Assembly (NCBI GenBank): GCA_037447605.1
Contig: CM074818.1
Span: forward strand, 124,001-188,000
Direction of reading: 5' to 3'
DNA: 64,000 nucleotides
Source of the DNA: Zygnema circumcarinatum SAG 698-1b
Lineage: Eukaryota; Plantae; Zygnematophyceae
The notes beneath the pieces are model-generated. The model saw nothing but the letters and a program-made list of their open reading frames with translations, did no database searches and was not told the origin of the DNA. The position numbers and the translations under genes were made by a program. Below, piece after piece: positions 1 through 64,000 of the stretch. The stretch's first letter is position 1. Each line of letters opens with the position of its first letter.

Positions 1-9061
<9,061 letters not shown>

Positions 9062-9563
9062 GGCGGCCTCTTCCTCCTTCGTGGAACGAGGCAGCGCCTC
9101 CACCGACGAGTCACCATTGCTCTTCTCCGGAGGGGGCTCCCGCACTACCGCCGTGCTGTCCCCACCTCGCCCCATCTCCCCACCACTGCCTCCCTCTTCC
9201 CCACTCTGTCCCACTCCTTCCCTCTCCCTCTCCCTCCCTCTCCCTCCCTCTCCCTCCCTCTCCCTCCCTCTCCCTCCCTCTCCCTCCCTGCCTCCCTTCC
9301 TTCCTCTCACTCCCCCTTCCCCCTCTCCCTCCCTCTGCGCTGGCTGCTCCCCGAGGCAGCAACGGGCGCCGACCTCCACACGTGCGAGGCGAGGTCGTCC
9401 GCGTTTCCGGAGCGCTGACGTCACGCGCGGCGACGCGGCCGCCGGGAGCGCCGCCTTCGACAATCACCACGGTACGGACGCGCACGATCGTACGGAAGCG
9501 GTCGTACGGGCCAACGGGGGCGCGCCACGACACGCTGCTGTTACGCGATGACGCAAGCTGACG

Positions 9564-9692
9564 CCACGTGGCGCAACATGCGCAGCCAGGAGGCGAAGGC
9601 GCGCCACGTGGCCCGCGGCTGGATCAGCCGTTGGATGACTGCCACGTGGCCGGACAACCGCAGAGGTGGGCAATGTTTTATGGCCCACGTGG
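9564..9692. promoter_or_regulatory. Four G-box palindromes (CCACGTGG) upstream of ABCC
   Basis: CCACGTGG at 9564, 9604, 9642 and 9685; the first three are GCCACGTGGC. Function is inferred. Confidence 0.6.
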
Positions 9693-10479
9693 GCGCCCGC
9701 CAGCGGCCGCCCGTCCGCCGGGGGGCCGAGCGAGGGGGCGGGCGTGCGGACTTGGCGGGGGAGGCGCGCGGCGAGGAGGGCCCCTCCAGTGCTGTGAGGA
9801 CGGGTGTGGGTGTGGGTGTGGGCGGGCGCAAGGCATGGCAGATACGACCGACCGCTTGCTATTGTTGTTGCTATTATTATTATTATTATTGGTGCTGGTT
9901 TCACAAGGGATGCGCCTCCTGCACACGCGCGCTGACTCGGCGCCCTCAGAAGCAGAGCTCGCCCCGGCGCGCACGGCTCATGACAAATGCTCGCAAGCAC
10001 GCACGCATGGATGCTCGCCAGTGCGTGCGCGCCTGTCTCTTGTCCAGGAGCTAATTTTGAATAAGCAGAGGCCGTCCCTGCATCCCCTGTCTGCTATTGA
10101 TTGAAGCGCAACCAGCAATCTCAACCCCCAAACGCTATCCAGACGCTGTCCTTCCCTCCTGCATCTCTCCCGGTTATCTCAACAGATGTGCACTGGCCCC
10201 AACCCTAAACCCTGCTCTTTCATTGGCTGGGTCAAAATCACTATAGCTCATAGCTATCACTTTTCCCTCCCCAAAAAAAGCTTGGCAGTACATGGCCCCC
10301 CTCCCCCCCATGAGCGCTCAGACACCGACCGGATGATGCCCATCGGCGCGAATAAATGACCCATTCAAAGCGGCGCTTAGTCGAGGCGGCGGCAGAGGGA
10401 GGACTCCCGAACTTCAGTGAGGGGCCCAACGGCTGACGTCACGCCTTCTTCCTGCTGAGTGCGGCAGGCGGCGGCCGCC

Positions 10480-12941
<2,462 letters not shown>

Positions 12942-13599
12942 GGCTGCTCTCTCTGCGGCCTGCACAGGCTTGTGCGCGCGGCCGGGCGGGCGGGCAGGCG
13001 GACGGGCGGAGGGCGCCTTCCTCTGCGCGCGGCGATCCCCTCGCTCGCTCGCTCGCTCGCGGCGGAGGAGGCGACGCCTCAGGCTCAGGCTCAGGCTCAG
13101 GCTTGCCTGGACAAAGCGCCTCGATCGCCTGCCTGCTTCCCTCTCCCTCTCCCTCTCCCTCTCGCCCTCCGCGAGCAGGCGGAACCGCGGAAGCGGCGCC
13201 CTCCCTTGCACCGTACGGACGGCACATGAAAGAGATGTAGCATTGATCGCGCGATGGCGAGGATGCCATCAAATGTACATGGCCAACATCAGCATTGGGA
13301 ACCACGAGGAACCGGTCGCAACGGCACATGCCTTGTTGGTTGGCAGCCATTCCGTCCGTCCAGTGGCTGCGGACCATCGACATCAGCCTGCTCAATGTTG
13401 TTCCATGTTGTTGTTGAGGCCAGAACCCCGCCAAAGCCAACGGTTGGCCGGCGTGAGAGGGGCGCAGGGGCGCGGGCCGGGCCGTGACGGGACACGCCCG
13501 CCCGCTCCGCGCTGCGCTCTGCACCCTCTCTCTCCTCTCGTCTTCTCTCCTCTCCTCTGCTCTCCCTCCCTCCCTCCCCTCGTCGTCGCCGCGGCAGCC

Positions 13600-16020
13600 A
13601 TGGCCTCCACCTGCTGCGGCCTGCGCGCTCGCCTGGTACCTCGCCCGCCCTTTTTCGTCTGCCCGCTCCGCTCCTCTCCTTGCCCCCGTCTGTCTCCCTG
13701 CCCGCCTCGGCCCCTTTCAGCCAGAGGCCCGGGGCCTGGAGAGTTCTGCTCTGACGTCTTATGATGGCTGCACGTGCAGACAGTCACGGTGGCATCCCAC
13801 GCCTTCGCCTGCGCTCCCCAGAGCATCACCGCTCCATTGCAGAACGCATCCTCTCTCAGGGCCTCTGCCTCCCGGGCATGGGGAATTGCATTGCACAGCA
13901 AAATGAGCGCATCGCGCGGAAGTGAGTCCAGGCACCGCAGGTTCAGCGTTGCCCCGCGTGCAGTGGCGCAGGTGAGCTGTTTGAAAATGAATTTCTCTTC
14001 AGCTCAGCGAGCATGCCAACTTGCACGCGGGCATACTTCTGAGCCACAGCCATGTTGAAAATACCAAGATCGCTTAAAGAAAGTAGGGGCTGTGGATTGC
14101 TGGCTCAGGAGGTCGAGCTTCAGGCCAAAGTTACTACGAAAGTGTACTTCGACGTCAGCATTGGAGGCGAGCCTGCAGGTCGCATTGTCTTGGGCCTCTT
14201 TGGCGAGGAAGTCCCCAAGACCGCAGAGAACTTCCGCGCCCTCTGCACCGGTGAGCTCTTTTTTCAACATTCTCGTCGTCCTCCTTGATGAGCTGCTACG
14301 GTGAGTTTTGTAGAAATTTGCTCAGTCGCTGAAGTACAATGCATTCATTAACAATTGACTTAAAATATAAACTGTTTGGCCTTTAGCCCTTATAGGGTTT
14401 CTATCCATTGCCCAAAGGCGTTGTCTGAAATGCAGAAATATCCCATATGCATAGTACGGGATGAAGGTTGCGCAGATAGTAGGAATGGAACTCTGACGTA
14501 CGTCGCTGTTGTAATTCTTGTATGAACCATATGTTGCTTCACTTATTTATTTCACATGCTACAAAGGTATGGTTGCCCACAGTCATGAATGAATGTTGCA
14601 GGAAACTCTAATTAAGTATTACGGAATTACTGACAGATCTCTTCTTACGCACTGTAGCTGGAGAGGTCGTCGCGTTCGGTAGTGTAGCGCAGTGGGACGG
14701 CCATGAAAGGAACCGGCATCTTTTTTGTTGCTTTAAGCCATGCCTTTGAGGTTCTAGCACTTTTTTGAATCTTGCGGTCCTTGAAAGAACTACTCCTGTG
14801 TGCCATTGGCGTCATTCATAATGCCAGACGGCCTTCTGCTGACAATGTGGCCCCTCCTACCAGTTCCTGTTGAGCATCTGTCTTAGCAAGTTCGTTGTCG
14901 GCAGAAGGCTGCTTTCACTGCGGTGAAGCAGCTAAATGGTGTTTCCTGCCATCTCCTCACCCTTGCAGTGGCCGCAAGTGTCTACAAGTGATGCACGCTG
15001 GTGCTTTGTCATTGACGTGCAGGAGAGAAGGGGTTTGGCTACAAGGGGTCTCCATTCCACCGAATCATCAAGGACTTCATGATCCAGGGAGGGGACATTA
15101 CATCAGGAAATGTGAGCCGATGTGGATTCAGAAAAGCACGCGCTTTGCTAGCCTGGTTTTTTGTCCAGCTTCTGCAGATCGTTATTCAGTTTGCCCTGTG
15201 GCTTAGTTCGCCTTGGACCCTCTGAAGGGCAGACAACTGATTTTTTTCTTTGTTGAGGGGAGATCCGGACTTGATGGCATCGTAAGGGAGTTATCGTCTC
15301 TAACCATGGATAGAGGATGCAGGGATATGGCGGGAAGAGCATTTATGGAGCCAAGTTTGAGGACGAGAACTTTAATTGTAAGTTGTGGATTAGAGAGAAC
15401 ATAAAGCCAAAACTGAAGTTGCTTCTTAAATTCGAAGAGAAGAGGTGAAGCATAGGCTGTTTCTTACTTTGGGTGGCAGTTACTTGATGGAAGTTATACA
15501 ACCGGCAAACGTTAGGTTTCAAAAAAAAAATGCATTTTCTTGAGCTTTCTGTGCGGTTTGTTGAGGGAGCAGTGAAGCACACGGTACCCGGTATCGCGAG
15601 CATGGCCAATTCTGGACCCAACACAAACGGCAGCCAGTTCTTCCTCTGCACCGTGCAGGTTTGCTTGCTGCAGCCCGGCTTCGTGCTTTTCCGTTCCCTG
15701 GGGCAGGGCAGGGCAGGGCAGGGCAGGGCAGGGAGGGATGCCGTAGAGGGAGAGTTGTGCCGGGGCTCACTGCCGGGGAGGGTGGGGCCTTGGCTTGGCT
15801 TGGCTTGGCTTGGCTTGGCTTGGCTTGGCTTGGCTTGGCTTGGCAGACGCCCTGGCTGGACGGGCGACACGTGGTATTCGGGCAAGTGGTGGAGGGCATG
15901 GCGGTGGTGCGTCTGCTGGAGGCGCAGGCCACGGACCGGCAGGACCGCCCCAAGGCGGCGTGCATCGTGCTCGACTCGGGGGAGATACTCGAGGACCCGG
16001 AAACCCCTAAAACCCTATAG
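13600..16020 (+). CDS. Plastid cyclophilin (PPIase), CYP20-3/CYP20-2-like
   Basis: [87 protein letters not shown]; N-terminal transit-peptide-like exons. Confidence 0.95.
15787..15843. repeat. (GGCTT)n pentamer array ending at a cyclophilin splice acceptor; (GGGCA)n near 15700 in the same intron
   Basis: Visible directly. Confidence 0.9.
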
Positions 16021-16323
16021 GGCGGCGGCCGGGCTTCGCTGCACGAGCCGGACCTTTCCTGGGAAAGATGGGATTTTTCTTTTTTCAGTTTTGTCCCGTG
16101 TAGAGGATGACGATAGGCGCGTTAGGAAACAGCTCAGTTTGAGGAAAAACCTCGCTTGAAAAACGGGCTCCGGGACGCATCTTTGAAATGGAGGACGTGT
16201 ATTCTTTTCTCATACACGCGCTCGTGTACCCCCTGTGGGCGAACGGGTGGTTGCAAGTCCTGGCGCGTCTGGCTGGGACTCCTCTCTGGCCATGCGAGGC
16301 TGCCTGCGGGATGGTGTGCTCGT

Positions 16324-16525
16324 GCACATACACATGCTTCACATGCACATGCTTCACATGCACATGCTTCACATGCGCATGGACATGCTTTACATGCACA
16401 TGTTTTAGATGCACATGTTTTAGATGCACATGCACATGCTTGACATGCACATGCACATTCTTTACATAACACATGGACATGCTTTACATGCACATGCACG
16501 TGCTTTAGATGCACATGCATGTCCC
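16324..16525. repeat. CACATG/CATGCA-rich minisatellite (about 15-bp unit CACATGCTTCACATG)
   Basis: Imperfect tandem repeat between the cyclophilin stop and the TROL start. Confidence 0.85.
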
Positions 16526-16753
16526 ATGCCATGAGGGTCATGCCCTGCTCCAGCGTCCTCAGAGCCGCCCGCCCGCCCGCCGGCCATGTCCCCGGATCCG
16601 GCCGTCCTCTCCCCGCACGTGCGAGCGCCCGCGGGCCGCGGGCCGCGGCAGCGAGCGTGTGGCTCCTCCTCCCTCCCTCGCCCGCCCTCGCGCTCGCTCT
16701 CGCTTTCGCCCTCCGCACCGTCCCGTCCTCCGCGAGCTGACCGGGCAGGCGCC

Positions 16754-19700
16754 ATGGCCGCCGCAGCTGTGCGCGCGCTGGCGGCACCGCTGATCGCCTC
16801 CTGCCGCCCTCACGCTAGCTGCCAGCACGCCAAGACGGGCAGCGCGCCGAGGAGCTCGCAGATTGTGCCCCGCCTCGCCCTTCCCGCGGCGGCGTCCTCC
16901 TCTCTGGCTCTGGCAGGCTTCCTTGCGGCGTCGCTTCCCGCGCAAGCGCTGGACTCCGACGCAGGGGTGCAGATGCTGGAGGCGCTAGACCCGCTCTTGC
17001 TCGCAGGCGGAGCCGCTGCGCTCATCCTTCCTTCGGCCCTCGTCTTCGCGCTGACCAGAAAGGGCTACACGGGGGACTTGAGCGCGGGCGACGCTCTGAA
17101 GCTGTTGGAGCAGCAGGGCGCCTTCCTTGTGGACATTCGCAGCAAGCAGGAGAGGGCGGAGGCAGGCGCTCCCTCGCTCAAAGCCCTCCGCAAGAGCGTG
17201 CCGAACGTGCCGTTTGAGCTCGAGGACGAGGAAAGCACTTTCTTGCCGGATCCCGAGTTTGCAGAGAAGCTGACAGCGTTGAAGGGTGTCGAATTGGACT
17301 CCACCGTCGTTGTGATTGACAAGTACGTCTTTGACTCTTATCGAGAGAAAGCGGCATCAGGCAACTTGAGACATAGTGCTTTCAAGATGGTCATGCAAAT
17401 GGCATTTTCTAGTTAATTTTATTCTTGAACGGAATAGTGTGAGTATTAATAGCGCCCCCCGCCCCCCTTTTTTTTTTTTTTTTTTTTAACGTTCTCCAAT
17501 AGTAAGTGTCCGACAGTCGTTCCTAGTGAAACCACTCTGGCTGATTTTTGGGGAGAGGGATTTGCAGGCTTGGCGGTATTGCACCAAATGCTGCAAAAGT
17601 GCTGATTAAAGCCGGATTCAAGAAGGTGTATGCCGTCAAAGGGGGAGCGGAGGGCGTGAAAGGCTGGAAGGTGCGGCTGAGCGTTTCACTCGGCCCCTGT
17701 GCGGCTGACAGCCTAAAAATTCTCTAGCGGAAGGGTGCACGCATGCTAATGTGGTCACTGCGCGCATGCAGGAAAGCGATTTGCCTTGGGAACGGCCCCG
17801 CCCCTCCTTCAAGCTGGACGTCAGAACCTTGCGAGAGGCCCTCACGGCGTCCGTTGAGGTGCGCAGAGCCGAGGGAGTGGTCGTCTGCAGTAAAGCTAAC
17901 CGGACATGGCAATTGCTGGAGCCTTCCCTTGATAGCAGCTCATGACAAGAAAGCACCGGATGGTAAAGTAGAAAAGCGTATAAAACAGGCCATTTACTTG
18001 AGACTAATATGAAGCATCCATGGATGACAGGAGACGAAAGGTCTAGTTCCTGCATCGTTGGGAGTGGCGGCTGCAGCAGGAGCCTCCATTGTGCTGCTGT
18101 CCGAGGTAGGAAGCGCCTCCTTGTTGTCATTACAAGGCCCGTTCGTATCCTGCCGCAGGCGAACTCTTGCAGGACGAGAGTTTGAGGGGATGAGGATGGG
18201 GCTTTTGTGGCAGGTGGAGGCGGCCATGCAGCTGCTGGGCTCTGCAGCGCTTGTGCAGTTGTTGCTGAAGAAGTTTCTCTTCGCAGAGGTATGTTGTCAA
18301 ACACTGACGGAACTGGGCATTGGTCTTTATGATCGCCAGCAGGTGAAGAAGCGACTGCTTACCCGAACTCGAGGGATTTCCCCATTTAGTGCAGCCTATC
18401 CCACCCCCACTGAAGTAAAACCTCAAACGTTGTTCAGCCGTCTCTTCTAATTATAAACAATTCCTCTGTCAACGAAGGAAGCATCTGTGCATGCTCCGTG
18501 CTCTGGAGAGCTTCCCGCATGGGTGAACGTTATATGGCGTTCTTTCTGGACCAACTGGAGCAAGGTTGGAGGGAGTAAAGTCGGGAGAACTGTCTAGATG
18601 TTGAAGAACTGAGAGTCAAAAAGAAAAGGGACGGCAGTAAGGTGCGGCAAAGTTTGCGACAAGTTTGTATATTTGGGGAAACCTGCTTAGTGGGAAGCTA
18701 GCGCTTGAAATTGTAAGAGGATCAGTTGGAGTGACAGGATTGACATAAACGATGGGGCCAATGGAACGAAGCTGTCCATGTTTCTTGGCTAAAAGAGTGA
18801 GCTGCTAGTCCCGGCTGGTAGAGACCTACTGAAGAACGGAGTTGCGGTTGGAAGCATGGCAATGACGAGCTCTTGAACGCGAAGGATTTGTCCGCTGTAA
18901 TGGTCAAAAGTTAATAGTCCAGCTTCTCATAACATTGCTTCACGTCGCAAACAAACATACAGGTGTGAATGCCATTGATTACAGCTGAGTAAATGAATTG
19001 GAAATCCAACTTTGCATTTGAAAGCTAATTCTGGTGAAAGTGTCAAGTCTCTGTTGAGATGCACAACTCCGAACCTGACTTCAATTTCTCATTGAAGAGT
19101 CGAGTGGAAATCGGTTGGTTGAGCTGACATGATTCCAAGCGCAGCTCTTTTTTTGGCATGAGGCTGGCAGACCTTTCTGGCAGCCTGAACGATAGCAAGT
19201 ATAGCATTATGTACATGTGGTCATATGTAGACTTGATGAAGTCAGTTCAAAGGTGATCAAGGTTCTGGTAAGAGGGTGCTCTATTACGATTGACAAAAGT
19301 CAGTGGCGAATGCTTGCAGGATCGTAAGAAGACCATTGCAGAAATCAAGTCATTTCTGGACACCAAAGTTGCGCCTACGGAGCTGGTGGACGATATCAAG
19401 GTGACCTGACGCCGCAGGGACGCATGGAGAGGCCCAGGGGTTTCCAGGAGTTGTCTTTGAGAATGGTATTGCAGGCCCCCACCTTCCCCCCTTCCCCCCT
19501 GAAGCCTCACCTCACGCGAGCGCATTGCTCCTCCCTTTACCCGCAGGACATCGGGGCCGCCCTCCTGCCCGACTCTCCAGCTGCCAAAAAGGTTGAGGAT
19601 GTGGCCGAGCAGGTTGCAGCTGCATTTGCCGAAAAGGAGGCGCCTGGAAACGGTGCTGCCTCTTCAGACGCCCCTGTTTCGCAAAAGTCGTCCACGGATT

Positions 19701-19900
19701 TTCCGCCTCCACCGAGACCCCTTTCACCATATGCCATGGTGAGCAACAACCCCCTCTCCTTTGCCATTCAGCTCCACTTGGAGCTGCCGACATCGGCCGT
19801 TGCGAACACATTGGACCCCCATTGATGGCTGCTGGTTGGTTGCTTGTGACAGTATCCGGACTTGAAGCCTCCCACGTCGCCGACCCCGAGCCCTCCTTGA
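16754..19900 (+). CDS. TROL: Thylakoid rhodanese-like protein TROL (STR4)
   Basis: Transit peptide, TM segment, rhodanese domain (FLVDIRS...GFKKVYAVKGGAEGVKGW) and spliced C-terminal FNR-binding motif PPRPLSPYAM/YPDLKPPTSPTPSPP* ending at 19900. Confidence 0.92.
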
Positions 19901-21119
19901 GCGCCGGCGAAGACAGCTGTGTTCTTATTCAGTCCGCCCACGTCGCACGCACCTGCTGCAGGCCGAAGGCACCGCAATGGGAGCTGAGTTTGTAACCGGA
20001 GCTGCCGCTGCGCCGAGTGATGGAGCGTGGCGGCGCATGCATGTATGCATGCATGCATGCACATGTACATACATAGAGCGGGGGGAGAGCGCTGTGTCTT
20101 GTTGGGGAATGTCCGCCGCAACCAGGGGCCTGCAGCCGTCTTGTTCTGCCGCACTCAATATAAATGCGAGCTGCCACTCTTTGCCAAGACGGCTCCTCTG
20201 TCCCATGGCACGGCTGACTTGTGCAATGATGCAATACAACGCAACGCATGACCCTCCCCTTTCCAACTGCAGAATGCAACATGTGTTGCTGCCAAGGGGG
20301 CCGCGGGCTGTCATATTAACGTCATTAACGTGCTTTGTAACCCATCCATGGCACGCGAGTCTTCATCATGCGGCAAATTCAGATACCGTACAGGAGACTG
20401 GCGGGCTGCCTGGCTGCGCGCGAACGTCCGGGTCGACTTCGCTCGAGCGCTGACATCCTCCGAGCGTTCAGTACGACCACATACTTCGCAATACCGTACA
20501 GGTCGGTATTGGCTGAATTACAGTACCTGGTACGTCTTGTAGTTCCATTCAAAAGCAAAGAAGAGGGATGGGAAGCCCTCATACAGCCACTGCACATGGG
20601 GTGCGACAACAATACCGAGAACCAGGTCCGCCAAACAGCCATTATTCGTCCATTGCACGTATGCGAGCAAACTAGTCGGCGTCAACAGAAGCACCCACCC
20701 GAACAGCCCCTGAAAATAGTCTATTTTCGTGACGGTAAATTCCGGCCAACCTTCAGCAATAATTAGTTGATTCTAGAAATGAGCACACCTCTCTTATGCC
20801 CTGCAGCACTGCCGCCTGTACTCTTGTGCCAATCCCTCTAAACGGCGGCCGGGTCCTGTGCACGTCTTGCTGCCCAGTGCCCTCTCCGCTACTCGCTCCG
20901 CAGGATCTCGAAAACCTAGCCTATATCACATTATCCTTCGCAAGCTGAAAGAGACCACAGCGCTCTGCAGCAGCAGACTGCCATGGAATGGATCTCTCGT
21001 CTTCTGCCCGCCTACGCAGCCAGAGAGTAGTCCTGGCTCTGCTCACAGACCCGTCCCTCGTGCTGAACTCACCACTAACGTCAAACAGGACGATGCTAAA
21101 CATATGTGAGCCCAATCCC

Positions 21120-24100
21120 TTATCTGATCCGCTCCTGCAGGTCGGCCAGAAGGCTCGATGCCAGTGATGAGATCTTCCGGCTTGTCTGCCCAGCCAATGT
21201 CGACACATCCTGCCATGTCTGTACGCAGACGCCACCACGACTCTCTTAGTGCCAGCAAAACGAGAGAGTCAAACATGGACCATTCGAGCACATCCCCAGC
21301 ATTAGCACTTATTTGAATACAATCCCAAGCATCCAAAAAGATCTTTAGAAGGGGTAACCCAGGTTGCGCCTGAGACTCACCAGACAGCGGTCCACAACCA
21401 TTTCCACGCCACCGACCAACACATCCGCCCAAGCACCCAGCGTCAGTTGTTTTGCAGCAGGGCCCCGCAGCAATATGCAGCTTGGAATACTCCCAAGTAC
21501 TCTTCCCTTCATCTCATCACATCTGCCTAAACCCAAGTTCTACCCCTGAATCCAAGTGTTTTCCCTTCAGGCCTGCCATACTCATGCTTATGCCTGGATT
21601 TTAACCTGAGCAAATCTGCCAGCCGGAGCTGTTCGTAACCCTGTCATTCTCCTAGAAATCGACCTACATGCCTTTTCCAGCTCCCACAAACTCTCAATCT
21701 CCTCATGTACCATTCTTCTATGTCATTCTCAAAATGGTAATTTCACAACTTCGAAGTTCCTTAGAGTCTCATAAAATATTCGACATTTAATTAATTCTCT
21801 AAAAAACCTAACACTTAGAAGCCCTCCAGTTGCTGTTTCCCCAGCTCTTCAAGAACATGTTCACTCAGTCCTCTGAATGTCCGTGTTGTCACTTCAAGAA
21901 TTATTTTGTAAGGTCGGTAACACTGTTAGGTCAGCTTCTCTATCCTTCGTCCCCTGTAACTCTTTTTCATCCCCATCCATCAAGAGAGTGTGAACCACAT
22001 AATATTCATTTGCTCGATAAAAATTCCAATGGCACTTCCACTATCCCTAGTAAATGGTCTTTAAAGTCAATTCCCAGACGCTTTCTTTAGAAATCTGTGG
22101 CTTCGGCATTTACCTTACCCCAAGCACGCTCTCCTGTCCATCATAACTCTAGCTTCATTTGACATACCCACCTCTTCCTCGTCCTCTTCCCGACCTTTTC
22201 CAGTCTTACTCCGAATGACCACTATCAAGCATCCTTCAACATGTTCGAGTATTCATCTTTTTCAATCATCAACCTCTTGCTCCGCATGTCCTTGCAGACC
22301 AATTAGCCTTCCCTGCAAGCTTGAGCATTTTCCTCCATGTCTCTAGGAATTGACCTGCAGTAATATCAAAGTTACTTCCACACTACCGCCCACATGATAT
22401 ACTAAACCTTGCCTATCTATCCCACAACCCTTCAGCTTACTTCCATCTTATTGGGCTCACCCGCCATCTGCTGCTTGTTCTAGTCCCACCTAAACCCCAA
22501 GCCATTCATTTAAGAAACCATTCAGGGTCTCAGTGTTTGGGGAGGCCTACGTTCCCATCTGATCTTCCCATCAGAGGTTGGCTTTGCATAGCCCCACATC
22601 TTCATTAGCTCTTACGAGTGAAACAATGTATGCTCTATGTTTTCCAAATGGCGCTAATGGGACCATTGCTTCTCACCTGCATAGAAAGCTTGGAGATTAA
22701 GTCGTTGGCAGTACTATCGAACGATGCATTGTCTCCGCCCTCATCCCTTTCAAAAAAGTCTGCGCTTGAAATAGAGGAAGAGTTCTGAAAGACCGAAAAA
22801 AAGGGGAATTCAAAACAACAAAAAAATGTGTGAAACAAAGGACAGAAAGGACCACGGAGACAAACAAAACCTACGGAGCCTGAAAGTAGAAAGAGTAAAT
22901 GTGAAAAGGGTGCTTCGCCATTGACTAGTCTGGCAATGCATGTCGGATGCCTGAACACATTTAAGTAGTCTATTCCATAATACACATGTTGGTACGTATG
23001 CAGAAGCCCCTCCGAGAGCACCAACTGTAGAGTCGCGTTGCATAGCTAGAAAAGCAACTGCAAAAATTGAAGACACAGTTTAAAAACAGAGCAACTCCAG
23101 ACTGACACAATGGGGCGCCCGGCCTGACCTGGAATCTTTGCAATCGCACTTGACCCTCAGCATCAGGCTCCTTGTTCTGATCGCCGAAAAACTGTGCAGA
23201 AGAAATGGCCTTGGCTGATCCAAACTTCCGCTGCGCCTCATCTGACGCTTCCACCTGTTGCGCATTCCCGCCTCAACAAATCAACGAGGCCATTTTGCCG
23301 TTCGTTGTTCCGGACTACTGAGCAAACTCTCCGGATCAAAACGATAGGTTAAGAAACCACCATATACGCAAGTATGTTACTCAGCCTCCCAGATGTTGCA
23401 CTACAATAGGATCTCGAACGGACCTGAACTTTGGGCCTGCTGCCATTCGTAGTTCGCCGGGAGCCTGATCCAGAGCCAAAATCGGAGAAAAAGTCGCCGC
23501 CAGAGGAGGGAGCTGCAATGTGGCCGCCCGGCCCCGCGGCGGCTGCAGAAGCTCCCGGCGCCGCCGGCTCGTCGCTGTAAGTGAAGCGCGACATGCGCGC
23601 AGCGGATCCGGGCTGCTCGACCGGGGCCTCCATCGGCTTCTGATCGTACAGGCTCTCGTTGGGCTGGATGTGCCCGAATATAAAGCAAAAGGTCTCAGGA
23701 CTGACAAAAAAGGAACAGCTTCCAACAATGACACGAAGCTTGCAGAATTTGGAAGGAAAAATACGAGAAAACCCTAATTCTTCCTGAAAGCCGTGGGATA
23801 AAAAAGTGCAGGTTAATTTCCCAATATCAGAACTTGTCCTACCTTAGCAACAAGCTTCTTCACGCCCAGGCCACCCCCTGGTTTAGACCCGCTGGGCTTC
23901 TTTGCTCCGAGAGTTGCAGGCTTCCTGGCCACAGCAGGCGCCGCACGCGGTGCGCTTTCGATCGGGGCGGCTGCAGCAAGCTCGGCTCCTTGCTCCGCGC
24001 CATTGGAAGGCGAGGCCGCGGGAGCGGGTGCTGGGGCGAGAGCGGGAGAGGGGGAGGGAGCGGTTGGCGTTCTGACAGGAGCGGGCGCGACAGCACTCTT

Positions 24101-24674
24101 GGCGACCTCCTTGGCGAGCAGCTGCTTATAGAGCTCGGCAGCGCGCGAGGTGTACTTGGACTCGATCTTGCCGCCGTCGCTCCAGCCGTGCTGCTTGAAG
24201 AAGACGCGCGCCCGGCCGTTGCCGCCGAAGGTCATCATCTTCAGCTGCTCCACCGTCCACGAGTCCAGCAGAGTCGACCTGCGAGCAGAGGCTCGCGCTC
24301 AGCGTCAGCCAGTCGCGCAGAGCCCCGCCATGGCCAGGGCCCGCCGCAGAGGCAGCGGAGACAGATCCAGACTGCGGATGTGCGCGCACCTCACAAAGCT
24401 GACGTGCACGCCCAGGCTGCGATGCATGGAGGAGCAGTCCAGGCAGATGAACACGCCATAGGTGACGGACGCCCAGGTCGGATTCTTGGCATTGCAGTCG
24501 AAGCACATCTGCATCGCGCGCAGGCGAAATGAGCCGCTGCAGGATCGGGGCATCCAAACCTGCCCTGGAGGATAGGTAGCAACAACAGATACGGTTCCTC
24601 ACCTTGTTCTCTGGTTTACCCTTGAGCTTCTTGAACAGAGGATCTCTTTCGTAAACCTCCTCAGAAGAAGCCAT
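21120..24674 (-). CDS. ARF GTPase-activating protein, AGD8/9/10 (ArfGAP2/3, Glo3)-like
   Basis: [76 protein letters not shown]; C-terminus [16 protein letters not shown]. Confidence 0.94.
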
Positions 24675-26722
24675 GGCGTTCGCCAGGCGAGCAGGCGCCT
24701 AAAAAGGTGCACGTACAGCGAGCGCCTCGTGCCTGCCTGCTCCCTTTTAATCCCTCCCTCTCCTTCACCCTCTCCCTCTCTCTCTCCCTCTCCCTCTCCC
24801 TCTCCCTCTCCCTCCCAGGCAGGCAAGCGCGCAGGCGGGCGGCGCGCAGGCGGAGACGCCCGTTCGGACCGGCTCGCTCCGGTTGGTGGCTCCGCCGCGT
24901 GACACCTGTCACGCCATGTCACGTTTCGCGTGTCAGTTCGCGAGCGAGCGCGCGCGCAGGGCCGGGCAGCTCCCTCCTGGGAGGGAGGGAGGGAGGGAGG
25001 GCGGGCCTGTCTGCCTGCAAGGGGCGCAGCGGAGAAAGGCAGAGAGTTTAAACGAGGGCTGGGCTGGACTGGGCTGGGCTGTGTTTGACAGACAGCCCGC
25101 ATCGATGTGCAGTACCACAGACCCATACTCTCCGATGAAGCAGGAGCGGCAGGACTGTGAACAGCAACATCTGAAAGAGTTAAATGCTGGAGATAGAGAG
25201 CGCTGACGATTGAAGTTGTTGAAAACTTCCGAATTTGACATGTCTATTGCTTGGATTGCAGGAAAGAAAGGAGTAAAACTTTGGAGACGGCTGAGGCAGC
25301 TTGTAGAGAACAGGAGCGGAAAGGCAGAGAGAGACACAGAAGAGAGAAGAGTTTCCATTGCCATTGGGTCTCTAAGACAGGGCAGCAAGTTTGGTTAGCC
25401 TCAGAACTATAGGTAGGCTCCGAAAACTAGGAGAAGTGGTCCGGCGTAAGTTCGGGCCTGGGTGTTCAAGTCCATATGAGGTAGTAGAGATGGTTGGCTC
25501 TTTCGCCGCCAGACTGGCACTGCCAGAGATTACTGAGATTCATCCTATGGTGCATGCCATTAAGTGAAAACCAGCTTCGTTGCATCCTGAAGTGATGGCT
25601 GCGGCTGAGCCGGATCGAGATTTGGCCGCAGAGCCACTGATCTCTAGTCTGTCGATTGACTGGAAAGGGCGTACGTTCAGTGTTCCTGTGGGTGCACTTC
25701 CCTGACCACCCTGAGAGAAGTGACTGCAGTGAAGGGAAGGGAAGGGGCTGCGTTGACCGATAATATAATGCACAATGATTAGTCGTACCCCATCAATAGC
25801 TGCAATGGAAAAAGGCCTTTTTGCATTGTAGAGAGATTCAATAGTTCCAGAGGAATAGAAAGTCCAGAAACAGACCCGTCAACCCCCATGTTAAGTATTT
25901 GTCAGATGCCTCACACCATGTAACAGGGGAGAAAAGAGTTTTATGGCATGGCATGAGGGCAAAGCCAGTGTGAAGCCAACTTGTCACAAGCAAGAATCCG
26001 GAGCAGCCAGAGCAGTGAGAAAGAATCCTCAGACAGACTAAGCACAAGAACGACGCTGCGAGGCAATCGCGGCTTCCACCACAATCACCACCACTGAGTA
26101 AAAGCAGCGATATACTGCAAGAATCATTACTGTTACAGGCAATGGTGCGTGTCTTTCCCAGACACAAACTAGGCCGGATAGCGAATCCTACTCTACATCT
26201 GGCCACGACAGCACAGCAGGCGCGGTAAGGGCCCCTTTGTCCCCTACTCCACGGCCATTCATCATATGTACGTAATGCGGCGGTCGCATTCCTCTGGCTG
26301 GCGGAGCGAGGGCGCTCCACTAGACCAAACAGCGGAACACAACAGCCGCAAAACTCGTCGCAAAACGTCTTCAGTTCACATGCAAAAAAAATGAAGTAAC
26401 CTGTATACACCCCTCCCCGTGTAGCGACCGTTTTGCTGTGTTGAAATACAGAGTTCCACAAGCAGATGCAGCAAGCTGCCCACTGGTGGTTTTGCGCTTG
26501 AAAATGCCCGTTACTTGGTAGGCAGCCTGCATGTATGTGAAATGCAGTAGCGGCGACAGCTGAGATACAAAATGTGCGTAGGGTTTTTAGGGTGCGCTCC
26601 GCGGTACATGGTTGGCGAGATCCCTCATCCAAGGTAGCAGACCTTATGCACTTTCCGTATGCTCTCACGAGCTTCGGCATACGGTGGCCTGCTCCGTCGC
26701 TTATCCCTTCCACGCTTTTATT

Positions 26723-28960
26723 TTAAGCTCTCGGAGTAGTGGACTTCCAGGAAATCAATAGTCGGGGCAGGCCATCATCATCCTTGCGACACCACGTTCG
26801 CATCCGCCGGTCGGCTGCCATCTTGCATGCGAATGTATGCCTCTACATCTACACACAACATTCGTATGCTTCATGTCAGTCTTAAGAGGAAAGAATTCTA
26901 AGGGTGCGAGTGAGGGCACAACGGATGTCGCACTCACCAGCAGCAGACGGTTGCAGTGGAAAGGAGTTCGAAGTAGTCGGAGGGGGGGCAACGGGATCCG
27001 CGGAAGCACCCCATTGGGTAGCTGCTGCCAGCCGCGTGCTCCAAGGAGAGGGCGCCTCGCCCAGCTTCAAGAATGCCCGGGCAATGGCCTGCGTCAGCCT
27101 GCACCCGCACACAACCCTCCCTCGCAGTTCAGCACAGTTCGCTGCGACAGGCTCCCACTCTGCCACCCAGGGCTGCTCCTGTACCCTAAAAAGCAAAATG
27201 TGGACATAGCAAGGAGGGGGCGCGCTCACATGATGCACTCCACTACCAGCTGCTCCTTGACCACCGCCGGCAGCGCAGCCGCCGTGGCGGCCGCCTCCTG
27301 CACGCACTGCCGGGAGAGGCGCGCGAGCTCGAGGTGCGCGAGCGCGAGCGCGGGCATGCTGTGCATGACGGCGGAGGTGAGGCCGAGGCCGAGGCCGGGG
27401 GGCGTGCGCACCGCGGTGGGCCGCAGCGTGGCGGACTCCGAGAAGCTGCCCGGCGTGCACTCCCGCGCCCCGCCCTCGCCCTCTCCCTCTCCCTCTCCCT
27501 CTCCCTCTCCCTCGCCCGAGGGGCTTCGGCGGTCGGCGGACGGGGACGGCTGCGCGTCGGGAGGGGACCTTCCCGACTCGCGCACGAAGGAGGTGGAGTT
27601 TGTGCCCAGTTGCCAGTGCTGGGGAGGGGGCACCACTAGAGGGGGCAGGACAGCTGCAGCTTCTCGGTTTAGGCCTGCTTGCGGAAACACAGGCGGATCG
27701 GCCGAATGGGGACTCTCTTCAGCGTCCTGGTCGAGGGGAGAATTCCACGAAGCTTCCGCAGAAGTGACTGTGCAGAGTAGGAGATAAACCGGGAAAGGAA
27801 ATGGAAGGAATTAGACAGTGACCGGAATAGCGCTCGCAAGCGATGCGACTGCATTTTTGGAACGGCTATTCAGCAAAGCATTGTCTCCATGCAGACTGGG
27901 GAAGAAAGTTACCTCGCTGTCTCTTTTCAGCAGGTGCCGGATTGAGGTCCAGAAATTGCAATAGGCGCTTGGAGGAGCCGGGAGAGGGAGGAGCAGGAGG
28001 CGGATCACCCTCCGACGCACGATCACTCTCCGCCGCCCTGCTGGAGGGGGCGGCACTGCTGCACTCCGAGCCCTCGGAGCGCGTGCAGGGGGTGGAGCCC
28101 TGCAGCAGCGTGCAGTGCCGCTTGAGCGTAGAGTTCCAGTGGTTCTTGATGGCATTGTCTGTGCGCCCTGCAGGAATGGGGAAGCGCAGTCAGCCGCCTT
28201 CCGCAGTAACGAGCCTTGGCTCTCCAGTGATGGGGGTGGGGTGGGAGGTGTGGGTGGGGGGCAGTGGCCAAAGGTGCGGAGCATACCTGGGAATTGCTTG
28301 GCAATGGCGGACCAGCGGTTGCCATATACGAGGTGCGCAGCGATGAGGCGGCTGTCCTCCTCGGGCGAGAAGGGTTCCTTGTTCACCTGCGGGTCCAGCT
28401 GATTGCACCACCTGCGCCTCGCCCAAGCCCCTTTCCCCCCGTCAGGCCTCGCCCAGGAAACGAGCACGTTCGCATCAGCGGAAGCACGCAGTCTTGGGAG
28501 GACTTGGCCAGGGAGAGCAGCCGCACCGCAGGCGGCAGCTCTTGTTGGAGCGTCCCGGCACGCCACGCGCAATGAGCGACCTGCACGGCGCCCAACCCCA
28601 GCCTGTTAGGGCTCGCCTGCCTGCCTGAGTACCTCCCCCGCCCGCCCAAAAGCCTGCCCTTCCCATCGTGACGCGGAGGCCCTGCAAGGTCTGCAGCGTA
28701 CCAGCTGCGGGCGCCATGCTTGGCCACAAGAGCGCACAACCGTTCGTCTTCCTGCAGTGCATCAACATCGAATCGACGTCAGCAACCGCACTGCTTCCTC
28801 TCAAGCCCAAGCAGCCAGTTCGCAAGCAAGAGATGCAGTGACAACGGCAAAGCAGGAGGGCAAGGGCGCGGAGGAGGACCTCGCGAGTCCAGGAGGCCTT
28901 GGCCTGCGCGCTGTGGTTGCGCGTGCCGGGCGGTGCGAGCTGCGGCAGCTTGCTGCCCAT
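26723..28960 (-). CDS. R2R3-MYB transcription factor (subgroup 22/23-like domain)
   Basis: Spliced repeats KASWTRE/EDERLCALVAKHGARSW/SLIARGVPGRSNKSCRLR/WCNQLDPQVNKEPFSPEEDSRLIAAHLVYGNRWSAIAKQFPG/RTDNAIKNHWNSTLKR. The C-terminal exons and the stop at 26723 are less certain. Confidence 0.92.
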
Positions 28961-29211
28961 GGCGGGCGGGCAGCCCAAGCGGCGCGAGGCGGGGCCGGGC
29001 GCGGAGGGGCGGGTCTGGTCCGGTCCGAGGGAGGGAGGGAGGGAGGGAGGGAGGGAGCAGGGAGAGGGAGCGGGAGAAAGCGCTGCGGAGTGGAGCGGAG
29101 CGTCGAGTCGAGGCGAGGGGGTGCGGGGGGAAGAGCGGCGGCGCAACGGCTCGCGGTGGGCCCCACCGCGCCGCGCGGCACGTGTTGCGCCCGAGGGCCG
29201 CGGCTGGCGCC

Positions 29212-30406
29212 GTACGAACGTACGGCTAGGGCGTGCTCGGCCGTACGACCGTACGGGGGGCGAGTCGAGGCGCCAGCGCGGGCGGCCCATGGCGCGGAGC
29301 GGCGGCCGCTGCCGGCGGTTGGCGGGCGGCGGCGCCAGCCCGTCGAACCGGTGCGCCCAACGGTCCATTCACGCCACCGTACGGTCTAGTACGAATTCGT
29401 ACGGTGCCAGCCGGGGCCTGCGCGCCAACTTGCCGCGCGGATCTCCGCCGCCGCCCGCCGGCTGTAACGGTATTTTGTCGGCTGCGGGCGGACAGTTGGC
29501 CCCCGCTCCGGTCGTACGGCGCCTGCCTGGCGCCGCACCCGCCACCTGGCAGGCGGTGCAGTTCGCCCGCGGGGGGGCGGCTGAGCTGGCGGGCGCGCGG
29601 CGCGCCAGGTGGCGCGGGCGGCTGGCGGGCGCCACGCGCGGCAAGCGCGACGGTCGGCGGTTGGCCCCGCTGTTCGTACGCTGTTCGTACGAAGGCCGTA
29701 CGGAGTATGATGGCGGCGCTGCGGCCCGCTGACGCCCGGCGGTCCGCGCGTGCGGAGCGGTTTGCGCCCGCCCGAAGCGCGACCGCCGAGGTCGCGCCGC
29801 GCCGCCCCGCCCCGCCCGTAACGCCCGCCCGCCTGCCCATAACCGCCCGCCCGCCCTCCCGCTCGCCCGCCCGGGGGGCTGGCTGGCCGGCTGGCCGGCT
29901 GTAGCCTGCAGGGCGGCCGTCGCGTCACGGCCCTCGCACTGCGGCTGGCACCCGCCACGTGGCGCGCCCCCACGTGTCCCGCCCGACACACTTTTTGACG
30001 GGTCCCGACTCCCGCGACTCCCGTCCCCTCCCGTTCCCGTCTCCCCTAGGCCCTAGGCCCTAGGCCCTAGGCCCCTTCCCGCGCGCTGCCTGCCGGCGAG
30101 GCGGCTCCGTTCGTTCGTTCGTTCGTTCGTTCGTTAGGGCCCGCCCGCCCGCCCGCCCGCCCGCCGCGGAGGGAGGGAGGGGCCTCTGCGCAGCCTGCCG
30201 TACCGGCCTGTACCGTACCGTACAGTGCCGTACCTCCCCGCCCGGCAGGCCCGGCTGCCGTCTGTGACCGTTAGTTGGGGCTGGACATTCAAACGCCCGA
30301 GTTTAATTTCAAATTCAAAGCGAGAAATAATCTCAGGCCGTTGTTTCGCTCGTACGGATGTACGGTCGACATCACTGTACGGTAGGTCGGTCCTCTATGA
30401 CCGTAC
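29212..30406. promoter_or_regulatory. Dense GTAC-core cluster (mostly CGTACG/CCGTAC) upstream of the MYB gene
   Basis: 20 GTAC counted in about 1.2 kb of GC-rich DNA. Function is inferred. Confidence 0.5.
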
Positions 30407-31764
30407 AGTCGTATGGCCATACACTTCAAATGTCCTCGTCCTGAAGCACCATCCATCCATGCATGCATCCATCCATCCATCTGTGCCGCATGGTGAAGTT
30501 AAAGTTCGAGGGCGAGTCGTGATTGCGGGACTCGACAAACGTTCAAATCCACGAATTTGAACTGTAAAATCTTCCACACCCTTCATTCTCCCGTTCAAAC
30601 TAGTTGACGAACTTTACAAGTCATTCATTCCCCAAAAAGGTGTTCAAATCCCCAACCACAGGACATTGCTGTTCCGCCACATGTTCACAGGCGAAAGTGC
30701 AAGAAGGAAGCCTAGCTCAGCAGGTCGACCTACGGCTGAAAGGCAGACGAAAGCCTCGCAAAATTTGGGTCGCTCGTTACCGCCTCATATTGCAAAATGT
30801 TGCGTGGAGCAGGAAAAATGTTCTAGATCCTAAGAATGAAAAATGATGAAATCGTTGGAATGCACGGGGACAACACGCACAGCCCTGCGAGGCAGGCCGC
30901 ACGCCCTTCACTGTCCCCTTCACTGCTTGGACAACCGCCGACGGACGGACCCGCGGCGGCGACCTCCAGTAGCCCTCCTCACCCATGGCGGCAGGTCTCA
31001 ACGCGCAAGGTACAGATAGCTGTCGGCCTCACAGGCGTGCACAACAGTCGGTGGGGTATCCATCCAACGCGTGCACGCGCATGACGGCGTCTTGTGAACG
31101 GCACACACTCTCCTCACGCAACGAAACCAGAAGAACCGCCATTAACATGATTCCGACAAATTCAGCAGAAGGAACCAAGCATGTGCCAAAAAAGAAAGTG
31201 CGTCTCGGTTCATGGCGGTTTCGCTCAAGCCTCGTTCGGACCCTCCTCCTGCCGGAACCCTCTTGCCCCTTCGGTTTCTTGTGACATGGGGATGAAGGGA
31301 TGCTGGCAAACCAGTGAGAGCTGCACTGTAAAGAGTGCGCTGCCGGGTCTGGCAGAAGGACCGGCTCCTCGGCTGCCCTGGCCTGCCCCTCACGGCTCCT
31401 CTCCTTGCACAGAGCAACTGCGCCCATGGCCTGCACCGCCTCTCCATTGACGGATGAAACGGTGTGCACTGCAACGTGCTGCCGAGATTACTTTATATGC
31501 GAATATGATGCTGTTCACCACTGACAAACCTATACTTGAGTCTCCGTTGAGTATGAAACAAAGTCTATGATCTTCAGAGCAGCGGACTTCATCAAACATT
31601 GAAGCTACGCTCAAGATTTTATTTTTTCTTGTCGTATCCATGTCCCAGCCGCTTGTCGTTCCACAAAGGTGACCCATTTTATCGCAGCAGTGCAGAACTT
31701 CCCTTGGTGATAATGCCTCGTCCTCATCATCCCTCAGGCGGCCGCCGAAGGCAGTGGCGCCGCT

Positions 31765-33591
31765 CTATGCAGAGGCCAGAGCACCCTCGACGGTCGCAAT
31801 GAGGTCCGTCGACGACATGGCGCCCTCCTGCACCCGACCCGGCAGCGGCAGCGGCAGCGAGACTGGTCAGCGCCGAACACATGGGACACATGGGAGACTG
31901 CAGCTTCAAAAACGCTTCAGAACTAACCATGCGATAAATAGGCCGGCCTTTTCGGAAGAGAATCATCGTCGGTAACGCCTGCACTTGATATGCAGAGGCC
32001 AGCCGTGGGTACTTCTCCGTATCAATCTTCACCTGATACAGAGAACCCCCAAGGATACTCTCCACACAAATTATTCATGTGATCGTCCTCCTAGTCTTAG
32101 TAAGGAATTTTTCTCACAAAGGGAGACACTGTTGTGCAGCAGACTGCCCACAGACGAGCACATGCATGAGCCGCCTTAGGGAGATGGAGGTGAAGCAGGC
32201 TGGCCTCACAATCTTGGCGAGGTCCTTCCGCTGCGCAGCAACCTCCTGCAGCACTCCCGCCATGAGCTGGCACGGCCCGCACCTGCGCACTCCCATCGCT
32301 TCAGCTAGTGAGGCGCCACCGAGGCCGCCACAGGAGCAGAGCATGCAGCGCCAATGCCCTAGCTCGTAACCTCGCGATGTTAATGGAGCAATCCGATTTA
32401 CAGCCAAAACGAAACGTGAAAGTGATTCAATACTCAAGGGCAAACAACTCTGGATGCATTTGAAGCACACCAAGTGCATAACAGGTTTATTTTCGTTAGC
32501 TGGTATGCCACTCAAATAGAAGACGCAGATGATTTCACCGAGGGTCATCAAGAAAAGCAAACATTCAGAGCACAAAGTGGACAGAGATGAACGTGATGAC
32601 GAATGAGATAATTTATCCACGTATGCATGAGAAATGCAATGGGTACTAAAACTCACCAGGTGGCATAGAAGTCGACTAGCACAACGTCCTCCTCTGCGAG
32701 CATTTCTTCAAAGGATGAAAATGTCTGTCGGGCAGCCTGAAGCCGATGTGCAAAACGAGTCACGAAAAGCCCGAGCTTCCCTTTAAGCATATGCAACGAC
32801 CAGCGGCGGCGTTTCGAAACCAAAAACCTCTCAGAGCATCAGCTACATCACGAGGAAATATCTGTTTTAAAACAATTATCTGGTTTGCGTCGATGAGGCT
32901 TATTCTCAAGGTTTTTGGAAAACAAAGATCCTCCTTGTCACATTTTCCTCAGCCGTTCATCTATGCATAGCCAACCTCTGTATTTTTTTGTGTAAGCATT
33001 TCAGGCGAAGTTCCCAGCCAAATATTTGCCACCCTCGAAATGTCAGCAGGAGTACGAGGCTTGTTAAGCAACATATTTCGACGCAGTAAACTCGAAGGAA
33101 CATCGATTACGACAAGAGAGGCAAGAAACACACTGGAAAATGCAAAATCTGCAGGGAAGAAGACGCTGCCAACAAAAGCAAACGTCCCAAAATTACAACA
33201 GCGGAGACAAAATCTTAGCAGTTACGTCTAATCGATTCAAGTATTGGCGAATACACAAGGTTTGCTTTTCAGAGTTTGAGATGAAGGCGGCAAACTTCCA
33301 TATCTTGTTCCAGCACTGCGTATAATAAGCGCGGCAAGCTCAGCAAACGCGACAGGATCGGCAGCGGCTCCTCACCTGCAAGGCGCCCGGTCGCGGCTTC
33401 CGCGTCTGTCCTGGCCGGCCACCCACGCTCGTCTCCCATGCAGAAAGGAAGGGGGGGGAGGAGAAGGAGGGCGCGGGGCGGGGCGAGGCCTCGGGCAGCG
33501 TCCTGCGCGTCTCGCAGAGCAGGCCGGCGGGCCGCGCAAGGGGGGCGCAGGCCGCGCCGAACGCGGCCAGGGAGGACAAAGCGGCCGCCAT
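31765..33591 (-). CDS. TRXy: Plastid thioredoxin y
   Basis: QTFSSFEEML...VLVDFYATW/CGPCQLMAGVL...VKIDTEKYPRLASAYQVQALPTMILF...EGAMSSTDLIATVEGALASA*; transit peptide in exon 1. Confidence 0.94.
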
Positions 33592-33721
33592 GGCTGCCTC
33601 TCCCCCTCCAGTCTACGGGGCAGGGACAGGCAAAAACAGGGCCTGGGGTAGGGGCCTTGTTCCTATGCCCGCAGCGGTCCTCGCTTTCACATCAAAACGG
33701 ACCGATTGTGCCCTCTTCAGT

Positions 33722-33880
33722 AGGGGGTGTCAGACTTAACAAAATCTTACGAAAAGCGTTACGAAAAAAAAGGTTACGAAAGTACTCCGCCGCAGGAGGA
33801 TCGCTATTATACTGAAGTACTCGTTCTGATGTCAAACTTACGAACACGCGTACTGAAATTTTTTAAGTCTGACACCCCCT
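33722..33880. mobile_element. MITE copy 1 (159 bp), TIR AGGGGGTGTCAGACTTAA, TSD AGT
   Basis: Perfect 18-bp terminal inverted repeats; AGT at 33719-33721 and 33881-33883; internal TTACGAA repeats; homologous in reverse orientation to 47911-48045. Confidence 0.93.
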
Positions 33881-34312
33881 AGTAGTACGGGAGGGAGTAC
33901 TGACGATTTTTTCCGCTCTCGCCGCTGCCCGCTCCGGTCCCTCGCGATCGCCCACCCGTCGCATCGCATCCGGCGCGAGGCCAGATCTGTTGCCAGATCT
34001 TTCTCAGATCTGGACCAGATCGATCCGGCCCCTACGATCGCGCGGTCCGCAATCAGGCGCGGCGCGCGCAATCTCCGTGGCGGATACGGATCGCCTCGCG
34101 CGCATCTCCCCATTGCCGTACAGCCAACTGGCTCGTACGGCGGCCACTGCGTACGGACTCCTACGTCACCGAGCCTTCTCGTACGGCAGGCTGGCTGCGT
34201 GGAACTGTACGGCAGGCGGCGTCGCGGGGACAGGCGCTGCTGCTGCTGTGGTTGTTCAGAGAGGCGCTCGCTGATTGCTTGAGAGGGAAAGGGCAGGGGC
34301 AGGGGCGCGGCC

Positions 34313-37300
34313 ATGGCGTGGCTGCCCAATGTGTCGCTGGCGGACCTGGGCGGCTTCGCGGACGCTGTGAACAAACTGAGCGAGAGCGTGAAGAGCATCG
34401 AGACCTCTTTCGACTCCGCACTCGGCTTTCAGGGGGCTGCCGGTACTGTCTGTCCGTCGGCCCTCCCTCGCATCTGTCCTCCACCGTCTTCCTCTCTCTC
34501 CTGCGCGCTCGTCCGCCACAGGAGAGCTGGGATCCCGCTGAACCCTTTTCCATTGGCGTGCAGGTGCCGCGGAGAGTAAGCCTGGCGCTGCGCCTCCCTC
34601 GGCCTCCCCCTCCCCCTCCCTGCAGGCTGCGGATGCGCCCGCCGAGAGTCGCGATGGGCCCGGGGAGGCGCGGCCTCACGGCGAGGGGGCGCCCAGCAGC
34701 GGGGCTCCCAACGGCACAGCGCACGATTCAGAGCTCGGCGATTCCCATGGCCATGCCGGCCATGGTGACCATTGCGGCCGTGGCGACCTTGACAATCATG
34801 GCGACCATGGCGGCCCTGGCGGGCGTGCTCGTGAGCCGGCTGTCGATCTCCGCGAATCGGATCCTGTGCATCCGGCGGAGGTTGCGGTCGGGGCAGCGGA
34901 AACTCCTGAACCTTCTCAAGGCAGCGAGGCAGCGCGGGCACAGGAGCCCGAGCCAGCGGATAAGGCCTCTCTGCTCGTCAGCAGCAATGAGGCCGCGGTG
35001 GCTGCAGCAGAGGAGGAACCGGAAGGGGGTTTCACGGCAGAAGGTCAGAGTGCACGTGATCTGGAAAAGGAGCAGGTGAGGGATGCGAGAGAACCCTTCA
35101 CAACATCAGTCAGTGAGAGTGTAGATGCAGTACATCCAAAGGTGCATTCGGAGCTCGAGGCAAAAGCGGAAGTGTTAGGGCAGCCAAAGGGAGCGCAGGA
35201 GGAAGATAATGCCGTGCAGCTCCCGTCTGGTAGCACAGATGAGGAGTCTTGGAAAGAACCAATCTCGAGCTCCTCCGAGTTTGATGCAGAGCTTCCCGCG
35301 TCCTCCGCTCCCCCGCCGCCTTCATCAAAGAGTGATTTTGAAGAGGCTGAATCACTCTTAGGAGCTTCGGTAGGACAGCTTTCTCGTCCTCCCAGCAGCA
35401 AATCAGAACAGGTGGAGCAGCCGTATATTGTGAAGCAGGAGGAGGCCCGTTCTTCTCCGCTTGAAGGTGAACCTTCTCAAGTGACGAATGTGCCCATACG
35501 GCATTTGAATGAAATAGACAACAAATCTGTTATCCATCAAGAGGAGAATGCGAAGCTGCGAGCAGAGCTGTCTCAAATGGAGATTTCTTTGCAGGCTGCA
35601 GCTCGACAGGCTCAGGTGGGAGACTGCTTTTGGAAGGGTAGGAATGCTTTATCGTTCTTTTTATTTTTTTCGCAGAGAGTTCCGTTAATGCCCCTTTAGG
35701 AGAAGGGAATCCAGAAGCGAACTGTCACTGCTGTGCCATCACTGCTTAGTAGTTGCCTAAAGGTGCAAAGTGGCTTTCCGGGGTTAGTGGGTCAAGGAGT
35801 CAGCTTAAAATTGTTTAGCTTTGGAGCCCAGACGCGCTTCTGTGAAGGCTTAAAGCGCTAGTCGTGGCATTGCCAGCGTTCACTCTGCTTTCATCTAGTG
35901 AGAACGTGACAACTTAAGTGACCTACTTGACCTTTGGCTACTGGTGGGAGCGATGAGAATAACTTTGGGGTTTAAACTGCAGATAAAAGCGGACGAGCTA
36001 GCGCGGTTTATGGCTGCAAACGACGAGTTGAATTGTCGTCTTGAGGAGCTGAAGGCGAAGGTGAACGAGTCAAAGGTGTGCCTTTCGAATCCTCCCGGCA
36101 AATTGTCACAGGAATGGACTCATTGCCGCTGCCAGACCAGAGCTGATTGTTGCTTTACAGAAGGGAAGCGAGTGCAGGACGAAGCAAAGAAGACCAGCGA
36201 GGCGGAGGTAGAGGCTTTGCGAGAGGAGTATCAGCATCGACTGAGTGCGGCGGAGCGGAAGGTCTGACGCATGATGCGACACAAGCTGTAATGAACTTTG
36301 TGTGATGCAAGCACCGTCTTGATTGTTTTCTAAGTGAAAAGATTTGTCGGAGGACGCGTGCATGTGCGTCGCCAAATGTGAATTGAATACGGAGAGAGAC
36401 GCAAAGGCGGGGCCGGCTGGCGGATGTGATGCGGCGCAGGTGTATGCTCTTACCAAAGAGCGGGACATGATGCGGAGGGAACAAAGCCGTAAGAGCGATA
36501 CGTCGGCGTTGTTGAAGGAGAAGGATGAGATCATCAAGCAGGTGATGGCGGAAGGTATGTCCTGCATCAGACCTTACTCTCGACAGACCTGGTGCGTGAC
36601 TTATTTCAGATTGTATAAGCATTGGATTTTGGGAGATGCGAGTAGAGACTGTTCAGTGCTGAGGAATGGACTGTAATAATTTGGAGGGTGGGCATACGTG
36701 TTTGTGGCAGGGGAGGAGTTGTCGAAGAAGCAAGCAGCGCAGGAGTTGCAAATGAAGAAGCTGCGCTCGCAGGTCGGTGGCCAAAGTTTAACTTCTTCCT
36801 CCCACCCTTCCGTTTACCTGCTGGTCACCTCTCAGAGATGACTGTAATGGCATTGTAGAAGGGAGCTAAGTGCGTCAGTCCTTTTTTCGCCAAGAGTGGG
36901 GGTCAAACCACAAGCACAGGGTAGAGCTGGCATTTAGGGTATCGGCTGAGACTCCCACTGCTTGTGGAAATCTTGGGGGAAAACAGATTCGAGAGCTGGA
37001 GGATGAGAAGCAGCGCCTGTCGTCTAAGCTGCAGGTGAAGTTCCAATTCTACTTCTTCGTACTCTTTGCAGTATTCTGACACCAGGAGCAGCAGGAGGCA
37101 ACTGAGGATAATGCTCTTCGTAGATTGTTGCAAGCTTCATGCGCTTCGCTGCGCTGTATCGTAAAGCCAAAGTACGGTTATGCAGGTGTGGCTTGCTGGG
37201 GATCGAGCCGTTTCAAAATTTGTTTTTGGCATTGATGTGGAGGATTGCTTTTGTAATTTTTTCACTTTTTAGGGTTTTTAGAATTCTGTGCTAAAGATGG

Positions 37301-40300
37301 TAGTTTCTGTCTAATATCGGGCACGGAAGCGAGTATTTGGAGACAATGCAGGTGGAAGAGGCACGAGCGGAGAGCATGAAGAAAGACAAGGCCCAGACAG
37401 AGAGAGCGCTACAGGAGGCAGTAGAGAGAGGACAGACGGAGCTCGCAGCGCAGAAGGAGTTTTATGTGGCCGCTTTGGCAGAAGCGAAGGAGGCGCAGGC
37501 GCAGGCGGAAGCGCAAGCAGACAGCGAAGCGAAGGCAGATTCCGACAGAAAGCTTCGAGAAGCTGCGGAGCGAGAACGCTCGCTTGTGGGCACAGTGGAG
37601 GAGCTGCGGCAGACGCTTAGCCGCACAGAGCAGCAGGTGGGGGCACGCCGCGGCCTCCCTCTGCCTCTCCCTCTCCTCTCTGTCTCTGTGTGTCTCTGAC
37701 GGCGTCTGTGGGGGGGGGGGGGGGCTGCNNNNNNNNNNGGGGGGGGGGGGGGGGGGGGCTGCTCGAGGGCGCAGGCAGCTTTCCGGGAGGACATGCTCCG
37801 CAGGGATCTGGAAGACCTTCAGAAGCGATGCCAGGTGTGTGTTCTGCTTTTTGTTGGAAAGCCGCTTCTTCGTTCTTTAGCAACTGCACCCCTGCAGAGG
37901 CAGAGAGGAAGTCGCATATGGAGCCCGCGTGGTTGAAAATGCACCGCTTGGGGGCCGGGCAGGCGGCGGAATCGCGGCACGAAGAGCTTATGGCCCGAAT
38001 GCAAGATTCAACCCGCCCGCTTTTGCGGCAGATCCAAGCCGTGCAGGTGCAGTCTTCCACTCTCAGTTTTCAACTGCTCTTATTCCTCACCTTAGTCTGG
38101 TAGAAATTCAAGTTCTGCAACTATGGGCATCAGTTCTGGGTGAGTAACTGTCGGTTTATGGGAAGTTGTTGACATATGTGATTTAGTTCTGCAAACCTTC
38201 CTAGGATAACAGGGCTAGCCAGTGTAAATATGGGGGATGCCTTTTTGAGGTCGCTCGCTCGTTTAGAGGCCGCTTAATTTGTTTCTGCATTCGCCCCTCT
38301 CATTGGAACCAGATATTCTCAAGAACAAGAAAGATTTTTCTCTCACTTTTGCTGGATGTGAGGGTTGAGCAGGAGTCGGCCAACATGCGCGTGGAGGCGC
38401 TGGCAGGAGTGGAGCGGGCACTGACCGGCCGACTGCAGGTTTGTTCCTGCAAAGGCTGCACCTTGGGCCCTAAAAGAACCCTGAACGAACCGTGTGAAAG
38501 ACCCTAAAAGTTGCCCCTTGGCAGCGGCTCGTACTCATGGGGTATGGCGTGGGAGGGCTCTCCACAGGAGGCTGAGGGGAAAGCCGCTGTGGCTGAAGAG
38601 AGAGAGCGAGCGAGCAATGAGCGTTTGACGCAAACATTGTCGCGAATGTCGGTCATGGAGGCCCAGGTCGGTATCCCGGTGCCCTTCCTCACGACTGCGC
38701 CCTCACAAAAAGTCCTTTAAACGTTCTGGAGGTCTTACTGAAGCTCTTTTGGGATGGCGGAGCCTTCAGCTCGCGCTGTTGCGAGCTGAGCAGGCGCAGC
38801 TGAGCAGGTCCATTGAGAAGGAGAGGGCGCGAGCTGGAGAGAGCCGGCAGGAGTACTTAGCCGCCATGGAGGCGGCCGCGACCCACGAGGGCCGCGCGCG
38901 GCAGCTCGAGGAGGAGGTCCGCGAGCTGCGCGGGCGGCACCGCCGCGAGATGGGCGAGGAGCGCGCCCGCCGGGAGGCCCTCGAGCAGGTAACGGGGCCG
39001 CTCCGGGGGGGGGGGGAAGGGGGGGCGGCTGAGCGTGCCGATATGCAGGAGGTCAGTTGGGGGGGGCAACAACGCGTTTGCAGGAGATGGAGGCGGAGCG
39101 GGCAGCCATGGCAGAGTACGAGAAGCGCGTTCGTGCAGAGGGGCGTGCGGCGGCGGAGAAAGCAGTGGCAGCAGCGCACAGCAACGTCGTGGCAAACTCT
39201 GCTGCTGGTGTGCCGCTCGTGTCCCTGCAAATGCCTTGCTGTCTTTTGCATTCAGTTTTCCGCCGTTGCTCAGTGAAAGGTCACGGAGGGCGCTCCTATG
39301 GTTAGTGGCTGCTATCCAACGTCAAGTCCCTTAGTGTTAATGGTCACTACTGACAGGAAAGAAAGATAGAAAGAAATAAGGCTAGGCTGGCTTATTGATT
39401 ATTTCTATTGTTCGTGATGAAGTTCATTTTGCGCATTGTTTACACATTCCACAAGTGGTTGACCACTCGGACCTCAACGTCATTTTTGAAAAAGAAAAAA
39501 GCCCGTCTGCTGACAGATGTCTTACACACGGAATAGAGGGTGAGAAATGTATCAGTTGTGGGTCTGACGACTAACAGGTGAAAATTGTCCATTTAGTATG
39601 TTGAAGATTAGGACTGGAGAGCTATTGCATCAGTGTGGAACACGTTCTGTGAGATTGTCGATGCTTTCCAGCACAGAAAAACCCTTGTACTTAGCATGCT
39701 GGATGCTGCTCGGTGCACCACCCATTGTGTTGGACGCATGGGCCGCCCGACTGGGCGGTCTCGAGTCCACATCTGAATGCGGTCCACTGCCAAACTCCCA
39801 AGCAAATTGCCCTGTTCCATTGAACAAAAAATCTGAGTTCCTGGTGAATGTAAGCAGGCCAGTTTTGACTCCCTGGCACTAAGTTTCCTTGCATGGACGT
39901 AGAGGGTTGCATGCTGACGCAAATCCCATGTAAATGTCTCTGCTCTCCGCAGGGCGCATGCTTCGGCGCGTTTCGAGCGCGAGCAGTGGCGGCAGCGCGG
40001 AGGAAAGCGCCATCCTGGCGGCGAGCCTGAGCCTGAGCCTGAACCCGCACTCCGCGGACCCGCCCTTCGGCGGCAGCGGGAGGCAGGGGGGGGGCGCGCT
40101 GCCGGCGGCCACCATGGAGCAGGTCGAGGCGCTGCTGCGGTACAAGGACGGCGAACTCGCGCAGTACGCGGCACGTGTGGTACGCGCTCCCCCCCCCGCC
40201 CCGCCCCGCCCCTAGAGGGGGTCCTTCTGCGCGCCTGCAGACAGGGCGGGCGCTGAGAGGAGAGATGTGGCATCGTGGGCGGGGCAGGCAGCGCTCGAGG

Positions 40301-41067
40301 CGACACGTGATTCGCTTGCGGAGGAGCTCGTCAGCACCACACAGCAGGTCCGGCGTGCTACCTCTGCTGCTTGCGTTTGCTTCTCCACTCTCCGCTATTT
40401 TGCGTGACTGGTAGAGTGAATACCGGGAAGTGAAAGAAATTGGCACTGCATGACAATGTCCTTCATCCTAAAGGAGGGCTTTTTCTGAGGTCTTCAAGTG
40501 TGGAACCTGTCCTGTCAGACTGCAGCTGCTACCGGAGACTGTTTCTGAGAGAAACAGTTGTTGGAGTAGTTGTTGCTTTGAAACGGAGAGAAACTGTTTG
40601 GCTGGCGGAAATATTGTGGATGGAAAGTTTCTGCTGCCTGTCTCTTACAATTGAGTAGGATATACAGCTTGCGGGGTCCTTCCATTGTGTTTTGGCTGGT
40701 AGACGAGTTCCACAGTGTGTAGTCCGTGAATGTCGAGTTGTTCCTTGTTGCGCAGTGTGAGCAGCTGCGAAATGAGGTGGCGTGGCTCCCGGGCATGCGA
40801 GCGGAGTTGGAGGCCCTCCGGCGGCGGCACTCCTCTGCGCTGGAGCTCATGGGCGAGCGCGACGAGCAGGTGGAGGAGCTGCGGGCGGACCTGGCGGACG
40901 TGAAGCAGATGTACCGCGAGCAGATCGACCTTCTCGTCAACCAGGTAAAGGGAGAGGGGCAGGGGACCAGGCTCTGCGATTGGTCCGTCGGGTGCACTCT
41001 CTGACCGGGAAATTGTGCTGTACAGATCGAGAGAGTGAGCAAAGGCGCAGCGATGGCGGCCACGTGA
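34313..41067 (+). CDS. GC5: Golgin candidate 5 / TMF1-like coiled-coil Golgi protein
   Basis: N-terminus MAWLPNVSLADLGGFADAVNKLSESVKSIETSFDSALG; long coiled-coil exons; TMF-type C-terminus ALELMGERDEQVEELRADLADVKQMYREQIDLLVNQ. Confidence 0.92.
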
Positions 41068-41437
41068 GCAGGCGGCTGGCAGAAGAAGCCCGTGACTGCA
41101 GCTGCGGATCCGCCAGCTAGCAACCCAAAAGGATGAAATTGAGCAGAAAAGAAGTAGATGAGCAGCAACCTACATTTCATTACACTTCTGGTTCAAGAGT
41201 GGCCTTTTGTTCCTTTCTCACACGGCAGCTGTTCAATCATTGGTGTTAACAATTTTTTTTTTTGTTAACTCCCAAAGAAATGGTTTTCGTTGCTTCAGCT
41301 TGCTCAGTTTCCATTTCACTTTTGCTTCAAAATGTGCCTGATGCAAATGGTTTTTAGGGTTTTAGGGTTTCGAGCACTTTTCAAACAATGCGGCAAAATT
41401 CGAATCATGCTCGTCAACTTGAGCAGAGGTGTCAACA

Positions 41438-41512
41438 GAGCCACCAGCCACGAGCCACGAGCCACGAGCCACGAGCCACGAGCCACGAGCCACGAGCCAC
41501 GAGCCACGAGCC
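41438..41512. repeat. (GAGCCAC)n, about 10 copies
   Basis: Visible directly, immediately before the telomere-like tract. Confidence 0.92.
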
Positions 41513-41524
41513 TTTTTTAGAATT

Positions 41525-41793
41525 TGTAGGGTTTTTAGGGTTTTTAGGGTTTTAGGGTTTTAGGGTTTTTAGGGTTTTAGGGTTTTAGGGTTTCAGGGCC
41601 TCAGGGCCTTTGTGGCCTTTGTGGCCTTTGTGGCCTTTGTGGCCTTTGTGGCCTTTGTGGCCTTTGTGGCCTTTGTGGCCTTGTGGCCTCAGGGCCTCAG
41701 GCCCTTGTGGCCTCTTGTGGCCTCTTTAGGCCTCAGGCCTCCCAGGCTCCTTGTGGCCCAGGCCTGTGGCCCTTTGCGGCCTTGGTGGCTCCT
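41525..41793 (+). repeat. Telomere-like tract (TTTTAGGG/TTTTTAGGG) grading into (TTTGTGGCC)n variants
   Basis: About 8-9 T4-5AGGG units at 41525-41598, then TCAGGGCC and TTTGTGGCC units up to the gap. Confidence 0.9.
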
Positions 41794-41893
41794 NNNNNNN
41801 NNNNNNNNNNNNNNNNNNNNNNNNNNNNNNNNNNNNNNNNNNNNNNNNNNNNNNNNNNNNNNNNNNNNNNNNNNNNNNNNNNNNNNNNNNNNN
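41794..41893. other. 100-N scaffold gap
   Basis: Exactly 100 N; a round number often marks a join of unknown size. Confidence 0.95.
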
Positions 41894-42197
41894 CGGTTAC
41901 GTATTGCTAACATCCACAATGCAACGACGGCGGAGTACACGTGGTATGTCAAACTTCAGAAACTCAAATCATTTTACAAGGGGAAGCTCATGCATGGATG
42001 TGAATGCCGCCGTTTGAGTTGTCACGGACATGTTCCTAATACGTTTGGAATCCGGCTGTGTCGCTTATCGCTGAAAGGGTTTTTGCTTATTTATGCTTCG
42101 CAGGTATCGAAATCAGAACAGCGATGGTGTTGTCGGAGACTCGTTCACGCTGACGAACAAGTTCATGATGTGCGGGAAGACGGCCAGCTTCTGTTAG
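41894..42197 (+). pseudogene. PAP: PAP copy A: last two exons only (rest in the gap); apparent 1-nt deletion
   Basis: IHNATTAEYTW/YRNQNSDGVVGDSFTLTNKFMMCGKTASFC* matches copies B and C. The segment from the Gly codon to the donor is 49 nt versus 50 nt in copy B. Pseudogene status is uncertain because this is next to a gap. Confidence 0.7.
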
Positions 42198-43836
42198 ATA
42201 GGGGTTTCAATGGGAGAAGAGGAGCCTTTTGAATGTAACATTGCACCTGAAGTTTGGGAAGTGAAGCAGGTCATAAAAACATCGAAGGGGGCTTTAGGGA
42301 CAGTATTTCGCTAGGTAAAACATTTGTTGGGAATTTTCTTAGGCTATTTAGTGAGAATAACATGGTAATGCACAAGAACTGTCTCTTTTGATACGGAATA
42401 TAATATGTGCATATACCCATTCATACATTGTGTACACGAATCTTTGAATGTTGACATTAAGACCCCCTCCCACCTGCACTCCCCCTCCCCCCCCTTCATG
42501 CTTCCGTCAAGTTCGGACCTTGGCGACTGTCCCCCGTTTTCCGAAGCACCCAGCGGCCGGCGCGCAGGGCCGGCTCTGCGGCGGCGGCTCCGAAACTGGA
42601 GGCTCCGTGCGGTGCGTTGGAGATGTAAACTCACCGCTTGGAGGCGCGGTTCCATGGATAGTGTCGCCGTTGTGTGCCACGCTGTTCTGGGTTTTGTCAA
42701 GGCGCATTTTGCCGACGTGGCAACCGACGTGGCGCCGACATTTTGCCAAAACTCGCCGTGGAGAGATTTCCGCGAACCGCGATGGCGATGACCAGTCGCG
42801 CGTTACCACGTGGAAGTCGAGGATCGGTCTTGATGGCACGTGGCACTGTGACACTGTGGCACTGTGGCACTGTACTGTGGCACTGTACTGTGGCACTGTG
42901 GCACTGTTGCCACGCTGGCGTGCAGCCATCGGCCCGCGGGTCCGCCGCGTGCGCTCGTAGCAACTTGCGTGGCGAGTGCTGATTGGAAAAACTGCATTGG
43001 GATGGAGCCTCGACTTGACACCTGGCATACCGCGAAGGCCGCCATTAGAAAACGAAACGGATTGAATCGAAACGGATTTTTTTTTGTTTTTTTTTTTGTT
43101 TTTGGAAGCTGTTCAGAATCCGTACTGTGCAATGTCGCCCTCAACACCGACAAGTTATCGGACGATTTTTCCCTTGTCTTTTCCGCCACGTGTCGGCTGC
43201 GCGCCGGGAGCAGCCGGGATTGGTCCAACTCCGCCACCGACCTCGCTTCCATCGCACGCTCTATCCTCCGTGTGATTTCTTACATCCTACGGCGGAGTCT
43301 ATCTGAGGAATAGTCACGATTCCGTACGTCCTACGGAATCCAATGCTCGCGGTATCACATTGAGAGATGCCTTCCAATTGTCGGTGTCCAATCACCACAA
43401 TCCACGTAGCAGGCGTTGACCGTAGCATCCTAAATCGCATATTCGTTCTTGTCCTATTTAACCAGCCGACGACCACTTAAGTTCCGCCACGTACACATCC
43501 ACGTGGCTGTTTTCATTCGATGTTAAGCTTTTGCGGTGCCCGCACCAGTCCACACCTTACAACTCGACAAAAGCTTACTGTACTGTAGTTCTAGTTTCCG
43601 TACAACGACCCTTCGCGCTGCCGCTCCAAAGCAATCACACCCAGCCACGTATCCTAATCACCCTCGTCCCTGCCTGCCACGTCACCCAGCACGTGTGAAC
43701 CCCCCGGTCCCGCCCTCGCCGCGTATATATTTAGCGGAGCCGGCCCCAATCGCCCTCTCGTCCGTGCTCTGTGTCAGAATTTCCAAAGCGTCGCCTTCAG
43801 CACTGAAGGCGAGGCCGAGGAAGAGGAGGAGGAGCT

Positions 43837-46800
43837 ATGATGATGGCGGGAGCTGCGGCTGCCGCGGTCATGCTGCTCGCTGTGGCGGCCATGGCGTCGG
43901 CCACCATCACCCTGCCGACTTCGCCCATTGGTGCGTGGGGTAGCGGGGGGGGTGGGGGGGGCGAGCATGGGCATGGGCATGAAGCAATGTGGCATGTGTT
44001 GGGGCACGGGTCATGTGATGGGGAGGTCATGGGCTGTGTGGGGGATGGTGCTGTGGGCGTGTGGGCGTGCCCTGTGGGGCATGATGCGATGTGTCGTCAT
44101 GTGGGGCATGTGGTAATATGAGGCTCGTAGTTGAGGTGAGAAAGTGAAGGGGTGGTGAAAATGGGAAGAGGGGGAGGAGTGAGGGAAGTGGGGAAGGGGG
44201 GGGTTAGGGGAGGAGAAAACCGGAGATGAAATAACTCAAGTAGAAATCTATGGAAAGTGAGGTTGGAGGGAGGCCTTGAGGGAGATGGTAAGTGGAAGCT
44301 GGAGGAAGACGGGGGGCATGTGGTGTGTGAATGGGGAAGATGGGGATGTACGGACATGCTGTGGGAGAGACGTTTTGACGAGAAATATATGCGAAGAGGA
44401 AATCATTTGGGTCTCCAGACTCACACAGTTTTCTTTTCTTTCTCCTTGCAGGTACCGTATACGACCTTGAGCTTGACCCATATTTGACTCGGCCTGCGTT
44501 TACTCCCAACTTTACGAGTGAAGATGTTGGCGCTGGCTATGGCCTGCAGAAGGGTACAAACTTACCGGAGCAGGTGATCCTTCATAATATGCCAGCAAGC
44601 AACCTCATTAAGTCAAATTATAAATCCATTGATGATCTATGCACTACTCAGAAATTCTTAATGAAGGGATGTGGCAATCTCACGATGGCGATGCCATCAA
44701 ATAATATTTTCTTTTTCTGATCTTTTAGACGTGTGCATGGAGACCCTCATTTTTACGAGGACCCTAGGATTGATGGTCTGTATGGGGTAAGGTATTGCGT
44801 TCTATGTATGCCACACACTCGCCTGTTGGTGATGAGTTTTTTCTTACTGGTAACTGTTGACTTTCTGTTGTACTGGTAACTGATTCTGTGCCCCCCCATC
44901 CTGCAGGTCTCCCTGTTCCCTGCAGTCCGCAAGGGCAACTACCTCTTCGTGCGGTGGATCACTCCCAAGCTCTCTATCGGCCTCGTTTACTACGGGACTT
45001 CACCCACCATCATGAGATCTCGATCTCCGTAAGTCTTTATCACGTAGTTATGTAACCGCTTCTTTTTTGTTTTCTTTTTCGTTTCTCGCAGCAGTATCCA
45101 TTATTTGCCAAGAGTCCTTTGGTGATTATGTCCCGCATGACTGCCAATGCTTGCTGGATTCTGTCCATCCTCTAACAGAGCGGGTAATGATATATTTGCA
45201 GATGCAAGGGGAAGAGGTATTCATACGCCAAAGGCTATGTCGCCCATTACGTTTCTGGCTACATCTTTTTCTGCAAGATAGGACCACTCAAGCCCTCCAC
45301 ACAGTACTATTACAAGATCAAGGGAAGCACTACAGTGTTCCCATTCAAGTCCCTCCCTGCCACCGGCACCTACCCCATCAAGTTCGGCCTCACTGGTAAT
45401 CTAATCTACCTTATCCTAACATCATAAAACTCTTCTGAAAGGCCTGAATCGGGAGGAAAGGATTCCCTCTTTTTTTGTTGTAAAAGGAGTACAAAGTAGC
45501 GACCTGGTTTCCTAAGCTGGGAAATATATGTTTGCGTTGTGATGAATTGCAGCCGATGTGGGCCAGACGGGCAACTCCAGCATCACTCTCGACCACTTGA
45601 AGGAGTCGATGTGCGACTTCATCCTCTTCGCGGGTGATGTCAACTATGGTACGCACTCACTGTTCCCTTAGCTCTAATGCTAGTTTCTTCGTATGCAGTC
45701 CTTTGTTGGTCCATGTTTCGTACGGTGTCCTTGCGCTATATTCCCGGCCTACTACTCCGTGTTTGCACCTGCTTCTTCTGCTTCCACGTGGCTCCCCCCC
45801 TGCATTCGTTTCCCCGTGTTCTATGAGGGTAGGTTTTGTCCGTTAATTATGTCACTGCCTGTTCTTGATGATGATATTCTCCTATAATTTGTGCTCTGCG
45901 CCTGCAGCCGACAACTACGATTCTCCCGAGTGCATTCCATTTGACGGTGTGACCGACCATGGCTACGACACGTGCGGAATCGGCGGACTTCGGTGGGACA
46001 CGTGGGGCCGCCTCTCTCAGAAGGCCTTCGCCTACACAGTCAGAATCTCGACACCCCAACTTCCCTGATTCGTAGTCATGTTGTAAAGGCTTTCTAGGGC
46101 AATGTGAAGATTGCTGTTTGTCTCGTATATCGTGCTGCTCTGTCTTATGGCTTTGAACTGTTTTCGTGTTTGCAGCCAGTTGCATACATCCCCGGAAACC
46201 ACGAGGAGGAGTTCGAGAATCAGTGGGGAGAAGTGGAGCCCTACAAGGCCTATCTCTTCCGCACGCCCGGCCTCCTCGATGACTCTCCCTGGATAAAGAC
46301 TAATAAGGTAAATTGAGGGTTAAGCCAATCAGGCAACCGTTGTTTACATTCGAGTCTCCATCTTACTCCTCTGTCATGTTTTTTATTCTTTCATTTGCAT
46401 GCAATGTCTATGCTGATGTTGTGCTTTTTTTCTCATAAAAGACCTCCAGTGCAGTGCAGCCTCCTAACTAGAGGTCCGGTATGTAATGTTGGCGAAATTG
46501 CAGGTGTTGGATGTTGTAGCCTACGGAACTAGGACATGGAACTCCAAATCCCCCATCTTCTACTCCATGGACATCGGCCCCGCCCACATCATCGGCCTCT
46601 CAAGCTACTCCGGCTTTGTCAAGTACACCCACCAGGCAAGTCCCTTAGAGCTCAGCTTCTGCCTTTTGTAGCCTTCTCTTTTATGTGGGACATGTACCCT
46701 AAAAACCCTAAAAACCCTAATATTTGTTTGTCTCTGGCGCCCTCCCTCCCCTCCATGCAGGACTACTGGCTGAAGGACGACTTGTGCAAGTTCGACCGCA

Positions 46801-47712
46801 CGCTCACTCCATGGCTCATTGTCTTCTTGCACGCGCCGTGGTACAACACGGACCGCAGCCACTACTTGGAGGTAAACCCACCCGTTCAACAAAATTTCGG
46901 CAATTTGATTTCGCACATGTGATATTCGTACATTGTTATTCGTACAGTAACCGTACGGATTGTGCCCGCTCTGTGGTAGTTTACGGTCACTACACCTGGC
47001 TCTCTCTCTTTGATCGTGACGGTCCGTGGGTTTGATCGGACGGCGCAGGGCGAGCCAATGCGGTGGATGTACGAGTCCTACCTCTACAACTCCAGCGCCG
47101 ACCTAGTCGAGGCCGGCCACGTGCACGCCTACGAGCGCAGCCACCCGGTCTACAACCTGCGCCTGGACAACTGCGGACCGACCTACGTCACCGTTGGTGA
47201 CGGAGGGAACGACGAGGGCGTCGCTGGACCGTACGAACTTGAAACTAGGGGTCGCATGGACATGGGCATGGATGGAAATTGCCGTTTTTAGTTACGAAAT
47301 TGGACTGGTTGGAACTTGGTCCTGGAACTGAAACTGATTACGGCGGCTCTGTGTTGTGCTGGCAGGTTTTTGGAGCCCCAGCCGGAGTACAGCGCCTACC
47401 GCGAACTTTCCTTTGGGCACGCAACGTTGACGATTCACGATGCCATCACGGCGGAGTACACGTGGTATGAACACAATTTATTCTAATTTTTAAATACACA
47501 TGGAAGAAAATTTGCAATTACCATGCGATTGAGGTTTCTTTAATATGGGCTGAGAGAGGGAGATGGAAAAAAAAAAGGAAATTTAATTTAAGCATTATAT
47601 ATCTTTGGTTTTCTACAGGTATCGCAACCAGAATGATGATGGGGTCATTGGAGACTCGTTCACACTCACGAACAAGTTCATGACGTGCGGGAAAAAACCC
47701 AGTTTCTGTTAG
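43837..47712 (+). CDS. PAP: Purple acid phosphatase copy B, 12 exons, signal peptide
   Basis: All five metal-ligand motifs are intact: DVG, GDVNY, GNHE, VFLH, GHVH. FN3-like N-terminal domain and Metallophos_C; exons join in frame, with one GC-AG intron at 46636. Confidence 0.95.
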
Positions 47713-47910
47713 AAAACCAGGATGGCGTGCGGTCAGGATTGTCGATAAAACGGGAAGGGGAAGGGTAAAGCGAGAGGGAAGTGCACAAAAGCTACTTTTT
47801 TCAGTAGTAGCAATTTTGTAATAATTGTACTATATCAAATTTTGTTTTCTTTTTTTGATTTCTTTATAGTTGGTCGTGTGGCTTGCGTGTTAAGCACATT
47901 ATTTTCTATT

Positions 47911-48045
47911 AGGGGGTGTCAGACTTCAAAATTGTTCGTAAGTTTGAGACCAGAACGAGTACTTCGGTGACATCGTAATCCTGGTGCGGCGGAGTACTTA
48001 CAAAACTTTTTTGTTCGTAAGATTTCGTTAAGTCTGACACCCCCT
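47911..48045. mobile_element. MITE copy 2 (135 bp), same family as 33722-33880, TSD ATT
   Basis: TIR AGGGGGTGTCAGACTT at both ends; ATT at 47908-47910 and 48046-48048; internal homology to copy 1 (AGTACTCCGCCGCA, GAAGTACTCGTTCTG, CAAACTTACGAACA on the minus strand). Confidence 0.93.
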
Positions 48046-49759
48046 ATTGACGCTTTGAACTTTTTTTCTACCGGAAGTCCTGCATTGAATGGTGCACAAA
48101 GAACAGGTCGATAGGTCCTCTACAAACCTAAGTACTACAACTCAATCCCATAGAGATTGGATTTTTTTTTCGAAATTTCATACCAGCTAAAATGAAAAAT
48201 ATAAATTTCGATATATGTCTAAAACTATCTGTGCCTCAATATGGTACACAGGATTCACCTCCTCCGCCTGAGCCACAGGCGCAGATATGGCTTACTCTGA
48301 AGTTAGCCGTAGTGCCTTGTTTAAGAGACTGGACATGGTCCTTCCAATGAAAGAGAATGTTGTGCACAACATAGTCTCAATAACATGAAGGAAACATGAG
48401 AGAGAATGATGTGGCATTGATCTCACGATGGCGATGATGCCATCAAATTGATATGGTCATAATCATCATGGGGAACCACAAAGATGTGGTCTAAAAGGAC
48501 TCCAGGAGAAAGGCTATGCGCGCAAATCTACTGCTAGGCTCCATCCCTATAAACATGAGAAACATGAGAGAGCATGACGAGAGGACGCGGAGCACTATGT
48601 TGAGATTTGTGGACATAGAAATCTGTCGGACTCAACTCTCTGACTACAGAACAAGGATCCTGCAGCGCCCAGCAGGAAGAAGGCCACGTGGCATCCACGT
48701 GGTGCCTCCTGACACATCGACGGACGAAACGCGAACATGTGGAATGCGAATGGCATGTTGCCACGTGTTGATGTTTTAGCGGTATACCCCATTTTCCTAT
48801 TCAGGTACGGATGAGATGAATCGTATGTGCGTGATGTTCACATACGCAACGCTGGAGAATCGTTCAGACAGTTGGAGGTTTGACTACTTGTTCATTAGGG
48901 CGTGTCAGACTTAAAAAATTCTCGTAATACTGAAAACTCGATATTCGTAACATTTCGAGTCAACGTCAGTAAAACTAAAATTCCCGAGCCTAGTTTTTCG
49001 CACTCGCGGCGCGGTCCTGTTCGCACTCCGCGATCGCCGTCTTCGCACTTCTCCAAACGCCGTCTTCGCAACTTCGCCCTCGCGCGGGGCCCTCAGACTT
49101 AGAAACAGCGCCGGCGCGGCGCGCGGAGACCGCTTGTCGTTGTGTCGTGTTGCGCGTCACGTCGCTGCGCGCCGCCACCATCTCCTCCCCCTCCGCCGCC
49201 GCCGCCGCCTCCTCCTCCTCCTCCTCCTCCTCCTCCTCCTGCTGCTGCCGCCCCGACTTAAGCCGAGGGTCTTGTTCACGCTTGCCCGCCGTCCCTTGTC
49301 AGCGCCCAACTTGATCGGGCGAACAACTTCTTGTGGCCGCTCCCCAGTCCCCACACGCTCCCTTTGCTCCAGGTACTCCCGCCTGCCCCCCTGCTCCCTG
49401 TCCCTGTATGCCTGCCTACTTGCCCGCTTGCCGGCCTGCACCCTTGCCTAGCTACCCCCCCTTGCCCGCTGCCCCCCCTCCCTGCCCCCTTGCCCCACTC
49501 CCTACCCCTTACCTTGCCCCCTTTGCCGGCCTGCCCCCTTTCCTATGTACCCCCCTTTGCCCGCTGCCCCCTTCCGTGCCCCCTTGCCCCACTCCCTGCC
49601 CCCTTTTCCCACCGCCTGCCCCTTTCCTTGCTTTTCCCCGCCCCCTTGCCGGCCTGCCCCCTTGTCTGCCTACCATCTTACTACCTTTTTTGTTTCCTTT
49701 TCTTTTTTTTTATCCTTTCCTGCAGCATTCAAAGCTGCATTCAAACCATTGCCATCATT

Positions 49760-49990
49760 ATGCCTCGACAGTCAGATAGAAATTGCATACTTGCAGTTTT
49801 AGAGGGCTTAATTGCATTTGCTTATTTTTATGAGGATGAAGAAGAAGCAGATTCTTCTGACGACGAAACAGAAGCAGAAGAATTGATGGATTTGTATCAG
49901 CAAGTAATATCTTCACGCTATTTTTATGAGCGTTTTTTTTATTTAAATGGGTCCAAATGGAGTGAAAAAAGGGGTGCATATGGGGCATAA
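49760..49990 (+). pseudogene. Probable 5' fragment of a Harbinger-type (DDE_Tnp_4) transposase
   Basis: MPRQSDRNCILAVLEGL...EDEEEADSSDDETEAEELMDLYQQVISSRYFYER resembles, from memory, the MPRxSxR-acidic tract-SxRY N-terminus of fungal/algal Harbinger nucleases. It lies inside the TIR element. No DDE core was seen. Confidence 0.5.
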
Positions 49991-51073
49991 ATGGGCTTTA
50001 AGGGGGTTGCTATCTGAATATAGCAAGGTGGCTAAATTTTTCCTTTAAATTTGGAATTTTTTCTTAACGTCGTTTTTTATTTCTGCAGGTTCTTGGATCG
50101 AGCGTGAAAATGGAAGTGGAGATTCCATCGGACTAAAAGTGTTCAAAATTTCAGGGCAGAAAAATAGTAAAAAAAAACGGTGGCGAAATATTGTTGAACG
50201 GGTGAAATAGTTTGGTTTTTTTTAAATTCTTGTTTTGTTGACTAGAGAAGGTCGGAATTAGGAGAACAAGTATGGGTACGAAGTTTAAGGGCTTAGGGTT
50301 TAGGGAGAGGGAGAGAGGAAGAAAGGGAGGGAGAGACAGAGTGAGAGGAAGATAGGGAGTGGGACAAGGGGTTAAGAAGGAAGTTGAAAGGGAGGGGTAG
50401 GGGGGAGCGAGAGAGAGAGGGGGGGGAGAGAGAGAGAGAGAGAGAACGTGAACTGTGTATACATAGTTAAGAGAGGCCGAGTGGCTAAAAGTGATAATAT
50501 TTAGTTTGAACTCAGATAAAAATAAAAATTCAACAGATTGACATCCGGCACTGGCCGTACTTTGTTGGAGCATGTCATCGGAATTCACATCTCGGCATAA
50601 AAGTAAACATTTGGAATAACGAGTGGTGGAATACTGCACACGTCGCATAAGTGGGTGACATCGAACCTCACCAACAAGCCAACCCACCGTCCATCACCTT
50701 AGAATTGGGGGGGGGAGGGAGGGAGAGGGTGGGGGGAAAGGGAGGGAGTTGGGGAACGGAGACGGAGAGGGTGGGGGGAGGGAGAGGGTGGGGGACGAGG
50801 GAGAGGGTGGGGGAAAAGGGAGGGGGTGGGAGAGGGAGGGAGAGGGTGGGGGGGAAGGGAGGGGGAGGGGAAGGAGGGAGTGGGTGAGGGGGAAGGGAGA
50901 GGGTGGGGGGAGGGAGGGAAAGCAGGGGGGGGCGGAGGGGAGGGGGGGGGGGGGGAGGAGGAAGCGGGGGGGGAGGGAGGAGGTGGGGGGGAGGGAGGGA
51001 GAGAGATGGGCAGGTGAAAGAAAAAGGAATAAAAGAACAACAAAAAGACTACAGTTTCCAAGACAATTTTTTT

Positions 51074-54023
51074 TCAAGTAACCACCTCGACCTCCGCCTT
51101 CTCATGCTCAAAACTAGGCTCTGAAACATCCCCTCCCTCATGGAACGGCTGTTCCGTATGGTCTAACTGACGTAGAGCCTCATAGATCCCCACACTCGTA
51201 GCCACGGCCAGATTCAATGAACGGACGTGCGTTTCTATGATCGGAATTCGGGCGATTCCGCCCGCATGGAAACCGTTGGAGCACTGCTCCAAAGCTTCTT
51301 TGGGGAGACCAGTGGTTTCAGAACCGAAAAGGAGCCAATCGCCAGGGCGGTAGCGGAGAGTCTGCGTGGGAGAGAGTAGGGAGAGGAGGGAGAGGAGGGA
51401 GAGGAGGGAGAGGAGGGAGAGGAGAGAGAGGAGGTAGAGGAGAGAGAGTAGGGAAAGGAGGTAGAGGAGGGAGAGGAGGTACAGAAGGGAGAGGTTATTA
51501 GAGGAAGAGGGCGGGAGTGGGAGTGGGAGTGGGAGTGGGGAAAGGGGAGGGAGGTGGGGGAGGAAGGGAGAGAACGAATATGGAGTCAGGGGATTGAGGG
51601 AGGGAGAGGGGAGGGAGAGGGGAGGGAGAGAGAGAGCGGGAGCGGGGGGGAGGGAGGAAGGGGGTGAAAGGGAGGGAGTGGAAAAGGAGAAACGGAGGGT
51701 GGGGGGAATGGGAGGGAGGGGGAGTGGGAGAGGGCGAGGGAGAGAGGGAGTGGGAGGGGGGAAGGGGAGGGGGAGTGGGAGTGGGGGGCGGAGGAGGGGG
51801 GAGTGGAAGGGGGACGCGGGGAGACGAGAATGAATTTTAGGGGGAGGGGAGTGAGAGGAGGGGCGAGAGAGTGCGAGAGGGGGATGGGAGAGGAAGGGGG
51901 GTGGGGAAAGCGAAAGAGTGGGAAAGGAGAAACGGAGGGTGAGGGGGAGGGGGAGAAGGGGAATGGGACGAGTGGGAGGGAGTGGGAGTGGGGGGGGGGG
52001 AATGGGAGGGGGGGAGGCGAAGGGGAAAATGATTGATGGGGAGGGGAGGGGAGGGAGAGGGAAAGTCAGGGAGGGGGAAGAGAGCAGCGGACGAGAGGGA
52101 GAGGGAGAGGAGAAAGGGAAGGTGAGCGAGAGGGGAGGGGGTGGTAGAGGAATAGGAGGGGAAGGAGGGAGAGGGAGACGCACCCAATGAACTTGACTGC
52201 CTCTCTTTGAAAATGCAATGAGTCGTTTTGGCTCCTCCTGCAATCGTGGAGAGAAGGGAAAGCGAACATTGTACAATCAGTGATGTGAGGAATCGCAGGT
52301 GAGGGAGGGAGGGAGGGAGGTAGGAGAGGCAGAGAGGGGAGGGAGGGAGGGAGGGAGGGAGAGAGGAGGGAGGGAGAGGGAGGGAGGGAGTGGGGAGCGA
52401 GGGAAAGGGTGGGGTGGAAGGGAGAGAGATGCGGTGGGGGGGGGAGCGAGGGGATGGGGGTTGTGAGGAGGGAGGGAGGGAGGAGAGAGGGGGAGGGAGG
52501 GAGGGAGAGGGGAGGGGAGGGAGTGGGAGAGGGGGGGGAGGGCGAGGAGAGAGAGAAAGGGGGGGGGGGAGGGAGAGGAGAGAGAGAGGGGGGGGAGGGA
52601 GAGGAGGGAGAGAGGAGAGGCAGAGAGGGGAGGGGAAAAAGCAAAATCAGGACGGAAATACAGACATTTTGAAGATAAAAGGGCAGGGATAGGAGTGATG
52701 CAGACATCAACAGAGAAGTGACGGAGAGAGTGAGCGGGAGAGAGTGGGAGAGAGAGTGGGAGATAGTGCTCTTCGAATGGAACTGCCTGGGAATTGAACC
52801 CAGATTTCTTGCCAGAGGCAAGTGCCCTCCCAGTTGGACGAGCAGCACTTTTTTACTCCCTCTCCTCCTAATTTGACAAAAGTTTTTATTGCCATTATAA
52901 TTTTCTTTTCGCACAGGTCCATGAATGAATTACCTAACCCTCCCTTTCCATCTCCCTCATTTTCCTCTCTCCCAATTCCCTCCTTCACTCTCCCCCTCCC
53001 TTTCCCTCTCGCCCACACTTCATTTCTCCCTCTCTCGTCCTCTTCCTCACTCCCTCGCACCTCTCCTCTCACCCTCCATCAGTCACTCTCTCTTGCCTCC
53101 CTCCCCCTCTCCCTCCCTTTCCCACTCCCTCATACTTTCCTTCTCTCTTCCTCCATCCCTTCCTCTCCCCTCTCCCTCACTCCTCCCTCTTCTCTCTCCC
53201 TGTGTCCCTCCCTCTCTCCCCTTGACTGTCCTACACCCTCTTTCTGTCTCACCTCTTTTCTCCCACTACCCTTCTCCCTCTCTCCTCTCTCGTCCCTCCT
53301 CTTTCCGGCCTCTTCCATCCTCTCTCTCTCTCTCTGTCTCTCTCCCTCTCACTCACCTCCACAAGGTGCAGCCCCACCGATGTCGCCGCACATGTCCGCG
53401 CAATCGACCCAACGTTGCCGGGAATCTGCAATTAACTCAGAACATTATTAAAAAAACCACAAAAAATGAAGTATTTCAGAAGTTAAGAGATAAATTTCAA
53501 GTGTACGACTCAACTCCCAGATGCAAAATAACCTTGAACCCAAAGAAAACGATCGCTAAAGATAACGCAGAAATAGTAGGGTCAATCAGACAAATCTGAG
53601 CAATTCTATACAATTTTTCAGCAATTTTTATGAAGGTATTAAAGAACTTAATGAGATTTCAAGAGAAAGCAAAAATAATAATATATATATACATAATATA
53701 TACATACCAAGGGAGACACAAGAACCACGTGAAGGTCAGCGCGTTGTTCGTTCTCTGAAGCTCCACTTCGGCTTATAGCAGCAGCTACAGACCAAGGCAA
53801 GGAAAGGCAAGGAAAGGCAAGGAAAGGCAAGGAAAGGCAAGGAAAGGCAAGGAAAGGCAAGGAAAGGCAAGGAAAGGCAAGGCAAGGAAAGGAAAGGCAA
53901 GGAACGAGGGAGTACCTCTAGCAAAGTTAGCGCGTGAAGCGCAGCCACACGTCGGTTTCGAGTCCCTCCGGAAGGGAGGGAAGGGCGCAGGCAGGTGGCG
54001 TCAGGCACAGAACCTCGGGCCAT
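51074..54023 (-). CDS. trmL: tRNA (cytidine/uridine(34)-2'-O)-methyltransferase, SpoU/TrmL family; probably a defective captured copy
   Basis: Exons LHVVLVSPL/IPGNVGSIARTCAATSVGLHLVE, EEPKRLIAFSKRGSQVHW and TLRYRPGDWLLFGSETTGLP...RIPIIETHVRSLNLAVATSVGIYEALRQL. The PLGF..RAGLDYW exon was not found. Confidence 0.85.
52779..52848 (-). ncRNA. tRNA-like cloverleaf (pseudo-tRNA or SINE head) in a TrmL intron
   Basis: Acceptor GTGCTGC/GCAGTTC (one mismatch, one G-U); D-arm GTCC-AACTGGGA-GGGC; anticodon stem CTTGC/GCAAG with a 5-nt loop CTCTG; T-arm CTGGG-TTCAATT-CCCAG; perfect B box GGTTCAATTCC. Confidence 0.6.
53794..53903. repeat. (GGCAAGGAAA)n decamer array filling TrmL intron 1
   Basis: Visible directly. 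Confidence 0.9.
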
Positions 54024-54705
54024 GGCGGGCGGCCGGATAAGGAGGGGGAGGGGAGGTTGTTGGGGGGTGGCTCGACGACAAGAGTGGGACCCGGCGCGCG
54101 GGCGGGCGGGAAAACAACCATGACGTCACGTTGACGCGATTTTCGCCATTCTTTTCTTCGCACGTCCATTTCGGCGCCTCTTTTGGGTGCGAACAAAATC
54201 GTGCGAAGAAGTGCCCTTTTTAGTAAACCCCACGGGTCAATCTTCGTAACGTTGACCCGTTGACTTAGCACAGTTGACTTCCGTTCGGTTCGGTTTAGGT
54301 TCGGGGGCGCGATGATTTTTAGTACTTAGTAACCTCGATTCTCGTAATACTAAAAACTCGATATTCGTAACATTTTGTTAAGTCTGACACGCCCTATTAT
54401 GGAGGGTTTCCGAACCATCTTTTCCCCTTTCTGAACGACAACAACGGCCGACCTAGCATGCAAGGGCCTGCAATGTATCGTTGCCACGTGGCAGTCCCCG
54501 ACATTGTCGAAGGCTGACAAAGTCGGTCGGAGTCGGACAAAGTCTGATGATGACGGGGACGCTTGCAGCCAATAAGGTTCGCCGCTGAGCTGTCGTTTTA
54601 GTACAGAATCTCGTCGCATTAATGACTGTGACATTTTGTCCTACGCGCCAAACACAAACACCTTGGAAGGACACATGTCACAATTATTTGGTTCTATCTC
54701 CTAGC

Positions 54706-55190
54706 GAATATTCGTTTGCCGTACCAATATGTCGGTTGCGGGGAATTTTGGCCGTACATTTCGCACTTCCTTTGTCCTTCTTTGTACAAGCATTTTGTTT
54801 TCAAGCAAAAAGACACTTCTAAAGAATATTCGTCCGAGAATCTTGTGCCGTGCCCGTGGAGCCTCTGTGCGGCGGTTGGCTCCCATTATGTCACGTCTGG
54901 TGGCTCGTGTCGCGCGTGACAGGCCGCCCCCCCGAGGCCTCTGATTGGCCGTGCCTCCCTACGATTAACGACAAGTCGCCCTATCCATGGCTACTTGAAA
55001 ATGTACGATACGCGTACAGTATCGTATTCGGCAAGATCTTGTCCGGCAAATATCTGTCGTTTTCCTACCCGTCCAACTTCTCCGAGTGTTCGTATTCGGA
55101 TATGCTCAAACCGACAAAATTCTAAGATCCAATTAACGTGAAACGCATCGAAAATGTCGGCGCATCTTGTCTCGTTTCTCTCGCATATTC
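54706..55190. promoter_or_regulatory. Four P1BS motifs (GNATATNC) upstream of PAP copy C
   Basis: GAATATTC at 54706 and 54824, GGATATGC at 55098, GCATATTC at 55183; TATA-like CTATATAA near 55355. Confidence 0.7.
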
Positions 55191-55437
55191 GTTGACCCCT
55201 GCCGCCCCTAGTCCCATCGAACCCCATCGATGCTACCCCCACCAATCTCACACCGCCACGTGTCATAGTCAACACCCCCTTATGCGACCTCTCCGAAGAT
55301 GCTCATCTGCCACGTCCCACCCGCTCGTGCAAAGTAGCCGTCCGCAACCCCGCCTCTATATAACCGTGTCCCGGACCACCTTTCCCTCAAGGACGGTTTC
55401 CTTTCCGGAGCCATTCGCTCAGGAGGAGAAAGGAACG

Positions 55438-58409
55438 ATGGCGAAGATGGCGGTCCTCGCGGCGCTCCTTCTCGCCTTCGTGGCTGTGGCTGTCGCTGAC
55501 GTCACCCTTCCCAATAGCCCCCTCGGTGGGTGACCCGACATGGGCCCATGCACGTGCATGCATGCATGTTCCTGCATGAGTCATGGGTGGGCTATGGGGC
55601 ACGTCATACTGTGGGGACTAGCCGAGTTGGGCATGTCGTGGGGGTCTGCAAGTTTGGTTCATGCGGAGCAGCTGGGGGCGTTCGTGTATGAGGAGGGGAA
55701 ATGGAAACTGTGGAGGGGGAAAGTCGGGCGGGGACGTGTAGACAGGATATGTCTACCTCTCAGACTTAGAAGTGGCAAGGGCCGAGGGAGGGCAGAAGTG
55801 AGTGTGTATCGAGGTGGGCAACTTTGACGGGCCGATACTTCACTCGGTATTTCAGTCCTAAGTATTTCAAGACTTAAATGTTTCTTTTTCTGTTTTACTT
55901 ACAGGTACCGTGTACGACCTTCAGCCTGACGCGTACTTGACCAAGCCTGCGTTTACTCCCAACTTCACCAGCGCCGATGCTCCCTTGACCTTCCTTCAGC
56001 AGACTGGCACTAACTACCCGGAGCAGGTGAATCTTTAAGATGGCTGCCTATTATACTTCCCGCAACGAGTCTCTCGTTTGTTGGACTTTTTTGTGTTTCT
56101 TTGTTGTAACTGTATTGTTAAATGTCTTGTTTTTCTCTCAGGTGGCTCTGTTCCCTGCCGTCCGCAATGGCTCCTTCCTGTGGGTGCGCTTCGTCACCCC
56201 CGCCTACTCTGCGGGCTCGGTGTACTATGGCCCCAACATGAAATCTTTGAAGAATATCTCCACGTAAGCTGTCTATGCTCCTTCGGTGTAAAGAGCCGTG
56301 GGAGGAGAGTAGTAGAGAGGGAGCGGGGAATAGAGGTAGAGTGGTGGGAGAGGCAGGTCGGGAGAGAGGAATTGATGTAGAGAGTGGCAGAGAGGGAGAG
56401 AGGGAAAAACTGTCTGTTTCACATCTTAAATTGTTTTTATAATCTGCTTAATTGGCATTGTAGCTTAGCTTCATGTTTTCATGGCTGGAATTGTTTCTGA
56501 TCTCTTGCAGATGCTCCGGAAAGAGGTACACCTACGCCAAGGGCTACGTCGGCGAGTACACCTCCGGCTGGATATTCTTCTGCCTCCTCGGACCCCTCCC
56601 CCCCTCCACGCAGTACTACTACCGCGTGAAGGGTCTCTCCACCGTCTTCCCTTTCATGACCCTCCCCGAGGTGGGAGGCTACCCCATCAAGTTCGGCTTC
56701 ACTGGTGAGAGGGGCGAAATGGGATCAACACAGTACCTTCTGGAATATTCTGTCCTGTTTCTACTTTTTATTCAGCATTGAAGTCGCTCATCAGTGATGT
56801 TTTACTGCGCAGCTGATGTTGGCTTGACCGGTAACTCGAGCATCACCCTCGATAACCTGAAGGCGTCTGACTGCGACTTCATTCTTTTCGCTGGAGATGT
56901 CAACTATGGTGAGATTCTCTACCGCTAATGTTTTGTCGTACCATTGGATGACGTTTTCATTATTTGATTGGGGACCAAGTGTACGATGTCTTCTCTCACT
57001 GTTTAGCTTCTCTGATTTTCCACAAATTTTGATATTTTTCTCACTGTTTGCAGCTGACAACTACGGATCATCCTCCTGCACTCCCTATGACGGTGTGACT
57101 GATAACGGCTTCAGCACGTGCGGTGTTGCTGGCCACCGTTGGGACTTGTGGGGCCGTCTCTCCCAGAAGGCTTTGGCTTACACTGTATGGGTCGAGAAAG
57201 CACTCCCTTTCATATGTTTTTTCTTCGTAAATCAAATATTGTGATGTTATTCACTGTCTGTATCGGATTTCCTTCATCGTCCTCATCTGGTCCTTCTGTG
57301 ACCCTTCATTATTTGATCTAAATGGCAGCCGACTGCCTTCATCGCCGGAAACCACGAGAACGAGTTCCATAACGACTGGATGGAAGTTGAGCCCTTCAAG
57401 GCGTATTTGGCCCGCACGCCCGGCCTCCTTGACGACAATCCGTACAACAAGAACATGGTACAGGAACAACATTTCTCGCATGCTCCACATTTTTTTATAC
57501 TGTTTGGGCATTGTGTCTTTCTGTATTGCCTTGGCGCGGTTAGCCCTGGTGACTGTGCTTATGTCACCTTGAAATCCTTGGACCGTGCAGTACCTCGATA
57601 CCGTGAACTACGGCAAGAGGACATGGGTCTCCAAATCCCCTCTCTTCTACTCCATGGACATCGGCCCCGCCCACATCATCGGTCTGGCGAGCTACTCCGG
57701 CTTCGTCAAGTACACCCACCAGGTTCGTAGAAAAACATTGTCCGTGTTTTTTAAATTTAAGTGTATGGAAAGTGTGTTGAAATATCGAAACTACCGATAA
57801 TTTCATTTTATATTTACAACATTTAGTGTTTTATCCTCTGCAGGACTACTGGCTGAAACAGGACGTGTGCTCCATCAACCGCACCCGCACCCCATGGCTG
57901 CTCGTCTTCCTCCACTCGCCGTGGTACAACAGCGACAAGAGCCATTACCTCGAGGTAACGGCCGATCAACCTCTGTTTTACCACTTTCGCCGCTTCAATC
58001 CAAGGGACCGTCGATCTACAGTAGTTTTGCGATCTTGTCCGTCAATTTATACTTGTAAATAGCCTTAGTCTTTTCTAAGGCATTCCGGCTGATCGTCGGA
58101 CTTGAACTACTGTACTGTTTCTCTATCCGGCGTCGCAGGGCGAGCCAATGCGGTGGATGTTCGAGTCCTACCTCTACAACTCCAGCGCCGACCTAGTCGT
58201 AGCCGGCCACGTGCACGCCTACGAGCGCAGCAACAAGGTCTACAACCTGCGCCTGGACAACTGCGGCCCGACCTACGTCACCGTCGGTGACGCTGGCAAC
58301 GACGAGGGCGTTGCTGGACCGTACGATTGCAGCCCCTCTCAGCCTTTTTGTCTCTCTGAGCCATGTTGGACATTGATGCAGGGGGATGTGTTTTGTGTGT
58401 TCCGCCTCC

Positions 58410-58478
<69 letters not shown>

Positions 58479-58875
58479 CTCTCTCGCTCTCAAGTTTTTT
58501 TCACGTCTTGCTTGCAGGTTCCTTGTCCCCCAGCCCGAGTACAGCGCTTACCGCGAACTGTCTTTCGGCCACGCTACTTTGACCATCAACGACGCCACCA
58601 CTGCCACCTACACATGGTACATGACATAACCACTCACCCCCCTAAACCTAATTTCTTGCCGCTAAGTCACATGGGTTTGCAGGCTATTATGCTCTTCGTT
58701 TCTTGCATGTGCTTTGTACTGCTGTGCCCATTTTACATGTAACTCCTTGTACTGAATGAGAGGTTTTTGTTCCTGTGACAGGTACCGCAACCAGAATTCC
58801 GACGACATTGTCGGTGATTCCTTCACCCTGACGAGCAACTGGTTGACCTGCCGCAAGAGTGCCAACTTCTGTTAG
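55438..58875 (+). CDS. PAP: Purple acid phosphatase copy C, signal peptide, same exon structure as copy B
   Basis: MAKMAVLAALLLAFVAVAVA; DVG, GDVNY, GNHE, VFLH and GHVH intact; ends TCRKSANFC*. Confidence 0.95.
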
Positions 58876-59154
58876 ATGGTCGAGAGAGACTGTATGGAGA
58901 GAGAGTGAATTGGAACCTAGAGTGACTTTTTTGAAATAGAATGTCGAGAATAAGAACGGCTTTCAGCTGGTACCTCAGTCGGGGTATACTTTCTAGTGTC
59001 CAGATATCTTGTCATTCGTACTGGAACACTAAAATTTTGGATTTATATTATTTCGCCATGTGAAATTGATCATGTTGATCTGGTTTCAACCGCTGGACAT
59101 GCGCGTAATGTTCTGTTTGGATAACCACTGTCTCACTATCGACCGGTTGTCCTA

Positions 59155-62040
59155 AAACCCTCCCTTTCCTTCCTCGTCTTTGCTCCCTCTCTGTGCTCTT
59201 CCTCCCAACCCCTCCCTTTCTCTCTTCCTCTTCTTTTTGTTTCTATCTCTGTGTTTTCGTCCTAACCCTCCTTTCCTTCCTCTTTCTTGTTTCTATCTCT
59301 GTGCTCTTCGTCCCAGCCCCTCCTTTTCCTTCTTCTTTGCTCTATCTCTGTGTTTTCGTCCTAACCCTCCCTTTCCTTCCTCTTTCTTTTGTTTCTATCT
59401 TCTGTGCTCTTTCTGTCCCAACCCCTCCCTTTCCTTCCTCTCTTCTTTTGCTATATTCTGTGCTCTTCGTCCCAACTCCTCCCTTTTCCTTCCTCTTTCT
59501 TTTGTTTCTATTCTGTGTTTCGTCCCAACCCCTCCTTTCCTTCCTCTTCTTTTTGCTCTTATCTCTGTGCTCTTCTGTCCCAACCTCCCTCCCTTTTCCT
59601 TCCTCTTTCTTTTGTTTCTATCTCTGTGCTTCTTCTGTCCCAACTCCCTCCTTTCCTTCCTCTTCTTTTTGTTTCTATCTCTTGTGCTCTTCGTCCCAAC
59701 TCCCTCCCTTTCCTTCCTCTCTTCTTTTTGCTCTCTATCTCTGTGCTCTTTCTGTCCCAACCCCTCCCTTTCCTTCCTCTCTTCTTTTGCTATATCTCTG
59801 TGCTCTCTGTCCCAACCCCTCCCTTTCCTTCCTCTTCTTTGCTCTATCTCCTGTGCTCTTCGTCCTAACCCTCCCTTTTCCTTCTTCCTCTTCTTTGCTC
59901 TATCTCCTGTGCTCTTCGTCCTAACCCTCCCTTTTCCTTCTTCCTCTTCTTTTTGTTTCTATCTTCTGTGTTTCTGTCCCAACTCCTCCCTTTCCTTCCT
60001 TCTTTCTTTTGTTTCTATCTCTGTGCTTCTTCGTCCCAACCTCCCTCCCTTTCCTTCCTTCTTTCTTTGTTTCTATCTCTGTGCTCTTCGTCCCAACCCC
60101 TCCCTTTCCTTCCTCTCCCTTGCTCTATCTCTGTGCTCTCCGCCCCCTCCCCCCCCTCTCCTCTATCTCTGTGCTCTTGGTCCCAACCCCTCCCTTTCCT
60201 TCCTCTTCTTTGCTCTATCTCTGTGCTCTTCGTCCCAACCCCTCCCTTTCCTTCCTCTTCTTTGCTCTATCTCTGTGCTCTTCGTCCCAACCCCTCCCTT
60301 TCCTTCCTCTTCTTTGCTCTATCTCTGTGCTCTTCGTCCCAACCCCTCCCTTTCCTTCCTCTTCTTTGCTCTATCTCTGTGCTCTTCGTCCCAACCCCTC
60401 CCTTTCCTTCCTCTTCTTTGCCATATCTCTCTGTGCTCTTCGTCCCAACCCCTCCCTTTCCTTCCCCCTCCCTCGTCCCAACCCCTCCCTTTCCTTCCTC
60501 TTCTTTGCTCTACCTCTGTGCTCTTCGTCCCAACCCCTCCCTTTCCTTCCTCTTCTTTGCTCTATCTCTGTGCTCTTCGTCCCAACCCCTCCCTTCCCTT
60601 CCTCTTCTTTGCCATATCTCTGTGCTCTTCCCCTCCCTTCCCTTCCTCTTCTTTGCTCTATCTCTGTGCTCTTCGTCCCAACCCCTCCCTTTCCTTCCTC
60701 TTCTTTGCCATATCTCTGTGCTCTTCGTCCCAACCCCTCCCTTTCCTTCCTCTTCTTTGCTCTATCTCTGTGCTCTTCGTCCCAACCCCTCCCTTTCCTT
60801 CCTCTTCTTTGCTCTATCTCTGTGCTCTTCGTCCCAACCCCTCCCTTTCCTTCCTCTTCTTTGCTCTATCTCTGTGCTCTTCGTCCCAACCCCTCCCTTT
60901 CCTTCCTCTTCTTTGCTCTATCTCTGTGCTCTTCGTCCCAACCCCTCCCTTTCCTTCCTCTTCTTTGCTCTATCTCTGTGCTCTTCGTCCCAACCCCTCC
61001 CTTTCCTTCCTCTTCTTTGCTCTATCTCTGTGCTCTTCGTCCCAACCCCTCCCTTTCCTTCCTCTTCTTTGCTCTATCTCTGTGCTCTTCGTCCCAACCC
61101 CTCCCTTTCCTTCCTCTTCTTTGCTCTATCTCTGTGCTCTTCGTCCCAACCCCTCCCTTTCCTTCCTCTTCTTTGCTCTATCTCTGTGCTCTTCGTCCCA
61201 ACCCCTCCCTTTCCCTTCCTCTTCTTTGCCATATCTCTGTGCTCTTCGTCCCAACCCCTCCCTTCCCTTCCTCTTCTTTGCTCTATCTCTGTGCTCTTCG
61301 TCCCAACCCCTCCTTTCCTTCCTCTTCTTTGCTCTATCTCTGTGCTCTTCGTCCCAACCCCTCCCTTTCCTTCCTCTTCTTTGCTCTATCTCTGTGCTCT
61401 TCGTCCCAACCCCTCCCTTTCCTTTCTCTCTGCTCTATCTCTGTGCTCTTCGTCCCAACCCCTCCCTTTCCTTCCTCTTCTTTGCTCTATCTCTGTGCTC
61501 TTCGTCCCAACCCCTCCCTTTCCTTCCTCTTCTTTGCTCTATCTCTGTGCTCTTCGTCCCAACCCCTCCCTTTCCTTCCTCTTCTTTGCTCTATCTCTGT
61601 GCTCTTCGTCCCAACCCCTCCCTTTCCTTCCTCTTCTTTGCTCTATCTCTGTGCTCTTCGTCCCAACCCCTCCCTTTCCTTCCTCTTCTTTGCTCTATCT
61701 CTGTGCTCTTCGTCCCAACCCCTCCCTTTCCTTCCTCTTCTTTGCTCTATCTCTGTGCTCTTCGTCCCAACCCCTCCCTTTCCTTCCTCTTCTTTGCTCT
61801 ATCTCTGTGCTCTTCGTCCCAACCCCTCCCTTTCCTTCCTCTTCTTTCTTCTTTGCTCTATCTCTGTGCTCTTCGTCCCAACCCCCCCTTCCCCTTTCCT
61901 TTCTCTTCTTTGCTTTGCTCTTATCTCTGTGCTCTTCGTCCCAACCCCTCCCTTTCCTTCCTCTTCTTTGCTCTTATCTCTGTGCTCTTCGTCCCAACCC
62001 CTCCCTTTCCTTCCTCTTCATTGCTCTCTATCTGTACTCT
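59155..62040. repeat. 52-bp tandem satellite, about 55 copies, strongly pyrimidine-biased
   Basis: Unit TCTATCTCTGTGCTCTTCGTCCCAACCCCTCCCTTTCCTTCCTCTTCTTTGC; period confirmed (CCCAACCCC at 60781 and 60833). Confidence 0.97.
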
Positions 62041-62907
62041 TTATCTGTCCCTCGCCTTTTTCGGCGCTTCCTCCTCTCTCGTCCTTACCCCGAGCTCTGG
62101 ACCATTTCAATCTTGGATATTTCTCGAATTCAAAACCTGCATTGGCGGATACAAAAAATACTTTCTTTTTATTCCAAATTGTCTGAATTTGTAATATGAA
62201 GAGAAATTATAAATTTATTTCCTTCCCGAACATATCGGGCATTTATTCACAGTAAGCACATCCAGTACACTGCAATACGTCACAACTCCAACTCCTGTCA
62301 ATTGCCCCAGTTCTACCGTAAATATCATCTATACCGTATATGACAGAAAATATATAACATATATTATGTTGTATGAAAGCCGTTGTCACGGATTCAATTT
62401 TCATCTCTTACTTTCTTTTCCCCTTAGAGCCCGCTTGCAGTTCCAGCGACGTTTGTGTGCAAGACTCCGCCCTCTCCTCGAGCATCATCTCACGGGTGGA
62501 GCCACTTATGCACAGGGTGTACACGTGTCAACTGTTTATTGGCTGCCCCCCCCCATCGCAAGACTTACGTGAATCACCTCCAACCACAATTCGTCACGTG
62601 TACTTTTTGTCCGACGTGACGTGCTGTGATTGGATGTTGTTAACCTGTTATTCTTACAGGTCGCCACGTCGGATGGCCCTGATCCCAGCTCTTGCAAACA
62701 CACCAGTCTCCTAGGGGGGGTGGGGTCCGATTGTCTACAAGATCTCTCCTCCCGAAAGATCCAAGGGGGGGGGAGTGATTAGCCAACATGAAAGTACAAA
62801 TTTTCGCGAAAGGGGGCGCGGATATCCAAAAAATGGGGCGGCTGTATCATTTTCCTTTTTTTCAAGCTGTAATCATTTGATCCACGGTCGGCAGGCCTGC
62901 GGCAGCC

Positions 62908-64000
62908 ATGGCTGCCATGGCTTCCGTTCACCTTGCCTTCACCCTGCTCGCTTGCACCCCTGTTCGCGCCTTCACCTCGTCACTGCCGCCGGCTCCAACT
63001 GGTCGGTCTTTCAATATGGCGCTGCATAGTTCTGGCGTCTCCAAGTACTCTGTCTGTCACGAAAATGAATTTCGTATTGTTTTTTATTTTTGAGGAGCGA
63101 TAGAGAAGCTATTTCTGGGTTTTCAGTGAAGTAAGATGCGATTTAGAGCTTCATCTGGTAACTTAGTCTAATTCAATGAAGGTCAATGAAGCTTGAGTGA
63201 AGTTTCAAAATATCTTCTTTATGTCCCGGTTCCAATGTAAATTTGATGTTTGCAGCAAACTGACGACTTATTGAAGTTTAAACTGCTATTCATCTGCGTC
63301 GACAGAATCTCTGAGCAAGCAGGAAAAGTACATGTTTTGTTGCAAAGGACGCTTATTGTTCTGCGCCCATTCAGATAAAACTTCTTGTTGCTGTCACTTG
63401 CAATGAGTCTAAAACCGACGTGAGTTTTTGCTTCATGGTTGATTTTGTAAGGTTTTGGAGTTTTTTGATGAAGCCGAGGAAAACAAATTGACGTTTTCTC
63501 AGCTCACATCTGCATCCTCGTCCAATTTCTACTTCAGAGCATGCTTCAATCCAGAAGACTACAGTAGTTGCTTCCTTTTGAAGAGAGTAAACAAGTGGTC
63601 AGGAAAGGAACGAAGGCTAAGGAAGTCACGTCTATGTGTTTGGTATTCCAGAAAGTCTTATCAGCTTGCAACTGTGTGTCCATGTATCATTATACTTACG
63701 TACATGTCGTATTACGATAAAAAAAACTATAACGTTTAGTGATTCTGATACTGTTGCGGTTTGCCTTTTTGCCAAGCAGGTGAAGTTTATGACCTTATAC
63801 CTGACCCCAACTTGAAAATTCCTCATTGGAAACAACCATGGACGGGTCCCGATATTCCTCTGACTTTTGAGCATCAAACAAGCACCAATCTACCAGAACA
63901 GGTATCGCATGCTGTGTTACCTTGCATGTGTCCGCTAATCTGACTAGTATTGTTACATTGCGTTGTGTATCATCATTTTTAGGCTTTATGTAGAAAGGTT
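62908..64000 (+). CDS. PAP: Purple acid phosphatase copy D (divergent), first two exons, continues beyond the window
   Basis: Signal-peptide exon ending in a phase-1 intron as in B and C. Exon 63780-63901, GEVYDLIPDPNLKIPHWKQPWTGPDIPLTFEHQTSTNLPEQ, aligns with GTVYDLQPDAYLTKPAFTPNFTSADAPLTFLQQTGTNYPEQ of copy C. Confidence 0.8.

Follow-up and report, generated by a model that had tools for sequence, protein, structure and literature searches.

Capture of host genes by transposons with terminal inverted repeats (TIRs) is well documented in flowering plants, and the Pack elements that carry such genes usually hold a few exon fragments. The PHIS superfamily takes its name from PIF/Harbinger, ISL2EU and Spy (PIF/Harbinger-ISL2EU-Spy), and the canonical target-site duplication of PIF/Harbinger is TWA (TTA/TAA). 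TrmL, also called YibK, is a tRNA (cytidine/uridine-34-2'-O)-methyltransferase of the SPOUT class (e.g. PDB 3e5y, 4jak and 1mxi). Within PHIS, the Pangu group is recognized by a 5'-ANT-3' duplication and by TIRs of 11-40 bp that start with AG or GG; it was reported from only two algae, gene-carrying members were not mentioned, and its members depend on a PIF/IS5-like DDE transposase, usually accompanied by a second ORF, which in the autonomous elements is of unknown function (PMC4482050). Catalogues of Pack-PIF elements exist for maize and rice, and one published origin of Pack-type elements is the fusion of insertions that lie close to each other (PMC8903248). An earlier note on the present DNA took capture of this kind in an alga to be undescribed, a claim that the maize and rice catalogue weakens; a limited literature search returned no algal case of gene capture by a TIR transposon, and none for Pangu-type elements.

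We analyzed a 64-kb stretch of Zygnema DNA, here called the window, in which two matching transposon ends enclose ~5.5 kb of sequence with exons and introns of a TrmL gene. The locus is probably one copy of a non-autonomous cut-and-paste Pangu/PHIS transposon, its interior mostly captured host DNA with TrmL as cargo, that jumped as a unit into the spacer separating two purple-acid-phosphatase (PAP) genes, PAP B and PAP C. If this family moved a TrmL copy that reaches from the start region to the stop codon, together with its introns, the Pack mechanism would be at work in the algae that are sister to land plants, and the moved copy would provide a dated, traceable case for cargo acquisition and decay. 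For annotation, this is a caution that a TrmL-like gene model in the Zygnema genome might represent transposon cargo and not the functional gene.

Ends, relatives and insertion site

The features that delimit the element, together with the two related MITEs of the window, are as follows.

33722..33880, minus strand: 159-bp MITE of the same family, AGT/AGT flanks, orientation opposite to the element
47911..48045, plus strand: 135-bp MITE of the same family, ATT/ATT flanks, in the element's orientation and 850 bp upstream of it
48894..48896, no strand: left target-site duplication, ATT, identical to 54396-54398
48897..48914, plus strand: left TIR, AGGGCGTGTCAGACTTAA, exact reverse complement of 54378-54395
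48918..48955, plus strand: 38-bp subterminal core, copy 1, 37/38 identical to copy 2, with two TCGTAA motifs
48956..49075, plus strand: left subterminal region, in which GTCAAC occurs along with four copies of TTCGCA(C) (23-bp tandem repeat)
54120..54337, no strand: right subterminal region, with four GTCAAC, three TTCGCA, one TCGTAA and a TGACGTCA palindrome at 54122-54129
54338..54375, plus strand: 38-bp subterminal core, copy 2, adjoining the right TIR
54378..54395, minus strand: right TIR, an 18/18 match to the left TIR
54396..54398, no strand: right target-site duplication, ATT, the same triplet as the left flank

From TIR to TIR the element measures ~5.5 kb (48897-54395). Its perfect 18-bp TIRs, at 48897-48914 (plus) and 54378-54395 (minus), and the identical ATT on either side were both recovered as the earlier note had described them. 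At three or fewer mismatches, the TIR had 6 matches in the window, where chance would give 0.06, and a scan of the window at the same tolerance found no further TIRs between the element's two ends. An internal TCAGACTTA at 49092, considered as a TIR remnant, lay within chance expectation. At position 5, both TIRs of the 5.5-kb element read C; the four MITE TIRs of the window all read G there.

All three family members in the window are flanked by an A-N-T duplication (ATT, AGT, ATT). Because A-N-T is fixed in the family and the middle base alone varies, the ATT/ATT match is weak when taken by itself, lending about four-fold support (about 1 in 4 by chance). An alternative parse, with a TA duplication and a TIR starting GGG, was rejected because the three elements all meet three extra A-N-T constraints; the parse needs nine further base coincidences.

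The kinship with the MITEs extends beyond the TIRs. In this family the TIR is followed by AAAA(A/T)T at one end and by C(A/G)AAAT at the other, and both types are represented in the 5.5-kb element, one per end, with the polarity of a complete element, in agreement with the match to asymmetric local MITE ends noticed previously. The 38-bp cores beside its TIRs form a direct repeat, not an inverted one, and are analogous to the direct TTGTTCGTAAG that adjoins both TIRs of the MITE at 47911-48045. Farther inward, the hexamers of the left subterminal region cluster again at 54130-54273, near the right end; the window-wide density of these motifs predicts fewer than 0.1 per cluster.

The genes on either side are tandem PAP paralogues (92.6% identity over 202 bp) with weak Pfam PAP matches, and the element does lie within a phosphatase array, as first reported, in the spacer between two PAP genes. 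This B-C spacer is 7.8 kb long versus ~1.6 kb for the A-B spacer, and ~2.1 kb of it is left once the element and the MITE are subtracted. As a paralogous empty site we considered the A-B spacer of the array, in which the element's flanks had no match.

The A-N-T duplication and the 18-bp TIR, which starts AGGGCGTG and falls within the 11-40 bp, AG-or-GG definition, resemble Pangu, from which the element differs in having no DDE transposase or second ORF in the copy or in the window. No autonomous partner was found in the element or the 64-kb window either, and the internal ORFs scanned with Pfam gave no transposase domain. Because no transposase or autonomous partner was seen, the superfamily call is drawn from the duplication and TIR signatures, which fit a putative assignment to the Pangu group of PHIS rather than to canonical Harbinger. 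With canonical PIF/Harbinger and Tourist MITEs the element shares a 3-bp duplication, short TIRs with a G-rich start, a MITE family and short subterminal repeats, but its family duplicates ANT instead of TWA. The PIF/Harbinger-related label of the earlier note thus fits at the level of PHIS, given ANT and the AG start, and does not fit canonical Harbinger, given TWA.

With its TIRs, target-site duplication, absence of a detected transposase and interior of host genic DNA with introns, the non-autonomous element is probably an algal case of the capture of genes for which Pack-type transposons of plants are known. The family likewise includes short elements free of host-gene cargo and same-orientation insertions that lie next to each other. 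In contrast to the described Pack-type elements, the host is a streptophyte alga, the ends are of Pangu type as opposed to PIF/Tourist type, and the cargo runs from the TrmL start region to the stop codon instead of comprising a few exon fragments.

The TrmL cargo

The following features of the cargo are listed in the order of the window; the gene reads leftward.

51074..51361, minus strand: last TrmL exon (TLRYRPGDWLLFGSETTGLP...VVT) and stop codon, Pfam SpoU_methylase, cag acceptor in front
52184..52237, minus strand: TrmL exon EEPKRLIAFSKRGSQVHW, 74% identical to P0139 residues 191-209, cag acceptor and GTGCGT donor
52779..52848, minus strand: tRNA-like sequence (Arg, anticodon TCT; ARAGORN), on the TrmL sense strand
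53357..53425, minus strand: TrmL exon IPGNVGSIARTCAATSVGLHLVE, 82-87% identical to streptophyte TrmL, cag acceptor and GTGAGT donor
53708..53794, minus strand: conserved end of TrmL exon 1 (WSVAAAISRSGASENEQRADLHVVLVSPL), 59% identical to P0139 residues 100-128, then a GTATGT donor
53794..53904, no strand: 10-bp microsatellite (AAGGCAAGGA x 11) in TrmL exon 1, between the ATG and the conserved part
54021..54023, minus strand: candidate TrmL start codon, joined in frame to the conserved exons only via assumed splices

Using tblastn with streptophyte TrmL proteins, we located four exons on the minus strand inside the element, and the cargo extends from the TrmL start region to the stop codon with these four exons and three introns. 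All four retained exons have intact, canonical splice signals and are free of stops and frameshifts. The four introns that flank the exons interrupt the protein at the same points as the introns of the Sphagnum jensenii gene; for the exon at 53357-53425, the moss intron likewise follows LHLVE. Because the intron positions agree with those of the moss TrmL gene, the cargo, as read from its sequence, is a genomic, DNA-level copy of the alga's plastid-type TrmL host gene, and the capture of an intron-containing TrmL at the DNA level proposed earlier is supported.

The closest relatives of the cargo are streptophyte TrmL proteins, to which its last exon is 65-71% identical. This exon matched Pfam SpoU_methylase at E=5e-9, a match covering only profile positions 93-142 of 142. 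For protein queries made from it, the best identity was 71% in two word-indexed searches and again 71% in an exhaustive HMMER search of 1.84 billion cluster representatives; a metagenome scan gave 65% as the best identity. Exact-protein look-ups for two ORFs of the element returned no match. Neither a further copy nor a donor locus came up in any of these protein and metagenome searches.

In alignments with the enzyme, the cargo exons match its N-terminal motif (IPGNxG..R.C) and its whole C-terminal half, but the ~40 residues in between (EPLGF..LKRAGLDYW..) are missing. The corresponding exon block (EPLGF..LKRAGLDYW..YF, ~40 codons) is absent from the whole element by tblastn and six-frame HMM searches. 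We also considered a hidden, inverted or diverged exon and rejected it, as the best score of an exon-specific HMM was 4.8 bits, at an unrelated place. These are the most conserved 40 codons of TrmL. A streptophyte TrmL orthologue matches solved TrmL chains at E=1e-34, and on chain 3e5y the block corresponds to about residues 29-66, a large part of the SPOUT fold's N-terminal half. The copy consequently holds an incomplete SpoU_methylase domain and, because the residues between the N-terminal motif and the C-terminal half are gone, it would probably not fold into an active enzyme. Skipping of the lost block leaves the reading frame intact, both junctions being of phase 0.

At the 5' end, the candidate ATG at 54023 lies 354 bp from the right TIR, close to the ~370 bp given in the earlier note for the start of TrmL. 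Barring an ad hoc splice, this ATG and the conserved part of exon 1 are in different frames across the microsatellite. Together with the absent ~40-codon block, the out-of-frame ATG speaks against the description of the cargo as a nearly whole gene. The inclusion of an upstream region with promoter was likewise too strong a claim, since clusters of transposon-type motifs occur from ~54130; because these subterminal repeats begin ~100 bp above the ATG, little upstream DNA was captured. Since an essential exon block is lost and the 5' exon disturbed, the cargo looks pseudogene-like rather than like a near-intact gene with its promoter. The open exons and good splice sites would also be compatible with a young or still-expressed copy.

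Origin of the element

In the reading that we prefer, a non-autonomous Pangu/PHIS transposon with TrmL cargo, the host-gene DNA may have been acquired through the fusion of two neighbouring short elements or, alternatively, through template switching during gap repair. The TrmL copy would have lost its ~40-residue exon block; the intron at that place holds the tRNA-like sequence, and exon 1 carries the frame-disturbing microsatellite. The element would have been inserted as a unit between PAP B and PAP C with duplication of ATT. A transposase encoded elsewhere could mobilise it through recognition of the 18-bp TIRs and the TCGTAA, TTCGCA and GTCAAC motifs. That the element moved as a unit and exists in multiple copies is inferred.

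Alternatively, two short elements of this family in the same orientation might flank a resident TrmL gene at its birthplace, with the inner TIRs lost and the whole never mobilised as a unit. A direct-repeat 38-bp core beside each TIR is what two separate ~80-bp elements are expected to leave, a MITE of the same orientation lies 850 bp from the element, and fusion of neighbouring insertions has been published for Pack-type elements (PMC8903248). Against this, remnants of the inner TIRs are not significant: a gapped alignment suggested degenerate inner TIRs of two fused MITEs, but scores at least as high are reached by 31% and 93% of 45-nt segments drawn at random from the window. In addition, ATT stands at both outer flanks, the resident TrmL would be without an essential exon block, and the TTCGCA and GTCAAC clusters reach 200-280 bp inward at both ends. 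Because of this reach, the ancestral element was longer than an 80-bp MITE. We therefore hold a never-mobilised pair of insertions to be unlikely.

Less probable still is a coincidence in which TrmL is an ordinary resident gene, each end was left by an unrelated insertion, and the agreement of the ATT flanks is fortuitous. Three elements within 21 kb make this a locally abundant family, and its fixed A-N-T target makes equal flanks fairly likely. Such an arrangement, however, requires each remnant to have lost exactly its inner half, whereas the two ends are perfect inverse complements, share a private variant and are of complementary end types; the incomplete state of the TrmL gene is a further point against it.

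The least probable account, in which a multi-copy Pangu-type family keeps the exon-deleted TrmL-derived ORF and the sense-strand intronic tRNA-like sequence under putative selection, for instance in the role of a tRNA-binding or regulatory protein or of the element's second ORF, can appeal to the four open exons of four with canonical splice sites, to the phase-0 junctions that preserve the frame and to the second ORF of unknown function in autonomous Pangu elements (PMC4482050), but is opposed by the loss of much of the SPOUT fold's N-terminal half and by a start codon that is out of frame across the microsatellite. If it were true, the transposon would carry a tRNA-related function, such as tRNA binding or decoying or an accessory ORF, instead of dead cargo.

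Other sequences inside the element

Toward the left end, the element contains a second gene-like stretch.

49100..49903, plus strand: orphan gene-like 5' fragment, with an ATG-less first exon to ~49372, an intron and then an ORF

The intron (49373-49724) is CT-rich with GT..AG borders, and the ORF (MPRQSDRN..) begins at 49761. This ORF had no Pfam match, and a search of 5.8 billion proteins (proteins of 120-383 aa) gave no homologue; the label of transposase-like fragment that it had been given was dropped. A separate candidate, P0230 (871 aa, with a C-terminal TrmL domain), was considered as a transposase-TrmL fusion and rejected, as it showed a weak TPR match and SpoU only.

The tRNA-like sequence sits in the intron where the missing TrmL exon block should be. 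It scored 36.2 bits with the Rfam tRNA model, exceeding the model's gathering score of 29, and its B-box is good. The acceptor stem contains one mismatch, and no T-run follows directly downstream. From these features it is more likely a pseudogene or a SINE head than an active tRNA gene.

Ends and target site of the element

The 5.5-kb unit at 48897-54395, judged from its sequence, is a real, structurally complete non-autonomous transposon of the Pangu type with an incomplete, intron-retaining copy of the tRNA-methyltransferase gene TrmL as its cargo. Its ends are as follows:

48897-48914, plus strand: left TIR, an 18-mer, AGGGCGTGTCAGACTTAA
54378-54395, minus strand: right TIR, perfect reverse complement of AGGGCGTGTCAGACTTAA

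With up to three mismatches allowed, the 18-mer has six matches in the window compared to 0.06 expected by chance; four of these are the ends of two short non-coding relatives, the MITEs at 33722-33880 and 47911-48045, and no further TIR was found between the two ends of the large unit. ATT stands immediately beyond each end, so that the perfect TIRs and matching flanks described in the earlier note are confirmed. The MITE flanks are AGT/AGT and ATT/ATT, and the TIR family therefore duplicates A-N-T. As such a duplication leaves the middle base alone free, the ATT/ATT match raises the case for a single insertion only about four-fold. An alternative parse of the ends (TA duplication, TIR starting GGG) was rejected, as each of the three elements would then have to match at three more bases by coincidence.

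The unit lies between two tandem purple-acid-phosphatase genes:

start ~43837, last exons to ~47720: PAP B
start ~55438, range to 58880: PAP C

The placement in a phosphatase array, also proposed earlier, is borne out by their paralogy (a 202-bp stretch at 92.6% identity, several weaker blocks), with weak Pfam PAP matches. The spacer between PAP B and PAP C is 7.8 kb versus ~1.6 kb between PAP A and PAP B, and is ~2.1 kb once the element and the nearby MITE are subtracted. The element probably inserted at its present site as a unit. No paralogous empty site was found in the window, and a proto-Pack element still at its birthplace is an improbable alternative. The PAP paralogues of the tandem array have similar signal-peptide exons, with a further copy at ~42100-42200, and an assembly gap (run of N) at ~41.8 kb lies within or beside the upstream PAP copy.

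It is very doubtful that the two ends are unrelated and were brought together by coincidence. Position 5 of the TIR is C in both ends of the large unit and G in each of the four MITE ends of the window. The MITE ends are asymmetric, the TIR being followed by AAAA(A/T)T at one and by C(A/G)AAAT at the other; the large unit combines the two types, one at each end, in the correct polarity, as had been noticed before. A 38-bp core adjoins both TIRs in direct orientation (48918-48955 and 54338-54375, 37/38 identical), and in the MITE at 47911-48045 the two corresponding sites beside the TIRs hold a shorter direct motif, TTGTTCGTAAG. Hexamers common to both ends are clustered inward of the TIRs, where window-wide densities predict <0.1 per cluster.

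Subterminal hexamers
48922, 48945, 54244, 54342, 54365: TCGTAA
48997-49070 (four copies), 54157-54207 (three copies): TTCGCA
48959, 54130-54273 (four copies): GTCAAC

These clusters look like ordinary subterminal binding repeats, a putative role, and by their extent about 200 bp of the left end and about 280 bp of the right end come from the transposon itself. The right subterminal region has at its inner edge, ~100 bp above the ATG of TrmL, a perfect palindrome, TGACGTCA (54122-54129); this bZIP/CRE-type site might serve as a promoter element brought by the transposon.

The TrmL cargo

Using streptophyte TrmL proteins as tblastn queries, four exons were found.

TrmL exons in the element
53794-53708, minus strand: conserved end of exon 1, WSVAAAISRSGASENEQRADLHVVLVSPL
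53425-53357, minus strand: second exon, IPGNVGSIARTCAATSVGLHLVE
52237-52184, minus strand: third retained exon, EEPKRLIAFSKRGSQVHW
51361-51077, minus strand: last exon, TLRYRPGDW...VVT, stop codon after

The last exon matches Pfam SpoU_methylase (E=5e-9), and the AG and GT signals are canonical at all exon junctions. The closest proteins (64-71% identity) come from a lycophyte, mosses, Chlorokybus and a EukProt transcriptome, with cyanobacterial TrmL ranking next; by these affinities, the cargo is a plastid-type gene native to the host lineage, not one of foreign origin. The introns of Sphagnum jensenii TrmL lie after VLVSPQ, after LHLVE, before EGEKRL and before DVKYRPGDW, and those of the cargo are at identical positions, which shows that genomic DNA, not mRNA, was copied, in agreement with the DNA-level capture suggested earlier.

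The proposal that a nearly whole gene was captured together with its promoter went too far. The EPLGF..LKRAGLDYW..VH.SW..YF block (~40 residues, two exons in moss), the most conserved part of the TrmL family, is absent from the element by tblastn and by an exon-specific HMM in all six frames (top score 4.8 bits, at an unrelated position). By orthologue alignment it corresponds to about residues 29-66 of the solved TrmL chain 3e5y, which make up much of the SPOUT fold's N-terminal half. Exon 1 contains the microsatellite AAGGCAAGGA (10-bp x 11, 53794-53904, 96% matches), across which the ATG at 54023 and the conserved part of the exon are in different reading frames; only assumed splices connect them. 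Since 10 is not divisible by 3, a change in copy number would shift the reading frame. The first subterminal motif comes only ~100 bp before the ATG, which leaves room for little native promoter in the copy. Both junctions of the lost block are phase 0, thus skipping it preserves the frame and a shortened protein is conceivable; an active methyltransferase is not likely, and a functional cargo kept by selection is a very unlikely reading.

The intron replacing the lost block has, on the TrmL sense strand, a purine-rich (AG) 5' end (52930-53350) and a pyrimidine-rich (CT) 3' end (52297-52634), a switch that suggests a rearrangement. It also holds a tRNA-like sequence on the same strand (52779-52848, minus), called Arg-TCT by ARAGORN and scoring 36.2 bits in Rfam (gathering score 29). 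Its B-box is good, one pair of the acceptor stem is mismatched and no T-run follows directly, so that it could be a tRNA pseudogene or the head of a SINE; the window contains no second copy.

Classification and origin

The Pangu group of PHIS duplicates 5'-ANT-3' and has TIRs 11-40 bp long, usually starting AG or GG, and is reported from 15 genomes, two algae among them (PMC4482050). The element shows both this duplication and this kind of TIR, and its class rests on these two signatures; it lacks the TWA duplication of canonical PIF/Harbinger. The PIF/Harbinger relationship claimed in the earlier note thus fits PHIS but not the canonical group.

The element is a Pack-type transposon, and both its host lineage and its transposon group are new for this kind. 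Pack-type PIF-superfamily elements are catalogued for maize and rice, with fusion of neighbouring same-orientation insertions as a proposed route, and maize families insert locally with conserved orientation (PMC8903248). Gene capture by such an element, proposed in the earlier note as probably new for an alga, is known as a process from these plants. The MITE at 47911-48045, 850 bp upstream of the element (48897) in identical orientation, matches the local pattern of the maize families. The direct 38-bp cores and this nearby MITE fit fusion of neighbouring same-orientation insertions as a possible way in which the cargo was acquired, but the inner TIR remnants expected from fusion left no significant trace in the element. 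Template switching during gap repair is an equally possible route.

The left interior contains the following:

49100-49372: ATG-less exon-like stretch
directly after it, ending at 49724: CT-rich GT..AG intron
from 49761: ORF beginning MPRQSDRN

This fragment, previously called transposase-like, has no Pfam match and zero homologues among 5.8 billion proteins (120-383 aa length range). As Pangu elements have second ORFs without known motifs (PMC4482050), it might open the TIR family's own accessory ORF, or else be another captured fragment.

Long, strongly strand-biased polypurine/polypyrimidine low-complexity tracts occupy introns and spacers.

Strand-biased tracts of the GGGAGGGAG type
49377-49724
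50700-51005
51372-52180
52297-52634
52930-53350
59180-62194

One of them, of ~3 kb, follows PAP C. On the coding strand most of the tracts are rich in pyrimidines; 52930-53350, inside the TrmL copy, is the exception.
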